Virus record (IMG/VR): IMGVR_UViG_3300049491_001102
Span: 1 to 64,000 of that record
Length of the DNA: 64,000 nt
Reading direction: 5' to 3' (one strand)
Source: a virus
Positions 1-64,000 of the stretch are shown piece after piece. The translations under genes were made by a program, and so were the position numbers. The notes under the pieces are model-generated. The model saw only the letters and a program-made list of their open reading frames with translations. It was not told the origin of the DNA and made no database searches. Numbering within the stretch: the stretch's first letter is position 1; each line of letters begins with the position of its first letter.

Positions 1-327
1 TTGCCCCGGTGGGGGTTCTCGGCGCGTGGCTTTGGGTCGGCGCGCTCGTGCTGAGACTGTTCTGCGCTAGTCGACCCATTTGGGTGGGTTGGGTGCGCGA
101 ACGGCTAGGATTTGGTTTTGTGCCCACGCACGAGCACGGCTTTTTGGGTGCGATGTGCATGGCGCTTGAACATGTCCGCGGGTCGGCCCACGTCTGGGGT
201 TCATGCTGGGCTTGCCGAGCGATTCGCCGATCGGGAGTTATCGCTTGCCCATTTTCGCGTGGGCGTTAACATCGACCCCGCTTGCGGGGTCGATTCTTGG
301 GGGAATTCGCTTGTGTGCCCAAAACGC

Positions 328-361
328 AAAAAGGACGGGGCTTTTTGGGCCGCCGTCCTTT
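328..361 (-). terminator. Intrinsic terminator ending the leftward early operon
   Basis: AAAGGACGG...CCGTCCTTT inverted repeat followed by a T-run on the minus strand, just past the 383..853 stop codon. Confidence 0.6.
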
Positions 362-382
362 GTTCGAGGTTTTTGGGTTCGC

Positions 383-853
383 CTAGTCGTCGCCGAACGA
401 TCCGCTGCTGCTATCTGAACTTGAATCGGTGAAGCTGTCCGCAACCGTGCTCGCCACGTCGCAAAGCGTTTCGGCCACGCTGGCGATGAACGATTCGCGT
501 GTGGGCGAATCGGCAAGCGCGTCAATATCCGGCAAGATGCTCGCGAGGTTGGCCATGTCGAACCCTGTCAAGGTTTGGCTCTCAGCCGGTGGGCGTGGGC
601 GTTCGGGTTCGCTCACGCTGCGCTCAAGCCTTGGCGAGGTCGACACCGCGGCGAATACGAGCACGGCCACATCGGCGGCGCGCTCATAGGTCGGGTTTCG
701 CCAAAGCAGGGCGAGAGCATCGTCTAGGCGGGATCGCTGCTCGCCGTAGGTGTCTCGTCGCCAATTTGTGCTCTCGGTGTTCTCGGTCAAACGGCTGGCA
801 ATCATGCTAAGCCAAGTTTCCGCGGTCTTGAGTCTTTCGTCTGCGCTATGCAT
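383..853 (-). CDS. Hypothetical protein, MazG/NTP-PPase-like helical motif; paralogue of 2624..3139
   Basis: ORF with WR..GE...L..AL....PT.E.AADVA; preceded by a class-II promoter. Confidence 0.55.
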   Translation of the reverse strand: MHSADERLKTAETWLSMIASRLTENTESTNWRRDTYGEQRSRLDDALALLWRNPTYERAADVAVLVFAAVSTSPRLERSVSEPERPRPPAESQTLTGFDMANLASILPDIDALADSPTRESFIASVAETLCDVASTVADSFTDSSSDSSSGSFGDD

Positions 854-859
854 TGTCGT

Positions 860-885
860 TATAATAGCGTTGCATGACGAAAGTT
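860..885 (-). promoter_or_regulatory. Class-II promoter AACTTT-N11-GCTATTATA
   Basis: Full motif match ending 6 nt upstream of the ATG at 853. Confidence 0.6.
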
Positions 886-909
886 ATCGTTTTTAGCTTC
901 GTTGGCTTT

Positions 910-1155
910 TCAGCGCCCTATAATGTCGCGAAGCCATGCGCGGCGTGCAAAGAACTTGGCACGCGTTGGGAGTTCTCGCCGCTTCTCGCCCCAAGCTAGC
1001 CGCACACACTCGGCTATCGCGTCCGTTTCGCTGAACAGCGCAGGGAGTGGCCGCGCCGTGTGTTCATGCTCGAAAATACTTTCGCGAGTCAAAACGTAGA
1101 TCTCGCCCTCGCTATCGGCACAAACAAGAAATTGTCGCGCTCTTGCCGTTGTCAT
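910..1155 (-). CDS. Hypothetical early protein; tandem paralogue of 1152..1388
   Basis: Shared VCA...GE.YV....F.HE....P.PA.FSE..A.A.CVRL pattern; 4-nt overlap with neighbour. Confidence 0.7.
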   Translation of the reverse strand: MTTARARQFLVCADSEGEIYVLTRESIFEHEHTARPLPALFSETDAIAECVRLAWGEKRRELPTRAKFFARRAWLRDIIGR

Positions 1156-1388
1156 TTCTTACGGCTGATCCGCTTGACGTAGTAAACCGCGGTCTCGTCA
1201 AAGCTTGGCGGTTTGGGATCCGCCAATCCCAAGCGCACACACTGCGCTTGCGCACCCGCTTCGCTGAACCGTGCGGGTGGCAGTGGGTTCGTCTTCTCAT
1301 GCACGAAGTAGTCGCCATCACACCAAACGTAGGTTTCGCCGTAGTACGTTGCACACACGATGTAACGGCGCCTTTTATCCGTTACCAT
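1152..1388 (-). CDS. Hypothetical early protein; tandem paralogue of 910..1155
   Basis: Start moved to ATG 1388 (MVTDKRRRYIVCA); aligns with neighbour. Confidence 0.7.
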   Translation of the reverse strand: MVTDKRRRYIVCATYYGETYVWCDGDYFVHEKTNPLPPARFSEAGAQAQCVRLGLADPKPPSFDETAVYYVKRISRKK

Positions 1389-1389
1389 G

Positions 1390-1611
1390 CTATTTCGCGA
1401 GCATCCAATCGTAAAAAGCCATGATATCGCTTTCGGCGAGCGTGTACTTTGCCCATGCGTCGCCACCTTCCTTGGCAAAGTTGGCGGCCGCTTCTTTCGC
1501 ATAGGTTTGGGCTTGCTCTCTATTCATGAGCGCAAGATCGTACACTTCACCCGCGGCTGTAATCCACTCACAAGCAACGTAAAGGCGCTCGGGAAGATTT
1601 GAAGCACTCAT
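1390..1611 (-). CDS. Hypothetical protein
   Basis: ATG at 1611 overlaps the stop of the upstream ORF (ATGA coupling). Confidence 0.6.
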   Translation of the reverse strand: MSASNLPERLYVACEWITAAGEVYDLALMNREQAQTYAKEAAANFAKEGGDAWAKYTLAESDIMAFYDWMLAK

Positions 1612-1817
1612 AGCGTGCCCTCGTTTCGCCGCGCTACCTCTTCGATGTGATGATCCATCACGGCCGTGTGTGGCATCTCGGTCGTGAAGGGGAAGCAACA
1701 CCCGCCCGTGACACACGCGTGACCCTCGATCGCCGCGGGCTCGGGATAGTAGCTAGGAGCCGGGCAAACGCCCGTATGCACAAAAAGCTTGATCGCTAGA
1801 ATGATCGCGTCTCTCAT
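1608..1817 (-). CDS. Hypothetical protein with hydrophobic N-terminus
   Basis: ATGA-coupled ORF. Confidence 0.55.
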   Translation of the reverse strand: MRDAIILAIKLFVHTGVCPAPSYYPEPAAIEGHACVTGGCCFPFTTEMPHTAVMDHHIEEVARRNEGTL

Positions 1818-2179
1818 GTTTCTACTTTCTTCGTCGCGCTAGTTCGCATTGCAAAGTTAGCTTGCCGCCTAAGCCCTTGCACCATGCCAGTGCGTAGGAT
1901 TGGCAAGGGAACGCCGCTTTCCACTCCAAAATCAACTTCGAAAGCCCAATAAGGCGGGTAATCGTGTGTGATCTCGGGAAATGTAACGCCGCGCAAGTTT
2001 AGGATCTCGTCGATCACTTCGTCGTCGGCGATCGCATCGACAATCTTGAGCGTTTCTTCGTGCGTTAGCTCTAACGCGTCCGCTAAGCACCGAACGACGC
2101 CAGGTTGCCCGCGAAGGTACTCGGCACGCGCTTGGGTATAGCCGTCGTCTGTATCGCTCGTGATTTCTTCGTCTTTCAT
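1814..2179 (-). CDS. Hypothetical acidic protein
   Basis: First ORF after the promoter at 2189-2217. Confidence 0.65.
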   Translation of the reverse strand: MKDEEITSDTDDGYTQARAEYLRGQPGVVRCLADALELTHEETLKIVDAIADDEVIDEILNLRGVTFPEITHDYPPYWAFEVDFGVESGVPLPILRTGMVQGLRRQANFAMRTSATKKVET

Positions 2180-2188
2180 CCCGCTTTC

Positions 2189-2245
2189 TTTGTACAGGAC
2201 AAAAAGAGCGAGTGCAAGACTTAGAAAGCAAAAAGTTCTCTTCTA
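2189..2245 (-). promoter_or_regulatory. Sigma70-type promoter TTGCAC-N17-TACAAA plus upstream 24-bp palindromic box
   Basis: Box TAGAAAGCAAAAAGTTCTCTTCTA at 2222-2245 recurs at 3919, 5139 and 6409. Confidence 0.7.
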
Positions 2246-2267
2246 ACAGTTACGCGTGCGGTTTTGT

Positions 2268-2585
2268 TCACGCGGGAGGCGGGGTGCACGACCCCGGCAA
2301 CCCGTTCGCAGTCCGCTCGGCTGGTGTGAGCTCAAGCCACGCGATCGTCCAAGACTCGGCAATGCTCGCGAGGTTGGCATGCAACACCGCGCGCACGATT
2401 GCGCCCGAAAGGACACCCAACGGGAGCGTGAGCACGATCGGGAGCCAAACAAGCTGATAGGGCTCTTGCCCGGGGATTTCGACCCACACGTCGCCAAGTA
2501 AGCCAACCGTGGTGAATTTGAAAAAACCGCAATTCGGGGTTTGAACGAGGTACTCCACGACCATCAAACCCCGAACACGGCGCAA
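2268..2585 (-). CDS. Hypothetical protein, possible membrane segment
   Basis: ORF fills the gap in the minus-strand array; start uncertain. Confidence 0.4.
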   Translation of the reverse strand: MRRVRGLMVVEYLVQTPNCGFFKFTTVGLLGDVWVEIPGQEPYQLVWLPIVLTLPLGVLSGAIVRAVLHANLASIAESWTIAWLELTPAERTANGLPGSCTPPPA

Positions 2586-2623
2586 ATATTGCGCGAGTTT
2601 TGTCCTATTGCCGAGCGCGGCGC

Positions 2624-3139
2624 CTAGGCTCGCTCTTGGATCAATCCTTGACGATCGATTAGCCCGACGCCTTCGAACTCAAGCGCTCGCGTATCGTCCG
2701 GAGCCGCAACAAGGTATTTGACGAGTTGCTCGCGGGTTAGCTTTGTGAATATTTCGATCCACTCCCCGCGCTTGAGCACCCGCAAACCCTGATAGTACAC
2801 CCAACGAAATCGGTAGGAATTAAGCGTTACAAATGGACTTTGCGCCGTCTCTTGCTCGCACATGCTATCCGTGTGCGCTCGCACGCATTTCCCTTCTTTT
2901 TGCGCACGCAAGAGCTCGGCACGCATAAACGCATAGTTTGCGACGTCGGCGGCCTTTTCAACCGTTGGAAAATCTTCCATGTCCGAAAGCGCCCGCTCAA
3001 GCAATCGAGTGCACTCACCTAACGGCATCCCTCGCCAGCCGGTGCGGCCGTAGTGATCCATTGCGAATTTTATCCGTTTCAACATGGCGTATTGCCATGA
3101 AAAAACAGCGCTTGTTTGTTCTTCCCTTGTCATTGTCAT
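2624..3139 (-). CDS. MazG/NTP-pyrophosphohydrolase-like phage protein
   Basis: GWRG...LLERAL...EKAADVANYAFM motif. Confidence 0.55.
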   Translation of the reverse strand: MTMTREEQTSAVFSWQYAMLKRIKFAMDHYGRTGWRGMPLGECTRLLERALSDMEDFPTVEKAADVANYAFMRAELLRAQKEGKCVRAHTDSMCEQETAQSPFVTLNSYRFRWVYYQGLRVLKRGEWIEIFTKLTREQLVKYLVAAPDDTRALEFEGVGLIDRQGLIQERA

Positions 3140-3162
3140 TTGTTCGTCTCTTACACTCGGGT

Positions 3163-3420
3163 TTATTTCAATGTCCCTTTGAACGGCGCCGGTTTGCGCC
3201 GCTTCTCTTCGTCTTTGCGAAGTCGGCGAACTGATCGGCGGATGTCGCCCGCGGTGATGTTTTTGGTCGTTGGGATAGCGCAGCGATCGGTGCTGTCGAG
3301 GATCGGGATGCTCGCGTAACCCGTGATTTCGCCCTCTTTAGGTGTTGGATAGCCGTTTTCGCTCGTGCAAATGTTGAGACGGCCCAACATGAGGATTGCG
3401 AGTAGGATTGCTTGATCCAT
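3163..3420 (-). CDS. Hypothetical protein with N-terminal hydrophobic segment
   Basis: TAATG coupling to the upstream ORF. Confidence 0.55.
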   Translation of the reverse strand: MDQAILLAILMLGRLNICTSENGYPTPKEGEITGYASIPILDSTDRCAIPTTKNITAGDIRRSVRRLRKDEEKRRKPAPFKGTLK

Positions 3421-3860
3421 TAGTTTGTTCCTTCACTGCTAACGTGGTCTTGCTTGATTGCACATTGTAAAAGGTCCAAAACCGCACCTCTAAACTCCGT
3501 GTTGTAGTTTTGCCCCGCCACATAATGCAACTCATATGGCACACCGCCATAGGCAAAACGGACTTTTTTCGCCTTTATTTGCGCTTGAATCCAAGCCAAT
3601 CCAGCGGATTCAATTTGGTCGGCAAGCCTTTCAATCTCTGGTAACCCGGCTATGGCCGTTTTTAGGTCTTTTTGGTAGTACCTTTCGCCGCTAGGGCCAT
3701 AGTCTCGGCGGTCGATCTCCGGTTCCCGGCGGGCGATCCGAACGAGATCCCAAAGCACGCGACGTTCGGGCGAGTTAGCTCGCGCAACACGGGCAAGTCG
3801 TTGTCGCTCGTGGATCCGTGCCGCTTCTAGTTCCTTAGTTCGAAGTGTTCGTGCTCGCAT
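3420..3860 (-). CDS. Hypothetical early protein (YVAGQNYxTEFR family); paralogue of 4704..5078
   Basis: Start at ATG 3860, downstream of the promoter; clear paralogy. Confidence 0.75.
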   Translation of the reverse strand: MRARTLRTKELEAARIHERQRLARVARANSPERRVLWDLVRIARREPEIDRRDYGPSGERYYQKDLKTAIAGLPEIERLADQIESAGLAWIQAQIKAKKVRFAYGGVPYELHYVAGQNYNTEFRGAVLDLLQCAIKQDHVSSEGTN

Positions 3861-3879
3861 TGCTTCGTCTTTCGTCTGT

Positions 3880-3942
3880 CTAAGTAACTTAGGCGATGTA
3901 AAAACGGATTTCAAGTCTTAGAAAGCAAAAAGTTGCTCTCTA
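3880..3942 (-). promoter_or_regulatory. Sigma70-type promoter TTGAAA-N17-TAAGTT with CTAAGTTACTTAG palindrome and 24-bp box
   Basis: Repeated promoter cassette. Confidence 0.8.
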
Positions 3943-3964
3943 GGAAACAAAGGCGAATAAAGCG

Positions 3965-4285
3965 CTATAGTTTGGCGAAATCGATCTCAAGAGGTTTTTG
4001 CCATTGCGCGCCAATCAAGCGCACGAGTTCACGCCCCGGCACGCGATAGTCGCGTTTATAGTGGAATTGAATCTCAAGAGAAATCGGCCCGTTTTGCGCG
4101 AATAGGCGCAAATATGCGCTTATATCGTCAAACAACGTGTTTTCGTCAATCCCCACGGTATAGAGCGAGCTACCTACCGTTTGCGTGAGCCGCACACCTC
4201 GCACCGCCAGCCAATCCCCAAGCAATAGGCGGCGATACTCCGTTTTATCGGGATCGGCGACAATGTCGGCGATGCTCCGGTTCAT
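3965..4285 (-). CDS. Hypothetical protein
   Basis: ATGA-coupled ORF. Confidence 0.6.
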   Translation of the reverse strand: MNRSIADIVADPDKTEYRRLLLGDWLAVRGVRLTQTVGSSLYTVGIDENTLFDDISAYLRLFAQNGPISLEIQFHYKRDYRVPGRELVRLIGAQWQKPLEIDFAKL

Positions 4286-4716
4286 AGGCGCGCCGCCACC
4301 CCGGTGATGCGAGCCAAGACAAACGCTTTGCGAATCGCCGTGCGCGCGTCAATGCTTGACGAGTCCCAAAGTGCGAGCGGATTGTCTGCGAGGATTAGGC
4401 GCACACAAAACGACCGTGGTACGCCGTCGCAAAACTTAAGCGACTGCAAACAAGCATAGCGCAACGCTTCGTCCTCACTCTCGTGCGGACCTTTCTTTGT
4501 GATTGCTTGCGGCGATATGCCAGGAGCATTGCTCATCGCAATGTAGGCCGTGCAACTGGATTGATACAGCGCTAAGAACGTAGCAACGGCCATCACTACA
4601 TTTTCGCGCATGTCAGCGCTGTAGTCCCACGGATGCGAGAGGTTGGCGAGATTGTCCCACACACTAACGATCTTGCCCTCGCCAGCTTGTACGATTTGAA
4701 TCTCTAGAGCGTGCAT
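4282..4716 (-). CDS. Hypothetical protein
   Basis: ORF in operon, short overlaps with neighbours. Confidence 0.6.
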   Translation of the reverse strand: MHALEIQIVQAGEGKIVSVWDNLANLSHPWDYSADMRENVVMAVATFLALYQSSCTAYIAMSNAPGISPQAITKKGPHESEDEALRYACLQSLKFCDGVPRSFCVRLILADNPLALWDSSSIDARTAIRKAFVLARITGVAARL

Positions 4717-5078
4717 GATGCCTCGCTATCCGCTTGCGCCTGCATTCTTGCGGCGATCTCAAGCACATCGGCGATCCCGTCGCGAAACTCGGTTGCGTAG
4801 TTTTGACCCGCGACGTATTCGACTCGCCCCGGCTCATATGACGCGTAGCGCACGCGATGCTGCGCTTTCGTGAGATATGACTCAAGCCATGCCTCGCCCG
4901 CGGCTTTGATCTTCTTTGACGCGTTGCGACAGCGTGCAAGATCGGATCGGCACGCTTTTATATCCTCATGGTAGTAGGACAGATCAGAGCCGTAGTCTTG
5001 TTTGTCGATCTCGGGGCGCTCGGATGCGAGGGCTAAAAGTTTTGCGCTTGCGGTGAGTTGCTTCTCTTTGCGGGCCAT
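4704..5078 (-). CDS. Hypothetical early protein (YVAGQNYxTEFR family); paralogue of 3420..3860
   Basis: PEID..DYG....YY..D.K and YVAGQNY.TEFR shared. Confidence 0.75.
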   Translation of the reverse strand: MARKEKQLTASAKLLALASERPEIDKQDYGSDLSYYHEDIKACRSDLARCRNASKKIKAAGEAWLESYLTKAQHRVRYASYEPGRVEYVAGQNYATEFRDGIADVLEIAARMQAQADSEASCTL

Positions 5079-5099
5079 TTCTTCGTCTCTCTCGTGTGC

Positions 5100-5162
5100 C
5101 TAAGTAACTTAGAACGTAACAAAGTCGTTTGCAAGACATAGAAACAAAAAAGTTCGCTTCTA
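5100..5162 (-). promoter_or_regulatory. Sigma70-type promoter TTGCAA-N17-TAAGTT with palindrome and 24-bp box
   Basis: Repeated promoter cassette. Confidence 0.8.
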
Positions 5163-5197
5163 AAGATAAGGAGCGAACTTTGCGCTTATTGGCGAAC

Positions 5198-6208
5198 CTA
5201 TGGCAAAAACTCCGCACCATCGCACGGTCGCCAGTCTCGTCGCCCCCAACGCCGCGAGTAGGCGCGAACTTTGCCCGCTCGTCGTCGCAACTGAACATCC
5301 CATCCTGACCAAAGCTTGCTCGGCAACGTGATCGTGTTGGCGTGGCTCATGGCCAACTCAACAAGCGCGTAAGTGGTCATGCTTCGCACCTTACTCAAAC
5401 GCTCGGGACGTTTCTTGTGGGTGCAATCGGGCTGGAAGTACCAGTTTTCGCCCGTGCACTCGCTTGTGTTGTCGCGTAGCTCTAAGAGCTCGTCGACGGC
5501 TTGATCATCGTTGATCCGGTCGACCAACGCCGTAACCGCGTCGCGCTCAAGTCCAAGGTCATAGGCCAGCGACTCCCGCAAATAGTCCGCGCGGGCGTGC
5601 ACATAGCTTGAGTGCTCAAGCTCTGAGTGCAAATCCTCATCAAGCAATCCGTAGCTTTCCAGCCGTTTGAAATGCTCGCATAGTTCACCGGCGTACTCAC
5701 CCCGCACTGCTACCGCACGATATCCGTGCGCGCCCGTGATCTCTTGGTGCCAATAGTTCGCCGGATCTTTCTCGCCGAACTCCTTTAGCATGAATTCGAC
5801 GTTGCTACGCTGAACAGACCCACCGCTGTAATCACCGTATTCGATCGCGCCAAAAGTTACCCAGCGCCCCGCGTCCAGTCCATAGGTTTGCGGGTCAATA
5901 CCACGGCATTGATAATCGGCGGCTTGACCATAGTCGCCGACAATGTGCGCTTGCGCAGCGAAGTTTTGTGCAAACAAGTCGACCACAACATCGCTCACGT
6001 GTTTCACGTGTGTCATGCCGTGATAGGCTGTTACTCGCATCGTTTTACCTTTTTGGTCTACGATGCGATACGACTCCAAAAACTCCGTTACGGTATAAAT
6101 GCCGTCTAGCGTTTGAACCTTGACGGTGCCGTATTGCGTCCACGTGAACTCGTCTTGCATGTGCTCGTCGGTTGCGAGTTCGACGGGCGAAAAGTAGTAG
6201 GTCGGCAT
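5198..6208 (-). CDS. Hypothetical early protein
   Basis: Long ORF; start set at MPTYYFS (6208) after a purine-rich leader. Confidence 0.7.
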   Translation of the reverse strand: MPTYYFSPVELATDEHMQDEFTWTQYGTVKVQTLDGIYTVTEFLESYRIVDQKGKTMRVTAYHGMTHVKHVSDVVVDLFAQNFAAQAHIVGDYGQAADYQCRGIDPQTYGLDAGRWVTFGAIEYGDYSGGSVQRSNVEFMLKEFGEKDPANYWHQEITGAHGYRAVAVRGEYAGELCEHFKRLESYGLLDEDLHSELEHSSYVHARADYLRESLAYDLGLERDAVTALVDRINDDQAVDELLELRDNTSECTGENWYFQPDCTHKKRPERLSKVRSMTTYALVELAMSHANTITLPSKLWSGWDVQLRRRAGKVRAYSRRWGRRDWRPCDGAEFLP

Positions 6209-6236
6209 GATCGGCTTTCTTTCTTTCTTGCGAGGG

Positions 6237-6350
6237 TTAGCGAAGCTCAAGTTTCAGTAGATAGAATTCAACGAGCGCGGCCCGTTTTTGTACTTTAGAG
6301 AGTGCCGCTTGCGCGGCGACGATGTGCTTGAGTCGTTGCTCGGCTGTCAT
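6237..6350 (-). CDS. Small 37-aa protein MTAEQRLKHIVAAQAALSKVQKRAALVEFYLLKLELR (absent from the ORF track)
   Basis: ATG follows the conserved promoter and AGACAAAGCA leader, like the other first-in-operon genes. Confidence 0.6.
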   Translation of the reverse strand: MTAEQRLKHIVAAQAALSKVQKRAALVEFYLLKLELR

Positions 6351-6369
6351 TGCTTTGTCTCTCGTGTGC

Positions 6370-6432
6370 CTAAGTAACTTAGAGCGATCAGAAACCGTTT
6401 GCAAGTCTTAGAAACAAACTTTTTTGTTTCTA
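6370..6432 (-). promoter_or_regulatory. Sigma70-type promoter TTGCAA-N17-TAAGTT; box has perfect 10-bp arms, TAGAAACAAA-CTTT-TTTGTTTCTA
   Basis: Repeated promoter cassette. Confidence 0.8.
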
Positions 6433-6457
6433 CGTTTTAGACCAACCAAAAACGCGC

Positions 6458-7015
6458 CTATATCTCGTCATATGCGCAAGATCCGCACATCCCATGCATG
6501 GCCCGCTGGTAGCTGCAATTGCGAATCGGGCCTTTGCAGACGCGACACCGCGTCGATGTGCTCTCGCGCGGCTCGGCTCGGCCACCGGACTTTCGGGGCG
6601 CAACGTCGCGCGTGCGCTTTTCCTCGCCTACGGCTTCGCATTGCCAACCCCACCCGCGAATACCCAAAACCCGCGTGATCCGTGCCGCCGTGTGTGTGCC
6701 GTCGCGTTTTTCGACTTGCAGCACTTGCCCCTCGCGAGGCTCTTGATCGCTTTGGACGATCACGCCCCAAGCCCCCGAATTCAATTTTCCCCAAGTCGCG
6801 CGGGGTTGCGCCGCGTTTGCCTTGCTGGCGACGAATTTGGGCGCGTTGGCGGGCGCCGGCTTGGCCTTTTGCTTTGGCAAAATCCGATCGACTTCATCTT
6901 GCGCCGCGGTATCGCCCGCGAGCGCACGATTGCAAGTTTGCACGAGTTTGGCGTCGTTATGTGCGATCGCGTCTGAACGTAAATTCATGATTTGTTCTTT
7001 CTTTCCGGTATCCAT
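6458..7015 (-). CDS. Phage protein with WGKLNSGAWGV beta domain and C-terminal Zn-finger
   Basis: CRVC...CGSC motif. Confidence 0.65.
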   Translation of the reverse strand: MDTGKKEQIMNLRSDAIAHNDAKLVQTCNRALAGDTAAQDEVDRILPKQKAKPAPANAPKFVASKANAAQPRATWGKLNSGAWGVIVQSDQEPREGQVLQVEKRDGTHTAARITRVLGIRGWGWQCEAVGEEKRTRDVAPRKSGGRAEPRESTSTRCRVCKGPIRNCSYQRAMHGMCGSCAYDEI

Positions 7016-7024
7016 TACAAAACT

Positions 7025-7528
7025 CTAATCGGACGAACCGACGACTATTGCCTCTAGCAGGTCGCAAAGCAGCGAATTCGTGAGCCCGCTGTCAAGCGAA
7101 TGGCTGTAATCCAAAAGCCGCCGAAACGACTTCAGTGTGTTCACCATTTGCGGCGCGTGGAGATAATCAATCGCCTCGCTGCGCTCAACGGCGCGGATAT
7201 AAGCCCGCACGGCCACGCCCACCGGATCCGTTAACCAGCGCTTAGAGTGGCCTTGCGCCCACGGTTCCTTGTGTTGGCGCCATTGCGCTTCATGGCGCGT
7301 GAGGATAATCGACAGCGACACTTTGCCCGTGATTGCCCGGCCATAGACCACAAGCGGCTCGCTTGAGCGTGGCGGTAGCTTTTCGCCGGGGCGTGGCTCG
7401 CTCGCTTCGATCACGGTAACGAGGTCGCCCGTGGGCGTGGGCTCGACTTGGATTGTCGCCGCAACTTTGGCGGCACGCGGTTTGGGTTGGGTTTTCGTGG
7501 GACGATTGACGCTTTTGCCTACACGCAT
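7025..7528 (-). CDS. Hypothetical protein
   Basis: ORF with AGGAGAG RBS. Confidence 0.65.
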   Translation of the reverse strand: MRVGKSVNRPTKTQPKPRAAKVAATIQVEPTPTGDLVTVIEASEPRPGEKLPPRSSEPLVVYGRAITGKVSLSIILTRHEAQWRQHKEPWAQGHSKRWLTDPVGVAVRAYIRAVERSEAIDYLHAPQMVNTLKSFRRLLDYSHSLDSGLTNSLLCDLLEAIVVGSSD

Positions 7529-7839
7529 GGGTTCTCTCCTTTTGCGATCTCGCTAATAAAAAAGCGGGCCAAGCCGATTGCGTCGGCATGAGTGCGCGCC
7601 GTATGGCCGCCTAAATCGGTTTCGGTGCGCCAGTGAACGAAAAAACACCCGAGCCGATATTTGATATCGACCGTTGCCACCTCATAGCGCCCCAACCGGC
7701 CCACAAAAACGCGGTCCACATAACCGCAAGCGAGCTGGTATTCGCTCAAACGATACCGATCCCGGGGATTGAATGGCCGGTGAACTTTATAGTGGACACC
7801 TACAGCCACATCCCGCCAAAGATAGGGTGCTAATTGCAC
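7519..7839 (-). CDS. Hypothetical protein
   Basis: ORF in operon, GAGGTG RBS. Confidence 0.55.
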   Translation of the reverse strand: MQLAPYLWRDVAVGVHYKVHRPFNPRDRYRLSEYQLACGYVDRVFVGRLGRYEVATVDIKYRLGCFFVHWRTETDLGGHTARTHADAIGLARFFISEIAKGENPCV

Positions 7840-8108
7840 CTGACACCTCGCACCGTGGGCGCGTAGTGTTGTGGCGCGACGTCAAGATAGAGCGCCGAAA
7901 GCCGATCAAGCGCCGTCTGGTACCGACGAAGCGCCCGATAGGCGGCTTCGATCGTGGTGATGCTGGTCTCGTCTGCGATCGCCCGTCCGTAGGTTTCGAT
8001 CGCCAACTCGCGGCTAGCTTTGACCTCGCCCACGAGTCGCGCCGGGGCAAGGTGCAGTGCAATCCGTTGGGCGACGCTTAGGCGCGCCGGTGGGACGGGG
8101 CGGGTCAT
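7830..8108 (-). CDS. Hypothetical protein
   Basis: ATGA-coupled ORF. Confidence 0.55.
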   Translation of the reverse strand: MTRPVPPARLSVAQRIALHLAPARLVGEVKASRELAIETYGRAIADETSITTIEAAYRALRRYQTALDRLSALYLDVAPQHYAPTVRGVRCN

Positions 8109-8269
8109 GTCCACCCCCACGCTGCCGACATGGCGTCAAAAGCCGCGAGGTTGGGACCAGCGATGCGCGCGGGCTTGAGCGTCGGCACGGGGCGGATCTT
8201 GTCGGCGATCCGACCTGCGAAAGGGGCGAGGGCAACGATTGCGGTGGAGATAGCAGCGATTAGAAGCAT
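8105..8269 (-). CDS. Small membrane-anchored protein
   Basis: Hydrophobic N-terminus; first gene after the promoter at 8294-8322. Confidence 0.55.
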   Translation of the reverse strand: MLLIAAISTAIVALAPFAGRIADKIRPVPTLKPARIAGPNLAAFDAMSAAWGWT

Positions 8270-8293
8270 GGCGGTTCGTTTCGGTGTGCTCAT

Positions 8294-8448
8294 AACTTAG
8301 ACAATACTTTTTTAGTTTGCAAGACGTGGAAGCGATTCTTTCCACTTGTAAAGGTTGCAAGCTGCGAAAACTGCGCGCAATGTTCAAAAGTACACACGAA
8401 AAAATTCGCTTCCTATACTTGCAAGCACAAAAAAATAGAGACTAAGTT
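8294..8448. promoter_or_regulatory. Divergent sigma70-type promoters: TTGCAA-N17-TAAGTT (minus, 8294-8322) and TTGCAA-N18-TAAGTT (plus, 8419-8448)
   Basis: Same -35/-10 consensus as the other early promoters; both continue CTAAGTTATGA(G/A)CAC. Confidence 0.75.
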
Positions 8449-8468
8449 ATGAACACACGGAAACGGAA

Positions 8469-8756
8469 ATGAAGAAGCAAATCAACTTCCCCCTCGCCCT
8501 CGCAATCCTTGGCGCTCTCCTCATGCTTGCCGCGGCTCTTTTCGCTCTCGCCCCGCAAATCATCCGTCGATGGATTGAAATCCGCGACGCTTGGCATGAG
8601 GCCCAAACGGCCCAAGCCAGCCAGCGGGCGACGCGGGACTATCTTCTAGTCGTGGAAATGGCCGACCGGGCGAATCAGTTGAATGAAAGCCGGCGCGCGA
8701 TAGCGGACAACGAAAAATGGATTGCAAAGCTACGAGCGCAAAAAGTTTTGCAATAG
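8469..8756 (+). CDS. Membrane-anchored coiled-coil protein
   Basis: N-terminal TM helix; follows the promoter. Confidence 0.7.
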   Translation: MKKQINFPLALAILGALLMLAAALFALAPQIIRRWIEIRDAWHEAQTAQASQRATRDYLLVVEMADRANQLNESRRAIADNEKWIAKLRAQKVLQ

Positions 8757-8821
8757 GACTTGCGTGGCGGTTGGCGGCGTGTTACGCTAGTATCATGCTA
8801 GTCAAAGTTTCAAACCTAAAA

Positions 8822-8975
8822 CGCACGTATCCGCACCACAATACCTACGCACGCACGAGCGAACCCGCACACGTGAGCATGGACGCACACGCACATGAGA
8901 GCGCACGAGACGAAGTTCTCTTAAAGGACTTTTCCCGCTCAAATTTTTGGGGCCGCCGCGAGCTCACCCGCGCAC
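8822..8975 (+). repeat. Cluster of nine CGCAC pentamers
   Basis: At 8822, 8832, 8848, 8852, 8866, 8884, 8890, 8902 and 8971. Confidence 0.6.
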
Positions 8976-9000
8976 GTATGCCTGCGCGCGCCGGCGCTTA

Positions 9001-9420
9001 AAAATTTCCTAATATTCATACATATATTCTATAATATATGTACGAAAGTCTTGTAGACAATCTATATTGATTTCTAAGCTAAATGTGTAGAAAATCTGAA
9101 TAGACTTTGTAGAGATGTTTCTGTGTAAATCCAGATGAAAAACAGTCTGAATTTCTGGCAGAAATAGCGCGCATATTTGGCGGATAAATCTGCCAAGATT
9201 CATCCACATTTCTGGCTAAGATTTGCAGACGAATTCTGGCAGAAAAATCAGAACGAATCTGTACAGGATTCTGTACAGAAACGTGTAGACATTTAGCGGG
9301 CATTTACACTGCAAAACCGTAAAATAATGTCTAAACAAATAGTGGCGCGTGTACGCACCAATCTAATAAATAGAAAAAGAAAAGATTAAAAGAGGAAATG
9401 AAAGAGTAAAGGTGGCAGTT
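9001..9420. repeat. AT-rich non-coding region with ~11-13 bp phased degenerate repeats
   Basis: Units such as ATTTCTGGCAGA, AATTCTGGCAGAA, AATCTGTACAGG and ATTCTGTACAGA between ~9150 and 9305. Confidence 0.6.
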
Positions 9421-9454
9421 TACCGCAAAGCTTGCGCATAAACTGCATACTCAG

Positions 9455-9670
9455 TCATTTGCAGTCACATGTATTGGCCACGTTGGCGGCACGAACTTGT
9501 GGTGTCGAGCACTTAATAGCTCTCATACAGCCTTTGAGCGTGTCATTCGCTTGGGGCCAACAACGAGAATGTTTCATCGCGCACGCCGTCGGGCAGCACA
9601 CCTCTCGGACATCAGATTGGATACAGGCTGTTTCGAGTAGCAGGGCCAAAAGAATGGTCGTCATACTCAT
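9455..9670 (-). CDS. Small Cys-rich secreted or lipoprotein-like peptide
   Basis: Hydrophobic N-terminus, ETAC, nine Cys; GCTATTAAATG at start. Confidence 0.5.
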   Translation of the reverse strand: MSMTTILLALLLETACIQSDVREVCCPTACAMKHSRCWPQANDTLKGCMRAIKCSTPQVRAANVANTCDCK

Positions 9671-9686
9671 TTAATAGCTAAACGCT

Positions 9687-9713
9687 AACTTTATTCCACT
9701 CAAGCTATTAAAT
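9687..9713 (+). promoter_or_regulatory. Class-II promoter AACTTT-N11-GCTATTAAAT
   Basis: Full motif ending 5 nt before ATG 9719. Confidence 0.65.
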
Positions 9714-9718
9714 GTGGA

Positions 9719-10609
9719 ATGTTTGAGCGCGGGATCCATCGTTTTGAGCTCGACAAGTTTCGGTCTTCGCTCACCACCGATCGAAGCCTTCTCTACACCA
9801 TGGCCACACAACCGGCGAAAAATCCTGATTTCAAGGGACAACCGTACAATCTGCGCCCTTATGGTTCACTCCGGCTAACTGAAGAAGGAGTTCGCGGCTA
9901 TATACCGTCGCGATTGGAGACCTTAGGTAGCATCCAAGTCGAAGCTGTCGGCACACTCTTAGACGTGCTAGCCAACAATGACAGCCAGATGCACTTCAAC
10001 CCAGATGGCGTCGTGGTTTGTCCGCGCGCTCCTGAAAAAGTGCACCACAAACCGATGAAACGTGCCTATGGCTTTCATCTCGGTGATTTGAAGATCAGTG
10101 AAAAAGCGATCCGTTACCATCATCACGCAGCGCTAACCGTAGACGCTTCTGCCGTCTACGCGGCCATCTACATGTTGTATTGCTGGGGATTCATGACTTA
10201 CCAGCCAGACCTCAAAATAACGGCTGAACCGGTCGACTGCCCTACCGTGTTGTTTTTGTTCGGCAAGCATAGTGACACGGATTGGACGAACGATTTGGGC
10301 CAACCAACATGGTTCACCGTGATCCCCGTGCAGCGGGCCTCCTCACCCCCACAATCCAAAAACTGTATTGTTTGTGGCAAGTGGACCACAACAGACACGA
10401 ATTTAGTACCACTATGCAGTAGCGGGTGCAAAATTGACTTTCTTAACTGTAACTTTGTCATTCGCCATTTTGGCGGGCCAATGGGGTACAACACGTGCAT
10501 CATGTGCAATCGTCTGTTCTTACAAGATCGACGCGTTATGCGAGGATCGACTTGTGTCAAAGGATGCTCGTCGAAGTACCAAGAGGATGACCTCCAAGCA
10601 CTAAGGTAA
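9719..10609 (+). CDS. Hypothetical protein with C-terminal Zn-finger motifs
   Basis: CIVC..CSSGC, CIMC..CVKGC. Confidence 0.7.
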   Translation: MFERGIHRFELDKFRSSLTTDRSLLYTMATQPAKNPDFKGQPYNLRPYGSLRLTEEGVRGYIPSRLETLGSIQVEAVGTLLDVLANNDSQMHFNPDGVVVCPRAPEKVHHKPMKRAYGFHLGDLKISEKAIRYHHHAALTVDASAVYAAIYMLYCWGFMTYQPDLKITAEPVDCPTVLFLFGKHSDTDWTNDLGQPTWFTVIPVQRASSPPQSKNCIVCGKWTTTDTNLVPLCSSGCKIDFLNCNFVIRHFGGPMGYNTCIMCNRLFLQDRRVMRGSTCVKGCSSKYQEDDLQALR

Positions 10610-10611
10610 TT

Positions 10612-10944
10612 ATGACCAACTACAATATCTCGCCCATGCTTCTTCATTTGTCCCAACTTCCAACCAAACGAATAGCCGTCGTAACGATGACGGCGGCACT
10701 CACAAACAACATCTGCAGACAAATAAAAGCGTGCGCCGACAAACACACCCTAATTCCAATCGGTGTGTGCTCTGCCTGCACGGGTCATTATTTCGATGCG
10801 GTAGTTTGCGAGTTTACAACGGATCGAGCCAAAGAATGGTTCGAAAACGAAGTCTACCCGCGAATGTCCACTCCGGGACTAATCTACGAGCTTGTGGTCG
10901 TCCAAAGCGTAATTATTCAAAATGTGCGCGAAGTAGGGGCCTGA
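10612..10944 (+). CDS. Hypothetical protein
   Basis: ORF directly following the upstream gene. Confidence 0.55.
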   Translation: MTNYNISPMLLHLSQLPTKRIAVVTMTAALTNNICRQIKACADKHTLIPIGVCSACTGHYFDAVVCEFTTDRAKEWFENEVYPRMSTPGLIYELVVVQSVIIQNVREVGA

Positions 10945-11507
10945 TTGCCAACAGCATCCCACCCAGGGCTTGCTTCACGTGCAAATAGCTCTAAACGCTT
11001 GAGCGGTCCAAAAAGCTCCTCAATCTTCGTGCGCACCATTGCAGGCTTAGCACTGTGCTCGCGCCGAGACCCAGGAACCTCCTGGGTCACAAATTCACCG
11101 TCGTCCAAAATCCATGGCGTTTGTGCCTCTGTTTGCAGCGGAAATGGTCGCCCACGGCGAACATTCGTGTAGGCCACGACGAATTCTGTTTGCGATTTGA
11201 CCAACGTCGGGCGAGGGCCAACTGCGCCCACAAGTTTGCCCTCATTGGTCGTTTTGACCCAAACATAGGGCATCCCCACGTAACGCCAGCCGAACTTTTG
11301 GCGCCAAAACTCGTGCACGAGCATTTGCTGTGCGAGCAAAGGCGCTGTCACCCATGAAAAAAGGACGAAGCGATCGGCAGTGAACTCTGACCAATCAAAG
11401 TCGCGGATCTGCTCCCAAGACATCGTCTCGTACGGAAGTTTTGCTGTTCCATACGAAGAATAGGGCCAGGGAAAGTCTGCAAGAATAACTTCATACTTTT
11501 CAGGCAT
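10917..11507 (-). CDS. MT-A70 family adenine methyltransferase (motif DFPW)
   Basis: ILADFPW, YVWVKT, HSAKP, LELFARE..GWDAVGNQ. Confidence 0.88.
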   Translation of the reverse strand: MPEKYEVILADFPWPYSSYGTAKLPYETMSWEQIRDFDWSEFTADRFVLFSWVTAPLLAQQMLVHEFWRQKFGWRYVGMPYVWVKTTNEGKLVGAVGPRPTLVKSQTEFVVAYTNVRRGRPFPLQTEAQTPWILDDGEFVTQEVPGSRREHSAKPAMVRTKIEELFGPLKRLELFAREASPGWDAVGNQAPTSRTF

Positions 11508-11516
11508 AGTGACGAT

Positions 11517-11771
11517 TTACCGAACTTTTCGTCCTGCCGATACTACAGGAACAAATCGCTTCACAATCTTCTGCTTTGGCGGCCCGTCCCCGAGGTTACG
11601 CCCAATAGCACAGGAAGCATTGCAATAGTAAGAGCTGCCGTTGAGCCTAACCATTGAAGCATTCGATTTACCGCAGTTTGCACAACGAATAAGGGTTCGA
11701 TCAGACTCTGAGATTGTTTCGTGTGTTAGCGTACCAAGCCCGCTATAGTGAACGCTATGGTCTTTATTCAT
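11517..11771 (-). CDS. Small Zn-finger protein
   Basis: CANC...YYCNASC. Confidence 0.6.
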   Translation of the reverse strand: MNKDHSVHYSGLGTLTHETISESDRTLIRCANCGKSNASMVRLNGSSYYCNASCAIGRNLGDGPPKQKIVKRFVPVVSAGRKVR

Positions 11772-12244
11772 CGGCGAAGCTCTTTTACCACGACAAACGA
11801 TACCAAGCAGTCAACCGTACAAAACCGGATGAGCTGCGCTTCTTCGGTCATTTTTCGAACCAAATCTAACTCTGGAAAAACCGAATCCTTAACAAAGAAG
11901 AACTCTTGGCACTGAAAACACTTCAGTCGAATTTCTTCTGGTCTTTCCACAACGGCAGTGCACATAGGGCAACTCCGCTTTGGGAACATGAACTCAAGTT
12001 GTCGTGACCCAAGGCATAGTTTACATGTATCCCCAAAAGCTCGTTGATACGAGCAAGAAACTTGACAAACCTTCTGCAACGCTAAAAGATCATCCGCTGT
12101 CCATACCACGCGAGCCATCACACCACCATTAATCTCTTGCGCGTAAAACAGCTCAGCACCCTCGTCGAACTGTTTTTCCTGTCTCCGTTCTGCTTCCCAC
12201 TGGTCTCGCGGGAGCCATTTACTCTTTGATGACAGGGTAGACAT
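11768..12244 (-). CDS. Multi-CxxC Zn-finger protein
   Basis: CKLC, CPMC, CFQC, FCTVDC. Confidence 0.65.
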   Translation of the reverse strand: MSTLSSKSKWLPRDQWEAERRQEKQFDEGAELFYAQEINGGVMARVVWTADDLLALQKVCQVSCSYQRAFGDTCKLCLGSRQLEFMFPKRSCPMCTAVVERPEEIRLKCFQCQEFFFVKDSVFPELDLVRKMTEEAQLIRFCTVDCLVSFVVVKELRR

Positions 12245-12593
12245 TGGGCTGCTTCACGAATTCAGCCTGAACATAGGATCCGGCACTCTTCGCCGCAGAT
12301 AATGATTCGACAGCTTGTGGTGACACGCCGTGATAAATGTAAGATCCGCTTGGAAACGTGATGCGAAGTCTCGCGGTCACCCGGTGGTATTCTGCACCCT
12401 TAACATTCGATGATGCAGCTATATTCACGGGCGACCAGAACATCCCATTCAAGTTGCTTATCGCCATGGGGAGCTCAAGGGCCAAATCAAGAGCTTCCTG
12501 CAATGTCATGCGAATGTCTCCGTCTTCTGCACTCGAAATCACAATCGAGCTTTTTGGGAGTGTTTCGCCGCGGAGTAACCGGATTGATGCCAC
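12219..12593 (-). CDS. KTSC domain protein
   Basis: SSNVKGAEY...LRITFPSGSYIYHGVS......L.AAKSAGSY. Confidence 0.8.
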   Translation of the reverse strand: MASIRLLRGETLPKSSIVISSAEDGDIRMTLQEALDLALELPMAISNLNGMFWSPVNIAASSNVKGAEYHRVTARLRITFPSGSYIYHGVSPQAVESLSAAKSAGSYVQAEFVKQPNVYPVIKE

Positions 12594-12597
12594 GTAC

Positions 12598-12623
12598 TTT
12601 TATAGCAAGAGAACAAAAAAGTT
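12598..12623 (-). promoter_or_regulatory. Class-II promoter AACTTT-N11-GCTATAAAA
   Basis: Motif ending 4 nt before GTG 12593. Confidence 0.55.
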
Positions 12624-12625
12624 CT

Positions 12626-13459
12626 CTAAGCGCTCTGCACGTGGTCAAAATCCTGCGATTCCTCATCGCCCTCAAACTCGTCCCCATCGTCGGACAAGAT
12701 GTCTTCTTGAGGAGATGCTTGGCCCACGTCGAAGACTTTCGGAGCTTCAGGTAGCTGCCCACGAGCCTGAGCGCGTGCGAGTCGTGCTGCGCTTCGCCCC
12801 GTGGACTCGATCACTTGCTGCGCTTCTTCGACCGTCATGCCGCCCGCCACCTTTTTGATGTTAGTGGCCTCAGCTACAGCTTGCTGCAGCTCCTGCGCAA
12901 TCCGTGCAGATTCGTTGGCGAAATGACCCGTGTGCATCAAGACACGGAGCAAACTCGCCGCTTCTCGGGGACTCGGACAATAAGCGGGGTCATCCAGCGC
13001 CCGCGAAACGCGAGCGGCTAGCCCGACAGCACCGTTGAGAATGTGGGCTGTGACCGCAAGACCAGCCATTGCATTCGACATAGCGCCACGGACCATTTCA
13101 ACGTTGGCCATCTGCGCTTCCAGTAGTTGACGCTCAACAGACGCCACCATGTCTGTTCGAGACCGCTGATCGGTCTTCATCTTGTCAAGCTCCGTCATAG
13201 CAGCCCGTAGCTCACGAGCGACGGTGTCAGCTATTGGTTCACGAAGATTTCCATCAACTGTGATGCCCTTATCGAAAGCTTTTCGTGCAGTTCCATAACT
13301 TACACCCGCTGATCTTGCTGCCGCCGTATGATCGGTTAGAGACGTCCTGTACGACAGTAGAAGCCGATTAAACTGGTCCTGCGTGACGCGCATCCCACGC
13401 AAACGACCCGAAAAATGTGGCGATTTAACATCGGTTGAGTCCATGCGTTTTACCCTCAA
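12626..13459 (-). CDS. N-terminal HTH, helical protein with acidic tail; possible terminase small subunit
   Basis: HTAAARSAGVSYGTARK HTH followed by coiled coil; start uncertain. Confidence 0.45.
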   Translation of the reverse strand: MRVKRMDSTDVKSPHFSGRLRGMRVTQDQFNRLLLSYRTSLTDHTAAARSAGVSYGTARKAFDKGITVDGNLREPIADTVARELRAAMTELDKMKTDQRSRTDMVASVERQLLEAQMANVEMVRGAMSNAMAGLAVTAHILNGAVGLAARVSRALDDPAYCPSPREAASLLRVLMHTGHFANESARIAQELQQAVAEATNIKKVAGGMTVEEAQQVIESTGRSAARLARAQARGQLPEAPKVFDVGQASPQEDILSDDGDEFEGDEESQDFDHVQSA

Positions 13460-13597
13460 TCTGCGGTCACTTGTCTAAAATAGCTGACTTTCACGTTTTT
13501 TCGTGACTGTTCGCAAACCCATGAAAATAGAGCTGTTCTCCATGGTTTTTGCAAGCAAACCTTGACCAAATTTGGGGATCTACCCCCAAACTTGCAA

Positions 13598-13858
13598 CTA
13601 CATCGCCGCTTCCGCCTCTTGCGCTTGCCGCTCGCGGTCCTCATTGAAGAGAACGAACTCCACCATGCGGGCATCGGTGACGTAACCTGGGCGCTGGCTG
13701 CGGTCGCGATGCCACTCCATGGTGAGGTCTTTCGCGGGAATGTTGAGTCCTGACGGGTGACGCGTCGGTAGGCAGAACAGACACCATTGCTTCGGCTTTA
13801 CTCCAGGCTCTGAAGCGGTTCCTTTACAATGCGGGCACTTGTTCCATTTGCTGGCCAT
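13598..13858 (-). CDS. Small Zn-finger protein
   Basis: CPHCKG...CLFC. Confidence 0.55.
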   Translation of the reverse strand: MASKWNKCPHCKGTASEPGVKPKQWCLFCLPTRHPSGLNIPAKDLTMEWHRDRSQRPGYVTDARMVEFVLFNEDRERQAQEAEAAM

Positions 13859-14573
13859 GTTGTCTCACTTCCGTAAAAATGTGCTTGTAGTGATTTGGAG
13901 ACTGTCCACCAAACTCTACGAGTAAAACAGCAGAATCCATGTGACTAAAGTTGAACGTCACAAACCCGGGACAAACTTTTGCCGTCTCCGCCAACTCCTC
14001 CAACACCCGGGGCTGCATCGCCACTTGCGTTGGGGATCCGTGGTTTCCACGCTCGAATAGCGCCCAAAGTTCGTTGTCCGGATTGATCGTCGCATCCGCG
14101 CGATTGGCCAAGGCTTGAATTACGTTTGCATCCTTGTAAGCCAAATTTCTGTTCTCGACCGGCTTACCTTGCAAGATGAATGTGTGATCCATGTCGACTC
14201 GGTCCCAACCCGGGTCCTTTGGCAGCTCACAGTTGATTCGCATCAAGTGAGTTAATCCCTCCTCAAAGCGAAGAAAGACAAAAGTGTCTTTCTTCGACCC
14301 CTTCATCACGTCTTTGAACTTGAGAACTCCCTGCGAAGTCACAAACTCAGTAATGTTGTGCGGAAAAAACGCGGAGTAGTACCCAGCCCGAACGGTTGTC
14401 GCCAGAACTGCGTGCGCTGGCGCAACAGCGGCGATGCTCGTTTCGTTCACATAGATCTTGCCTGCGAAAGGCCCTGCTTTGCCTATTTCGTGCAAATGCA
14501 ACATCTCATCCCTTGAAAGGACAAATGTTGAGTGGAACAAACCGTCTGGCCAAGCAATCGTTTTGAGCATCAT
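13824..14573 (-). CDS. Hypothetical protein, possibly a divergent DNA sliding clamp (beta-like)
   Basis: SRDE...IYVNETSIAAV and VAMQPRVLEEL...VTFNFSHMDSAVLL resemble DnaN patterns; replication context. Confidence 0.4.
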   Translation of the reverse strand: MMLKTIAWPDGLFHSTFVLSRDEMLHLHEIGKAGPFAGKIYVNETSIAAVAPAHAVLATTVRAGYYSAFFPHNITEFVTSQGVLKFKDVMKGSKKDTFVFLRFEEGLTHLMRINCELPKDPGWDRVDMDHTFILQGKPVENRNLAYKDANVIQALANRADATINPDNELWALFERGNHGSPTQVAMQPRVLEELAETAKVCPGFVTFNFSHMDSAVLLVEFGGQSPNHYKHIFTEVRQHGQQMEQVPAL

Positions 14574-16306
14574 GCGGCCACCGGCTTCTTCATAGAGTAG
14601 ATGACGTCTGGCTTGAGTTTGAACTTTAGCTTCTCATTGTGACTGATCACGACAACCGCGCGCTTCTCCGCGACGGATTGGATGAGCTCGATCGCCGCTT
14701 CGACCCCGACATCGTCAACGCCGTCGAAGACTTCGTCGAGCCAGAGGGTGCCAAGCGTGGCCGAGCCGCCATGGATGAGCTCGGTCACTTCGGCGAATCC
14801 AAAAAGGAAAGCCAGGTCCACGCGCAGACGTTCGCCCGTCGACAGGTCAACGTACTCGTCGCCCGCATCCCGCCCGTGAATCTTGAGCGAAATTGCCGAC
14901 TGCGTTGCTTTGGCATCCTCGTCATAAGCTTTGAGCTCAACCCGCAACTTCGGGTCCATAAGCGCCAGCCATCGGTTGGTCACCATTTCGATCGAGCCGA
15001 GAACGTCGCCCAGCAACTGCGCGCGCAAACCTTTGGGACCCAAAAGCCAAGCCCCAGCATTCGCTACGGCAGTTTTGCGCTGCGCATCCGCAAGTTCGGC
15101 TTTCAGCCGGTTCACGAGGTCATTGGCGTCGCGCGATTTCTGGTCGGCCGAAGCCACCAACTCGGTCCATTGCTGCCGATTGGCGGTGTGTTGCAGGTCG
15201 GCTTGTTTGTAATTCGCGATGTCGGCCGCCAACCGAACCCCTTCATTCTGGGTTTCGTTGTACCGGCGGCGCACGTCATCGATGAGAATCTGCAACGCGG
15301 CTCGATCCGCCTCGATGCTGGCTTTGCTCGCCAAATCCTGTGTTTGCGCTGCTACTGCGTTCGTTTGGTGCTGTTGGACGCGACTTTGCGCTGCAGAAAC
15401 CTGCCCTTGCAGGTCGACAACCATCGTTTCGGGAATCGGCTGCGCGCACGTGGGGCAGTTACCCTGCCCCAACAAAGTCACGCGGGCATTTGCTTGGTGC
15501 AGCTCCGAGGCAAACGTGGCTGCATCACCGGATCGCCGGAGCGCGTGCGCATCGATGAGCGCTCGCTGCTGGTCCAAAGGTGCAAACTTGGCACGCAAAG
15601 CTTGCTCCTCCGCCTGCAACTTTGTGCACAAATCCCGCAATTGCTGCAGATCGGTGTCCTCTCCGGGACACACGGGGGCCATCAAGGCCGCTAATCCTTG
15701 CTGGGCATTAGCCACATCGCGAGCCACCACGGCCAACTGATTTTGGGCCACGGCCAGCGCCGCCTGCTTCTCGCCGGCGAGTCGGGCAAACGCTTTTTCC
15801 TTCTCCTGCGCTTTAGCGTGAGCCACCGAGTAATCCCCGACGGCCACCAGCTCCTCAAGCAACGCACGACGCTCACTGTCGAGCGCTTCCGTGAATCGTG
15901 CTGCGCTTTTGCTGCTGAAGTAGCAACACCGTTTCCACACATCAAAGGATCCGTTATCCAGTACAAACTGGTCGAGAGCCTTTGTTGGCGTCGGGAAGCT
16001 CACCGTTTGCCCCCGCAAACTGTAGGTCAACCCCAGGGTTCCGCTCGCGGTGCAAGTGCGCTGCGCATCAAGTCCATCGTATGTCTCGACGCGGACGAGA
16101 CCCTTTTTCTTCGCGACGAAACCTCGATTCCTCCGCGACTTTGGAGCGCGCAAACTGGCGTTGTAAAGCGAGGCAACACCTTCGGGTACCGTCGATTTCC
16201 CAGACCCATTTGGTCCCTCGAACAACGTGATGCCCGTTTCGCCGATCTCAAAGTCGCGATTTTCGTGCACCATGTAATTCTCAAAGTGAACTTTGCGAAC
16301 TCGCAT
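14570..16306 (-). CDS. sbcC: SbcC/Rad50/gp46-like ATPase
   Basis: Walker A GPNGSGKS, coiled coil with CPTC Zn-hook, LSTGE signature, LWLDE Walker B, ISH. Confidence 0.92.
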   Translation of the reverse strand: MRVRKVHFENYMVHENRDFEIGETGITLFEGPNGSGKSTVPEGVASLYNASLRAPKSRRNRGFVAKKKGLVRVETYDGLDAQRTCTASGTLGLTYSLRGQTVSFPTPTKALDQFVLDNGSFDVWKRCCYFSSKSAARFTEALDSERRALLEELVAVGDYSVAHAKAQEKEKAFARLAGEKQAALAVAQNQLAVVARDVANAQQGLAALMAPVCPGEDTDLQQLRDLCTKLQAEEQALRAKFAPLDQQRALIDAHALRRSGDAATFASELHQANARVTLLGQGNCPTCAQPIPETMVVDLQGQVSAAQSRVQQHQTNAVAAQTQDLASKASIEADRAALQILIDDVRRRYNETQNEGVRLAADIANYKQADLQHTANRQQWTELVASADQKSRDANDLVNRLKAELADAQRKTAVANAGAWLLGPKGLRAQLLGDVLGSIEMVTNRWLALMDPKLRVELKAYDEDAKATQSAISLKIHGRDAGDEYVDLSTGERLRVDLAFLFGFAEVTELIHGGSATLGTLWLDEVFDGVDDVGVEAAIELIQSVAEKRAVVVISHNEKLKFKLKPDVIYSMKKPVAA

Positions 16307-17472
16307 CACAGCACCCCTTTCACGCATTCAAGCACAAATTCTCTAACCTCTTCGCGTGTGACCTCAGGCGGAATTGGAGCTTTGTCGATGTAGCTCCGCA
16401 AAACATCGATTCGCGATGCTGGTTGGGTGGCCGCACGAATCGTCGTCGTCGCGTTCTCCCGCACCACTTCCGCTTGCACGGTCACTTCGCCCGCACGCAC
16501 CCACGAACGCTTCACCATCAAATCGAGAATGCCGCGCGCCGTTTCCTGTTCATCCGGACGCACTTTTGCCGCAACATAAAGCGGTGCGCAATGGTCCAGT
16601 ATTGAGTACGGAACATTCTCGCCTTCATGCGATAGGTCCCAAAGCAACTCCTCCAATTTTGCGAAATCCACGGTGAGCCACCGCGGTCCGGGAATCTCCA
16701 CAAAATGGAACGAATTAGTTGCGGTATCCCACTCGGCCAAGCTGCCGAACCCGGCTAACCCACCGTCGCTAAATCGCACGGGTGCCAACGTGCCAACCTG
16801 CACAACATGCCGTTGCACCGAATCCGTCCACGACCACCGCCGCTGACAATGCCAGTTGCCGGCGACAACACACCGAACATCGTACTTCGCCATCAACCGT
16901 TGGAGTGTGCCGATCGAAACCGAATCGTTGGCACCGTCGAGGTAGTATGGGGTTTGCGTGTCCGAGACCCCCAAGTGAATCATCATCGCCTTGATGCCCA
17001 CAACACCAGCCCCGGCCACACCAGCGTCGAGCATCGCCGATTCCAACCAATCCTCAGCACGGCCGGGTCGGAATGGAATCGAGAAGAGTCGTGCAGATGT
17101 GGGGCCAACTCCAAGATTGGAATGCCCTGGCTTCTCGTGGACGATCGCTACATTTTTGAGCGGCGACAAAGCGTTGTGGTTTAGTTCGCCTGAAGTTTGA
17201 TCGTGATTTCCAACGATGAACTCCCATTGAAGTCTACTATTCAGGATTAAATCCTGCATCGCTGTTTCAATCGCGGGTTCAACCCGATCGTAGTCGAAGA
17301 CATCGCCGGCAACGCAAATGTGCTCGCATCCGTCTTTGCGCGCCCGCTCAACTGCGCGCTGAATTGTGGCGAGCGTATCCCGGCAACGCACATTTAGCCC
17401 GTACACCAAGGGGCCATCCCCAAAGCGAGCATGGTTGCCCACATGGGGATCCGTAAAAAATGCAACCCTCAC
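16306..17472 (-). CDS. sbcD: SbcD/Mre11/gp47-like nuclease
   Basis: DPH, GDVFD, GNHD, GNWH metallophosphoesterase motifs. Confidence 0.9.
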
Positions 17473-18692
17473 GCCTCACCTCGCGAGCGCCGTCGCTTTT
17501 GTGCGGGCGCCTCCGATACCTCGCTGGATTCTTCTTGTGGCAAGGGTTCAACGGGTGGGGCAACCGCGGGAACTGACGGGGCAATAAATGCAGCCACCAT
17601 GTCAGCCATGTCCGTTGGCGCACCTGCCCGCGCTGCGCTGCGCTCTCGGGGTGGCGCATCGGGAATCACATCTTCACTCTTTGCCACGATATCCGTGGTC
17701 GCCAGCTTGGCCCGCACTGCCACTTCCAATTGTCCCTGCAATACAGGGTCAGCTTTCAATGCAGCCACAAAGTTCGGCTTGCCGTGAAAGCGGGCAGTAC
17801 CAAATGCGAACCAAGCTCCCGCCTTACCAATGAGTCCGGATTCGACTCCTAACTCGAAACACTCCGCTGCGCGGCAAACCCCAGATCCATAAACAAGATC
17901 GTACTCAGCCTCGCGGAAGGGAGGAGCGACCTTGTTTTTGACGACTTTAACCTTGGTGCGCGACCCCGTTGGGTCCGAATCATCGCCCGCACCCTTAACT
18001 TTTCCAATTCGCCGCACGTCCAATCGGACAGACGCATAAAACTTCAGTGCATTTCCGCCAGTTGTTGTCTCTGGGCTGCCAAACATCACACCAATTTTCA
18101 TGCGAATCTGATTGATGAAGATCAACAATGCCTTCTTTTGACTCACGGGGCCCGTAAGCATCCGCATCGTTTGACTCATCATCCGCGCCTGCAGACCAAC
18201 ATGAGAATCCCCAATATCACCTTCGAGCTCAGCTTTTGGGACCAATGCAGCCACGGAGTCGACCACGATAACTTTGACCTCGCCGGAGTCGATGAGTTTT
18301 TTAACAATGTCGAGGGCTTGCTCCCCGTTGTCCGGTTGCGACAGGATGAGGTTATCCGTGTCCACACCCAGATTTCTGGCATATCGGACATCAAGTGCAT
18401 GTTCTGCGTCAATGAACGCGCACGTGTAACCCTGCGCTTGTGCATCCGCTAACGCTTGCAGACACAAAGTTGTCTTGCCTGACGACTCCGGCCCAAAAAC
18501 TTCGACGATACGACCCATCGGCAAGCCGCCAACCCCGATCGCTGCGTCTACGCCGATTGACCCCGTGGACACCACGTCGAGATTGGCGACGGGTGGCCTG
18601 TCCTTCAACTTGGCGATCGTGCCTATGCCGTACTCTTTGTTGATGGCTGCAAGAATTGCGACCAAACCTGGACTTGTTGCTGTTTGCTTCAT
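17469..18692 (-). CDS. recA: RecA recombinase with ~60-aa disordered C-terminal extension
   Basis: [45 protein letters not shown]. Confidence 0.98.
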
Positions 18693-18696
18693 GAAT

Positions 18697-18717
18697 AAAA
18701 AAGCCCCGTTAGGGGCT
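18697..18717 (-). terminator. Intrinsic terminator between ssb and recA
   Basis: AGCCCC-TAAC-GGGGCT followed by TTTTT. Confidence 0.7.
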
Positions 18718-18746
18718 CCTCCGCTTTTATGGATTCCGGATCAGGT

Positions 18747-19964
18747 TCAGAAGTTGTGCTGGACCGCGGATGGATTTTGCGCGATCTGTTGCGCAAGATT
18801 GTTCATCGGTTGCCCACTGGGCATCTGATACGTTCCAGGCACTGCCGCAGGCTGTACGGGCACTTGAGGTTGCGGCATGTACTGCTGTGGTACCGCCTGA
18901 ACCTGTTGTTGCGGAGGGTACTGGTACTGAACTGCAGGTTGTTGCGCCACCTGCTGCTGATACTGCACTTGCTGTTGCTGCTGTGCGTACGCTTGCTGTT
19001 GCGCCAGATACTGCGCTTGTTGTTGCTGCTGCGCGGCCAGTTGCGCTTGCTGTTGTTGGGCCGCGTATTGCGACGCCGCGTATTGTTGTGCTTGCAGTTG
19101 CGGGTCGGGGGCTTGAAACGCTTGTGCTTGCACTTGGGGCGCCATGTATTGATTGGGAACACCCACACCAACAGTCGGTACCATGCCGCCACCCACTGGT
19201 CCGAGGGCAACACGCGGCGTCGCTGCGCCAAAAGTTTGATCCGCGAGCGCATTCGCTTGATCGAGAGCAAATCCTTCTGCCTCTTTTGTCGCCACAAAAA
19301 TCTGGCGAACAATGACCATTGTCGGCTCGGTCTTCGTAAGCAAGTCGAGCTTGGGTGCGGAGTTCAGCCACGCCAACATCTGCTCATCCGTTTGAGCAAG
19401 ACGCTTCTGACCTTGGTGTGCAATACCAATCTTGTAATCCGTAAACCGCCCAGCTTTGACCTCCAAATACAGGTCATCCCCGTTAAACGGATTCGTGAAG
19501 TCCTGACCGTATTTTTTCACATCGGTACGCAAAGAGTGAAGCTCGTCCATCACTCCTTTGGGGAACGCCCACACTTGAGGACCAAGAGCAGGGGCACCCC
19601 GGTCAATGATGACCCCGAAGCAACGTGGGCGTGGATCATAATCCCGTGCGGCCGCAACATCTTGTGGATTGTCCGACCCGCGAAGCGCGTCTGCCCGGCT
19701 GCATGAAGGACATTCCCCTGTCGCAGCCTTTCGCGGGCAGTTGAAGCTCAGGGGCTTCTTTCCGCCCATGAACTTGTCGAAAAAGTGCTGAAACACGGTC
19801 ACCAACGCCGATTGCCCAGGTGCTCCGGGCAACAAACGGATGATGTACGAGTTGCCAACCTTTGGTTTGAAGTACGCAGCATTTCCCGATGCCACCTTTG
19901 AGTGAGCATCAGTAATTGCGTCGATCGAGAGTCCGCCGAACTGGATTTGTGGTTGAAGATCCAT
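18747..19964 (-). CDS. T4 gp32-like ssDNA-binding protein with Q/Y/P-rich C-terminal tail
   Basis: YFKPK..IIRLLPG, H..CP...CPSC Zn motif, DFTNPFNGDDL; lies beside recA. Confidence 0.8.
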   Translation of the reverse strand: MDLQPQIQFGGLSIDAITDAHSKVASGNAAYFKPKVGNSYIIRLLPGAPGQSALVTVFQHFFDKFMGGKKPLSFNCPRKAATGECPSCSRADALRGSDNPQDVAAARDYDPRPRCFGVIIDRGAPALGPQVWAFPKGVMDELHSLRTDVKKYGQDFTNPFNGDDLYLEVKAGRFTDYKIGIAHQGQKRLAQTDEQMLAWLNSAPKLDLLTKTEPTMVIVRQIFVATKEAEGFALDQANALADQTFGAATPRVALGPVGGGMVPTVGVGVPNQYMAPQVQAQAFQAPDPQLQAQQYAASQYAAQQQQAQLAAQQQQQAQYLAQQQAYAQQQQQVQYQQQVAQQPAVQYQYPPQQQVQAVPQQYMPQPQVPVQPAAVPGTYQMPSGQPMNNLAQQIAQNPSAVQHNF

Positions 19965-19965
19965 A

Positions 19966-20481
19966 TCAATGTTTTCCGGGTTTCTCGCTAATGAAGGCTT
20001 TGGTCATGTCCGACAGAGCTCGTGGAGGCACAAGATTGCGCATATTCGCGTTGTGTAGGTGCCCAATGTTGGTGAGCATGTCTTTCTTGAATCTGGCCGC
20101 GTCAGCGAGAACTTTCGCTTGCTTCATCCGAACCTCAGAGCGAAGAAGATCTTCACGCAATTCCATATAGGCAGGAGTTGCCTTCAGCATATCGTTCACT
20201 TCATCCATCGACGGTTTGACCAGTCGAATGGAGCCACGTTCCGTGGCGGTCTTACAGGAATTGCGCATCATCTGAAACGTGGTCTCCGCTTGTGCTGTTA
20301 GTTCCTCACGGACCAACATGCGCAAACGAGATTCTTCGGCTTCAAACTGAAGTTTCCTCGCACTGAACGCTTCGAATGCTTCGACATATTGTTCCGACAA
20401 CCGAGCGAAGATTGCCGGCGAACGCTCGAACTCCCCTTCGAGATCGTTCGTGTTGATGTCGAACTCATTTTCCACGCTCAT
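19966..20481 (-). CDS. Helical protein, UvsY-like recombination mediator candidate
   Basis: All-helical, between ssb and the polymerase; GCTATTAAAT directly before ATG. Confidence 0.5.
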   Translation of the reverse strand: MSVENEFDINTNDLEGEFERSPAIFARLSEQYVEAFEAFSARKLQFEAEESRLRMLVREELTAQAETTFQMMRNSCKTATERGSIRLVKPSMDEVNDMLKATPAYMELREDLLRSEVRMKQAKVLADAARFKKDMLTNIGHLHNANMRNLVPPRALSDMTKAFISEKPGKH

Positions 20482-20524
20482 ATTTAATAGCTTTCCCCCG
20501 AAATTGTTCGCGGCTATGCGGCCG

Positions 20525-23098
20525 CTACGCTGCGAACTTGTACTCTTTCATGGACCCCAATGCTGGTCCCATTTCAAACTCAGCAACCAAGGGGATCTCT
20601 CCAAGGCCACGGGCTTCCATAACAGCCTTCATCAGCTTAGCAGCCTCATCAGCCTCATCTTCTGGTGATTCTGTGTAAATTGCGTCGTGAACTTGTGAGA
20701 TGACAAACGAAGCCAAATCATAATCCTCAAACACATCCACCATTTCACAGATCGCATCGGTAACAATCTCTGCTGAAGATCCTTGTGGGGGCGAATTCAC
20801 AGCCTGTCGTTGCGCAGAAGCAACACGGCCTTGGTCACGACTACCGGCATTACTCAAGTATCTACGTCGCCCAGTATGGCCAAACAGCACATTATTCGTA
20901 AACCCTTGGGCGAGCACAATTGCCTGTTGATGTTTTACCCAGGCATCTAAATCAACGTATAATCCCATAATAGACCTTTTTAGTAATCCAGCCTTAGCAA
21001 CTGTACATTTAAGGTCCTCAGCTAATGACATATCCGACAGACAGTACAAAGTACCAAAGTTCACCTGTTTTGATTCTGACCTGTATTGCTTGATTTGTTT
21101 CGAGTCATATCCCTGCATCACATGCTGCGGAATACCCCAAGCAAGGTCGGATATGAGTTCTGCCGTGCGACGATGCAAGTCCACGCCATCCTTGAAGATT
21201 TGAATCATCACCCTGTCATTTGATAGATATGCTGCTTTTCGATATTCGATCTGTGAATAGTCCGCTTTGATCAATATCTTTCCTGGTGGAGCAACAAAGA
21301 TATTTTGAATCATAGGCCCATAAACCTCGTCACGCATTGGCATGTTTTGGAGGTTTGGCTTGTCACTACTCCAACGTGCAGTCTCAGTCCCTATCGGATT
21401 AAACCTCCCATGGATCCTGCCATCTGGCGTGATGAACTTGAGTAGGGGCAACCCATAACGGTCTCTAATCGTTTGATGGCGCTTATACTCGGAATAAAGC
21501 TCAACAGATGGATGTTTACCCTTCAATGCTTTAATCGCATCGGCATCCACGGATGTATTGCCATTATTACTCAATCCAAGCTTGTTAAAGAACAAATCAG
21601 ACACTTGCGCGGGCGAAGACCACTCGATGTTTCCGTATGCTGAAAGTTTCGATTGCATTTCTGCAATCTTCATTCTCGCATAGGCATCCACAGCGTAAAT
21701 CTGCTGTTTATTTGCAAGGAGGCCGCGTCCCTCAATTTTAGCTATAGTGCGCGGGATTTTACGCATCAACGAACCATAAGTTCGTTTGGCACCTTCATCC
21801 GCCGGCAACTGCACATCAGTCACATTCACGGCTAACAAAGACGATGCGACAGTATCCAGACAGCAATAACGGTTCCGCGTTGGTGCGGCCACCAACCCGT
21901 AAGCGAACGAATCTTCGGCTATCTCTCGATACACAACCGAAGCGGCCAAAGCCCGCGGAAACACACCCCGCAAAACAGCAACATCCGTGGTGGTGTTCTT
22001 GCGCGCCATGGAGATCGCGGTACGAGCCGCTTCCAACGCGTCTTGCATCTCGCGCTTGTGCCCGCCCATGCCGACACTCTCGGCCTGCGACTCCAAGCTG
22101 ACCTCGGCATCCGAGCGCACAAGCTTGCGTCCCAGCATCGAATCTTCTGTGGCGTTCTGCACCTCTGCATGAATTCGGGGGCAAAGCTTTGAGGCGCGAA
22201 TATCCGCTGACAAACCGTGGCCACCTTTGACGATCTTGGGGTTTTCCAAGATCGCGCGCATGGGTGCCACACATCGCTCATCCCCCAATGCATCTCCCCA
22301 CACGAATGCCGTTGTCTCGCCGCGTCGCGTCATCGCGAGCGTATCAACCTGAAAAAACTCCGTGTGCATGTGCCCTGAGAACTCGGTATCGAACACCACA
22401 GCACGCGTAGCGCCCAAGTAGTCACAGGCTGCTTGCGCATCTTCGGGCGTCTCAATTTCGTAGAACTCTGCATCCCACGGTGGTTGTTGTGGCAAGGGTT
22501 CGTTGAAAATCCAGGACAAATCATCCTGGAATTCCTTTGCAAAAAATCGATTGGATGAGAGCGCGTACGCATCCCGCAACATGTACACTGGCGTTTTTGT
22601 CTCGTAGAGATATGCGTATGGCCGCCGCGCTCCGGGGATGTGCAAGCCATCCTTGTTCGGTGTGACCGTTTGCCGGTTCACCACCGCATACGAGGCAGCG
22701 TCACCGAACGTGATGATTTTCGAGGGTTTCAGCGCACGCACCATCGACGCTAAATAGGTGCGACACTGATCGATCTCATCCTTGGTTGGGTACGAGGAAG
22801 CGTGGCACCGCGCTGCGTAAGTGTAAAAAACTGGACCCGAATATTTCTGGGCAATCTCAAAGCGCACCCAAGCACCAACGTCGTCAATGAACGAAATTCC
22901 GCTCACATCGTTGGTGTAATTGGGTGCGCTGCCGATCACGAGCACGCAACCTTGGACGGCATCACCATGTCCTTGGATGCACCGATTGCGCGCATATTGA
23001 TGACGAGAACAACTCGTGCACCCTGGATTCGTGCGCGTGGCCTCCACTGTCTCCAGCGGAACTCGTTTGTCGTTTGGATACAGTGGGAGGCGCTTCAT
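20525..23098 (-). CDS. polA: Family A DNA polymerase with N-terminal UDG-family-4-like domain and 3'-5' exonuclease
   Basis: FDTE exo I, YCCLD exo III, ADYSQIE (motif A), KQVNFGTLY (motif B), QVHD (motif C); N-terminal CTSC..VIGSAP..C..C. Confidence 0.95.
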   Translation of the reverse strand: MKRLPLYPNDKRVPLETVEATRTNPGCTSCSRHQYARNRCIQGHGDAVQGCVLVIGSAPNYTNDVSGISFIDDVGAWVRFEIAQKYSGPVFYTYAARCHASSYPTKDEIDQCRTYLASMVRALKPSKIITFGDAASYAVVNRQTVTPNKDGLHIPGARRPYAYLYETKTPVYMLRDAYALSSNRFFAKEFQDDLSWIFNEPLPQQPPWDAEFYEIETPEDAQAACDYLGATRAVVFDTEFSGHMHTEFFQVDTLAMTRRGETTAFVWGDALGDERCVAPMRAILENPKIVKGGHGLSADIRASKLCPRIHAEVQNATEDSMLGRKLVRSDAEVSLESQAESVGMGGHKREMQDALEAARTAISMARKNTTTDVAVLRGVFPRALAASVVYREIAEDSFAYGLVAAPTRNRYCCLDTVASSLLAVNVTDVQLPADEGAKRTYGSLMRKIPRTIAKIEGRGLLANKQQIYAVDAYARMKIAEMQSKLSAYGNIEWSSPAQVSDLFFNKLGLSNNGNTSVDADAIKALKGKHPSVELYSEYKRHQTIRDRYGLPLLKFITPDGRIHGRFNPIGTETARWSSDKPNLQNMPMRDEVYGPMIQNIFVAPPGKILIKADYSQIEYRKAAYLSNDRVMIQIFKDGVDLHRRTAELISDLAWGIPQHVMQGYDSKQIKQYRSESKQVNFGTLYCLSDMSLAEDLKCTVAKAGLLKRSIMGLYVDLDAWVKHQQAIVLAQGFTNNVLFGHTGRRRYLSNAGSRDQGRVASAQRQAVNSPPQGSSAEIVTDAICEMVDVFEDYDLASFVISQVHDAIYTESPEDEADEAAKLMKAVMEARGLGEIPLVAEFEMGPALGSMKEYKFAA

Positions 23099-23103
23099 GG
23101 CAT

Positions 23104-24483
23104 CTATGCGGCTGGCAGATTAATTCCGAGCAGTTGCAACGCTGTGTTCACACGACGTTGCACATTGTCTTCCGTCACCGAGGTAACGAATGCGGCCAAC
23201 TGACTCCGGCAAGGGAAAATGATCCGTACAATGTCGGCTTCCGTCTTGGCCATTCCGTTATCAACCAGCCATTTCACCGTGCCGAGCGCCTGCTTAGAAC
23301 TTGCGTGCTCCACTGGTAAACCCGGAATTCCAGGGCCGACGTCTGGGACGGCGGACACAGGTTGTTGGACCTGTTGGGCGGATTGTTGGGGGTAGAACTG
23401 CTGTGGTGCACTTGGTGCGACGTAGGGTTGTTGTACAACGGGCTGCGTCGGCTGGGGCACAAACTGCTGTTGCTGGGGAACTTGTGGCTGTCCAGTAAAG
23501 TTACCAAGCATTCCACCACCAAAGTTATTACCTGTTGGCGCAGGCTGAGCTTGTGGCTGCACTTGGGCCTGGGGCTGCTGCACAAACTGCTGGGGCAAAC
23601 CTTGACCACCAGCCCAATTCGGTAGCGCTTCAGGTGCGGTCATTGCCGGAGTCAACGGCATTCCTGGGTTCACCAGGTTTTGACCAATCATTGGTTGTGC
23701 CAACGGTGCAGGTTGAACCGGCGCGGGGGCAGGTTGTGGCGTGAACTCAGCTAAAACGTCACCCGTGGGCGATATCAACACGCCTTCGCCCATCCCAAAA
23801 TCGAGGTGGATCGCGGGATTGCTGCCGTGCACCGAAGGCATGGCGCGCAAAATCTTCTTGCCTTGAAACTCTTCGCCGGGCGCAAAGTTGGGAGCCTTGG
23901 TCTCAGCGGTAGTTCGCCGGCGGCGTCCCGTCGTTGTGGTCGTCGACTGTGCTTCCGGCTGCGCTGCCGCCTCGGTGGGCGTGCTTGCCAGAAGCTGCGC
24001 GGCGTTGACCCCTGGAACTCCCATGCCAGGCTGCACGGCTGTGGTGGGAGCTGGGGGAACGGTGGCAGTTGGGGGTGGTGTAGGAACTCCGGCCCCTGCA
24101 GCGGCGGCGTAGAGCGCCTCGGTACGACGCTGCACTTCGGCGTGGTGCTCAGGCGCAATCGTGGGTTGCGGCGTCTGAGCAGCAACTTGCGCAGTCGCAA
24201 ACCGAACTGGTTGGACTTCGGGCAGTGGCGCTGCCTCCCCCGCAGCTTCGCGTCGATCGAGTTCTTGGTGCTTGGCGTCGATCGCCCGAGACAACTCAGC
24301 GAGTGAACCTCGAAGTTGCGCAAGCGAATCCAAGCGCTCCAAGATGTCAAACAGAGCACCTGCTTGTGTATGCGTTACATTGCGGATTTCAAGCGTGTCA
24401 CTATCTCGGCGCCACACGACCTCGTGATCGTTTCCCAAGAAAGTAAGCTCCACACCAATGATCGTCATCTTACGTTCAGCCAT
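23104..24483 (-). CDS. Pro/Gln/Ala-rich low-complexity protein
   Basis: Start MAERKM at 24483; long disordered tracts between small folded ends. Confidence 0.7.
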   Translation of the reverse strand: MAERKMTIIGVELTFLGNDHEVVWRRDSDTLEIRNVTHTQAGALFDILERLDSLAQLRGSLAELSRAIDAKHQELDRREAAGEAAPLPEVQPVRFATAQVAAQTPQPTIAPEHHAEVQRRTEALYAAAAGAGVPTPPPTATVPPAPTTAVQPGMGVPGVNAAQLLASTPTEAAAQPEAQSTTTTTGRRRRTTAETKAPNFAPGEEFQGKKILRAMPSVHGSNPAIHLDFGMGEGVLISPTGDVLAEFTPQPAPAPVQPAPLAQPMIGQNLVNPGMPLTPAMTAPEALPNWAGGQGLPQQFVQQPQAQVQPQAQPAPTGNNFGGGMLGNFTGQPQVPQQQQFVPQPTQPVVQQPYVAPSAPQQFYPQQSAQQVQQPVSAVPDVGPGIPGLPVEHASSKQALGTVKWLVDNGMAKTEADIVRIIFPCRSQLAAFVTSVTEDNVQRRVNTALQLLGINLPAA

Positions 24484-25387
24484 AGTACACTTCTTCTCTT
24501 GTTCGTTTCTCTTGCACTTCCACCGGTTTGTCATTGCCCAAACACGCTAAAGCAGCGCGTCGGACATCATGTGCATCGACATAACGCCGATCGTTGGGGT
24601 CTCGTCCCGGAGGAAGACGAACAGCCCCCACGTAAAAGCCATACAGGCGCATCCGCAATGCAGCACGCCAACCCTCTTCCCAGGCATCACCGTCGAGAAC
24701 AAACGCCAAGGGGCGCTTTGTTTTCTTGAAGACCTCAAACTGTGTGTCAATGGGTTTCCCCCCGCATGTTACGGGGTCTGGCCAATAGAGAATGCCGTCG
24801 CACACGCCCTCCATCACGAGGGCGGGATCGGGTGTGGACACGTAAAGCGCCTGTTCGTTGAACATGCGGTTACGATCCATTCCTTCTGGGTAGCGATACG
24901 GCTCTGGGCACTTTGGAAACCATGTTCTGGCAGTAAATCCCCACCATTCATTTTTGTTGTCTCGGTGCGGAATCACGATCCGAGTGTTGTACCGCCCCGT
25001 TGCGCACGCACCCATTCCCACAGCAATGCGGAGCGCCAAGTCGTATCCACGACCCTCCGCGTACTCGACTGCGCGCGCAAAAGTTTGGGATCGTTCAGCA
25101 CCGCCATAGAGCGGAACGAACCAATCTGGTGCAGTTTTAGACTGGTAGACAGCCGTGTTGACAGTCTGAACATTGGAAGGGACCCAATCCTGCAGTGAAA
25201 TTCGGATGCCGCAACGGAAGCAGCGAAAGTATCCGTAGGGGGCGTAAAACGCGAGACTCTGCCGCCGGTCGGTCTTCCCAACGCGGTCGATGCAAAATGG
25301 GCAGTAAGTCCTAGCCCAGCCCGACGACGCCACTTTCAGTGTTTGGGCAATTCCCTGCGCTGTCGCTTTGATCGTCTTCCAGTCCAT
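24476..25387 (-). CDS. dnaG: DNA primase (Zn-binding plus Toprim)
   Basis: CPFC..CFRC, GFTAR, MEGVCD, LDGD, DPND. Confidence 0.88.
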   Translation of the reverse strand: MDWKTIKATAQGIAQTLKVASSGWARTYCPFCIDRVGKTDRRQSLAFYAPYGYFRCFRCGIRISLQDWVPSNVQTVNTAVYQSKTAPDWFVPLYGGAERSQTFARAVEYAEGRGYDLALRIAVGMGACATGRYNTRIVIPHRDNKNEWWGFTARTWFPKCPEPYRYPEGMDRNRMFNEQALYVSTPDPALVMEGVCDGILYWPDPVTCGGKPIDTQFEVFKKTKRPLAFVLDGDAWEEGWRAALRMRLYGFYVGAVRLPPGRDPNDRRYVDAHDVRRAALACLGNDKPVEVQEKRTREEVYYG

Positions 25388-25682
25388 CTTCCAACTCCAC
25401 TCCGTTAAACCTGAACCATTGTGTGCGAGTAATCGGACGCGCCTTTAGCAAGAAAAGCTTTGATGCAACAAGAGACCCATTCTTAGGTGGGTAATACGGG
25501 TTCAAGTCATAGTTTATGTGCACAGTTATTAATGCTACGGGCGCAGCATTAATGCACAAATTCTCGACTTTAGAAATAAGATCGTCCTGATTGAGTAGCG
25601 GTACGTGAGGACTAATGTTGAGCACTTTCATTCGACCGTAAAGATTAACGACGATTAGGTCGAGTTGCATCTCTGTAATCAT
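25311..25682 (-). CDS. Hypothetical protein between helicase and primase
   Basis: ATGA-coupled to the helicase stop, GGAGG RBS; visibly lower GC. Confidence 0.55.
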   Translation of the reverse strand: MITEMQLDLIVVNLYGRMKVLNISPHVPLLNQDDLISKVENLCINAAPVALITVHINYDLNPYYPPKNGSLVASKLFLLKARPITRTQWFRFNGVELEDGLEDDQSDSAGNCPNTESGVVGLG

Positions 25683-27028
25683 GGAGTCCTCCCTGGTAGT
25701 TGAATAACACTTGGAGCGTTGAATCCTGGAACAGGAGAGTGCATTTGTGGCGCACCCATGCCCGTACACGATGTCAGTCGGCCGAACTGCTGCTCGGTCA
25801 CAACGGGCCCGACAGTTCCCTCTTGACCAGATCGATTTTTGGCAACGTTGAAATAAAAACCCTTCGGAGTCTTGTTCAGCGTTATCCACTGCTGTGAAAG
25901 CCTTGGCTTCCATGCAGACTGACAAAAGTGTGACTTGTCGTAGAACTGCGCAGTTCCCTTATCTTTAGCCTGGGAACCTACCGCGATGACACAATCCTCT
26001 TCCTCAGCGAGAGCGACCATTTCCTCCCACACTTGTTTGTATAGGTCTGTGTTGGCCATATTTTTTAGGACTTGCTCAATCGTGAGTTTATCCCCGTAGT
26101 CTATACTCAGCACACTAACAGGTCGTCCGGTCTGCTGCTTCACTTCCTTGACCCAGAGGCGAATATCACCAACGGTGCATTTACCCTCAAGAAGATACTT
26201 GAGGAACAGTTTACCGTTTGGAACCTTCGCCTGGCGTTGTGCAAAGCGTTTACGGGCCTCGAAATCGTTTCCTTCCACGATTTCGAGGTAGGGAATGTCC
26301 GTCATGTCCCCAAACATGCGGGCGCCCAACTCGGGGATCGGCATTTCGTTGGAGGCATAGAGCGCAATCTCGTCGCGCATCACCGCCCGAATGACGAGTT
26401 GGCTCAAAATCATCGACTTGCCATCGCCGGCCGAACCCAAAAATGTCGTCACCGTGCGCTTGGGCAGACCGCCGCGCAAGAAAGCGTCCAGCTCGGAGCA
26501 ACCCGTGGCAATCCGCGAAGTCGATCGCAATGCGGCGATCTTGGCAAACATCGACGCGTCGAGTTGCTCCCCAACACCAGCGACCAAGATCCCAACTTTG
26601 TCCAACCGCGAAAGCTGTTCAATGACTTTTTGCCGACTTTCACCCTTAAGCGCGGACTCAATCCCCTTTAGCTTGATGCGTGGCTCCATTATCGTTTTGA
26701 ATTGCTCAAGAACGATTTCTGGCTTACGCCGCGGATCATCCATCGTATTCGCAACGTACTCCGAGTACGCGTACGCTTGGTCAATGGTGATTTTCCCGGC
26801 CTGCTTGCACAGAGTGAGAATTTCTTGCCTTATCGCACTGAAAGTTTCGAAAGCTTGGCTTGTACGGTCAAAGTATAGCTTGCAAAGTCCGATGACAAAA
26901 ACAGCTTCTGGAGAGACGAACGCCTCAATCTCGATTACTTTGTCAAGAGTGGCAAAAATGTTCTTGGAAAAGACGCAGTGGTAGACGACTTCGCGCTCGA
27001 ATAGCGCGTCAATGACGTACTTATCCAT
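25679..27028 (-). CDS. dnaB: DnaB-like replicative helicase
   Basis: TGCSELD..GG, GSAGDGKS, SNEM, IDYGD, GSQ, AKNRSG. Confidence 0.9.
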   Translation of the reverse strand: MDKYVIDALFEREVVYHCVFSKNIFATLDKVIEIEAFVSPEAVFVIGLCKLYFDRTSQAFETFSAIRQEILTLCKQAGKITIDQAYAYSEYVANTMDDPRRKPEIVLEQFKTIMEPRIKLKGIESALKGESRQKVIEQLSRLDKVGILVAGVGEQLDASMFAKIAALRSTSRIATGCSELDAFLRGGLPKRTVTTFLGSAGDGKSMILSQLVIRAVMRDEIALYASNEMPIPELGARMFGDMTDIPYLEIVEGNDFEARKRFAQRQAKVPNGKLFLKYLLEGKCTVGDIRLWVKEVKQQTGRPVSVLSIDYGDKLTIEQVLKNMANTDLYKQVWEEMVALAEEEDCVIAVGSQAKDKGTAQFYDKSHFCQSAWKPRLSQQWITLNKTPKGFYFNVAKNRSGQEGTVGPVVTEQQFGRLTSCTGMGAPQMHSPVPGFNAPSVIQLPGRTP

Positions 27029-27031
27029 GAA

Positions 27032-28930
27032 TCAACCCCACCCCCAACGCCCTTTGCGGATCAAGTCTTCGCGCTGCAAACGATCCGCGTGCCAAGCTCT
27101 TTGAATCGCGTTCACACGCTCCGCGCAATCTTGTGGTGTTTTGGGTAGGACTTTTTTCGCTGCTAAGTCTTCCAGATACAAAATAACACGCTCCGCAAGG
27201 TCCTCGTCCACCGCAACGCCTTGTCGTTGCTCTTCGATGACGCTCTCGATGAGCTTCTCGCGGATAGTCGTCCACATGTATAACCAAACGTCATATTCCT
27301 CGGGCGCGTACGATGAACGACAGAACTGGTGAGCGTAACGATTGGCCTCGTTAATTTGCCAATCTTCTATTACAGGCGGAAAAACGTTCAACAACTTGAT
27401 GTCCCGGAATTTGAACTTCTTGTTTGCATGGTCGACGAGATACGACACGCGAACACGTGCCCACTCGTGCGGCGAGATGCCCTTCTCAGCGAGAAGATCA
27501 AATCGCTCTGCTAACACACTGATTTCAGCCATGGTAATCGTCGTGGGTGACGACCACTTTCCTGATTCAGCTTCGAGTGCGGCCGTATACGCGTTGATAA
27601 GTAAACCGGCTTTTTCTTGCTTGGTAGCGTGAATGCTCAATCGCGGAAACTTTGGGCCTTCAAAAGGCTTGTCGAAGAATGCATACGGACCCCTTGGGTA
27701 CAACTTCCCGATTAAGTCGGTGGCCAAAGCTTTGCGCTGTTCATGAAGCTCACCCAGACGCTTCTGCCGCTCTTTCGCTTCAGGTGACATCTTCTCCCCC
27801 GAAAGCAAATCAGCAAAGGACAAGTTCCTCAGCTCTTCGTCCGTATAAAATGTTTCCTCTTCCGTCGGCATTGGCTCCGCGTGTGTATTTAATAGTTGGT
27901 CGACGGAAAAGTTATCCGCAGAGTTTTGCGCGACTCCTTGCGGTGATTCCTCGGATTGATCGGGCGGGAGTTCTGAACTTGGCGCAGAAATCTCGGCGAG
28001 GAGTTCTGGTTTTCTGCCCTCTTCGCAAGAAGAGAAAAAAAACGACGGGGCCGGCGAAGCTGGGCCCGTCGTTTCTTCTTCTTCAGAAGAAGAAACACAA
28101 CCATACAACCATACAACCACACTACACGAATTTAGAACGCCGTTCTGAGCGTGATTTTGAAAGCGTACACCCCCATAGCTCAAAACGGGGGGTGAAAGGA
28201 CAGGTGAAAGGACAGGTGAAAGGACAGGTGAAAGGACAGGGTGAAGTTGGGGGGTGAAGTTGGTGTCCACTTCACCGGATCGGCGAAGCTCTTTCACCCG
28301 GCGACGACGAGCGGACCTTGCGTCGTTTTCTGCGGCGGAGTTCTCCCGCCCAAGTGACCATGCACTGACTTGTTGCCCGACGTTTCGCTCGATCGCCAAA
28401 TAGAGCTCCTGAGGAATTAGAACTCTGTCATCCCCTTGTACTTCACCAAAAACACGACGAACGGTTGTCTTCGTCTTAGAAGACGATGCACCGATGTCTA
28501 CAACAAGACCTAATAAACGAAGAGCATTAAGATAGTAGAAGACATTTCTACGTGTCATCGGTTTATCCACACGATCCCGTGTCTTCTCCTCTTTTTGTAC
28601 CTTCTCGTCACGGTCTCGATGTCGTTGCAACCAAAAGGGAAACTTCGCACAAAGGGTGTCGACGCTGTATTGGATGAAGCCCGCGTTATCCCGGGCTTTT
28701 AGCAAGCAGCGCCACAAAACATTCAGATTGCTGCCGATGTAATCGGAGACGCGCCGCGGCGAAATTGCCACCAGGTCCACCCCTTTGGGTGACCAGTTTC
28801 GTGTCAAAATTTCGTTGCCGTAAGCACCAGGGAACGCTAAACTATTCACGCAAGCAACTTTCTTTAACAGCGAACAGTGCTGCCTTTGAGCATTGGGATT
28901 TGTTAAACAGGGGAAACGTTGTTCGTTCAA
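27032..28930 (-). CDS. Putative replication initiator (N-terminal winged helix, internal iterons, C-terminal helical domain)
   Basis: Directly upstream of DnaB; contains 12-bp tandem repeats as lambda O does; start uncertain. Confidence 0.7.
   Translation of the reverse strand: MNEQRFPCLTNPNAQRQHCSLLKKVACVNSLAFPGAYGNEILTRNWSPKGVDLVAISPRRVSDYIGSNLNVLWRCLLKARDNAGFIQYSVDTLCAKFPFWLQRHRDRDEKVQKEEKTRDRVDKPMTRRNVFYYLNALRLLGLVVDIGASSSKTKTTVRRVFGEVQGDDRVLIPQELYLAIERNVGQQVSAWSLGRENSAAENDARSARRRRVKELRRSGEVDTNFTPQLHPVLSPVLSPVLSPVLSPPVLSYGGVRFQNHAQNGVLNSCSVVVWLYGCVSSSEEEETTGPASPAPSFFFSSCEEGRKPELLAEISAPSSELPPDQSEESPQGVAQNSADNFSVDQLLNTHAEPMPTEEETFYTDEELRNLSFADLLSGEKMSPEAKERQKRLGELHEQRKALATDLIGKLYPRGPYAFFDKPFEGPKFPRLSIHATKQEKAGLLINAYTAALEAESGKWSSPTTITMAEISVLAERFDLLAEKGISPHEWARVRVSYLVDHANKKFKFRDIKLLNVFPPVIEDWQINEANRYAHQFCRSSYAPEEYDVWLYMWTTIREKLIESVIEEQRQGVAVDEDLAERVILYLEDLAAKKVLPKTPQDCAERVNAIQRAWHADRLQREDLIRKGRWGWG
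27887..27913 (-). promoter_or_regulatory. Internal class-II promoter AACTTT-N11-ACTATTAAAT
   Basis: Full motif inside the initiator gene, followed by GGAG and an in-frame ATG at 27871. Confidence 0.6.
28191..28263. repeat. Iteron array / putative replication origin
   Basis: GGTGAAAGGACA x4 exact (28191-28238), then GGTGAAGTTGG x2; inverted TTCACC cores at 28271 and 28293. Confidence 0.8.
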
Positions 28931-28960
28931 AAGGGAAAGCCGTGCAGGGCTTTCCCTTTT
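28929..28960. terminator. Bidirectional terminator-like hairpin at the initiator 5' end
   Basis: AAAAGGGAAAGCC-GTGCAG-GGCTTTCCCTTTT, 13-bp stem. Confidence 0.7.
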
Positions 28961-28963
28961 ACT

Positions 28964-29230
28964 TTATGGACCATCCGCCGATTTGCCTATTGAAGACCTT
29001 TTGTGGTGTTCATCAGCGTAAAACTCTAATAACTTAATAAAATGCTTTGCTGGTTCCCGGTACCCACAACGCCACTGCTTAACGATATCAACGGACCGTT
29101 CCAGAAGTGCACCAACTTGGGGGCACGTCCAACCGGTTTCCGCCATGATCTCGCGCAATCGAATTGATTGGGGACTCAGTCGTTTCACGGAAACTTGCAC
29201 GTGACACTCATCCACGGGTACGGTGCGCAC
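28964..29230 (-). CDS. Small HTH (Cro/XRE-like) regulator
   Basis: LREIMAETGWTCPQVGALLERSVDIVKQWRCG. Confidence 0.7.
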   Translation of the reverse strand: MRTVPVDECHVQVSVKRLSPQSIRLREIMAETGWTCPQVGALLERSVDIVKQWRCGYREPAKHFIKLLEFYADEHHKRSSIGKSADGP

Positions 29231-29300
29231 GCGCTAACCGTACGTCCTTTCACCCGTCTCGTCCACCCGTTCGTCGGGGATTTGCGCTGTGGCGCTCGGG

Positions 29301-29726
29301 TTACGCGAGGTCGAGACGGGCGGCCGCGCCCTGGGGGATCCAGACCGTGTTGCCGGTGACTGCCCCATAAACCCGGCGAACGGTGGCATGCGAACGAAAC
29401 CCAGGTCGAAGGACTCGCGTCAAGCCGAGGTCGTCAACCGCGTGGATGTAGTCGCGCGTTACCCGGTCGGTCACCTGGGTCGTGATGCGGATCCCATCGA
29501 CACCGCCACGCGAGAACCATCGGGGGATCGCAGCGCGGAATTGGAGGTTGGACCAGGCCAGTTCACCATGGTCATCGCGAAGATCGAGCATTCGCAGCCA
29601 AAGCACAATGAGGGCTCTCTTCGTGTTCCGTTGGAGTTTTCGGCGACTCTCGACGACCATTTCAATCGATTCGTCTGGCCATTTTTGAAACGGGATAACA
29701 CTGTTGCTAGCGACTTCAATTTTCAT
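29301..29726 (-). CDS. Stand-alone paralogue of the initiator N-terminal DNA-binding domain
   Basis: L.VLW...L..RD..G, Y..A...LGL and TVRRV(Y/F)G.V.G..V.IPQ shared with 27032..28930; GAGGG RBS. Confidence 0.75.
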   Translation of the reverse strand: MKIEVASNSVIPFQKWPDESIEMVVESRRKLQRNTKRALIVLWLRMLDLRDDHGELAWSNLQFRAAIPRWFSRGGVDGIRITTQVTDRVTRDYIHAVDDLGLTRVLRPGFRSHATVRRVYGAVTGNTVWIPQGAAARLDLA

Positions 29727-29965
29727 GGGGTTCCCTCGTCTTGCCCGCGCGAAAACGTTGTGCTCTGCTGAACGAGCCAGGTTGCTTCCCGTTCGATGGT
29801 CGGCGGGGTCGCGGTGATGCTGCGCGTGTTTTGCTTCTCTCTTCTTCGTCTCGGTGTCGGGGGCGGTGCTTCGCAAAGGCACCGCCCCTTTTTATGCTAG
29901 GGTTGCATCAACACACCTGCCGGGCGCGGTCGTAAGTCCAGCTCACTCGGGGGTTTTTTTATTGG

Positions 29966-30103
29966 TTAGTCGTCCCCTCGTTGATGCCTCAGTTTTCGGG
30001 TCTGGGTACGAATTCGCCGGGCTCGATCGCTGCGGGCGATCTTTTCACAGCGACGACAGCAAAGGATTCGGCGACGAATTTTCTTGCGAATGGTTCGGCT
30101 CAT
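29966..30103 (-). CDS. 45-aa Arg-rich peptide MSRTIRKKIRRRILCCRRCEK... (absent from the ORF track)
   Basis: Translated by hand; GAGG upstream, preceded by an overlapping ATG-AGC-TAA minigene. Confidence 0.45.
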   Translation of the reverse strand: MSRTIRKKIRRRILCCRRCEKIARSDRARRIRTQTRKLRHQRGDD

Positions 30104-30311
30104 TAGCTCATAGTGGCCTCGTTTTCGTGGGTCCGAATTCTGGAAAATAGTTTGAGGTCAAACTAAACCTCGAGTCTCCGCCGGCGGCGTTCGAGCGGGG
30201 ACTACCCGTATATCCGTAGTTGTACGGGTATAGCACTTATTTCGCTAAACGCGCGGGATTTCGGGTTGCACTTCCGTGTGTAAGCATTAAACTTACAGTT
30301 TAGAGAAAGCC

Positions 30312-30587
30312 ATGCCTTCCCGCGCACCAAAGTTGTCTAAAACGGAACGAAAAATCATCAACATCATTCTGGCCAATCCTGTGGAATGCACGGGGCGCGA
30401 GTTGTTCCGGCTCGCCGCTGGTGAACTGCAAATCGGCACCATTTACACCACGCTGCAACGCATGGAGAGAAAGGGATTTTTGGCGTCCGTGGTGGAAGAG
30501 CGGCGGCCATCGGTGCCCGGAAACTTGCGGCGATTTTACTCAGTTACGTCTTTGGGCCTCCGAACATGCGACATCGCTATGTTCTAG
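30312..30587 (+). CDS. PadR family transcriptional regulator
   Basis: GTIYTTLQRMERKGFL...RRFYSVTSLG. Confidence 0.85.
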   Translation: MPSRAPKLSKTERKIINIILANPVECTGRELFRLAAGELQIGTIYTTLQRMERKGFLASVVEERRPSVPGNLRRFYSVTSLGLRTCDIAMF

Positions 30588-30860
30588 GCTCGTTTGTAGA
30601 ATTTCAATGAAGTGCAGCATAGCTTGGCGACCCGTAAACACGAGGTACACTTGAGGTTCATCTCGTTGTGCTGGCTCTTGCCCCACTTCATATCCATCTG
30701 GTGCCAAACGGCCCGTGATTTCTGGGTCACCAATTGGTCCCGGGGGCTGTGGTGCCAATAATATCGCGTAATGCTTGTCACCCTGTTGGACCTGGGCCAC
30801 ATAAACGCTACCATGTCCAAATTGAACAGTTGTCTTGTTTCCTTGAATTTCAATACTCAT
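30540..30860 (-). CDS. Hypothetical protein
   Basis: ORF following the helicase. Confidence 0.55.
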   Translation of the reverse strand: MSIEIQGNKTTVQFGHGSVYVAQVQQGDKHYAILLAPQPPGPIGDPEITGRLAPDGYEVGQEPAQRDEPQVYLVFTGRQAMLHFIEILQTSLEHSDVACSEAQRRN

Positions 30861-30869
30861 AGTCTATTC

Positions 30870-32375
30870 TCACGTTGTTGGTAGCGGAATCACGAGTTGG
30901 GTCCCCTGTCCCGTGGGTGCGGCCGCGCTTAGGACTTTTACGTCGTAACCCATCGAACGATAGGCTGCGACACGCTGATCCGAATAATCCTGCAACCACT
31001 TCAACTCCTTTTGGGTGTTCTTGCGGTTGGTCAACGGATTGATGTGCGGCACGGCAACGTCGTAAAACTCGACCACATCGACGGTACCTTTGACGATGTT
31101 GCCGGCAGGATCGCGAATCATTCGCATTCCACGACCCACGAGTTGCAGCGTTTCGATGGTGCTCGCGTTGCCGCGCGCATTCACGACAGTCGCGATTTCC
31201 TCAATGTCGGTGCCGGTCTGCAGCACTTTGGTGGCGACGATGACCTCCGTGGTCAAATCGCGAAGTCGGGCAATCATCGCGTCTTGTTGTTTTTGGGTCA
31301 TGCCCGACCCGCGCATGAACTCCGCTCGAACCCCCATGGCCTTGAGCAACTTCAAGATAGCGAGGCCATGCCCCGCCGTGCGGACGCCAACCAATGCCGG
31401 CTTTCCGGCGGCAGCCGTGAGCTCAGCAATCTTCACGTTGCGCTTGGAGTTCTTGACGATGTTCACCGAATAAACGACCAACGGATTGGCCTTGGGCGCG
31501 ATCGTGTGCTCGACCGGGTGGAATACGACCTTGGGCATAGCGACGTAGCCTTCCGCGATGAGGTCTTCCGCCGGCTTGTAGTAGATGACACGCCCCACAA
31601 GCCCCGTCGCCAACATGTCCCGTCGGTCCCCGCGATCGAGTGCGGTACCAGACATGCCAAAACGCCAATAGGCATTGGTCACATGCTCTGCTACATGGAC
31701 GAAATCGTCGGCGCTCGCCGAATGGAATTCGTCGATGATGAAACCGGTGAATTCGCCTAAAAACTTGCAGGCTTCTTTGTAGTCGGCCTTGAGCCGCTGC
31801 GACAAAGTTTGGAACGTCGCGGTGGTGAACGTGTCGCCAATCGACCATTCGCCGTCGCCGATTCGACCTGCGACATCGCCGGTACGAAGTTCGTAGCGAT
31901 CGGCCGCTTGGTACATCAGCCGGGTTTCTGGTGCGAGAAACAGCCATTTCACCCCTTGAATGGCGCGCGTTAACCCGATCGCACACTCGGTTTTTCCTGC
32001 GCCGGTAACGAGCCGCATGACACCACGCGTCCGCTCGGCACACGTCCAAACCGCCTCTTGCTGGTAATCGCGAAGCCAACCAAGGTCGGCCGACCTGTCG
32101 ACCCAACCGTGCCGCACGCGATGATCTTCAACGGAAATAGAAAACCCACGCTTTTCGCCTTGAACCACCACAAGCGAAGCCAACCCCGTCGGGAAGGACT
32201 TCGACGATTGGTTGAACATGTGGCGCAACGTGTTGAAATCATACTTCAACACGCCGTCCACCATCTTGTACGCATTCGTCGTGTCCTTGAATGCGCAAAA
32301 GTTGATCAGCCAATCCATCTCTTCTTGCGAATCGAAGTCCACAAACGTGTGATGGTTTTCAAGACAAAGCCTCAT
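30870..32375 (-). CDS. Superfamily II helicase (UvsW/Rad25-like)
   Basis: LRDYQ, TGAGKT, DEFH, SGT, TGTDI, QLVGRGMR; start set at MRLCLEN. Confidence 0.92.
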   Translation of the reverse strand: MRLCLENHHTFVDFDSQEEMDWLINFCAFKDTTNAYKMVDGVLKYDFNTLRHMFNQSSKSFPTGLASLVVVQGEKRGFSISVEDHRVRHGWVDRSADLGWLRDYQQEAVWTCAERTRGVMRLVTGAGKTECAIGLTRAIQGVKWLFLAPETRLMYQAADRYELRTGDVAGRIGDGEWSIGDTFTTATFQTLSQRLKADYKEACKFLGEFTGFIIDEFHSASADDFVHVAEHVTNAYWRFGMSGTALDRGDRRDMLATGLVGRVIYYKPAEDLIAEGYVAMPKVVFHPVEHTIAPKANPLVVYSVNIVKNSKRNVKIAELTAAAGKPALVGVRTAGHGLAILKLLKAMGVRAEFMRGSGMTQKQQDAMIARLRDLTTEVIVATKVLQTGTDIEEIATVVNARGNASTIETLQLVGRGMRMIRDPAGNIVKGTVDVVEFYDVAVPHINPLTNRKNTQKELKWLQDYSDQRVAAYRSMGYDVKVLSAAAPTGQGTQLVIPLPTT

Positions 32376-32620
32376 AGCTCTAGCAACTTGGCCATTTCTG
32401 GCCCGAGATGGGTTTTGACTGAATCGTATTGAATGAAAATGGTTTGGCCGAGCTTTTCCGTTTTGACGTGGGCTTCCTCGACCCACTTGTAGATCGCAGA
32501 AGTGGACAACATCACCTTGTCCGCCACGTCCTGAACGGTCCAATACCCCTTCGCCCGCATCCGTGCGACGAGCTGCTCGCGTCGAGTTGCTGCCCGATGG
32601 GCGCGCACAGAATCCGTCAT
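32372..32620 (-). CDS. Excisionase/MerR-like HTH DNA-binding protein
   Basis: WTVQDVADKVMLSTSAIYKWV. Confidence 0.75.
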   Translation of the reverse strand: MTDSVRAHRAATRREQLVARMRAKGYWTVQDVADKVMLSTSAIYKWVEEAHVKTEKLGQTIFIQYDSVKTHLGPEMAKLLEL

Positions 32621-33198
32621 TGAAGCAACTCCTCACGAACCATCGTCAAAAATGTACGCCGGCAACTCCACAGATACCGACGGTTGTGCCCTTGTTGTGT
32701 GAGTTCATGGATGACATCTTTCCGCTCAACACCCATCATTTCTTCTCGGACAATCTGGGCTCCGATTGCACATTTCGGGTATTCACCAGCTAAACGTGCA
32801 ATGACGCGGTCTGCTGCCAACGATATTTCTTTCGTTAGGAAGGCGTCTTCGACGTTGTCCACCGTGGTGGTTGTAGGGTCCAGAACCTTAGTTTGTTCAT
32901 TCAAAGTGCAGTCCGCCCACTCATGTCGATTTTTGTAGATATTGACGTTTCGAATCGCCATAAGTTGGGTGTAGACCACTCGATACAGATACGTTTCTGG
33001 ATAATCCGGTGAAAATCCTTCTGCGAGCTTCATGAGCACCCGCATCCAACCGTGTTGGATAAGATCAGGCTCATCCACAAAGCTCAGCAACCACTCGTTC
33101 TTTCGGCGAAAACTATAGACAGCCTTGAGAATGCAAGATTCTACGGCCTCATGGCTTAGATAGACGTCTGTTCCTGAAATTCTGTATTGCGTACTCAT
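32617..33198 (-). CDS. ECF-like RNA polymerase sigma factor
   Basis: Region 2-like DEPDLIQHGWMRVL...ETYLYRVV; C-terminal region-4-like helices; 193 aa. Confidence 0.65.
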   Translation of the reverse strand: MSTQYRISGTDVYLSHEAVESCILKAVYSFRRKNEWLLSFVDEPDLIQHGWMRVLMKLAEGFSPDYPETYLYRVVYTQLMAIRNVNIYKNRHEWADCTLNEQTKVLDPTTTTVDNVEDAFLTKEISLAADRVIARLAGEYPKCAIGAQIVREEMMGVERKDVIHELTQQGHNRRYLWSCRRTFLTMVREELLQ

Positions 33199-34094
33199 GC
33201 TACACCTCCGAACACTGCAATGACTTCGGTAGCACCAACTGTGTCTTTCTGTGCTTCGATTGTTGCTCGCATAGATTTCAGACGATCTTGCAACGCGTCC
33301 AAGTTTCGGTCGACTGCACCAGCATAAAGCGCAATCTTGTCTTTCATCCCGTCGAGCTTTTTCAATCGCGTTGCAGCCGCGCGTGGTGCCGGTTTGTCGT
33401 TGGTGTTCTGTTCCTGAACGAACTCGACCATGTCATCCATCATGGCCGTGCACTCCTGCATCAGCGCATCGATCACTGCATCGGCAGCACTGGTCACTTT
33501 GAGCGCTGGAATTCGGTACACGCGATGCTTGCTCACCAAGCCCAGAGCATCAGCTAACATGTTCCAATCGGCCTGCTTGGGCTGCGGGACAAAATAGACC
33601 CCGCCAGCTCCACGCATTCGCACGGCCTGATGTCGCTCGGCCGACCAGGTCAGCCACTGGCTCACGTCTTCGGACGTGAAAACGTCCCGCATAGCGACGA
33701 AGGAGTCGATGATCCGCGATCCAAAGTTGATGTTGTCGCGGAGCACCTTCACCGCGTCTTGCCCGTCGGCGGTCTCCGTGAGGCAAAAGATGGCGGCGGA
33801 GCTGAGGTGCAGAGACTCTTCAGTGGTTTTGTCCGCGTCCTCACCGATGACGTGGACCATCGCGCCTTTGCTGCGCACCACGTACCGGTTGCCACCAGCA
33901 TGCCGACATGCCCGGATGAGCAAGTTCTGGGTGCTGGGGGCCATGGGAGCATGGCGCTCCTCGATGCCAACTGCCGCCAAGGCATCGATCAACTTGCCAC
34001 GTTCAATGTGTTGTCCCCCATGGAGGGTCCAATAGGTGATGGCCCCGAGTGCGTCGCCGCCCGCTTGCGGCACGGCAATGTATTGGCTTGACAT
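33195..34094 (-). CDS. Conserved phage protein (DUF3150/DUF6744-like)
   Basis: GAITYW, R..GGVYFVP, C-terminal coiled coil. Confidence 0.6.
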   Translation of the reverse strand: MSSQYIAVPQAGGDALGAITYWTLHGGQHIERGKLIDALAAVGIEERHAPMAPSTQNLLIRACRHAGGNRYVVRSKGAMVHVIGEDADKTTEESLHLSSAAIFCLTETADGQDAVKVLRDNINFGSRIIDSFVAMRDVFTSEDVSQWLTWSAERHQAVRMRGAGGVYFVPQPKQADWNMLADALGLVSKHRVYRIPALKVTSAADAVIDALMQECTAMMDDMVEFVQEQNTNDKPAPRAAATRLKKLDGMKDKIALYAGAVDRNLDALQDRLKSMRATIEAQKDTVGATEVIAVFGGVA

Positions 34095-34139
34095 AGTCAA
34101 CTTATTACACCTTTTTCACTGGTTACACCAGTTGTGCGT

Positions 34140-34168
34140 AAAAAAAGCGAGAGGAGTCCTCTCGCTTT
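34140..34168 (-). terminator. Intrinsic terminator
   Basis: AAAGCGAGAGG-ACT-CCTCTCGCTTT running into a T-tract. Confidence 0.7.
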
Positions 34169-34196
34169 CGCGCTTAACCGGCGCGCTTGACGCTTA

Positions 34197-34739
34197 TTAC
34201 GCGCTCTTGCTCCGCGTGCGTCGGCCTGCTTTCGCCCCCGTGCCAGCCGGCTTCACCTTGGGAGGATCCGTGGGGCGGCGGAAATGCGAGACCATACCAA
34301 CACCAGAAGCTCCGGTATTGGTGCGCCAACTTACGCTTTGCTTGTCCACGGCAAGAACTTCGAATTCCTGACCGGCAAACGCAGCGTAGGTGGCAGGTGC
34401 CGTATCTCGCAACACAAGCTTCTCGCCCGGCTGAAACACCGTAAGCGTGCGCTTTCGCGAAAGCGGGAAAAATGAGCGTGGCAAGCTTTCCAGGTCTTTG
34501 GCCAAGCCAGCAATCCATGCGGTCGTTTCGGCGATGTCAGACAAGAACTTCGGCTTGTCCACCGAGTTTTTCTCCGCAACTTTCTGTTCAATTCGCTCGA
34601 ACTCCTGTTGGACCTGTTCGACTTCATTCTTAGCCCGTTCCAGGCGCTTGGCCAAACGGATGACCCACGTGACCTTGCGGGCGCGTTTCACTGGGGTGGC
34701 GGTAGTATCGGTGGTGACGGCAGCGGTAGCGGTAGTCAT
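34197..34739 (-). CDS. Basic coiled-coil protein
   Basis: Start MTTATA with GAGGAG RBS; TTGTAC-N16-TATAGT promoter at 34761-34788. Confidence 0.65.
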   Translation of the reverse strand: MTTATAAVTTDTTATPVKRARKVTWVIRLAKRLERAKNEVEQVQQEFERIEQKVAEKNSVDKPKFLSDIAETTAWIAGLAKDLESLPRSFFPLSRKRTLTVFQPGEKLVLRDTAPATYAAFAGQEFEVLAVDKQSVSWRTNTGASGVGMVSHFRRPTDPPKVKPAGTGAKAGRRTRSKSA

Positions 34740-34833
34740 TGATCTCTCCTCTGTCCAAGGACTATAAACAAACTTCCCGCTTGTACAAGTACGAACCGCG
34801 CACTTACGTGAAAAAGGTTCATCTGCTTTTACA

Positions 34834-34859
34834 AACTTTTCACTCGTTTCACTATTATA
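34834..34859 (+). promoter_or_regulatory. Class-II promoter AACTTT-N11-ACTATTATA
   Basis: Motif ending 6 nt before ATG 34866. Confidence 0.6.
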
Positions 34860-34865
34860 GCGCAT

Positions 34866-36122
34866 ATGGACAGTGAGATTCTCCGAGCCACTCTCTTGAC
34901 TCCAGGCCCTTTTGGACGTTGGGGCCTCCCCATCCTTAACTGGGGTCCTCCCGCTGTCGCTAAGACTGCGGAGGTCAACGCCGTTGCCGAGAATATCGGT
35001 TTGCGAGTCGAGACCCTCTTAGGGTCGACACGTCAAGTCGAGGACTTCCTCGGCAATCCCTACTTCCAAGACGTTCAAATCACTGATGGGCATGGACAAG
35101 TTCGTACAGTGAAAGCAACGTCTCATGCGATGCCTGATTGGGCTGTGCGGGCATTTGCTGACCCCTACACGTTGATTCACTTGGACGAGGTCTCGTTGAC
35201 TTCGCAGGAAACACAAAAGGGTTTGCTGCGCTTGGTTCATGAAGGTGTAACGGGCGAAACAGAACTCCCGAAGGTTACGCGTTTTATGGCCAGCGCCAAT
35301 CCAGCGTCAATGGCCAACGGAACATTCGACATGTCGCCGCCGCTTGTTGCTCGTTGGGGCCACGCCATGACCGGTGTGGACAGCCAACTGCAAAAAGTCG
35401 CACTCGATCAATCCTTCGTGCGGAACTGGGCGGATTGGGCGATGAGTTCTGGCGGTGATCGTCCTGCTGGATACGTGCCCGAACCACCAGACTCGCGGGC
35501 CGCCCGGGTCGAAGAAGCTCAGCAGTTCATCATGCAGACGTGGGATTCAGTCTACAAATCTGTACGTGTTGAAGTTTCGGCCTTTATGCTCTCTGCGGCC
35601 GGTGGTGTTGAAGCCTTGCACAACATGCCACCACCAGATGTAATTCGCCCTGGCGTCGCGTGGAATAACCCCAGAATGTGGGAATACGCCATGCGAGCGA
35701 TGGCATGTGCACAGATCCTCAATCTGACTGAAATGCAGCAACACATTTGGGCGGGCATGTTCGTCGGCGAAGGCATGATTGCCAAGTTCAATGCTTTCAA
35801 AAAGGACTTGAACTTACCAACACCGGAGGCATTCCTCACACGACAAGTGAGTTATTCGCACGACCCAATGAAGCTGGACCGCACAATGGCGCTTTTGCTG
35901 TCTTGCTCCAACCACATTTGCGACCCGCAGTGCACCCAAAGCCAAGTCAAGGAAGACACATTCTGGTCGTTCGTGGCAACGCTGGCAAACTCTTGCGGTG
36001 ATATTTGTGCGCCAGCAATCCGCCTGATGGTGAACAAGGGGAAAACGCACAATAAACAAGCAGCATCTGTTCTCGTTCAATTCGCAACGATGTTGCGCGC
36101 CGCCGGTGTTATGAAGATCTAA
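34866..36122 (+). CDS. MoxR-like AAA+ ATPase
   Basis: GPPAVAKT, IHLDE, ASANP, PLVARW. Confidence 0.85.
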   Translation: MDSEILRATLLTPGPFGRWGLPILNWGPPAVAKTAEVNAVAENIGLRVETLLGSTRQVEDFLGNPYFQDVQITDGHGQVRTVKATSHAMPDWAVRAFADPYTLIHLDEVSLTSQETQKGLLRLVHEGVTGETELPKVTRFMASANPASMANGTFDMSPPLVARWGHAMTGVDSQLQKVALDQSFVRNWADWAMSSGGDRPAGYVPEPPDSRAARVEEAQQFIMQTWDSVYKSVRVEVSAFMLSAAGGVEALHNMPPPDVIRPGVAWNNPRMWEYAMRAMACAQILNLTEMQQHIWAGMFVGEGMIAKFNAFKKDLNLPTPEAFLTRQVSYSHDPMKLDRTMALLLSCSNHICDPQCTQSQVKEDTFWSFVATLANSCGDICAPAIRLMVNKGKTHNKQAASVLVQFATMLRAAGVMKI

Positions 36123-36133
36123 CTGACGGTACC

Positions 36134-37033
36134 GTGGGATTTATGCGTAAAAAGAATCTAACTGGGATCGCACATCTCACGGTACCGACTGCCTGCTATT
36201 TTTCAAAAACTGGGACTCACACGATCCGGTTAGCAGTGCAGGCGGTTCAGTACACATTCGATAAGAAAAACAAGAGTTCTCATCTTGTAGTGCGATGTTT
36301 AGACATTCCCTGTGCCAAAGATATAGGAGTGGCCAGAGATGTCATTTTCACACTTGAAAAGGTTTCGAACATCAAAACATGTCGAGACCCCGCCTTGAGC
36401 GCACTCATTAACGCTTTGCGCCATGTCCTAGTCGAAGTGGCTGCTAATAAAGGCTTGCTCTCAATACCGCTTGCAACCGATTCGATACCCAAGATTCGTC
36501 AAGAGAACCGGACACAAAGTGTTGGGACTCGATTTGACGCATTGGTCTCGCGTTTGGACCAAGTTTGGATAAAACTCGGTGATTGCTATGGACTCAAGTT
36601 TGCCTCAGGGACAATCCGCTACTCGCCTGGATTGAACCGGATTGTCTTACACTCATCCATCGGTATTATTGCTAAATACGAAGGTAAGCGGTGGGTTTGG
36701 TGCCTAAATCAAGCCCAAAAGTACCACGACTTCATCCATGAGTTGGGAGTCAAGCACGTATGTCTTGCCTGTGATTGTATGTGTAAGAAATCCACGCATA
36801 GTGGAACGAGAAAGCATTTTGAAGCTGTTAAGAGAACAACAATTGACATGCTCAATATGATCTTTCCAATCATACAGCAAGAACGTGGATGTGAGCCTGG
36901 TCCGCTATTTAGTATAGGCGGTAAAAGTATCTTCTTATCTCAAGGCACGCTGTTCGACTACCGGGCACTTAAAGACAGCATCAATAAAAAGGTGCGGGAC
37001 ATTCTCATCGCATCGACTGTACCGAAGACTTGA
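36134..37033 (+). CDS. Hypothetical basic protein, lower GC
   Basis: 299-aa ORF with CLAC..C....H....H. Confidence 0.6.
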   Translation: MGFMRKKNLTGIAHLTVPTACYFSKTGTHTIRLAVQAVQYTFDKKNKSSHLVVRCLDIPCAKDIGVARDVIFTLEKVSNIKTCRDPALSALINALRHVLVEVAANKGLLSIPLATDSIPKIRQENRTQSVGTRFDALVSRLDQVWIKLGDCYGLKFASGTIRYSPGLNRIVLHSSIGIIAKYEGKRWVWCLNQAQKYHDFIHELGVKHVCLACDCMCKKSTHSGTRKHFEAVKRTTIDMLNMIFPIIQQERGCEPGPLFSIGGKSIFLSQGTLFDYRALKDSINKKVRDILIASTVPKT

Positions 37034-37499
37034 GAATAGCTAACGCTTGCGCTTCGGGTCGTCCTGGCCAAACAAGGTATCCCAAGTCAAAAGCACCTTT
37101 TGGATGCGCGCACGCAAGAATAGGGTGCGCATCCATCTTCTGTTTAAACTGTCGTACTTCCTGCGCGATCAAGCGTGTGAAGCCATGAACTGCGCCGGAT
37201 ACGTATCCTTGGCCGATTTCGTTTGGCTTAACGACTCGTCCGGCTTGCTCCCATGCGAGTAAGCGGTCGAAAATAACCTCAGCAACTTCGTCGGCAGCCC
37301 AGTTCCGGGGCATCAAGGCTGCGTATCGCGTGTTTGCTACCGTTTCACCTGAGCAGAGCCAAAATAGGCAATCACAGGCGATTGCATCCTGCATGTGCGG
37401 TTCCCAGGCGCGGCGGACTTGGCCGATGTAGAAGTCGCATACGTCTTGGTGCGTCGATAATATGCGCCTACCTCTAACGATTTTGTTTTTGAACGTCAT
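37005..37499 (-). CDS. Hypothetical protein
   Basis: 164-aa ORF convergent with the previous gene. Confidence 0.55.
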   Translation of the reverse strand: MTFKNKIVRGRRILSTHQDVCDFYIGQVRRAWEPHMQDAIACDCLFWLCSGETVANTRYAALMPRNWAADEVAEVIFDRLLAWEQAGRVVKPNEIGQGYVSGAVHGFTRLIAQEVRQFKQKMDAHPILACAHPKGAFDLGYLVWPGRPEAQALAILKSSVQSMR

Positions 37500-37570
37500 A
37501 CGCTTTGTTTGACATCTAGACGTTTTGTTAGCAACAAGCGCCGTATTCGCATTCTCTCACCCCCTGTTCA

Positions 37571-37597
37571 AACTTTATCCGTCCAACGCTATTAAAT
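37571..37597 (+). promoter_or_regulatory. Class-II promoter AACTTT-N11-GCTATTAAAT
   Basis: Full motif overlapping ATG 37596 (ATG 37602 is an alternative start). Confidence 0.65.
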
Positions 37598-38990
37598 GAC
37601 CATGAACGTCCCAGCGTTAAACCTCACGGTCAGCGGGGTGATGGCTGCTGCCCGCTACAAGGCTTGCAGCATTGCTCCCTATTTTGCGGACGGCTTGCTC
37701 GCCTTGATCCCAATGCCATGCCCCGGTTTTGGGACGTTCGCGGTGTCCGAGCACGGACACCTCATTTACGATCCCGACGTGGTGCTGGCCTGGGGTGTCG
37801 ATGTGGTCTGCACGGTTTACCTCCACGAGTTGCAGCACGTCTTGCGCAACCATGCTCAGCGCGCGCGGTCGCAAGGAGTCAGCGCGGCAACGGCCGATGC
37901 TTGGGGACAAGCCGTGGACGCGGAGATCAACGACGACCTGGTCGCGATGAAGCTTCCATTTCCCGATGGTCGCTGCGTTTTGCCCAGCACGCTGTCCAAG
38001 ACCGCGCCTGATGGTCTCTCGGCCGAAGAATATTACCTGCTCCTGCCGATCGACAATCAAGGATGTCGGCAGCCAAACGGTAAGCCAGGCGTCAACGGTT
38101 CCGGCGGCACCGGCATTCCGCTGCCCCAAGAACCGGACACTTCCGGACCAAATGCTGTCCCGGGCCGAACCCCCGCGGACATGCAGCTCATCCGCAACCA
38201 GTGCGCGGACAAGCTGCAAAAAGCCAAAAATATGGGAAACAATGGGTCTATACCCGGTGGATTCCTGCGTTGGGCTGAAGAGGTATTGGCACCACCTCCT
38301 TACGACTGGAAACAGCACCTGGAAACACGGGCAAACAACGTTTGCGCGTTCGTGCGTGGCAAAAAGAGTCGCACCTACAGCCAGCAATCGCGACGCCAAG
38401 GCATCTATGGCTATGGCTCCGGTGTGCCCGTGGTCGCAGCTCGGCGCAGCCCCATCGTCACAAGTGCCATCATGCTCGATACGAGCGGGTCGATGGATGA
38501 CGACGACATCGCTATGGGTCTCGGCATCATCGGCAAAGTGCTGCAGCACTCCACCGATCGCACGATGTTCCTAAGCTGTGATGCGGCAGTCAACACGCTT
38601 GCGAATGTTCGGTCGCTTGCAGACGTCAAAAAACTAGTTGTCGGTGGTGGTGGTACGGATTTTCGCCCAGGCTTCGCCGCGCTTGCCAAAGATCCACCTG
38701 CGGTGCTCTTCGTGCTCACAGACGGTGATGGTCCAGCACCAGCGCTCAATCACCTCCACACCACAGAAATCGTATGGGTCCTCATCGGGGACCATGCCGT
38801 GATTCCATTCTGCGACAACGCTCGACGGTCCACTGTTCCCTACGGCGAAATCGTGTGGGCTTCCGACGAAGCCCGCAAACGCAATCGCGATGCCGAAGGC
38901 AATCGCAAACGAGTGCTCCCCGAAGTGGCCGACGATGGCGATGGCCAGGATGATGACGACGATGACGATAGTGCTAACGCTACCCCCTAA
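37596..38990 (+). CDS. DUF2201-type metallopeptidase-vWA protein (MoxR partner)
   Basis: HELQH, DAEIND, DTSGSM, GGGGTDF, LTDG. Confidence 0.9.
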   Translation: MTMNVPALNLTVSGVMAAARYKACSIAPYFADGLLALIPMPCPGFGTFAVSEHGHLIYDPDVVLAWGVDVVCTVYLHELQHVLRNHAQRARSQGVSAATADAWGQAVDAEINDDLVAMKLPFPDGRCVLPSTLSKTAPDGLSAEEYYLLLPIDNQGCRQPNGKPGVNGSGGTGIPLPQEPDTSGPNAVPGRTPADMQLIRNQCADKLQKAKNMGNNGSIPGGFLRWAEEVLAPPPYDWKQHLETRANNVCAFVRGKKSRTYSQQSRRQGIYGYGSGVPVVAARRSPIVTSAIMLDTSGSMDDDDIAMGLGIIGKVLQHSTDRTMFLSCDAAVNTLANVRSLADVKKLVVGGGGTDFRPGFAALAKDPPAVLFVLTDGDGPAPALNHLHTTEIVWVLIGDHAVIPFCDNARRSTVPYGEIVWASDEARKRNRDAEGNRKRVLPEVADDGDGQDDDDDDDSANATP

Positions 38991-39162
38991 CCTTCGTGTG
39001 CTGGTGGAGTTCCTCGATCGCAACGAAGCCCATCTTCCTCGCGACGAGAGAACTGCAATCGATGTTAAGGAGATGGACTATCATGACTACCTCGCCCTCC
39101 CCTTGGACAAAATGGCCAATTGTCGGATTGCAAAAACTCTCAGCGATGCTGAGCGCGGCTAA
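38971..39162 (+). CDS. Small hypothetical protein, possibly the frameshifted N-terminus of the endolysin
   Basis: GTG-start ORF between vWA and lysin. Confidence 0.45.
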   Translation: MLTLPPNLRVLVEFLDRNEAHLPRDERTAIDVKEMDYHDYLALPLDKMANCRIAKTLSDAERG

Positions 39163-39928
39163 AGCCGCCGTCGTGCCCACGCGTGAAGTTTCATTGCGCT
39201 CTGACCCTGAGCCCTCCATGGTGATGCCGCCTGCTCCTGCATTCATCACCCAAGAGCCCTACGTTCTAGGTTTCGACATTTCACATCATCAAGTTGTCGT
39301 CGAGTTTGAGGCGATGTTTGAGCAGGGCTATCGGTTCTGCTTTCTGAAGGCGACGGAGGGCAACACGTTCCGCGACAAAATGTTCGCCAATCATGCGCAT
39401 CGAGCCCATCAGGCCGGTTTGCACATCGGCGCCTACCATTTCGCCCGTGTGCGTCGAGATGATGATGTGTCTTTTCTCGACCAAGGGATTCGACAAGCTC
39501 GTTTTTGTGCGAAGACCGTCCGCGAATCCGTGCCCAAAGGATGCGCAATTCTTCCCATCGTTCTTGACGTCGAGTGGCATGACTCTTTGAAGACCGGCAA
39601 AATCTTGCCGCCGGAACTCATCACGTTCATTTCTGCTTTCAACCTCGAAATTGAACGACTTGGGTTTAGCGAAATCATCGTCTATACCGGACCGAGCTTC
39701 TATAAGCAGTACATCAAGCGGCCATTGACCTACAAACTTTGGCTTGTTTCAGGGTACAACCGAAAGTTCAAGCCGACGAAGGTCATTCCTGACTGGAATG
39801 CCAATTTTTACCAGTTCTACAACAAGCAACCGGTTCCGCACCGCAACACGGACCGCGGGCTGAACATCGACGTCAACGTCTTCTACGGCACAGAGACAGA
39901 TCTTGCCGGACTTTTACGGCAAGTTTAG
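39146..39928 (+). CDS. GH25 muramidase (endolysin)
   Basis: GFDISHHQ, KATEG, GAYHF, LDVE, IVYT, IDVN; start uncertain. Confidence 0.9.
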   Translation: MLSAAKAAVVPTREVSLRSDPEPSMVMPPAPAFITQEPYVLGFDISHHQVVVEFEAMFEQGYRFCFLKATEGNTFRDKMFANHAHRAHQAGLHIGAYHFARVRRDDDVSFLDQGIRQARFCAKTVRESVPKGCAILPIVLDVEWHDSLKTGKILPPELITFISAFNLEIERLGFSEIIVYTGPSFYKQYIKRPLTYKLWLVSGYNRKFKPTKVIPDWNANFYQFYNKQPVPHRNTDRGLNIDVNVFYGTETDLAGLLRQV

Positions 39929-39990
39929 TCATGTGCGGTTTACCTTTTCATCTCCTCGATTGCCTCCCAATCCTTGATACCGTGTTCACC

Positions 39991-40437
39991 ATGCGTTCTG
40001 CACTTCGATCCCTCCCACTCCTCGCTATCTTCTTGTCCTCATGCACGGCGTTGCCGGAGACCGTCGAACCGGATTCTGCACTTGTGCACGCCGTGGTGTC
40101 GGGGATTCACGACGTGGTCGCCACAGCGCATCAAGTTTGGTCGGCACAGCTCAACCTCCGTGTTGATACCTGCCGCAAGCAGTTGCCGCCGGAAACCACA
40201 ACGCGTGAGCAGTTCATCGAATGCCTCAAACCGTTCGATAAGAACGACGTCATCGTCGCCCACCTCAACCGTCTCGTCGAAGTGCAAAAAGCCCTCCGAA
40301 CGGCGGCACTTACCGCGCAAGAGATCCGAGCCAAAGCTCTCGAAGCATTGGCGACCGCACGATTTCTCCTTGATTTGCTGCAAGCCAATCAAGGCGATTA
40401 CGCCCAAATTCAGCGCCTCGAAGCGCTGCTCAAGTGA
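39991..40437 (+). CDS. Lipoprotein, spanin-like candidate
   Basis: Signal peptide with LSSC lipobox, helical body, next to the endolysin. Confidence 0.55.
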   Translation: MRSALRSLPLLAIFLSSCTALPETVEPDSALVHAVVSGIHDVVATAHQVWSAQLNLRVDTCRKQLPPETTTREQFIECLKPFDKNDVIVAHLNRLVEVQKALRTAALTAQEIRAKALEALATARFLLDLLQANQGDYAQIQRLEALLK

Positions 40438-40694
40438 ACTCCATGTCGAACGAAGAGACAAAACAACCCGAGCACCCACAAACTAACGAGCAGAACCTCC
40501 AGGACAAAGTCGATTCCCTGCGGGAAACCGCGAAGAATATGACCCCTGAGAGGCTCGACCGCGCGCTGAAACATGTCATCAGTGCTCTCGCAGACGCACC
40601 AGACAACGAGGCAGAACTTGACCAAGCAAAACGAGATTCTGAACGCATCGATCAGGTATCCAGCGAATACCCGAGCAAAGCTGATAGCGATTGA
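40434..40694 (+). CDS. Hypothetical acidic protein
   Basis: GTGA-coupled ORF. Confidence 0.5.
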   Translation: MNSMSNEETKQPEHPQTNEQNLQDKVDSLRETAKNMTPERLDRALKHVISALADAPDNEAELDQAKRDSERIDQVSSEYPSKADSD

Positions 40695-41268
40695 AGGCCC
40701 CGATGGCGCCGGCAAGACAACGGCGTGCGAACTCCTTGCGGCAACGTTAAGTACCGAGCACCGTGAGCTACGCGGCCGCACCATCTTTACACATCAGCCG
40801 GGAACTGTCCTGGGGCCCTATGTGAAGAAGATCGTCACTGAAGGCAAAACAACGGCGGTGGAGGAAGCCACGATGTTTGCCGCCCTCCAAACCATGGTTT
40901 GGTTCGAGTGCGTGCAGCCACCGTCGGACAAATTCTTTGTAACGGACCGTTACTCCATGTCGACGTTTTGCTACCAGTCGGCGCGCCACGACGGGGAGTT
41001 GAACGACATCTTGCGCATCGTTCAAACCGTGCCCCATCCGGATCTCACGATTGTGCTGAGTCCTGATTTCGAAACATGCCAACAACGGATTGCTCAGCGT
41101 GGGCACGGAAACAACTTTGATCGTGATGTAGAGTTGCAGCGTAAAGTTCATCGTCTTTACGAGTTCACGGTCACCGCTCCTGCAGGTGTCTTCGGCGACG
41201 TCGTTTATTGCTTGACCGCTGATGAAGCTGTTGAGCACTTTCTGCGCTATGTCCAATCCGTGGCATAG
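40573..41268 (+). CDS. tmk: Thymidylate kinase
   Basis: IAIEGPDGAGKTT, QPG, TDRY..ST.CYQ, PDLTIVL; start uncertain. Confidence 0.9.
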   Translation: MSSVLSQTHQTTRQNLTKQNEILNASIRYPANTRAKLIAIEGPDGAGKTTACELLAATLSTEHRELRGRTIFTHQPGTVLGPYVKKIVTEGKTTAVEEATMFAALQTMVWFECVQPPSDKFFVTDRYSMSTFCYQSARHDGELNDILRIVQTVPHPDLTIVLSPDFETCQQRIAQRGHGNNFDRDVELQRKVHRLYEFTVTAPAGVFGDVVYCLTADEAVEHFLRYVQSVA

Positions 41269-41935
41269 CCTCATCTTTGGGTTTGACCCCGGCACGAAGT
41301 TCGGATGGAGCGTGTTCGTCAATGGCGAACTCGTTGCGTCAGGGACTTTTTTGACGTTTCGGTCAGGCGACCACATTGGTCTGCGCTACAGCAACTTAGT
41401 TTCGTTTCTAACCGAGTTGTTTCATCTCTATGTCATCGATCCTCTCGACACGCTCGTTGGGTACGAAGACATTGATTTCAACATCTTCAAGTCGAAGGAT
41501 AACCTTCGTGTCTACGCTGGCTTGGTGGCAATCATGGAGATGGTGTGCGCGAACTTTGGCCTGAAAGAGATCCGCGGCGTCAACCCTACAACGTTGAAAA
41601 AGCATTCCACCGGTGACGAGAAGGCGACCAAGCAACAAATGCTGCTGGAAGCAATTAGTCGCTTTGATATCCGCGCCCAGTCGGATGACCACGCGGATGC
41701 GTGCCTGATCGGCGCTTACTTTAAGGATTTCCCATGTCCAACAATGGAACCCGCCGTGCAAACTCGTTTCGCAAACAAACAAAAAAAGCGCGAGAGGAAA
41801 GCACGGAAAGCCGCCAAGACAGCGGCAGCGTTACCAAAATTTACGCCTTCGTCACCGATCACGCTGCCTCCCATCCCCTCACCCAAGAAAAGGGCTACGA
41901 GGCAACCGCGGTCACTGAAACTGGTGAAGTCGTAA
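41249..41935 (+). CDS. ruvC: RuvC-like Holliday junction resolvase
   Basis: GFDPG..GW, GYE, P.TLKK..TG..KATK, DDHADA. Confidence 0.88.
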   Translation: MSNPWHSLIFGFDPGTKFGWSVFVNGELVASGTFLTFRSGDHIGLRYSNLVSFLTELFHLYVIDPLDTLVGYEDIDFNIFKSKDNLRVYAGLVAIMEMVCANFGLKEIRGVNPTTLKKHSTGDEKATKQQMLLEAISRFDIRAQSDDHADACLIGAYFKDFPCPTMEPAVQTRFANKQKKRERKARKAAKTAAALPKFTPSSPITLPPIPSPKKRATRQPRSLKLVKS

Positions 41936-42288
41936 CGACCTTTTTAAGCAACAACGTCTTGGGGCTCAAAGCTGAAGTCAGCGGATTTCCGTTCGGGAAG
42001 ACATACCCAGGCGTTAAAGTCCTTTGGGTCGAAACGCCTGAAGACCATCCCATCGTTTCCGGTTTACTGGAGAAAATTTCAGGCTCTCCGGAGGACGAAG
42101 AAGAAGAACCCGAAGAAGTGGACGAAACAGGGGATACAACCCCAATTGACGTACTTCGGGCACAGGCACATGGGTGCTTTAGTTGTGCACACAAAAACGT
42201 GTGTGCCATCGCTACCAACCCCCTTTTAGAGATCCACAAAATCGTGATCTCAGCTTGTCAAGCGCACGTTTCCGCTGGGGACGATTAA
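41734..42288 (+). CDS. Hypothetical protein with acidic linker and C-terminal Cys cluster
   Basis: KIYAF...; CFSCAHKNVC..C; start uncertain, overlaps the ruvC tail. Confidence 0.55.
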   Translation: MSNNGTRRANSFRKQTKKAREESTESRQDSGSVTKIYAFVTDHAASHPLTQEKGYEATAVTETGEVVTTFLSNNVLGLKAEVSGFPFGKTYPGVKVLWVETPEDHPIVSGLLEKISGSPEDEEEEPEEVDETGDTTPIDVLRAQAHGCFSCAHKNVCAIATNPLLEIHKIVISACQAHVSAGDD

Positions 42289-42965
42289 TGGCTTACATCG
42301 ATCAATCCAAACGCGTGGACTGGCTCACGCCTCAACACGTGTTCACCGATTGGGTTTATCCCATTCTCGGCTTCGTCAACCTTGATCCTTGTGGCAATCC
42401 CAAGTCATGCCTTGATGCGGACCATCATTGCTTTGGTGAAACCGCAGGTGACGACGGTATGGCCCTAGATTGGCACCGTGTGGGCGCTGGCAACATCTTC
42501 ATCAATCCGACCTACGGCGAGCGTAAACCAAAGCCGGATCCGCGCCCCTACGTCCCCAAACTTCCGAACTTCTATCCGCTATCCGAGTGGATGGCGAAGT
42601 GCGTCGACGAATGGCGGCTCGGTGCGACTATCTTTGCGGTTTTGCCTGCGGCAACCGATCGCGTATGGTTTCACGATTTGGTGGTTCCTACCGCATCGTT
42701 TTGCCTTTTACGGAAGCGTCTTAAGTTCCGACTGCCCGAAATGGCGCCAGAGGACAACACACAACCTTGCGGCGCCAACACGTTGGTGCTCTGGGCGCAC
42801 AAAGCGGAGCAACACGAACTTTTTAACGAACTACTCAAGAAACACGGATACGTTCACGCTATTAAAAGAAAGGAAGAAAAAGACAATGCAAGTGCAACAA
42901 CACAAATTGACGATCTCACTGAACGGGGTGGAGATCCATTTGATGGATCTCCAACTACTGCCTGA
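42288..42965 (+). CDS. Phage DNA N6-adenine methyltransferase (Dam-like; motif NPTY)
   Basis: WLTP, LDPC, DGMALDW, IFINPTYG, LPAATDRVWFH, RLKF. Confidence 0.85.
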   Translation: MAYIDQSKRVDWLTPQHVFTDWVYPILGFVNLDPCGNPKSCLDADHHCFGETAGDDGMALDWHRVGAGNIFINPTYGERKPKPDPRPYVPKLPNFYPLSEWMAKCVDEWRLGATIFAVLPAATDRVWFHDLVVPTASFCLLRKRLKFRLPEMAPEDNTQPCGANTLVLWAHKAEQHELFNELLKKHGYVHAIKRKEEKDNASATTQIDDLTERGGDPFDGSPTTA

Positions 42966-43143
42966 CGTGTTTGGGACAGAAAAGGACAAGATTCGATTTG
43001 TCAGCCAAACAATCACACAAATGGCAAACGACATCGCCCAGCAAGTGTGGGCGATTGGAACTGAAGATGGGTTCTTGGAGGAAGAGCAAAAGAGCATCCT
43101 TGCCGCATTCGATGCTGGTCAGCTTGTAGCCGAAGGATCGTAA
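42886..43143 (+). CDS. Hypothetical protein
   Basis: MQVQQHK start after AAGGAAG. Confidence 0.55.
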   Translation: MQVQQHKLTISLNGVEIHLMDLQLLPDVFGTEKDKIRFVSQTITQMANDIAQQVWAIGTEDGFLEEEQKSILAAFDAGQLVAEGS

Positions 43144-43179
43144 GCTAGTTAACGCCTGTAATAAGCTCGTGAGAGCTAC

Positions 43180-43283
43180 GCTGGGGTCGTTTAGCTTGGA
43201 AAGACGAAAGTGTGCGCTTTCCCATTCGCCAATTCTTCATCAGAGCGTCCGCTTTCACGCTGGTTCGATTCCTGCCCCCAGCT
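43180..43283 (+). ncRNA. tRNA-like RNA with an extended, non-canonical anticodon arm
   Basis: Acceptor GCTGGGG/CCCCAGC, D arm GTTT-AGCTTGGAA-AGAC, T arm GCTGG-TTCGATT-CCTGC; 51-nt anticodon domain. Confidence 0.7.
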
Positions 43284-43287
43284 CTAC

Positions 43288-43464
43288 ATGACTGTTAGAC
43301 CAATATTTGCCTGGTACGACCTATGGGTCGGTGTGTTCATCGATAAGCCGAAGAGACGAATTTATGTCTTCCCCATCCCAACAATCGGAATCATCATCGA
43401 GTACGGACGAACAAGCCGTCGAGAAGGCGACGGTCAATCCAGACAAGCTAGCCGAATGCCCTGA
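43288..43464 (+). CDS. Small phage protein (FAWYDLWVG motif)
   Basis: Recognisable small phage motif. Confidence 0.6.
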   Translation: MTVRPIFAWYDLWVGVFIDKPKRRIYVFPIPTIGIIIEYGRTSRREGDGQSRQASRMP

Positions 43465-43801
43465 TGCAAACTTAGCATTGCTAGTTTACTCCCACGGCAA
43501 CGATTGCTTCTGCATTGACGTGTCTTCACACCATTCGCTTGAAGAGTTCGACATCGGTGTTTATGACATAGCTAAGGGTGATTCTGGCGAAATAGACGAC
43601 TTGCGACTTCCTCGGGGGTACTGGGTCGTGTTCTACAATGCGCAATATGTCCCTGCCCATGATTCAGACCAGTGGGTCCTTGTACGTGGGGACTTCATCG
43701 CTACACGACTCGCTACGCTGGAGGAGATTAAAAAGGTCTTCAAAGGTCTTGAACTTGAATTGTTCTACGAAGTTAATCTTCGCGCAGAGGTACCATTTTA
43801 A
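43364..43801 (+). CDS. Hypothetical protein
   Basis: ORF coupled (TAATG) to the next gene; start uncertain. Confidence 0.55.
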   Translation: MSSPSQQSESSSSTDEQAVEKATVNPDKLAECPDANLALLVYSHGNDCFCIDVSSHHSLEEFDIGVYDIAKGDSGEIDDLRLPRGYWVVFYNAQYVPAHDSDQWVLVRGDFIATRLATLEEIKKVFKGLELELFYEVNLRAEVPF

Positions 43802-44106
43802 TGGATGACCAACTACTTCAAGCACTCTTCACTGAGGTTTTGAAAGTAAAGCCACGACCAATATTAGCCACAATCGGGGAAGCAGTTTCCTGTTGTAGTA
43901 GTGATTTTCGCCAGTTAGACAAAGAGCGTCAAATATGGGCTGAGTTAGCACTCGCCGCATTACGGCACCTTGTGCGTGACGAGAACGCTGGTGATCGCCC
44001 GGACCAAGAAGATATCGATGAGTCCGTCGCTATGCTAAAGCACGTTATTCAACGGGCTAAATCGCGTGCTGAACACAAACCGCTATTTCAACCGGGCACA
44101 CGCTAG
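43801..44106 (+). CDS. Hypothetical protein
   Basis: Coupled ORF. Confidence 0.6.
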   Translation: MDDQLLQALFTEVLKVKPRPILATIGEAVSCCSSDFRQLDKERQIWAELALAALRHLVRDENAGDRPDQEDIDESVAMLKHVIQRAKSRAEHKPLFQPGTR

Positions 44107-44763
44107 ATGACCACGACAATTGAACGGTCCGCACCTGTCGCTGGTCAACGTTGGAAGCACTACAAAGGCACGGTATACACGGTCGTGTGCATCGCTCAAT
44201 CTACCGCGGATTTAGAAAAGAAACTCGTCATCTACCGTGATGGTGACAAGTCTTACGCGAGACCAATCGAAGAGTTCATGGAGTATGTAGCCGCAATCCA
44301 GAAACCTAGATTCAAACAAGTTTCAGCCGGTGCCCATATCCCATCAAACGTTGACAACCCGCCAATCTGTCCCTACTGCCAAAATGCTGCGCAACTTGTG
44401 CTCGGTGGCCGCATCTATCCCCACCGGTACGACCTTGCAGAGTTGCAAATGTGGCTTTGTTCCCGATGCAACGCTTGGGTTGGCTGCCACAAACCGAGTG
44501 CACATAGCGACGGCACCGTCCCATTTGGCCGACTTGCCAACGCAGAGCTGCGTGGACTCAAGACGCAAGCCCACGCCGCATTCGATCCGCTTTGGAAAAA
44601 TCATGGCATCACGCGAGATGACGCCTACGCATGGCTTGCCGAAGAGCTCGGGTTAGCCAAAGATCTCACGCACATTGGTATGTTTGACGAAGACACGTGT
44701 CGCCGTGTTATCGAACTCTGTATAACCACGGACCCAAGGAAAATTCGTGCTCTCGCAAAATAA
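44107..44763 (+). CDS. DUF1653 plus DUF3268 zinc-finger fusion
   Basis: WKHYKG..Y...VIYR...ARP..EF; CPYC..CSRC.AWVGCH..GRLAN..AHAAFDPLWK..HIGMF. Confidence 0.85.
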   Translation: MTTTIERSAPVAGQRWKHYKGTVYTVVCIAQSTADLEKKLVIYRDGDKSYARPIEEFMEYVAAIQKPRFKQVSAGAHIPSNVDNPPICPYCQNAAQLVLGGRIYPHRYDLAELQMWLCSRCNAWVGCHKPSAHSDGTVPFGRLANAELRGLKTQAHAAFDPLWKNHGITRDDAYAWLAEELGLAKDLTHIGMFDEDTCRRVIELCITTDPRKIRALAK

Positions 44764-44965
44764 GCCAAGCATCTTTTCGGCCGTCGTTGCGGTCACGCTA
44801 ATAGTTGTGCTCGCTTTAGGCATCTATTCAGATTGCTCATTCTCAAAACGATGCGAAGCTGTCGGCGGCATCGTGGCCAAAAGTCACGTTGGAAGCCATT
44901 GTATCGATCGCCGTGTTCTCATTGATGACCAGGTCATGCCCCCACCGCGGGCGCAAGGACCATGA
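44747..44965 (+). CDS. Small membrane protein
   Basis: TM helix followed by C...GG......C. Confidence 0.55.
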   Translation: MLSQNKPSIFSAVVAVTLIVVLALGIYSDCSFSKRCEAVGGIVAKSHVGSHCIDRRVLIDDQVMPPPRAQGP

Positions 44966-45141
44966 ACAACAAGAAGCAATCAGGGATGAACGGCTACGGA
45001 CGAAAAATTTGGATGTGCCGCAAAGGATGCTGTTGCAGCATCCCCCACTGGCGCCAAGGCAAGAAGCAGGGTCGGCGCAAAAGCAAAGAAGCAGTGCGAG
45101 ACCAACTAGTCTCCTCTGATCAAAGCCAAGTCACGGAGTAA
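44962..45141 (+). CDS. 59-aa basic peptide with CRKGCCC (absent from the ORF track)
   Basis: ATGA coupling and AAGGA RBS. Confidence 0.5.
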   Translation: MNNKKQSGMNGYGRKIWMCRKGCCCSIPHWRQGKKQGRRKSKEAVRDQLVSSDQSQVTE

Positions 45142-46166
45142 GGATCTCCCCAAGCAGCTCGGGTGCCACGATGGTTGCTATCCGAACCTAATGCGATCTG
45201 TGTGATCCCTGCCGCGTCCGCAATCCAGCGACGCACGGGTTCCCCGTCTCGCCATTGCTCCCAAACAACCCGCCAAGTGGGTACCTCGACTTGGAAAAGT
45301 TGGGTTGAACTGCGTTCGTCTTCGGCAACATGACGGACGCCAACTTCTTCAATCACATGAAGAGACCATCGTTTTCCCCCACCGGGCGACATTGAGAAGG
45401 CTGCAAACGTATGTTCTCCCGGGATAAGCATTTTTTCGTGAAGTGCTAACCCACGAGATTCAATACCGGGAGCTTGTCGTGTTAGGCCCAGAGTGCATAA
45501 AGCAACTTCTATGCCACTCTCCCAAAAATGAGTCGTTTCTGGAGAAGTCGCAACAACTTCATTTTCCAAACGGTCAAGGAGTGCTAACGCGTTTGTTAGG
45601 GCTTCTGTTGTTTTAGGGTTTGGATCTTTGACACTTGGGTCTTTAATATGTGCTCGGACAACACTCGCAACGTAATCGCGGGCCAACGCTGTAATTGTCG
45701 GATGCATGTCCGTTGCACACCATTGGGACAAGTCATCTTTCGACCCATAGTGGAAGTCGCGACCATCGAAAACGCCGTAGTAAACCTCACCACGCGAAGG
45801 CGCTATCCAAAAGATCGAAGGGCCTTTAACGTGCCAGAGATAATCGGGTCCGCCGCCGACTCGCCCTGCGTCACCAAAAGCATAGTGTCCGCAAGCTAAT
45901 TCCGTGGCGTCACCAAAGATGAGAACACATCCACCACTAGCACCACGAATGTACGATGTCTTTGTGTTGCAGCGCCATAAAACACCACTTTGACCCCGAT
46001 CCTTTGTGATGATCACTCGACCGTCCAAACCAGTGATGAACCCGCAATTGTTGGGGTCAATGTTTGGTCCGCCAGTACCGATTTTGACGAGTGTGCGGCC
46101 GCGACCCGCTTCGCCGAGTTCAAGTGGGAGGGTCAGGGATTGAGTGTTGTTGCTGAGGAGTCTCAC
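45120..46166 (-). CDS. Hypothetical protein
   Basis: 348-aa ORF downstream of the Acb2/Tad1-like gene. Confidence 0.7.
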   Translation of the reverse strand: MRLLSNNTQSLTLPLELGEAGRGRTLVKIGTGGPNIDPNNCGFITGLDGRVIITKDRGQSGVLWRCNTKTSYIRGASGGCVLIFGDATELACGHYAFGDAGRVGGGPDYLWHVKGPSIFWIAPSRGEVYYGVFDGRDFHYGSKDDLSQWCATDMHPTITALARDYVASVVRAHIKDPSVKDPNPKTTEALTNALALLDRLENEVVATSPETTHFWESGIEVALCTLGLTRQAPGIESRGLALHEKMLIPGEHTFAAFSMSPGGGKRWSLHVIEEVGVRHVAEDERSSTQLFQVEVPTWRVVWEQWRDGEPVRRWIADAAGITQIALGSDSNHRGTRAAWGDPYSVTWL

Positions 46167-46232
46167 AACGCCTTAACCGGCCCTTGGTGCTGTATCAACA
46201 CCAGGAATCCGGCGAATGCAGTCCGAGAAGAA

Positions 46233-46523
46233 CTACGGGTATTTGTTAGGATTTCGCGCGACGCTAGCGTTGGCGTGAAAGACAGCGGTCTCCACCCCTC
46301 GAATAGCGAGCGTCAAGTCGGCAGACGCTGGGCAGTTGTTCACAAGGAGAAGCGCGAACGCTTTTGCGGCTTCGCGAATGCGATCATAGACTTCCGCCTG
46401 TGACGGCTTTGGTGGGTGATACGTAAAGACGTCGTTCAGGCTTTGTCCTGCGAGAATTGGAGCCGTGGTGGTGGTCGATGGCTGGCCAAAGACGTTGACG
46501 GTAGTTTCGGTGGTGACGGTCAT
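46233..46523 (-). CDS. Acb2/Tad1-like helical hairpin protein (putative cyclic-nucleotide sponge, anti-defence)
   Basis: FTYHPP..SQ...Y..IR..AK.F......CP.S.D.TLA...VE.AVF.AN.SVAR pattern. Confidence 0.65.
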   Translation of the reverse strand: MTVTTETTVNVFGQPSTTTTAPILAGQSLNDVFTYHPPKPSQAEVYDRIREAAKAFALLLVNNCPASADLTLAIRGVETAVFHANASVARNPNKYP

Positions 46524-46564
46524 GGGAGTCTCTTCTCGGTGTCGTCGAATCCGGCGACTACAGG

Positions 46565-46593
46565 AATATAGGTCAGCAACCTATAGTCCGCAA
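46565..46593 (-). promoter_or_regulatory. Sigma70-type promoter TTGCGG-N17-TATATT containing operator ATAGG-N7-CCTAT
   Basis: Palindrome 46567-46585 fills the spacer and overlaps the -10. Confidence 0.7.
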
Positions 46594-46597
46594 GCCC

Positions 46598-46882
46598 TCA
46601 GCGCGCGGGCCGAAGTTTTTCCGCGAAATCCGCGCCCAACTCTTTGCGCATTCGCTCCAACGTCGGCAAAAAGAAACCTGGGTCAACGTTTAGGGCAGCG
46701 CTGAGTCGCGCCAACATCCGACACGATGCATTCATCGTGCCCCGCTCTAAATCGCTGATATGCGATTGTGGAACGCCGGTGGCCTCCGCCAATTCACGTT
46801 GGCTCAGGTCTGCCAGCGTGCGCGCAGCAGTGAGCTTGCGGCCGATTAGAACTGCGAGAGGATCGGGGTCGCGCGAAGGCAC
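46598..46882 (-). CDS. XRE family HTH repressor
   Basis: LSQRELAEATGVPQSHISDLERG. Confidence 0.9.
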   Translation of the reverse strand: MPSRDPDPLAVLIGRKLTAARTLADLSQRELAEATGVPQSHISDLERGTMNASCRMLARLSAALNVDPGFFLPTLERMRKELGADFAEKLRPAR

Positions 46883-46888
46883 ACCATA

Positions 46889-46909
46889 TAATAGGGCATC
46901 AACCTATTA
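46889..46909. promoter_or_regulatory. Second ATAGG-N7-CCTAT operator, upstream of the XRE gene
   Basis: TAATAGG-GCATCAA-CCTATTA overlapping a TATTAT -10. Confidence 0.7.
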
Positions 46910-46911
46910 GG

Positions 46912-47106
46912 TCAGCGTGCCGCGGGGAAAATTCGAAAGCTCGCGTCGGTGCCGATTGCTTGTTGGCGCAGTTCGGCGACCCGGCGCAAGGCTTCGTCCT
47001 CATCTTCGAATGTGCTGGCGTCGAGCGTTTCAAAAGCAGGGCGCCAGCTTGCTGTCCGCCCACCCCAGGTGCCATGCACCTGTAGCAGGTAGACGACGTC
47101 GTTCAC
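46912..47106 (-). CDS. Hypothetical protein
   Basis: GTGA-coupled ORF. Confidence 0.5.
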   Translation of the reverse strand: MNDVVYLLQVHGTWGGRTASWRPAFETLDASTFEDEDEALRRVAELRQQAIGTDASFRIFPAAR

Positions 47107-47336
47107 GCTTGGTCCTTGTGACCTTGACCCGGCGGGAGCATCACCGCCTTCGCGGCGTCGGAAAGCGAGATGCCTCCGATCGCGGTAGCGGCCAAGATCG
47201 TCACTTGCTCGGCAAGCTTTTCAGCTACGCCATCTTCAAGTCCAAGTCCTAGACGGACAGCAATTAAGCTGATGCCACTTCCGACGAGAACAACGAAGCG
47301 TTTGCTTTTGAGAAGGTCAACAATTGCTTGGATCAT
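47103..47336 (-). CDS. Holin-like membrane protein
   Basis: 77 aa, KSKRF followed by two hydrophobic helices. Confidence 0.6.
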   Translation of the reverse strand: MIQAIVDLLKSKRFVVLVGSGISLIAVRLGLGLEDGVAEKLAEQVTILAATAIGGISLSDAAKAVMLPPGQGHKDQA

Positions 47337-47923
47337 TTTCTGGACTTTACGAGATCATCTAGGAAGATCTCAGCTTTGATGTGTTCAGCATTCTTTTCTG
47401 GATAAGGGCGACTCTTGTTCCTACTCCAGGTAACGATGCGATGCTGGTATTCATCGTCAAATTTACTGACAGCCGCTCTAGCCTGTTGAATCTGCTGCTG
47501 GTGCTTATCCAGTTCAACTAACATAGTTACGCTCTGTTGAAGCGCATTTATGTTTTTACCGTTGGTATTAAGCACGTCAATGATTGGTTGCAGCTTAGCG
47601 TCGAGCTTTTCTTCTGTAACGATAGCCTGACTCCACAGAACAAAAGCACCTCCCAATGAAAATGCTAACGCGATCAGCGATAGTATGTTCTTTGGATTAA
47701 GCATAGCTTTTAGCCATGATTCAGGTTTAGACGCTTTTTTGCGCTCTTGGTCGAATACTTCGCCGACCATCGTTGTTATCTTGGGCATCATGTTGTCCAC
47801 GATAAACCCAAGCTGCGCACGAACGCGTGCGTCATCGTTGTCTGTACTAGGTTCTTGTTGAGGTACAGGCATGGTGATCACCCGAAATCGCTTATTTTCT
47901 CCGCGAATCATTGGCATCCCCAC
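47333..47923 (-). CDS. Single-TM coiled-coil protein (lysis-associated candidate)
   Basis: ILSLIALAFSLGGAFVLW TM; coupled to the holin-like gene. Confidence 0.55.
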   Translation of the reverse strand: MGMPMIRGENKRFRVITMPVPQQEPSTDNDDARVRAQLGFIVDNMMPKITTMVGEVFDQERKKASKPESWLKAMLNPKNILSLIALAFSLGGAFVLWSQAIVTEEKLDAKLQPIIDVLNTNGKNINALQQSVTMLVELDKHQQQIQQARAAVSKFDDEYQHRIVTWSRNKSRPYPEKNAEHIKAEIFLDDLVKSRK

Positions 47924-47975
47924 ACCTAATGATTAACACGGAACAGTCAATCAGTTTGAACAGTATTAGGCCGAA

Positions 47976-48713
47976 CTATGGTGAATTACGAACCAATCCG
48001 CTGGGCGGAATCTGGTCGGCTTTGAGACGCTTCAGGAGTTTATTCAACTTCCGCTGCACCTCATCTACTTCTACTTTGCTAATCGACAATTCTGCTTCTG
48101 CAAGAATTTTTCGATCGTCAGCGGAAAATAGATGGCTTCTCTTGTTAGCCAAAGCTTTCAACTGTTGAGTTTTAGCCACATTCTGCGAGAAGTCGTCTAG
48201 TTTCCGATTGCGAATTGTCGTCGCGTCTTCGGCATCTTTTCGGACTTTCTCTGCGGATCGGATAGCCCCAATCGCTTGTTTCTCCGCTCGCACAGCAGGT
48301 GACAATGCGCGAAGCAATGCTTCTCGTTCTGCTTTATCCCCAAGAAATGTTCTCTTGTTGGCGGCAGCTTGTTTTCTGGCTTTTGTACCAAGATCGTCAA
48401 TTTTGTTCTTCTTATAGAACTTCTTGAGTTTGTTCTTGATGTCTGCCTCGGGCGGTGTAACGAACTGGTCCTTTTTTGCAAGACATCCAACAAGGATACC
48501 CATGAGATTGGGTTCAATGGAGTCATCATCTGCAAAGTGCAGCGGAGCAAAACCTTGAATAGATGAGGAACAATGAGCGCATGACCCAACGACGACAGTG
48601 TTGCATTCGGCACCACTTAGTCGAATAACATCTAGCCGCACTGTGGTTTCTTCATGACAAGCTTGGCATGAGAAAGTCACTGTTCCAGCGTCTTCATTGA
48701 TTTCTGTGATCAT
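47976..48713 (-). CDS. Zn-ribbon plus basic coiled-coil protein
   Basis: CQAC..CAHC. Confidence 0.6.
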   Translation of the reverse strand: MITEINEDAGTVTFSCQACHEETTVRLDVIRLSGAECNTVVVGSCAHCSSSIQGFAPLHFADDDSIEPNLMGILVGCLAKKDQFVTPPEADIKNKLKKFYKKNKIDDLGTKARKQAAANKRTFLGDKAEREALLRALSPAVRAEKQAIGAIRSAEKVRKDAEDATTIRNRKLDDFSQNVAKTQQLKALANKRSHLFSADDRKILAEAELSISKVEVDEVQRKLNKLLKRLKADQIPPSGLVRNSP

Positions 48714-48720
48714 ATAATCC

Positions 48721-50379
48721 TTACGGGGTCACAACAACGCGCCCAACGTAGTAACTTGTACCAACACCTGCCCGAGTTGCACCGATAACAGCCCCTTTAG
48801 TGTTTGCAGCGATCAATGCAACACTTGAAATGTTGCTAGTTGCGTCAGCCGTAAATGTGAACGTAGTCGGTGTACTGCCAAAGTTACCGGGGAAGATCAC
48901 GGGGATCGCATAATTTGAGCTACTACCGCTGTCGAGGTCACCACCAGCAACCGCACAGTCATAGCGACGCGATGGTTGTCCGCTTGGAGTGACATCGAAG
49001 TTGAACCCAACAGGATCGCTCGACGTAGACCCCGTTCCCAATCGAATGAGGTTTCCATTCGAATAAGGAGAACGAATGCTGAATATGAACCCACCAGTCA
49101 GACCGCTGCTGAAAGCATCATCATCGAAATATTCCGATGCGGCTGATTCTTGAGCGATCATGGCGAAAATAGAACCCTGGTTCGTATTTCCACCATCGAT
49201 ACTGTGCTTTAAGTTACCGAAGCGGAAATTCTCTTTTCCACCGGCTGTATCAGTCATATTCCACTTACTAGTAGTGGTATTCCAAAACTGATTGATCGTA
49301 AAGCACCAACCGTAATCATCATGCGTGTAGATGCGAATACCCTGATTGCTCGTCGTTGGGCGACGAAACAATGGTCGATACGCAGCGCCTGAAGTTGTCG
49401 TTTGATAGATTGGTGCAACACTCTCGTCGATCTGCTCTTTCGTGACAAACTTCTGCACGATTTCATCGAAAGCTTGTTGAACCGTCCCACCATCGAAAAA
49501 GCTATTGAGTGGCAACAACGGGGAAATACCCGTGATGGTCACTTCTTGCGTTTCAATAATATCCGCTCCGGACTCGCGAACATCCGTTGTCAGCCCACCG
49601 ATAGCTTCAGACATGTTGGCTCCCGCCAACAAATTCGTCCACGCCATTGAATCTGGAACGATGTCGTTGTCGATCGCGGTGCCCGGATGCACACCCGTTG
49701 TACCGGCGATGTGGGCGTTTAGCTGGTCCAACGTGAATTGCATGGCCGTGGGTAAACGACCCGTGCGGACCATCGCCGGTGAAGATGCCGCGAGGTTGAA
49801 GATGTACTGGAAGCGTGAATTCGGTTTGCTTATGACATCCGCCGATTCGATCATCGCGTTTAGGATCTGAGTGGTCCCAAAGCTAAGTTTGACGTCGCCG
49901 ATGAGCAACGCATCGCTGCGCAAAGCTGGGCGTGTGGCCAAGCCTGCAGTGGCCTCAGCTCCTTGGGTGACGATGAACTGGTACCCCTCGTCGTTCACGT
50001 ACAGCACCGGGAGGCCGTTGCCATCAAAACGCTGATCGGTTTGCACTCGCGTGAACTGCACAAAGATCGAGACCCACTTTTCGTTCCCGCTCGACACCAC
50101 GGTCGTCGGCAAGCCGTTGCTGTCCGTGCTCATGTTGAGCGTGACAGAACTCGACATCGCGACGCGGCGTCCTAGTTGGTCGTAACCAATGCCGGGCCCA
50201 CCGATGTCGACGGTCAGGTTGGGGACCGGTGCATGCTGAACGACCGAGTACCCGGTGGTGACCCCGAAGTAGGCTTGGTCCGTCATGATGCGCTGCATGG
50301 CCTCTTCAGCATTCGACTGAAGCTGATCCATGTCGCTCTCACCAACCAACTGCTCAAAATAAAAGTCTAGCCGCTTCAT
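48721..50379 (-). CDS. Baseplate-attached tail fibre/structural protein
   Basis: RLDFYFEQLV N-terminus as found in proteins following tail-I genes; beta-rich. Confidence 0.65.
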   Translation of the reverse strand: MKRLDFYFEQLVGESDMDQLQSNAEEAMQRIMTDQAYFGVTTGYSVVQHAPVPNLTVDIGGPGIGYDQLGRRVAMSSSVTLNMSTDSNGLPTTVVSSGNEKWVSIFVQFTRVQTDQRFDGNGLPVLYVNDEGYQFIVTQGAEATAGLATRPALRSDALLIGDVKLSFGTTQILNAMIESADVISKPNSRFQYIFNLAASSPAMVRTGRLPTAMQFTLDQLNAHIAGTTGVHPGTAIDNDIVPDSMAWTNLLAGANMSEAIGGLTTDVRESGADIIETQEVTITGISPLLPLNSFFDGGTVQQAFDEIVQKFVTKEQIDESVAPIYQTTTSGAAYRPLFRRPTTSNQGIRIYTHDDYGWCFTINQFWNTTTSKWNMTDTAGGKENFRFGNLKHSIDGGNTNQGSIFAMIAQESAASEYFDDDAFSSGLTGGFIFSIRSPYSNGNLIRLGTGSTSSDPVGFNFDVTPSGQPSRRYDCAVAGGDLDSGSSSNYAIPVIFPGNFGSTPTTFTFTADATSNISSVALIAANTKGAVIGATRAGVGTSYYVGRVVVTP

Positions 50380-52541
50380 GTGGTCAAAATCGTTTCTGTG
50401 CCCAACAGATGGACACCAATGCGCCAGTACGTCTTCGTTCCCGGACCATCATCTCCAGGCGTGCCATTAGGCTCGCGAATACCAACGATATGTTCGTGAG
50501 CACACTTCATGTAGTCCGCGATCTTGAACATAATGTCTCGTTGTTCATCCGTTAAAATCGTCGTTGAGACGATGAAGAATGAATACCACAACGGAGACCC
50601 AATACCAGGACCAATGATTGTGTTGACATTTAGGTTATGAATTCCTATTTGCCAGAAATCACGGTAGTTAAAGATGTCCAATGTGACCTCTACACCAGTG
50701 AAAAAGCGAATAGCGTTTATAACGCCTTCAGCCGTTCCCTTCTGTTTGTAGATAGGGACTAAAATTCTCCCCAATTTTCTCTTCTGAGTCAAAGAGAGGT
50801 CTACGAACAGAAATGGATTCCCGAGGTCAGTTAATATCGCATCAACGAACTGCTCAGGTGCGATGTCAAGGTCTATAATGTCTGTCCAATGGTCTATTTC
50901 ACATAGTAGAAGGTCAACGACATCTTGTAGACATAAAATGAACTTCCGAAGTGGTTGGTCCACCGACGAATCATCATCACGTCGATTCATCTGCGGGATT
51001 TTTTCCCACAAGTTCAATGACCGCCCAGCAGGCGCTATACATCGATATGCTGAGAAATCTGCGAAGTTGGCCGATGCGTTGATAACATTTTCTTGCAGAT
51101 CGTAAGCGTTGTGAACGGTAACGCGATACGTTGCTGCCATTGTCATCTCAATGTCGAGCGCAACGTCTACAGTGTAGCTATTGATGACCGTAACTCCAAT
51201 TGCTTGGAGTGGGACTGCTGGCACTGTTTGGGCTGAGAATGAATAGTATGAAGGGTCATTGATTGACTCAATGACCATAGCTTCACTAAAGAAAACACGG
51301 ACAGTTTTTAGGTCTCTAGCTTGTGCGGACAGAACTGTTGGGTTCTGAACATCCGCCATGTAAAAAACCCAAGTTGTCTCACACTGGGTTATACCCGCTG
51401 TTCCAGAGTTAACGATGACTTCGATTGGCTGTTCTGAAACAAATGGGGCAATAACGTCTAACGGCACAGTGAACAGCAAATCATGAGCATCAGTATCTGG
51501 AACTGTAATGCTGCCGCCCACAAACGGTGCCACCCATGAACCCATGTTATAGGCTATTTGTCCATTAACAATCACTGTTGTGATTGTCAGGTCAATTGGA
51601 ATACCGGATGTGTTTACGATCTCAAATTGAAAGTCCGGACGAGAATGCGGGACTGCAATCTCATTCGGCGGCGGCAACCTATTTCCAATGAAAACTGCAC
51701 TTGGGATTGTATCGAGCTCAATAAAATCGAGATAAATCCCCGGGAGTTCAACAGGTCCTGGTCGTGCAACCGTAACCGCTTGCGCATCAAGTTGAAGCCC
51801 AAGACGAAGCTTCACAGGATCGGGGAGTGTGGTGATGTTGAGCACCACATCATCCAAAGTCGTCGTGTACTTGGTCCCACCATAAAGCAAGTTCTGGTCG
51901 GGAACGGACGGACCCATCGTGTCATCGTCAGCGAAGAATCTCCAGTAGAAGAAGTTTGTTGGTAGCGATGGGGGATACCCACTCTTTAACCGTGGCCAAC
52001 GCGCCTCTCCATGCACACGAACAACTTTGGCGTTGTTCCGCGGTGCTTCCTGATACGTGATTATTCTGTCACCGTAATGCAGGAACGGCCATATTTCGTT
52101 TTTCCTGTCATTACCAAGAACGAACGAATAGTGACCTTGCGTTCCGCTAACTTTGGTCCCCGGAAAATTGAACTTGTATTGAGCCAAACCGCCGACGATT
52201 TGGATGGAAGCCAAAAGTCCGGTTTTAACTGTTGTCAGCCTAACAGCGTTGTTATCCTCGACAGCGATAAGTTCTGGAACTTCAGCTCCGATTACAGCCG
52301 CCACTTCGATCGGGGAAGCAGATGTGATGTCAACGAAATCTATGCTGTCGAACGTCACCGATACAGCATCTGCGCCATTAACACGCAACAGCAGCGTATC
52401 ACCGTCAACAAGTGCATAGTTTCCATCAGACCCAGTAACGACCGTAGCGGGCTGCGGTAGGTCATCCTCAGAGATCACGTGATTTTGCGGGTGAACGCGC
52501 CCTTGGTCGAGACCAAAGCGATAGTCGTACGGTGTTCGCAT
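50376..52541 (-). CDS. Baseplate/tail protein I-like with Ig-like N-terminal domains
   Basis: C-terminal D.DIAPEQFVD..L.DLG, IYKQKGT..GV..AIR. Confidence 0.75.
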   Translation of the reverse strand: MRTPYDYRFGLDQGRVHPQNHVISEDDLPQPATVVTGSDGNYALVDGDTLLLRVNGADAVSVTFDSIDFVDITSASPIEVAAVIGAEVPELIAVEDNNAVRLTTVKTGLLASIQIVGGLAQYKFNFPGTKVSGTQGHYSFVLGNDRKNEIWPFLHYGDRIITYQEAPRNNAKVVRVHGEARWPRLKSGYPPSLPTNFFYWRFFADDDTMGPSVPDQNLLYGGTKYTTTLDDVVLNITTLPDPVKLRLGLQLDAQAVTVARPGPVELPGIYLDFIELDTIPSAVFIGNRLPPPNEIAVPHSRPDFQFEIVNTSGIPIDLTITTVIVNGQIAYNMGSWVAPFVGGSITVPDTDAHDLLFTVPLDVIAPFVSEQPIEVIVNSGTAGITQCETTWVFYMADVQNPTVLSAQARDLKTVRVFFSEAMVIESINDPSYYSFSAQTVPAVPLQAIGVTVINSYTVDVALDIEMTMAATYRVTVHNAYDLQENVINASANFADFSAYRCIAPAGRSLNLWEKIPQMNRRDDDSSVDQPLRKFILCLQDVVDLLLCEIDHWTDIIDLDIAPEQFVDAILTDLGNPFLFVDLSLTQKRKLGRILVPIYKQKGTAEGVINAIRFFTGVEVTLDIFNYRDFWQIGIHNLNVNTIIGPGIGSPLWYSFFIVSTTILTDEQRDIMFKIADYMKCAHEHIVGIREPNGTPGDDGPGTKTYWRIGVHLLGTETILTT

Positions 52542-52542
52542 A

Positions 52543-53274
52543 CTAAGAGGGTGGAACGAATGGTGTTGCCGTCTTTGCGATAGTAATGTGGTCTACTGCG
52601 CCCACAACACCTGGAACAGCGGAATAGAATCCATATCCAGCTCTACCTCCTCCGGTAAGTCCGGGAGTTCCAGAGTTTACACCGAGGGAATCGTCGTTAT
52701 ACGACGCCATTCCGGGGATTGCAGTCCAAACTGGCGCAGTCACTGGATTGACAGCTAGATTGTTCTGATAGCAGTTCAGAATGACGTCACCTGAGGGATT
52801 TACGATGCAATCCAACCGCAGATGAACCCACTCATTGAGCCCAATTTGGGCAGTTGATCGGCGCAGAACACCTGAACTACCCGGAGTGTCATCAGGCAAA
52901 CCGCCAATGATCGTCCCTTTGCGTAGCATGATGTACCCTGGGTCCCCCGCGGATAAACCGATCATGTAGGCAGTGGCGGTAAGAGCATCGTTCGACTGGC
53001 ACTGAATAGCCAAGAACGTGCTCATATTTGCCTCATCACCGATGTAGCGCATGACTGCACCCGTGATTTGTCCACCTTCGCCAGAATCAATTGGGTCAAA
53101 CCCTGCGATTGCACAATAGTTGGCTGTTACTCCAACAACTCCGGAGTTCAAAGCTCTCCAGCCAAAAATATGGCTTGCGCCACCATTTGGCAGTGGCAAA
53201 CCAGCAGTCACTCCACGAGCGACTGAAGCAAGGTCTAAGGAGTTTACGAACTCAAACCAGTCGTCTGCTGCCAT
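52543..53274 (-). CDS. Virion structural protein (beta-sandwich)
   Basis: In the tail operon; Gly-rich beta composition. Confidence 0.65.
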   Translation of the reverse strand: MAADDWFEFVNSLDLASVARGVTAGLPLPNGGASHIFGWRALNSGVVGVTANYCAIAGFDPIDSGEGGQITGAVMRYIGDEANMSTFLAIQCQSNDALTATAYMIGLSAGDPGYIMLRKGTIIGGLPDDTPGSSGVLRRSTAQIGLNEWVHLRLDCIVNPSGDVILNCYQNNLAVNPVTAPVWTAIPGMASYNDDSLGVNSGTPGLTGGGRAGYGFYSAVPGVVGAVDHITIAKTATPFVPPS

Positions 53275-53275
53275 A

Positions 53276-55360
53276 TTACACCAAAGATGGGTTCCAGTAT
53301 TTGCCAGGCCACTTGTACGATGGCATGACGAAATGATCTTCTACTATACTTATCTCAGACGGGTTCGTCCCGTCAATTTCTACTGTCATTGGTGTTCCCG
53401 GCACTTCTTGCAGTAACACCACGTGGAAAGCAAACTGATACGCTGATGTTTGAACAGTGTTTCCATTGTTTATGTTGGAAACAAGTTCTTGTGCAATAAT
53501 AAACTCTGTGTCGCCCATTTGAGCAACATAAGAGAATCTAATGCCATCTATTGTTACAGAATAAATGTTTCCTACCGTACAAGCGTTGATCAGAATATCG
53601 GTGTGTTCAGGATTAGCAGGACTAAATGTCTCCACTATTCCCGGCTGTGAAAAATCACAGTAATGAAGTTCACGTTCTGGTCCAAGGTCGTCAATGTCGT
53701 AGATATCTCGTTCATTGCCCATAGACGGGATACTCGTCTTGAACCCCCATTCCGTGTTGAACGTCTCTTCTTCAAGTGTATCGCTATTAAACATGGCGAT
53801 AACTTCGTTGAAGGGATCGCCGAGCCACGTAAGAGTCAAACGGACATCCCAGTCCACGACATCGTAATAGTTCGAAGGGTACGGACCTATATTGTACCTG
53901 TAACCATTACCAAATGTCTCCACAACACCTGTAGTGTCAGGATACGTTGTCGTATTAAAAACAACAGCTATAGTTGCCGTTATATCTGTATAAAACGGGA
54001 ACCAGTCCATTGTTTCCCATAGAAACGGCCCATCACCACTCAATCCCCAGAATGCACCTGTGACCGTACTCCCCGAAATATCGCTGGCATCAGTGAACGC
54101 ATCAGGATCGGTACTCGCAGGCCAACCTTTGGCGAACATCTCGTAGGCGGAAGGGAACAGCGAAGGTCCGCTTTCTGCGAATTCAGCCAACTCCCAGCCT
54201 TGCGACAACACCTCCATTGACCACAAACGGGCATACCCGGGGTCGGACTGGCCGCGTGAAATAACGTTGGTGGGAAACCCAAACACCACATTGGCCGCGC
54301 CGCCGATCACTTCGATTGTCGCGATGTCCCCCTGAAGCTGAGGGAACGTCGTCAATACCAGGTAAAAACCGTCCATCACTGCGGTTAGCCCCGTGTTTGC
54401 GGCTTCCAACGCGGCCGATATCTCCGATGCCTGAACATCGTCCATGTCGGCAATCAGGTCGGTACCATCGACGGGAAGAGCAAATGCAAACAAGGCGGCT
54501 GCTGACCCGCCGGAGATCACAACCGTGGACGTGGTGCCATACGATGCGCTGACAATGGACACCGAATCCCCGGGGCCCACAACCGAGAGTGATTGCGTGG
54601 TCGCTGTGTTCACTGCGATCACGACCTCTGCGGCACTGACTGCGGTGATGTCTTGCACGTTGCCCACGCCCGCGGTGGTGGACGCAGTGGTAAATGCACT
54701 GGCTCCTGTTCCACCCAAAATTTGAATGCTCGCCGAATCCCCGAGCAAGTCGGTGACCAACTCAATGCTGCTAGGACCCGTCGGCGCAACCGAGACACCG
54801 AGCAGCGCGAGGCTCAGAACTGCGGCGACTTCAGACTGCGTAGCTGCGGAAATATCCGCAAAGTCCTCTTCGCGGAAAACAACCGTCTTGGACGGGCTTG
54901 TGTTAACTTTAACGATCAACGTTGCACCGTGGTACAGCGCGTACGTTGGGCCAGATGATGAATCTAGAACGAGCTCGTACGCTGTTCCTTGAACCCATTG
55001 GACAGATGTCGTCGGTAAGCCATCAAATGACACATCTAGAGTGTCACTGCCACCAGACATGTCAAATGGACCTGATACACCAGAATTGACGTACCCATGA
55101 GTTCCTGGGTAGAACGCAACGTTGTGCTCAACACCGTTAACAACGATCCTGAGGTTGTACCCGATGCCTAAAGCGTACGGCGACGTATTATTCGCATGTA
55201 ACGTCGGGTACGTGCCTTTTGGTTCTTCAAACGATAAATTGCCGAAACCTGTTGATCCCCCACCACCACCGACGATTGCAGTTCCGGATCCAGAACCTGG
55301 ACCCAACGACCCGAATGCGCCAGAACCGTGGCCATGTGTGATGACAAGAGTGGCAACCAT
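53276..55360 (-). CDS. Virion structural protein with repeated beta modules
   Basis: Recurrent PYAL..G..L...VN and DI.A....EV motifs. Confidence 0.65.
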   Translation of the reverse strand: MVATLVITHGHGSGAFGSLGPGSGSGTAIVGGGGGSTGFGNLSFEEPKGTYPTLHANNTSPYALGIGYNLRIVVNGVEHNVAFYPGTHGYVNSGVSGPFDMSGGSDTLDVSFDGLPTTSVQWVQGTAYELVLDSSSGPTYALYHGATLIVKVNTSPSKTVVFREEDFADISAATQSEVAAVLSLALLGVSVAPTGPSSIELVTDLLGDSASIQILGGTGASAFTTASTTAGVGNVQDITAVSAAEVVIAVNTATTQSLSVVGPGDSVSIVSASYGTTSTVVISGGSAAALFAFALPVDGTDLIADMDDVQASEISAALEAANTGLTAVMDGFYLVLTTFPQLQGDIATIEVIGGAANVVFGFPTNVISRGQSDPGYARLWSMEVLSQGWELAEFAESGPSLFPSAYEMFAKGWPASTDPDAFTDASDISGSTVTGAFWGLSGDGPFLWETMDWFPFYTDITATIAVVFNTTTYPDTTGVVETFGNGYRYNIGPYPSNYYDVVDWDVRLTLTWLGDPFNEVIAMFNSDTLEEETFNTEWGFKTSIPSMGNERDIYDIDDLGPERELHYCDFSQPGIVETFSPANPEHTDILINACTVGNIYSVTIDGIRFSYVAQMGDTEFIIAQELVSNINNGNTVQTSAYQFAFHVVLLQEVPGTPMTVEIDGTNPSEISIVEDHFVMPSYKWPGKYWNPSLV

Positions 55361-56103
55361 TATCCAATCCTAAAGTAACCGCGAGTGTAGTTGATAGCCG
55401 CAGCAGAGGACACAATTTCGTCAACGTTGAATGGTTCAGTATTCAATAAATACGGCCCATCAGCCCCATACGTCATCGATACCTCCGTAATCGTCAATGC
55501 CCCCCGTATATCAAACGATGGTGAATTGTACGTGTTAAGCCACCATGACGATGTTGCCGGGAAAAATCCTGGAGAACGATATTGGGCTGTTAATATTTGA
55601 ATGTCACTCAGTGACATCGTAATGTTTGACTTGAATGGATGGGCTATGCGTCCATTAAAGTAGTTAGAACCACCTGCAACGCTTTGTCCAATCCTGGCAA
55701 CACCAGCAGGTGCAATAGCTCCTAAACTTGGCGGTGAAACTGTCTCAACAATTGCTGTTCCTGGACCCTGACCAACCCCAACGTACAAGTTTGTTCCGTT
55801 GTAGGAGACAACAATTGTATTCCATGTGTTTGCTACAAGCGTTGCAGAAACCGTCGTAGAATCAACTAGGTTGCCCCCGACCCAGTCGATAACTACTCGA
55901 ACTTTAAGTGAACTTTTGCAGATGATGTTTAGAGCGGAAACATTCGTCCCCAAAGCACCGTGACTGTAGATATACGCATTGGACTGTTGAGATGCATCTG
56001 GATAAACAAAAAACTGCATCAACCACCCAGTACCAGGGAGGTCTAAAGCAGCATTGTCCGCAATGGATAGGTATGTTCCTGACCCAGTGAAAAGAGCGGA
56101 CAT
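55360..56103 (-). CDS. LamG/concanavalin-like domain protein
   Basis: NTWNTIVVSYNGTNLYV, RIGQ..YFNGRI. Confidence 0.7.
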   Translation of the reverse strand: MSALFTGSGTYLSIADNAALDLPGTGWLMQFFVYPDASQQSNAYIYSHGALGTNVSALNIICKSSLKVRVVIDWVGGNLVDSTTVSATLVANTWNTIVVSYNGTNLYVGVGQGPGTAIVETVSPPSLGAIAPAGVARIGQSVAGGSNYFNGRIAHPFKSNITMSLSDIQILTAQYRSPGFFPATSSWWLNTYNSPSFDIRGALTITEVSMTYGADGPYLLNTEPFNVDEIVSSAAAINYTRGYFRIG

Positions 56104-56595
56104 TTACACCTCCACAAGAGCTGCATTCATCAGATAGGCAAGTCCAACCATTGTATCCCCGACATTGGCACCTGTGCGCCCAACACGTATACGAAATCTG
56201 TCACCAGCAGCAATGCTGCTGATATTTGCCGGTGTCAGCGTTCCAAATGACGTAACGCGTGTTGATGACAGTGTAGACCCAGGCGTATCCGTTATCGGAA
56301 GTAACGTGCCCATCGTCAGTGTATCTGTTCGGTTACCGTTATGAGCCATACGTTCGAACTCGGCAGTCCAACGGCAATTACCGGTAGTTACCGTCCAACT
56401 TGCCCAATAAAGGTATAGAAGGACATTACCCCCTCCGTACCCGTTTGGCATCACACCAGTAAAAATCTGCGTCCAGTCAGCAGCATCTGAAAACGCAGCG
56501 CTCTTGTGTCCTGTTGTCGTTTGAACAACTGGGTAGGAGTTAGATTGGAAAAATGTAGCTGCGTGTCCGTCTGCGGACCAGAGTAGTTTTGCCAT
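56104..56595 (-). CDS. Virion structural protein
   Basis: In the tail operon. Confidence 0.6.
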   Translation of the reverse strand: MAKLLWSADGHAATFFQSNSYPVVQTTTGHKSAAFSDAADWTQIFTGVMPNGYGGGNVLLYLYWASWTVTTGNCRWTAEFERMAHNGNRTDTLTMGTLLPITDTPGSTLSSTRVTSFGTLTPANISSIAAGDRFRIRVGRTGANVGDTMVGLAYLMNAALVEV

Positions 56596-56600
56596 GTGAT

Positions 56601-56927
56601 TTATCCGATGATCTCTTCATTGGAGACTACAACACCGACACCGCGTTCAACTCGAACTGAGGAGTCCGCTTCTTTCAAAGCTTGTTCCTCGGTTTTCTCC
56701 ACCATCTGCAGCATCGACGATAGAAGCTTCGTAAGATATGGGTACGGCATATCTTTGAGTTTTCCTTCTGGGTCACACAATGCACGAACATCGAGGGCTA
56801 AAGCATTGTTGGCAAAAACACGAAGCTCTTCTTGCAGCTCCGGTTTTGTCATCTCCACTGGAAGTGGAACGTTATTGGCGGCCAAGTAGGCAGTAACTCG
56901 CTTGTAGAGTTCGAGATGGTATTCCAT
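56601..56927 (-). CDS. Hypothetical protein
   Basis: Follows the tail spike gene. Confidence 0.6.
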   Translation of the reverse strand: MEYHLELYKRVTAYLAANNVPLPVEMTKPELQEELRVFANNALALDVRALCDPEGKLKDMPYPYLTKLLSSMLQMVEKTEEQALKEADSSVRVERGVGVVVSNEEIIG

Positions 56928-56934
56928 GACTTCC

Positions 56935-59900
56935 CTATGTGATCCTTAGACTTCCGTAGGCTTCAATCTCAAGACCAGCCCATACTGTGTCTGAACCGAT
57001 TGTCTCGACGCTTATAATGTCACCAGCGACAAGAGGTGTTGTTACAAGGTTTGCAGTGATAGTTGTGTTGCCCGAAGTTATAATCGGCAACGAACCGCTG
57101 ATGATTGAAGTTCCATTGGCTTTGATGTCAATGGTCAAGTTTGCGCCAGCAGCCGTGTTCAATCGTGCGCGCATGGTCGCCGGGACCCAGTTCGTCACCG
57201 CTGGGGCGATCGTTTGGCGTGGCGCAGCCGATACCCCGGCACCCGAGTTGTAGTTTGCGGGAACCGAGAAGCAAAAAGTCCCGGGGATGCCTTTGTAAGC
57301 AAGTGCCGTAGCACCAGCGTTCACAAACGGCGCCATACCAGCGCTTCCAGCCTTCGAACTAGGAACGTCCGAAAGCTGGTTAAACGTGCGGATCCAATTC
57401 GATGGTGTTGCCCGCCAGCGCGACGATGCAATGTCGTAGAGCAGGATAACTGCCTCGTTTGGTGCGACGGCCAAATCCTGGCTGTTCGGGCAGAGAATCC
57501 GGTTGATCCCCGACGACGTGACTTCATTCGCGAGTGTAATGATCGATGAACCAACGTTGATGAAGAGTTTGAGGATTGTTCCCGCGGTCGAAGACAGCGC
57601 GCCAAATCCTGTGATGGTTTGGGCCCCCGTGGCTGCTTGGCGGATCACATCCGCAATCGACCAATCCGTGGGTGTGTAGTTATCCGCTTGAGCAGCAAGT
57701 GCCGTGGGTGTGATCGTGTATTGGCCTTGTCCGGCGATTCGATTCCCGCCTAACGCCAACGTGCCCGTCATTGTTCGCGACCCGTCGAGTGGCAACAAGG
57801 CGATGCCACTAATCGACAAAATATTTGATGCTAGCGATTCCCCAATTCCATTGGTCCCGAGAATCTTAGCAAACGGAAGATCGAATCCGTTCTTAGCAAG
57901 GGCAATACCGGTCCCGGAAGCACCGGCATTCGAAGTCGTGTTGACCTCCCCCATCAAGGGGAATGCACGCCACTTCGTCGACGTTGAGTCATAGGATAAC
58001 AACACCGCTCCGCCGGGCCCGACAACAAGATCTGTTCCTCCGGGACATAAGACTTGATTGGCAGTCGCTGACCCACCATTATTGTTGTTGATCGTGAACG
58101 AATCACTCGCATCGGTATTGATGAGGATCTTCCGTGTCGTCAGCAGTCCCGTTGCCAAAAAACCGGTAAACGCTTGGCTTCCCGTGAAGCTAAACCGAAT
58201 AATGTCAGCCTTGTCGAAGTCGGTAGCCGTGTAGTCGTGCTGCGTTGCCGTTATTGTCGCTGGCGATATGAGGTTGTAACCAAGTCTCTTCAACGCGAAC
58301 GCGCCCATGTCCAACTCTGCCGTCATGGCGCGGGAGCCATCACGTGGCAGTAGTGCAGTTGCGTCGAGATTGACTAGCGTGTTCGCAGGAAAACTCCCCG
58401 GGTTGGCAATCGTCAAGCCGCCAAGACCCGCAAGTGTGCGCAGCTCAAAGTCAACGCCTGTCTTTTGGTGGTACAGCCCCACACCAGCGCCGACGTTGCT
58501 CATTGTATTGAACTCGCCAGCCGCCCCGGCACCACCGCCCGCAAGTTGCGATCCAAATTTACCCGCAGGGTAAAACTCCGCTTGGGCCGTGTTGTTCAAC
58601 GCTGTTGCGTTGCCGATAAGGACGAGGCGTGCGCAAAGGACTGCGCCACTTAAAATAGTTGGTACTGCAAACGTATCAGCAGCAATGCCCGCGATGGCAG
58701 CCGCCTTAGTGGTGTAGATCTTCTGACCATAGACCACGCGATACTCCGGGTTGATGCCCCCAGGTACCAAATAAATCCATTGGGTCGTCCATTCCGCTGC
58801 CGCAACAGATTGCAGAGTTCCCGACCCGTTGTCCCACGACCCCGGTGCAATCGAAGTCGCTGCTGCCGTGATGGTGTAGCCCGAGGGAGAACTGGGATTC
58901 CGGTAGACGTAGCGGAACGACGCTGCCGTGGCGGATGCGTCCGTGGTGATCGAAGGATATTCGCGCGCGGTCGAGTAGTTGGCACCCGCCAGCCAACTGG
59001 AACCTGCGGTTTTGTTCAACTGCAGGTTGGCACCATTCGCCGACCAAACATTTCCGCTTAGATTTACAGGACCAAAAATCTCGAAGAATGACGCAAGGTC
59101 AAATCCTTTATTGTAGGCAAGCTGCGTTACCGGTGTGATGTTGTCAATCGACGTATTATTTACGTGACTGATCTTCGCCAACGGCACAATAACGCGTCGT
59201 TGTGCTAAAGTGAACGGTGTCGCTTGTTGCACTATAGATGAGGCTGTGTCTATCCCAATCCATGTTTGTGCATTCGTTGCCAATCCACTAAGCGTTTGTG
59301 AATTGGCCATCCCCCAAGAAATCGGCTGAATAGACGGAGGATTAAGCGTGTGGTCTACGATTTGACCAAAACCGGCAGACACGTCGAAACGTGACGTGAT
59401 AGCGTCAATAGTGACAACTCCACCCGAAATAAGTCCTGTATCTTGGATGACTTGTACATCAAATGGTGAGGATGCTAGCATCAGCATCCACGTATCAATG
59501 GATTTGATGTAACGAAAACGAATTGTACTGTTACGCCTAATAAACTCGGGCCGGTAATTGAAGTTTATAGAAGACGAGAATGTGATGTCAGTGATTTGAC
59601 CTGCTGACTCAATTTCGCACTCGTCACCGTCTTGAAGGCTCGCGCTTACGCTTGGTAAGTTTATTGTGAACGTGGAAATAGACCCGTCATTTGTATTAAC
59701 GACGCGTCCTCCCCTTGGTGATGGAAATGTGTAGCTACCAGCATTAGTAAAAAAAACGTATTCTTGAACGGACCAAAGTGTCCGATACGTTCCGCCGTCA
59801 TTTAACATCAGTTGATTCATATCGGTTGCCCAGTAACGGGCACCATCAATTGATGCGGCTGGAATACTCGCCAGCAAACCGGATGTCAGAAGCTGACCAT

Positions 59901-61668
59901 TGTATTGGCGCCAGTCCGTACCATCCGTAACTTCACCTTGGAGGGTGGACGTGTTGAAATACGTCGACCCAATCGGCAACGAGTTAGCTGCAGGTCGTGC
60001 ACCCGTTGTTCCAAACAGTGGCGTGTATGCGAAAATCTTCCAACCGGTGTTAACCGTGTTGGTTGTTTTCACATAGACCATCAAACGCTCGTTCGCCGCC
60101 GCGTAGTCAAGGCACAAGGACCCCTTGTCCGCTGCGAGCACACCTTCTGGGGTGCCATTGTTGGAGTAGAAGCGCACGTTCCCCGACGTGCCAATCTTCA
60201 ACCCACCATTTTGAGCGATCATCGTCGCCCATTGGTCAGACGACGTTGCTTTGGCCGAAAAGACATCAGTAGCGCCAAAAGCTACGCGGAACAGATCAGC
60301 GGAGAACTCAATCAACTGGTCCGAAATTTCCCATGCATCGGTGGTCGCCAATGTGGCAGCCGGCTGCGTGGATTTTATGGTCAGGAGTTGCGTTGCGTGC
60401 ACCGCTTTGGTGACATGGTTCGCAAACGAGCAACCGATGAGCTTCAACGCTTCCGACTTTGCACACCAAATCCCGTAGCTGTTCGCATCGAACACCACGG
60501 TGTCGCAGGTCAAGTTCATCAACGAGTCGAGAACATCGTTGTCCGTAAAAATACCGCGGGAGTTCCCCGCGATGCGGCAATTCGAAACGCGGTTAGCGAG
60601 TGAAGCTACAGCCGCAAACGTGATGCGCTGGAACTGAACACCACCGCCGGTGAGCGCACCAACGTTTCCGTTGTTCAGGATTTCCGAGTCGAGAAGTTCA
60701 ATGTTGTGCGAGTCGTTGAAGATCAAGCCTGTAGGGAAATCTGAAACTTTGCACGATTGAAACGAGGTCAACGTGTTGTCGAGCGATGGTGACCCCGCAA
60801 TCCTTCCCCGGTACCCCACTGCGGTGCCGGTGTTTTGGCCCCCACCTTTGAGTGCGAGCGCACGGAAATATGTGCCCGCCATGGTGGTGCTGGGCGACAC
60901 ATAGGAGAGAAAGTCCCCCGTGGTCTTTGCGTACCGCAAGATCGACACGGCCGAGCCGGCGCCAACAAAGGCTTCGGTACCCGACAATGTGAGCTCGTTC
61001 GAATACCACTCACCCGGTGGAATGAAGATCGGCAAGCCAGTCGAATTGCTCGCCGCGATTGCGGCTTGAATGGCAATCGTGTTGGCTGTGGCATAGCTGC
61101 CAGACCCTGCCACAGCGCCGAACTTGCGAATGTCGATGATGACCGCGTTGGCGCCACCGACCGCCATGACAAGCTCGTGCCACGACCGAAACCAACCCGT
61201 GTAATCGTAAGTTCCGATTGTTCCGGGGCTCCCGGCGACGAATTCATTATCTTCTGATGCTGCAACAAAAGCAGGACCTGAATTGATAAGAGAGGCTAAA
61301 GGATCAGCCACCTCGTTAAATGCCGGTATGGCTAATCCTGCCGGTGTGCGAACACGGAATAGTCTGGTCGTTACCTCGGACTCATCAGGCAATCCAACAT
61401 TTGTAACGAGACGAATACGGTACGTTCCGGGGCATCCGGCGGTCGGTGTAAACGTCCATACTAATGGATTTCCTGTTACTGCAAGAGTTGGAACAGCGGT
61501 TGTGTCACCGATAGGAATCCAAAGCAAAGAAAACGTTGCAGTGGTTGCGCCAGGATTTGTTGCGGTCAAAGTGACCACAGCACCAGTAGCCAGACCATCA
61601 GATCGCGTCCGGCCGTTTGTTCCGGCAGGAAGGCCAACCTGGTCAATTCGCATTTCCGCAACTGCCAT
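56935..61668 (-). CDS. Tail fibre/spike with pectate-lyase-like beta-helix (depolymerase candidate)
   Basis: DIRKFGA..NTIAIQAAI..IFIPPG beta-helix cap; GTTGARP; duplicated C-terminal modules. Confidence 0.8.
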   Translation of the reverse strand: MAVAEMRIDQVGLPAGTNGRTRSDGLATGAVVTLTATNPGATTATFSLLWIPIGDTTAVPTLAVTGNPLVWTFTPTAGCPGTYRIRLVTNVGLPDESEVTTRLFRVRTPAGLAIPAFNEVADPLASLINSGPAFVAASEDNEFVAGSPGTIGTYDYTGWFRSWHELVMAVGGANAVIIDIRKFGAVAGSGSYATANTIAIQAAIAASNSTGLPIFIPPGEWYSNELTLSGTEAFVGAGSAVSILRYAKTTGDFLSYVSPSTTMAGTYFRALALKGGGQNTGTAVGYRGRIAGSPSLDNTLTSFQSCKVSDFPTGLIFNDSHNIELLDSEILNNGNVGALTGGGVQFQRITFAAVASLANRVSNCRIAGNSRGIFTDNDVLDSLMNLTCDTVVFDANSYGIWCAKSEALKLIGCSFANHVTKAVHATQLLTIKSTQPAATLATTDAWEISDQLIEFSADLFRVAFGATDVFSAKATSSDQWATMIAQNGGLKIGTSGNVRFYSNNGTPEGVLAADKGSLCLDYAAANERLMVYVKTTNTVNTGWKIFAYTPLFGTTGARPAANSLPIGSTYFNTSTLQGEVTDGTDWRQYNGQLLTSGLLASIPAASIDGARYWATDMNQLMLNDGGTYRTLWSVQEYVFFTNAGSYTFPSPRGGRVVNTNDGSISTFTINLPSVSASLQDGDECEIESAGQITDITFSSSINFNYRPEFIRRNSTIRFRYIKSIDTWMLMLASSPFDVQVIQDTGLISGGVVTIDAITSRFDVSAGFGQIVDHTLNPPSIQPISWGMANSQTLSGLATNAQTWIGIDTASSIVQQATPFTLAQRRVIVPLAKISHVNNTSIDNITPVTQLAYNKGFDLASFFEIFGPVNLSGNVWSANGANLQLNKTAGSSWLAGANYSTAREYPSITTDASATAASFRYVYRNPSSPSGYTITAAATSIAPGSWDNGSGTLQSVAAAEWTTQWIYLVPGGINPEYRVVYGQKIYTTKAAAIAGIAADTFAVPTILSGAVLCARLVLIGNATALNNTAQAEFYPAGKFGSQLAGGGAGAAGEFNTMSNVGAGVGLYHQKTGVDFELRTLAGLGGLTIANPGSFPANTLVNLDATALLPRDGSRAMTAELDMGAFALKRLGYNLISPATITATQHDYTATDFDKADIIRFSFTGSQAFTGFLATGLLTTRKILINTDASDSFTINNNNGGSATANQVLCPGGTDLVVGPGGAVLLSYDSTSTKWRAFPLMGEVNTTSNAGASGTGIALAKNGFDLPFAKILGTNGIGESLASNILSISGIALLPLDGSRTMTGTLALGGNRIAGQGQYTITPTALAAQADNYTPTDWSIADVIRQAATGAQTITGFGALSSTAGTILKLFINVGSSIITLANEVTSSGINRILCPNSQDLAVAPNEAVILLYDIASSRWRATPSNWIRTFNQLSDVPSSKAGSAGMAPFVNAGATALAYKGIPGTFCFSVPANYNSGAGVSAAPRQTIAPAVTNWVPATMRARLNTAAGANLTIDIKANGTSIISGSLPIITSGNTTITANLVTTPLVAGDIISVETIGSDTVWAGLEIEAYGSLRIT

Positions 61669-61703
61669 GCCCGGAATGTACCAGGCTTCATGGCCGCGAG
61701 CGA

Positions 61704-63221
61704 CTACATCGGAAGACCTGTTTCACCATCCGTCAACGTTACAGTGCCCAAAACAGGGAACTCAAAGAGTTGCAACTGCAAATCTTCGTGTTCTCCATTC
61801 AGCATGTAATGATGAGGCGAGTCGCCGATTTTGAGCACACCAGTTGATGACTTGATGATATCAGCGATCAACGGGCCTAATAGTGGTATCTCCAAAGACG
61901 GACTTCCATCTGATTTTAAGTCCGCAAAGCCAAACCCAATCTTTGTGTTTGGAGTCCCATCCGGGTTTTTTAATGCGAAGTACGAGTCAAGTGTAGTCCG
62001 AATGGCGTTGCCAACGATAGACGCGATTGTTCCGTATCGACGGAATATCGTGGCATCCACGTTAACTATCTTGTAGACGGGGTCTTCAACGCTTAGCCGA
62101 AATGTGATGGTATGCTTCTTCGTAACAGATACAGCCGTGTAAACAGCATCTTTTAGCGTTTGAGTTGGCAGTCCACCACCATCGGGTACGATGTATAAAA
62201 ACCCGCGATTCTCCGCAACCCCAGGCGCCTGGTCGGACGTCAGCATCAATGCGCGAGCAACCCCAGGAACAAGCTCAGCCTCGATCTCATAATCCTCGCG
62301 CGCGACTACCCGATCGGAAACCCGCAAAGACCTGGGCGCTTGCTCCTTGATTTGCGCCACGGACATGCGGTCTTCGCCGCCGCTCGCTTGCAGTGGATTG
62401 TTAACGCTGACCTGAACGGGGCTCCCCAGCACGTCGGTGAACGTGCCGGGGATGACTTTGATGGTGTTGGCGTCCACGTTCCCCGCCGCACCGCCGCCAA
62501 TCTTGTACCGAGCCACGATGGTGCCCGCAGGAATTTGCCCATTAACGCCATCGCCGAATACAACGCGTGCACGATCGTTTTGGTCCACCACGATGTAGAA
62601 ATCCCGATCGATCGCCGACGAATCCAAGAGGTTGTCCACCTCGGTATATGCGCCGTTGGCTGCCGTGAGGATGATCGAGCCGTCAAGGTAGGGGATCCCC
62701 GCTAGGAAGAATGACTGGTCCGCTAAATTGCTGGAAACGAACGCTTCGTCGTAGTTGGTGGAGTTCTCGACATCCACCATGGCTTGAGGCGGATTAGTGC
62801 CGCCGGGGATCGTCACGTCCGTCAAAATCTGAAACGTCACTGGGTCGGTGACGTCCTGCGTGCGCACAACTTGCTCTGCGGGAATGATGACGTCGTTAAC
62901 TGGAACATCCGCGAGCGTGAGTGTGACCGTTGCTGAAGCTGCGGCCGCACCAGGTACAGAGAAACCAAGCATCTTTGCTAATGCAAGAACGTTGGATCTC
63001 ATTCTCGCATCTGTAAGGCGCGACTCAGCAGCTTGATTATCCATGTAGAAGGATAAAATATCCCCTACGTAGCTCATCAAGCCTTTCAGGATGTTACCGA
63101 AATTGGCAACTGTGTCATTGGACCAATCTGGGAACACACTCTGCGTCAGCAAAGTTAGCCGTGCATAAATGGAGTCATAATCCTTGTCAGTGTAATCAAG
63201 GTTCTGGGGTAAAACTGTCAT
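61704..63221 (-). CDS. Baseplate J / wedge protein
   Basis: DYTDKDY, ALAKMLG, FGDGVNG.IP, GG..GNV, GGED, RVVAREDYE. Confidence 0.92.
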   Translation of the reverse strand: MTVLPQNLDYTDKDYDSIYARLTLLTQSVFPDWSNDTVANFGNILKGLMSYVGDILSFYMDNQAAESRLTDARMRSNVLALAKMLGFSVPGAAAASATVTLTLADVPVNDVIIPAEQVVRTQDVTDPVTFQILTDVTIPGGTNPPQAMVDVENSTNYDEAFVSSNLADQSFFLAGIPYLDGSIILTAANGAYTEVDNLLDSSAIDRDFYIVVDQNDRARVVFGDGVNGQIPAGTIVARYKIGGGAAGNVDANTIKVIPGTFTDVLGSPVQVSVNNPLQASGGEDRMSVAQIKEQAPRSLRVSDRVVAREDYEIEAELVPGVARALMLTSDQAPGVAENRGFLYIVPDGGGLPTQTLKDAVYTAVSVTKKHTITFRLSVEDPVYKIVNVDATIFRRYGTIASIVGNAIRTTLDSYFALKNPDGTPNTKIGFGFADLKSDGSPSLEIPLLGPLIADIIKSSTGVLKIGDSPHHYMLNGEHEDLQLQLFEFPVLGTVTLTDGETGLPM

Positions 63222-64000
63222 TGGATTGTTCCACTTACGTTAGAGACGATTACACCGCCATCTTTGGCATTAAGCACGTCGTACGTCAGATGTATCTGCA
63301 ATGCATAGCGACCATCCGCATCGAGAGCATATTCGCACTTTGCCGTGAGAATTTTCACCCGCGGCTCATAGTTTCGCAGGGCATCAACAACACGAAGACG
63401 GGCGAGCGCAAGGGTGGCTTCGGTTGCCGGCGCATGCCGAATGCGATCTAAAAGCGAGCCGAACTCTGGCATCCACTCCAACTCGCCGTATCCCTGGCCC
63501 GAACTGCAAATGGTCCCCAGGATTTGTCGAATATTGGCGCCAATTAGCCGGGTTCCTCCCGCATGAGCAAAGTCCCCTTTGCCATCGCGACCGAAGGGCA
63601 AAAGCAAACCCTCGCGCAACTCTTGGGCGACAACCGATGAGCCTATCGTTGCGCCGCGCAGGCTTGATTCGGGAAACGATGTCAGGGGTTTTTGGCCCGC
63701 GAAGGTTGACCATTTCAGGTCCTGCTCGACGATATTCACCCCCGCATCGATCGCCAACACGCGGAGCATCGGAGCTTCCGGCCATTTGCCTGCGCGGAGA
63801 ACTCGAAACCGGTATCCGTTGGTGATTGCGGAAAGCGTGGAGTTTGCCAAGTAGCGCGCCGCAAAAGCGCTGCCGTCGTAAACGACTTCTTGATCTCCAG
63901 ACGAGTAAATTGCGTTTACTGCAATACGAACAAGGTTGTTGTCCGCGTCTGTTACAGAGAACTGTAAAATAGTGTTCTCTGAGACAGCACTGTCAACATT
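63218..64000 (-). CDS. GPW/gp25-like baseplate protein with N-terminal extension (5' end outside the window)
   Basis: IRQILGT..GE..MPEFGS, AL..YEPRV; frame stays open to position 64000. Confidence 0.8.
   Translation of the reverse strand, partial: NVDSAVSENTILQFSVTDADNNLVRIAVNAIYSSGDQEVVYDGSAFAARYLANSTLSAITNGYRFRVLRAGKWPEAPMLRVLAIDAGVNIVEQDLKWSTFAGQKPLTSFPESSLRGATIGSSVVAQELREGLLLPFGRDGKGDFAHAGGTRLIGANIRQILGTICSSGQGYGELEWMPEFGSLLDRIRHAPATEATLALARLRVVDALRNYEPRVKILTAKCEYALDADGRYALQIHLTYDVLNAKDGGVIVSNVSGTIQ

Follow-up and report, generated by a model that had tools for sequence, protein, structure and literature searches.

A candidate replication-origin module of a large uncultivated phage, with putative initiator and loader fused in one gene

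To our knowledge, phage origins and initiators are experimentally known for only a few model phages, and in most large uncultivated phages no initiator can be recognised. In lambda, transcription near the origin, which lies inside gene O, activates that origin (PMC5043065). In SPP1, the origin binder is gp38 (oriL lies within gene 38), the loader is gp39, and gp40 is a DnaB-type helicase (PMC6316719). For pIGRK, the two initiator forms RepR and RepR' have opposing roles (PMC6854812).

Here we describe a locus at positions 27032-29726 of the window, the 64,000-nt stretch of IMGVR_UViG_3300049491_001102 that we analysed from a 111,463-bp uncultivated phage genome (Table 1). We read this locus, with a probability of roughly 0.55, as the phage's replication-origin module, in which initiator and loader are fused in one gene. 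Because the gene has no homology to a known initiator or loader, we apply the label "initiator" on the grounds of its position, its fold class and the repeats. By analogy, the best reading is an origin module like lambda O/P or SPP1 gp38/gp39 but fused, with a loader half that may be separately expressible and a winged-helix paralogue as putative regulator. It offers a testable initiator and origin candidate for a large uncultivated phage.

Table 1. Features of the locus and its neighbours, in window coordinates
Feature	Position	Strand	Support
Long ORF, 632 codons from TTG 28930	27032..28930	-	Frame open end to end
Coding region of N-terminal winged-helix domain	28361..28801	-	pI 9.9; alignment with 141-aa paralogue
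Iteron array: four exact tandem GGTGAAAGGACA (28191-28238) and two degenerate GGGTGAAGTTGG (28239-28263)	28191..28263	+	
Two inverted GGTGAA cores facing the array	28271-28276, 28293-28298	-	
Three tandem ACAACCAT units (8-mers)	28097..28119	+	Lowest-GC stretch of the region, 0.375-0.40
Palindrome, hairpin and T8 inside long ORF	28029..28096	.	RNA fold -30.3 kcal/mol, z -4.8
Promoter motif AACTTT-N11-RCTATWAW inside long ORF	27889..27913	-	
GGAG (27878-27875), in-frame ATG (27871) and 279-aa C-domain frame	27032..27878	-	
DnaB-like replicative helicase, predicted C-domain partner	25679..27028	-	Pfam DnaB_C, phrog_19
Hairpin, 14-bp stem, A-run on one side and T-run on the other	28929..28960	.	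RNA fold -22.2 kcal/mol, z -5.8
HTH regulator ORF, 88 aa, start uncertain	28964..29230	-	phrog_14341 'transcriptional repressor' E 2.7e-6; weak Pfam HTH_23
Lone iteron copy, 11/12 bases, inverted relative to array	29243..29254	-	
Small gene, 141-aa winged-helix paralogue of initiator N-domain	29301..29726	-	BLASTP, AlphaFold2

A two-domain protein with origin-like DNA in its linker

The other two frames across the long ORF contain 24-26 stops each, and its true start is likely GTG 28849 or GTG 28771, the latter with an AAGGGG site. The encoded protein has a winged-helix N-domain, an acidic low-complexity linker and an all-alpha C-domain, and the origin-like array is located in the DNA that codes for the linker. 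The protein matched no Pfam family at E<=0.01 and no PHROG, and none of seven family members matched a relevant Pfam family at E<=1, Phage_rep_O and Rep_3 included. Among 1.8 billion representative proteins we found six relatives of this family. Three of these (599, 457 and 437 aa, at most 38% identical) keep the plan of N-domain, variable linker and C-domain, and in two of these three, repeats with a 4-residue period stand right after the N-domain, which is what 12-bp DNA repeats would produce.

Further searches added little: a profile of the N-domain recovered P0003, the protein of the window itself, a single weak match of 120 aa and nothing else, and a viral-contig scan with a helicase profile found relatives at 23-24% identity only. 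Nothing was found in viral-contig scans with the C-domain, P0001, P0002, P0003, P0005 and P0006, in a genome-contig scan with the C-domain profile, in a near-identical DNA search and tblastn of 50,697 phage records, or below E 0.1 in profile searches against PDB sequences. The word-indexed protein search likewise returned no match, either with the C-domain alone or with the full alignment, the latter query probably being swamped by low-complexity words. Judged from sequence, the putative initiator family appears to be new, neither domain belonging to any Pfam or PHROG family.

The original prediction placed iterons within the long gene, and four exact copies of GGTGAAAGGACA are indeed found there. 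The unit is 12 bp long, the array has a period of 12-13 bp, and it translates as (PVLS)4. Elsewhere in the 111,463-bp genome the 11-mer GGTGAAAGGAC occurs once (about 0.05 expected per genome), inverted, at 29244-29254; this lone copy lies 47 nt past the stop of the small gene and 13 nt upstream of the HTH ORF. GGTGAA cores are clustered about 50-fold at the iteron locus. The ACAACCAT stretch, by its composition, is a candidate DNA-unwinding element. Next to it lies a perfect 12-bp palindrome (28071-28096), after which, reading in the gene's direction (toward lower coordinates), come a hairpin rich in GC (28037-28077) and eight consecutive T on the sense strand. Hairpin and T8 sit between the iteron repeats and the promoter motif, and have the look of an intrinsic terminator within the coding frame or of an origin element acting as DNA; they could restrict expression of the full-length protein. 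This element was absent from the original prediction, and it alters the possible relation of full-length and short products.

In our proposed mechanism, the winged-helix N-domain would bind the 12-bp repeats, and the acidic, disordered linker would be encoded by the origin DNA itself, that is, by the repeats, low-GC 8-mers, palindrome, and hairpin with T8. If so, the origin would be written into the linker of its own binding protein, in a new two-domain family whose coding DNA also contains a promoter motif and a terminator-like element.

A stand-alone winged-helix paralogue

As predicted from the sequence at the outset, the 141-aa ORF aligns with the N-domain of the long ORF: a single BLASTP comparison with residues 44-174 of 27032-28930(-) gave 28% identity over 131 aa (E 4e-10), and the small ORF stops 9 residues past the common ...IPQ. 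Searching the phage genome translated in all six frames recovered the paralogy as well. The gene has a ribosome-binding site, GAGGGA, 5 nt upstream of its ATG. Its AlphaFold2 model (pLDDT 79.4, pTM 0.74) is a single winged helix, the small protein aligns over its full length with the N-domain of the long protein, and all 50 VIA matches listed for it are winged-helix domains or proteins containing one (Z 6.1-8.1). RepA_N initiators occur among the matches (4pta at Z 6.4; 5kbj and 4pql at Foldseek E 0.1-0.2), at the same level as numerous winged helices that are unrelated, and a protein atlas search gave weak HTH-like leads alone. The small protein and the N-domain both model as basic winged helices, with a pI of 10.7 and 9.9, respectively.

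The recognition helices of the two differ at most positions, so they may bind different DNA. In the proposed mechanism, the 141-aa winged helix would most likely recognise the same or a similar repeat, acting at the lone inverted copy, at the array, or at both, and would thereby set initiator expression or origin firing. It would provide a simple, testable case of control through a domain-only copy of an initiator.

A sigma-70 scan gave fewer matches in the real sequence than in shuffled versions, none of them a convincing promoter for the long or the small gene, and tRNA and Rfam searches found no match in the region. The hairpin that separates the HTH gene from the long gene is possibly a weak bidirectional terminator. 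We also considered recent foreign acquisition of the small gene and set it aside, as its GC content of 0.589 is merely in the top 8% of genome windows.

The features described so far might have a more mundane origin: the repeats could be a slippage-born coding repeat in a disordered linker, and the small ORF an unrelated winged-helix transcription regulator or a decaying duplicate, with no replication origin involved. Low-complexity linkers are free to vary among relatives, no known initiator family was matched, and the GC3 of the small gene is the higher one (0.66 vs 0.50). Classical iterons are 17-22 bp long, and the back-to-back 12-bp repeat here is shorter and tighter, which counts against the origin reading. 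Set against this are the four units, identical at every codon position, the recurrence of the 11-mer, inverted and beside the paralogue, the flanking of the array by inverted cores, a palindrome and low-GC 8-mers, and a small ORF that is intact, with a ribosome-binding site and a confident model. We regard this reading as very improbable.

The C-domain, its predicted helicase partner and the internal promoter motif

The model of the 279-aa C-domain (pLDDT 77.9) resembles generic helical bundles at most: the best Foldseek E was 0.42 and the best VIA Z was 5.6, and Pfam searches found no P-loop family in the family members. Its stop codon is separated by 3 nt from the ATG of the DnaB-like helicase. 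A model of the complex of these two proteins scored 0.77, with 0.00 for the best of three controls. The mark for this score is reached by 58/80 solved complexes and 2/110 mismatched pairs, counts that are only roughly valid here because our own alignments were used. Across runs at least 56% of contacts agree, and the partner pLDDT is at least 81. Since the C-domain has no solved look-alike, the score is unlikely to reflect recall of a solved complex. The C-domain is thus predicted to bind the adjacent helicase, and if that contact is true it would define a new helicase-adaptor fold.

A promoter had been proposed downstream of the iterons, at 27887-27913; the motif that we found there spans 27889-27913(-), a difference of two bases. 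Exact copies of AACTTT-N11-RCTATWAW number 10 across the 111-kb genome, six of them within the window, where 0.06 would be expected even allowing one mismatch. The nine other copies all lie 5-35 nt upstream of an ORF start, and eight of these lie outside any same-strand ORF of at least 100 aa, the ninth overlapping a 104-aa ORF. The genes behind them are mixed (for example an ATPase and an HNH endonuclease-like protein), and their PHROG annotation revealed no timing class. The internal copy is 17 nt before the GGAG and in-frame ATG (27871) from which a 279-aa product had been predicted, and both of these signals are present.

The sequence of a relative bears on this prediction. In the metagenome contig L003, the one relative whose DNA was read (as far as 153 nt ahead of the gene), the C-domain has a gene of its own, 280 aa long and with its frame closed upstream by stops. 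AACTTT-N11-GTTATTAA, a near-copy of the phage motif, lies 36 nt upstream of its ATG, and a DnaB-like gene overlaps its 3′ end. The existence of both fused and split forms in nature speaks for two halves that function as distinct modules, a binder and a helicase adaptor. Together these features suggest, at the level of sequence, that the putative helicase-binding half is also made on its own.

In the proposed mechanism, the phage-specific motif, which borders the origin on its downstream side, would probably start a transcript about 10 nt ahead of the GGAG-ATG, yielding the C-domain alone, as a free helicase adaptor or loader, plus the helicase. C-domain and helicase from one internal transcript would be the arrangement found as separate genes in the relative. 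The promoter points away from the repeats, and its firing could in addition assist the opening of the origin.

The motif could instead serve as promoter of the helicase-primase-polymerase operon, with a possible further part in origin activation; ATG 27871 would then be unused, and the locus would make two proteins only, the full-length initiator and the small paralogue; we consider this a serious candidate, if still an unlikely one. The motif class sits ahead of many unrelated genes, the GGAG is just 3 nt from the ATG, a poor spacing, and the Met aligned with ATG 27871 is an internal residue in P0002, so that it may be kept as a residue and not as a start. The activation by transcription of the lambda origin inside O (PMC5043065) would also fit. 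However, L003 translates the C-domain alone from the equivalent position, the window has GCGGAG upstream of the C-domain start where L003 has AGCGAA, and the best-supported helicase contacts are predicted at residues 4-25 of the short form.

The intragenic hairpin raises another possibility, that full-length protein is seldom produced, if at all: hairpin and T8 (28029-28077) would end one transcript and the motif start another, giving in effect two genes with no stop between them, one for an origin binder and one for a loader, like SPP1 gp38 and gp39. The terminator-like structure, with its 8-U tail about 115 nt ahead of the motif, and the split arrangement in L003 are consistent with this. 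However, a transcript ending at T8 would carry no stop codon, the hairpin may instead be an origin element at the DNA level, and ribosomes often suppress hairpins that lie in regions under translation. The linker frame also stays open in four genomes at no more than 38% identity, which argues for a selected fusion protein. We judge the two-gene arrangement improbable.

The genes downstream of the locus encode a primase, PolA, a gp32-like SSB, RecA and SbcCD-like proteins (Pfam and PHROG annotation), and an SF2 helicase gene is also present nearby. In the original prediction, the small protein would be a competitor or repressor, and the C-terminal isoform, made later, could help to shift the phage to recombination-dependent replication; in such a model the small protein would compete at the iterons and the late isoform would end origin firing. 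The gene neighbourhood would suit such a switch, as would the passage of SPP1 from theta to recombination-dependent replication (PMC6316719) and the negative role that an N-terminally truncated in-frame Rep can have, as in pIGRK RepR' (PMC6854812). On the other side, sequence shows neither the timing of the regulation nor whether it is positive or negative, genes of mixed kinds stand behind this promoter class, a free helicase-binding domain could as well be a loader (positive) as an inhibitor, and we found nothing tying the RecA, SbcCD-like and SF2 helicase genes to the initiator locus. The switch seems to us quite improbable.

Our own proposal, taken to its full extent, is that one frame holds the origin, an intragenic terminator and a phage promoter in its linker DNA and yields both a tethered initiator-loader and a free loader, while the domain-only copy competes at the repeats; the three proteins would make up a titration circuit, drawn from a protein family not seen before, that times firing and helicase delivery. 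As a complete scheme we offer this tentatively, and rather doubt that every part of it holds.

Comparison with described systems

As in iteron plasmids (RepE, pi, RepA), a winged helix would recognise tandem direct repeats, and autoregulation is suggested by the additional copy of the repeat close to the gene of the regulator. Those Reps carry a WH1-WH2 pair, whereas here there is one winged helix and no Rep_3 match; their repeat period is about 22 bp rather than 12 bp, and their regulator is a dimeric form of the same protein rather than a separate paralogue. With pIGRK RepR/RepR' and RK2 TrfA-44/33 the locus shares one frame giving a full-length initiator and an N-terminally shortened form, the latter predicted in our case. 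In both of those systems the short form is initiated internally on a shared mRNA and still binds DNA, whereas the internal start here has a promoter motif of its own in front of it, and the DNA-binding domain would be missing altogether from the short form. In lacking that domain, the predicted short form resembles the Tn5 inhibitor protein.

The likeness to lambda O/P lies in the placement of the initiator-binding repeats, putative ones here, inside the initiator gene, between a DNA-binding N-terminal part and a helicase-recruiting C-terminal part. The original description of the protein as a lambdoid initiator holds to that extent; with no Pfam or PHROG match there is no sequence relation to O, and "lambdoid" is an analogy only. 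The lambda repeats are 19-bp inverted repeats, and those here are 12-bp direct units. Lambda P is a separate protein, whereas the loader-like part here is fused to the initiator; unlike in lambda, the helicase is the phage's own, and unlike O, the gene contains a promoter motif and a terminator-like hairpin.

SPP1 and this phage are alike in the order binder, loader, helicase, in the origin inside the binder gene, in the loader directly ahead of a DnaB-family helicase of the phage's own, and in recombination genes close by (PMC6316719). They differ in that the SPP1 binder and loader are separate proteins, as are the two halves in L003, and are one ORF here. Neither gp38 nor gp39 was matched in sequence or fold (PHROG, PDB sequences, tblastn of 50,697 phage records), and SPP1 is without the extra stand-alone binding-domain paralogue. 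With a putative binder and a predicted helicase-binding domain in one chain, the long protein would do the work of both lambda O and lambda P, or of both gp38 and gp39 of SPP1.

A new protein family and its domain-only paralogue

The locus is built from a new protein family. Neither the long protein nor its small paralogue (141 aa) matched an entry in Pfam or PHROGs, and phmmer, run exhaustively against 1.84 billion representative proteins, returned six relatives. Three are full-length (599, 457 and 437 aa) and share the layout seen in the window, an N-domain followed by a variable low-complexity linker and a C-domain; a fourth (259 aa) comprises the N-domain alone, a fifth (280 aa) the C-domain alone, and the sixth (303 aa) matches solely the linker's low-complexity, repetitive stretch. 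Among start candidates for the long gene, GTG 28849 best fits the alignment with the relative P0001 and the paralogue, and GTG 28771 has a better ribosome-binding site.

Every sequence feature named in the original prediction was confirmed. The small ORF proposed as a paralogue of the long protein's N-terminus is one: it aligns with residues 44-174 at 28% identity (E 4e-10) and ends 9 residues past the shared region. Modeled from an alignment of N-domains, the small paralogue has a helix-strand-helix-helix-hairpin topology (pLDDT 79.4, pTM 0.74). In a structure scan of 48,161 PDB chains, all 50 listed matches (Z 6.1-8.1) were winged-helix domains or proteins containing one, with no single family prominent among those 50; Foldseek returned weak matches only, RepA_N initiators among them. 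A strongly basic N-domain is common to both proteins, and the long protein's linker is acidic. GC3 is 0.66 for the small paralogue versus 0.50 for the initiator N-domain (28361-28849), a gap that could reflect either an old duplication or acquisition of one copy from a different relative.

The parent IMG/VR phage record is 111,463 bp long and complete by CheckV, and the window is its first 64 kb. The genes of the locus are all on the minus strand, within a replication and recombination block that continues past the DnaB-like helicase gene with, in order, a primase, a 476-aa low-complexity protein and a family-A polymerase and, beyond these, gp32-like SSB, RecA, SbcD-like and SbcC-like genes. 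The polymerase carries a uracil-DNA-glycosylase-superfamily domain fused ahead of its 3'-5' exonuclease domain. The PadR-like gene is the sole plus-strand gene in the block and shares a 48-nt tail-to-tail overlap with the 106-aa ORF. Between the PadR-like gene and the small paralogue gene, the divergent region contains a strong hairpin (-26.8 kcal/mol) that has TTTTT behind it on the plus strand alone and would terminate transcripts running antisense to the paralogue gene; upstream of this hairpin, neither a gene nor a promoter was found on the plus strand. The long leader region of the paralogue gene also contains a putative, extremely Arg/Lys-rich 45-aa ORF.

Coordinates of features in and around the locus
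Feature	Position	Strand	Remarks
Putative sigma-like ORF	32617-33198	-	
SF2 helicase	32636-30870	-	upstream of 106-aa ORF
106-aa ORF	30540-30860	-	between SF2 helicase and PadR-like gene
PadR-like winged-helix regulator	30312-30587	+	Pfam PadR, E 2.7e-6
45-aa putative ORF	29966-30103	-	
Hairpin	29859-29895		
Small paralogue, 141 aa	29726-29301	-	downstream of PadR-like gene
Lone repeat core	29244-29254		
88-aa HTH ORF	29230-28964	-	between small paralogue and long ORF
Long ORF	28930-27032	-	directly before DnaB-like helicase gene
Four tandem repeats	28191-28238		
DnaB-like helicase	27028-25679	-	directly after long ORF
Family-A DNA polymerase, UDG-superfamily N-terminus	20525-23098	-	Pfam UDG, E 1.8e-8, residues 44-179
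Exact promoter motif copies, whole genome	861, 9687, 12599, 27889, 34834, 37571, 95421, 95493, 105495, 105840		

Origin-like DNA in the linker-coding region

The iterons proposed within the long gene were confirmed as four tandem copies of GGTGAAAGGACA, identical at every codon position. Two degenerate units with the same 12-13-bp period follow, and two inverted GGTGAA cores face the array. Elsewhere in the whole genome the 11-mer repeat core occurs once, inverted, 47 nt past the stop of the small gene. Read in the gene's direction, the linker-coding DNA holds the inverted cores and then the six direct repeats; next come three ACAACCAT units, in the stretch of lowest GC (0.375-0.40), and a perfect palindrome of 12 bp. 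A GC-rich hairpin with T8 behind it is next, and the promoter motif lies about 115 nt beyond that. The linkers of two distant full-length relatives have repeats with a 4-residue period at the equivalent place, the pattern expected from 12-bp repeats in the DNA. The long ORF's frame is open through these linker features, the other two frames having 24-26 stops, and it is open in four genomes at no more than 38% identity, so the full-length fusion protein appears to be under selection.

The sense-strand hairpin with T8, overlooked in the original prediction, has the look of an intrinsic terminator, with a fold of -30.3 kcal/mol (z -4.8). One reading is an origin element that works at the DNA level. 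In the other, it would stop a fraction of upstream transcripts just ahead of the internal promoter, and read-through would then set how much full-length relative to short product is made.

The internal promoter motif and the C-domain

The class-II promoter of the original prediction is the motif AACTTT-N11-RCTATWAW, of which the genome contains ten exact copies, six of them within the window (0.06 expected). Apart from the copy at 27889-27913, the only one deep within a long ORF, all nine lie 5-35 nt ahead of an ORF start; eight are in no same-strand ORF of at least 100 aa, and the remaining one overlaps an ORF of 104 aa. In at least five copies the start codon is 5-8 nt past the motif, implying leaderless messages. 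The spacing to the TATWAW hexamer (about 13-14 nt) is shorter than in sigma-70 promoters, and the putative sigma-like ORF matched neither Pfam nor PHROGs at E<=0.01. The predicted sequence features of an internal start are all present: 17 nt past the motif copy lies an in-frame ATG (27871), preceded by GGAG.

In the one relative read at the DNA level, the metagenome contig L003 (2,291 nt), the C-domain is a separate 280-aa gene, and so can exist as its own protein; across the 153 nt covered upstream, the frame is closed by stops. An ORF at 3-164(+), open to the contig edge, ends 11 nt inside this gene in a different frame and might represent the end of a split N-domain-plus-linker protein. At 36 nt before the C-domain ATG lies AACTTT-N11-GTTATTAA, which differs from the window motif by one mismatch and is followed by a good AAAGGAG ribosome-binding site. 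The C-domain gene's end is overlapped by a gene for a DnaB-like helicase with 38% identity to the window helicase. Promoter motif, C-domain and helicase thus form a conserved unit, which in the window is embedded in frame within a longer gene.

The C-domain model is all-alpha (pLDDT 77.9), and fold searches found no solved look-alike for it. Complex prediction with the adjacent helicase scored 0.77, versus 0.00 for the best of three controls, with runs sharing at least 56% of contacts and partner pLDDT of at least 81. Of 80 solved complexes, 58 attain this score mark, as do 2 of 110 mismatched pairs; the counts are rough here because custom alignments were used. With no solved relative of the C-domain, the prediction is unlikely to have passed by reproducing a solved complex. 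Contacts are predicted between short-form residues 4-25 and 179-241 and the helicase's RecA-like domain. The complex prediction supports binding of the phage helicase by the C-domain.

Proposed mechanism and known systems

As read from its sequence, the locus is a real, coherent origin module; the observations are solid, and most of the mechanism is what we infer from them. The winged-helix N-domain would bind the repeats and the C-domain is predicted to hold the phage helicase, with the full-length protein bringing the helicase to an origin within its own gene. The internal promoter would provide a message for free C-domain and helicase, probably primase too, and may additionally aid origin opening. 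The small paralogue would bind DNA as a regulator, at the lone copy of the repeat, the array or both. For the suggested switch to recombination-dependent replication, we found no link to the locus beyond the neighboring RecA and SbcCD-like genes.

An initiator gene containing its own origin is a known type; the version here has a fused loader-like domain, an internal promoter and a domain-only paralogue. Lambda O plus P (PMC5043065) and SPP1 gp38 plus gp39 (PMC6316719) deliver helicase comparably, whereas here both jobs would reside in one chain. What is unusual is a putative short form with a promoter of its own and no DNA-binding domain.

Follow-up and report, generated by a model that had tools for sequence, protein, structure and literature searches.

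Does this phage control the dose of a nucleotide sponge through a repressor of its own, and is the third gene of the same locus a counter-defence gene as well? The question is raised by three genes on the minus strand of a 111,463-bp phage record, of which a stretch of 64,000 nt (the window) was analyzed. The genes follow one another in the order XRE gene, 96-aa sponge gene and 348-aa gene (ORF348). The phage is probably virulent (no tyrosine integrase was found in its 111 kb) and the locus is best explained as a small operon of accessory genes lying at the 3′ end of the strand that carries the tail genes. Gene identities and families, the number and position of the operators, and the operon layout are read as follows, in window coordinates:

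46888..46915, minus strand: predicted promoter P1 of the XRE gene, CTGACC (46915-46910)-N16-TATTAT (46893-46888); from a consensus scan, 9/12 matches.
46891..46907, no strand assigned: operator O1, a 17-bp palindrome with 5-bp arms and a 7-bp spacer, within the spacer and −10 of P1; the minus strand reads ATAGGTTGATGCCCTAT.
46598..46882, minus strand: XRE-family HTH protein, putative autorepressor, 94 aa; Pfam HTH_3, 5.4e-14.
46565..46593, minus strand: predicted promoter P2 of the sponge gene, TTGCGG (46593-46588)-N17-TATATT (46570-46565); read directly.
46568..46584, no strand assigned: operator O2, ATAGGTTGCTGACCTAT, placed relative to its −10 just as O1 is.
46547..46563, minus strand: left copy of a 17-nt direct repeat, CTG(T/C)A(G/T)TCGCCGGATTC, directly after the −10 of P2.
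46233..46523, minus strand: Acb2-family sponge homologue, 96 aa; core 33-90, residues 1-32 of low confidence.
46205..46221, minus strand: right copy of the 17-nt direct repeat (repeat family D10), 11 nt beyond the sponge stop codon.
45120..46166, minus strand: ORF348, unnamed family, 348 aa; N-domain 1-141, helical linker 143-225, C-domain 226-340.

The original prediction held that one palindrome overlaps the promoters of both the XRE gene and the gene that follows it. Both copies are indeed there (46891-46907 and 46568-46584), and direct reading confirms that the second lies, as had been claimed, within TTGCGG-N17-TATATT. The 17-bp palindrome, ATAGGTTG(A/C)TG(C/A)CCTAT, has exactly two copies in the whole 111,463-bp record. 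O1 and O2 are identical at 15 of 17 positions, the non-palindromic spacer included, and the promoter-operator regions of P1 and P2 align across ∼30 nt, again with the −35 region included. A search of the 64,000-nt window for ATAGG-N7-CCTAT with up to one mismatch returned only O1 and O2, against a chance expectation of 0.34; two or more matches arose in 5 of 100 shuffles. When the specific palindrome pattern was allowed up to two mismatches, O1 and O2 were the only matches in the whole record, and a reversed-pattern control gave zero matches over the same 111,463 bp.

Judged by their sequence, P1 and P2 are predicted to be sigma-70-like promoters, with O1 and O2 each placed between −35 and −10; P2 was left uncalled by the promoter scan because its match to the consensus is weaker. 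Just 5 nt lie between the end of the P1 −10 and the GTG that starts the XRE gene, so that the XRE mRNA is probably leaderless. The gene has no Shine-Dalgarno sequence: for a regulator placed first and started by GTG this is unusual, and leaderless translation from GUG is inefficient in some hosts. Only 4 nt separate the XRE stop codon from the start of P2. A terminator scan called no terminator-like site between the three genes, including in the 66-nt gap 3′ of the sponge gene.

XRE is the sole HTH_3 match above cut-off in the 111-kb genome, and no close relatives were found in IMG/VR. Its best PADLOC matches are HTH_VI, CapH and restriction-modification (R-M) control proteins, and it also matches HipB- and HigA-type antitoxin models; the antitoxin-type and other library matches reflect generic HTH similarity, all of them far under curated cut-offs. 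Given that this is the one clear HTH_3 gene, and that there is no tyrosine integrase among the genes found, the best fit is an Aca-like autorepressor acting locally: XRE is probably dedicated to this locus and not a lysogeny switch, and the placement of O1 and O2 suggests that it binds and represses at both. The Aca-like circuit put forward in the original prediction thus fits all the sequence evidence, namely two promoter-spacer operators unique in the genome and a single clear HTH_3 gene.

The 96-aa protein scores 53.2 bits on Pfam PF24729 (Acb2_Tad1_hairpin; cut-off 27), with E 3.5e-14 over model positions 1-58, the full length of the model, and a search of the genome with PF24729 recovers the same protein (53.8 bits). 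It is 44.1% identical to Acb2_44 over 68 aa (E 2e-17) and 45.2% identical to Acb2_27 over 62 aa (E 5e-16). Acb2_44 blocks both CBASS systems, and Acb2_27 blocks type I Thoeris and cUA CBASS (Table S2, doi 10.1101/2025.08.24.671296, Hadary et al. 2025). A phmmer search of PDB sequences with the single 96-aa sequence gave chance matches only, so a clade profile (alignment A1) was needed to reach Acb2_43 and Tad1: the top seven PDB matches of the profile are Acb2_43 (9ptq) and Tad1 chains, six at E ∼0.004 and one at 0.21, with the Tad1 match limited to the hairpin segment.

The AF2 monomer of the 96-aa protein is a helical hairpin (helices 40-63 and 68-90) with block-mean pLDDT of 89-97 over 41-90; residues 1-32 have block-mean pLDDT of 51-65 and two short strands only, and the N-terminal 28 aa are threonine-rich and of low confidence. 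This bears out the two-helix pattern proposed earlier, with FH in place of the usual MW: M-W occupies the positions of F82-H83 in 9 of 13 aligned relatives. Among active homologues, F occupies the first of these variant positions in Acb2_44 and Acb2_43 and H the second in Acb2_35 (doi 10.1101/2025.08.24.671296). The clade alignment has eight invariant positions, and the 96-aa protein matches every one of them; the F-T-Y-H-P-P, R50 and N85 motifs are conserved as well. In helix 2 the usual SREKS...T.LEE motif has become SADLT...R.VE. In structural comparison, the check proposed for this protein, Acb2 and Tad1 give similar scores (PaMx33 Acb2 Z 5.2, CbTad1 Z 5.1, with T4 Vs.4 at Z 6.0), but many unrelated helical hairpins have equal Z. 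The modeled fold is compatible with Acb2 and on its own non-discriminating.

Since the 96-aa protein is without a Tad1-like N-terminal domain, it is Acb2-type and not Tad1-type. Of the Acb2/Tad1-like sponge originally predicted, the Acb2 part is retained (PF24729; 44-45% identity to active homologues) and the Tad1 part is given up (no N-terminal beta domain). Sequence comparison thus identifies the protein as an Acb2-family sponge homologue, not a Tad1; by analogy it would form an Acb2-like hexamer and bind cyclic nucleotides.

ORF348 is a real gene: its GTG start aligns with the N-termini of 27 relatives (alignment A2). There are 106 relatives, nearly all Logan singletons, together with at least 196 N-domain-only proteins of ∼175 aa, some in other phages; in the 8 loci with readable genomic context the family is phage-borne, in its N-domain-only form. 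Conserved motifs are LGExGRGR, YxRG, GDAGR and DxLWHV in the N-domain and GPGGGKR[YW] and KDGE in the C-domain. The AF2 model has pLDDT 91.3 and pTM 0.78. Searches of Pfam, PHROGs, PADLOC and NCBIfam gave no family match, ORF348 together with alignment A3 had no matches in IMG/VR, and none of its motifs was found in the supplements of doi 10.1101/2025.07.12.664507. Foldseek against the PDB returned only noise, the N-domain being barely covered by fold searches. VIA-align against 48,161 chains reached Z 5.9 at most, with the match confined to the helical linker or the C-domain, and a later comparison reached Z 5.1; BFVD held nothing at E ≤0.001, the best match (4.6e-3) being an uncharacterised rudivirus protein. 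A trypsin-like fold, a lead from ESM Atlas scores of 0.78-0.81, was rejected: Pfam scans of 53 family members gave no peptidase match at E up to 5, and the would-be GDSG serine is a near-invariant alanine.

The original prediction went further and proposed ORF348 as a candidate new anti-defence protein; the one thing that speaks for this is the operon shared with the sponge. Our best guess is that ORF348 is a second protein directed at the host, for counter-defence, perhaps binding a phosphorylated ligand via its conserved Gly/Arg/Lys loops. A bolder version, which we consider doubtful, would have ORF348 found a new phage counter-defence family: two beta-rich domains of no known fold, whose LGExGRGR, GDAGR and GPGGGKR loops would serve to bind either a defence protein or a signal derived from a nucleotide, with the repressor allowing ORF348 and the sponge to be made early and then capped.

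Together the above analyses are best explained, with a probability of roughly 0.6 for the whole, by a repressor-capped operon in which the sponge acts against CBASS/Thoeris and ORF348 is co-transcribed. P1 and P2, as host-type promoters, would drive XRE, then the sponge, then ORF348. XRE, made from its probably leaderless mRNA, would bind O1 and O2 as a dimer, and because the palindrome extends from the spacer into the start of the −10, bound XRE would block RNA polymerase at P1 and P2. All three products would be capped in this way, by Aca-like negative feedback. The 96-aa protein most likely assembles as other Acb2 proteins do; it would sequester CBASS signals (of 3′3′-cGAMP or cUA type), and possibly the 3′cADPR of type I Thoeris, so that the effectors stay silent. 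ORF348 would be transcribed along with it.

The locus might instead have begun as XRE and ORF348 alone, with ORF348 as toxic, exclusion or defence-type cargo directed at competing phages or the host rather than at defence, in the manner of genes controlled by XRE antitoxins or R-M C-proteins, and the sponge inserted later into the ORF348 leader as a cassette. In favor of this, the D10 repeat brackets the sponge gene exactly, with one copy behind the −10 of P2 and the other behind the stop codon. Its copies agree at 15 of 17 positions, but ∼0.3 such pairs are expected by chance in 2.7 kb (an estimate), so the repeat is only marginally above chance and notable only for flanking the sponge gene. 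Pairing of the 5′ and 3′ UTRs of that gene at the RNA level is unsupported: folding 46160-46565 gives z −1.0, and in the minimum-energy structure the complementary 9-mers stay unpaired. A separate origin would also agree with the distribution of the two families, which never occur together elsewhere in the loci examined: 20 other Acb2-like loci have no nearby phmmer-detectable XRE and no ORF348 relative, and in 8 phage records with members of the ORF348 N-domain family there is no PF24729 gene. The arrangement XRE-sponge-ORF348 is not conserved. That the best library matches of XRE regulate defence or toxin systems (CapH, R-M control, HipB- and HigA-type) points the same way, but these are the generic, sub-cut-off similarities described above, and ORF348 has no toxin or defence match in PADLOC, Pfam or NCBIfam. 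In addition, with no tyrosine integrase among the genes found, nothing in evidence points to a prophage stage, during which a defence gene would be worth carrying. We consider such an origin unlikely.

A different view of the regulator is that it times the sponge rather than damping it: like a C-protein, XRE might switch from activation to repression as its concentration rises, or might only activate, so that the sponge is delayed. The order of genes, with the regulator first under its own operator-bearing promoter and the cargo downstream, is typical of R-M controllers, as are weak −35 boxes such as CTGACC and TTGCGG, and PADLOC control-protein models match XRE at 5e-9. Each promoter here, however, carries a single palindrome instead of the two adjacent C-boxes of controllers, and this palindrome reaches into the −10, where a bound protein normally blocks RNA polymerase; a timing switch is accordingly judged improbable. 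The sponge itself could be a diverged Acb2 fold that sequesters no signal, either a decayed copy or a protein with another role, and its real product may be a shorter, 68-aa form starting at L29. The unusual helix-2 residues (SADLT, R75, F82-H83) and the threonine-rich, low-confidence N-terminal 28 aa would suit this, and Acb2_17, _37 and _38, members of the same clade, blocked 0/7 systems (doi 10.1101/2025.08.24.671296). Against it, all eight clade-invariant positions are retained, the gene has an unbroken reading frame and a predicted regulated promoter of its own, and the closest tested relatives are active; we hold loss of function to be very unlikely.

On the preferred reading, a repressor-capped sponge operon, the interest lies less in the sponge than in its control and in ORF348. 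Acb2 sponges are well known, and the 96-aa protein is one more member of a clade that has already been tested; no report of a nucleotide sponge controlled through paired operators by an Aca-like repressor of its own came up in a literature search. Decoy nucleotides are known to let hosts detect sponges, Panoptes being a decoy-guard system of this kind, so that control of sponge dose matters now. If the counter-defence reading is true, a capped dose might limit the triggering of such decoy-guard systems. ORF348, for its part, is co-regulated and belongs to a sizeable unnamed family; with a confident model and nothing similar in the PDB or BFVD, it is a candidate that anti-defence screens could include at little cost.

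Compared with known Acb2 sponges (PaMx33 Acb2, T4 Vs.4; PF24729), the 96-aa protein shares family, size class and the two-helix hairpin; it differs in 28-30 extra low-confidence N-terminal residues, in F82-H83 for M-W, and in its own putative repressor. PaMx33 Acb2 contacts dinucleotides through Y11 and K26 and trinucleotides through R67 and T74. The closest known proteins are the FTYHPP-type Acb2_44, Acb2_27 and Acb2_4 (doi 10.1101/2025.08.24.671296), and the helix-2 sequence SADLT..AIR is found as in Acb2_27, L018 and L022, in place of SREKS..T.LE. Acb2_43, the best PDB match of the clade profile, binds 3′cADPR and blocks Thoeris, and contacts its ligand through T4, H5, L6, V7, K19 and K55 (PDB 9ptq). 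Overall identity to it is low (blastp reported no match), but in a gapless alignment F2, H5 and K19 correspond to F33, H36 and R50, the last remaining basic; L6 and V7 are replaced by P37 and P38, and K55 by A86. This last change, together with the altered helix-2 motif, makes the ligand preference of the 96-aa protein unreadable from its sequence. Tad1 (CbTad1, PDB 7uav, 8kbf) shares the C-terminal hairpin motif, the profile matching its SRE...ALT..EEA.MW segment at E 0.004; in contrast to the short, low-confidence N-terminus seen here, Tad1 is ∼100-150 aa long with an N-terminal beta domain before the hairpin.

As for the regulator, a type II toxin-antitoxin module with an XRE antitoxin is one point of reference, and neither the sponge nor ORF348 has a toxin match in Pfam, NCBIfam or PADLOC. 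R-M C-proteins and the CapH of CBASS are likewise small XRE HTH proteins (PADLOC 5e-9 for control proteins and 8e-11 for CapH). C-protein genes stand first in their units and are autoregulated via palindromes; the regulator-first order with its own promoter makes them closer to the present locus than the typical acr-aca order. In contrast to the putative phage counter-defence gene here, C-proteins and CapH control host defence genes, and C-boxes come in adjacent pairs rather than as one palindrome per promoter. With Aca repressors (Aca1, Aca2 and others) the locus shares a small HTH protein encoded in a putative anti-defence operon and inverted repeats over the operon promoter, from which negative feedback would be expected; it departs from Aca operons in placing the regulator gene first and in having a second, separate operator-promoter. 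Its cargo is an Acb2-type sponge and a 348-aa gene and includes no anti-CRISPR gene, so that the circuit would be Aca-like in logic, and not Aca by definition.

Two palindromes were originally noted over the promoters of the XRE gene and of the gene that follows it. Both are present, in identical register to each promoter. They belong to a three-gene cassette in a phage record of 111,463 bp (the window being its bases 1-64000) that is graded complete by CheckV and in which no tyrosine integrase was found. The features concerned are:

61704-63221, minus strand: baseplate wedge gene
56935-61668, minus strand: tail-fibre gene
46598-46882, minus strand: XRE gene
46233-46523, minus strand: gene of the 96-aa sponge homologue
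45120-46166, minus strand: ORF348, encoding a 348-aa protein
P1, minus strand: promoter of the XRE gene, CTGACC-N16-TATTAT, called by promoter scan
P2, minus strand: promoter of the sponge gene, TTGCGG-N17-TATATT

Between the tail-fibre gene and 46912 the minus strand carries further large ORFs, along with a few small ones of membrane or coiled-coil type. The cassette follows these and ends at 45120, convergent with a plus-strand block encoding an HNH endonuclease, an endolysin, a RuvC-like resolvase and a DUF1653-DUF3268 protein. The block's last clear gene encodes the last of these, a 218-aa fusion of DUF1653 with the zinc-finger domain DUF3268 (44107-44763, plus strand; PHROG 1934). Directly upstream of the cassette (46912-47923, minus strand) are three small ORFs of 64, 77 (hydrophobic) and 196 aa, none of which could be assigned to a family; the 196-aa ORF has a weak Rz-like spanin match (E 1.3e-3), and the stop codon of the 64-aa ORF falls inside the -35 of P1.

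The two putative operators, O1 (46891-46907) and O2 (46568-46584), are perfect palindromes with 5-bp arms and a 7-bp spacer, identical to each other at 15 of 17 positions. Matches to the loose palindrome pattern are not very rare (0.34 expected; two in 5 of 100 shuffles); the specific 17-mer, allowing up to two mismatches, occurs in 111 kb only as O1 and O2, and the reversed pattern, used as a control over the same 111 kb, gave no matches. In both copies the 3′ arm, CCTAT, extends into the -10 hexamer. Because the P1-O1 and P2-O2 regions can be aligned over ∼30 nt, including the -35 region, they look like duplicates. P2 starts 4 nt past the XRE stop codon, and since no terminator-like site was found between the three genes, P1 transcripts should run through the entire operon.

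The XRE product is a plain HTH_3 protein of 94 aa; nothing else in the record scores above the HTH_3 cut-off. In library searches it resembles generic small regulators: the PADLOC matches are to HTH_VI, CapH and R-M control proteins, and HipB-, HigA- and RstR-type models match far below their cut-offs. The only possible start, the GTG at 46882, lies 5 nt past the -10 and lacks a Shine-Dalgarno sequence; the simplest reading is therefore a leaderless XRE mRNA, which is probably what is made, as is likewise the case for lambda cI transcribed from PRM.

The 96-aa protein is an Acb2-family sponge homologue, judged from sequence. It matches Pfam PF24729 (the Acb2/Tad1 hairpin) from end to end (53 bits against a cut-off of 27) and also PHROG 1454, with 44.1% identity to Acb2_44 and 45.2% to Acb2_27, two of the numbered Acb2 homologues of Hadary et al. 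(doi 10.1101/2025.08.24.671296). FTYHPP-type proteins are among the 4,204 Acb2 homologues of that study and several were tested: Acb2_44 blocks both cGAMP CBASS and cUA CBASS, Acb2_4 blocks cGAMP CBASS, and Acb2_27 blocks type I Thoeris and cUA CBASS (doi 10.1101/2025.08.24.671296). The helix-2 motif AD..(S/T).AIR is common to our protein, Acb2_27 and the entries labelled L018 and L022. The originally noted replacement of the usual MW by FH is real (F82, H83) and within the range of active proteins: Acb2_44 and Acb2_43 have F, Acb2_35 has H and Acb2_27 has T. In an ungapped alignment with Acb2_43, H36 falls on H5 and R50 on K19, both of which contact 3′cADPR in Acb2_43, whereas K55 is replaced by A86. 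CBASS signals are the most likely predicted targets; Thoeris 3′cADPR is a possible one.

The single sequence found no match in the PDB. With a profile built from its clade the top seven PDB matches were Acb2 homolog 43 (9ptq) and Tad1 chains, six at E ∼0.004 and one at 0.21; invariant in the clade alignment are F33, Y35, H36, P38, R50, P65, A73 and N85. The AF2 model has helices at 40-63 and 68-90 with high confidence and a low-confidence N-terminus. Structure comparison is weakly compatible with the Acb2/Tad1 fold: it returned Vs.4 (Z 6.0), PaMx33 Acb2 (Z 5.2) and CbTad1 (Z 5.1), together with numerous unrelated hairpins. Of the two families originally proposed Acb2 stands; Tad1 was rejected, because the N-terminal beta domain present in Tad1 is absent here. 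Relatives occur at 20 IMG/VR loci and in 97 GenBank phage records, with hosts that include Gordonia, Paenibacillus, Bacillus and Brevibacillus, and also in a cyanophage; most carry the annotation ‘hypothetical’ or, mistakenly, ‘phosphomannomutase’. Among cultured phages (e.g., Paenibacillus phages Heath, Vegas and Hayley and Brevibacillus phage Jenst) the homologues carry the labels ‘phosphomannomutase’ or ‘tail assembly protein’, which look like annotation errors.

ORF348 matched no family in the Pfam, PHROGs, PADLOC or NCBIfam libraries. A complete HMMER search of 1.84 billion representatives yielded 106 relatives: ∼30 are full length (30-37% identity; those looked up are nearly all singletons from Logan assemblies), many are of ∼175 aa and match residues 15-140 only, and some reach 600-950 aa; no Pfam domain was found in ten longer ones (437-956 aa). 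Conserved motifs are Gly- and Arg/Lys-rich (LGExGRGR, YxRG, GDAGR, DxLWHV, GPGGGKR[YW], KDGE). In the confident model (pLDDT 91.3, pTM 0.78) a helical linker joins a beta-rich N-domain, in which residues 79-96 and 104-122 form a very long hairpin, to a C-domain that is a beta-meander. Fold searches of PDB and BFVD gave no convincing resemblance, and as they hardly sampled the N-domain we do not claim a new fold. The stand-alone N-domain family (∼175 aa) comprises at least 196 proteins, each of them either unnamed or labelled hypothetical, and matched nothing in Pfam, PHROG or the PDB. Eight members are carried by IMG/VR phages of 29-188 kb (L024-L031), among small early or accessory genes; neighbours include RNase H, a helicase, a group II intron reverse transcriptase and an AntA-like protein. 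RadC and DUF932 are frequent markers of anti-defence islands in plasmid leading regions, and in one of these phages (L028:6001-6564) the N-domain gene apparently sits, by eye, between a RadC-like and a DUF932 gene, no more than a hint of anti-defence. No ORF348 relative was found at the 20 Acb2-like loci and no PF24729 gene in the eight N-domain phage records; the case for an anti-defence role is thus one of guilt by association, through membership of this single operon. The original interpretation holds in part: the Acb2-family sponge is borne out by PF24729 and by active relatives, while ORF348 as anti-defence rests on operon membership, co-occurrence being negative. ORF348 remains a testable candidate anti-defence protein.

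The best reading is an operon that would be expressed early by host RNA polymerase, with the product of its first gene, XRE, exerting negative feedback, and with one known type of immune-signal sponge and the ORF348 protein as putative cargo. Three rivals remain. XRE may work as a C-protein-like switch, activating as well as repressing, and the 96-aa protein may be a sponge homologue without a working sponge function. Alternatively, an older XRE-ORF348 unit may have received the sponge gene later. Two copies of a 17-nt direct repeat (46205-46221 and 46547-46563, 15/17 identical) exactly flank the sponge gene, which may therefore be a cassette inserted into the ORF348 leader; the repeat exceeds chance only marginally. 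The predicted RNA fold leaves the complementary 9-mers of the sponge gene's two UTRs unpaired. Far past chance is a 22-nt repeat (46428-46449 and 47095-47116; 20/22 identical; by estimate ∼4e-4 such pairs expected in 2.7 kb), which on the minus strand reads AGGAC(A/C)AAGC(C/G)TGAACGACGTC. At 47106 it provides the 64-aa ORF with its Shine-Dalgarno sequence, its GTG start and its first codons (M-N-D-V); within the sponge gene the same element lies in frame, with CTG at L29, and translation from that codon would yield a protein of 68 aa, (M)NDVFTYHPP..., of the usual size in this clade. The internal copy may be an internal start or a module-swap scar.

Compared with known systems, the sponge adds a new member to a known family. 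Literature searches turned up no account of a sponge gene under a dedicated twin-operator regulator, and the putative regulator is for this reason a new variant of the Aca idea.
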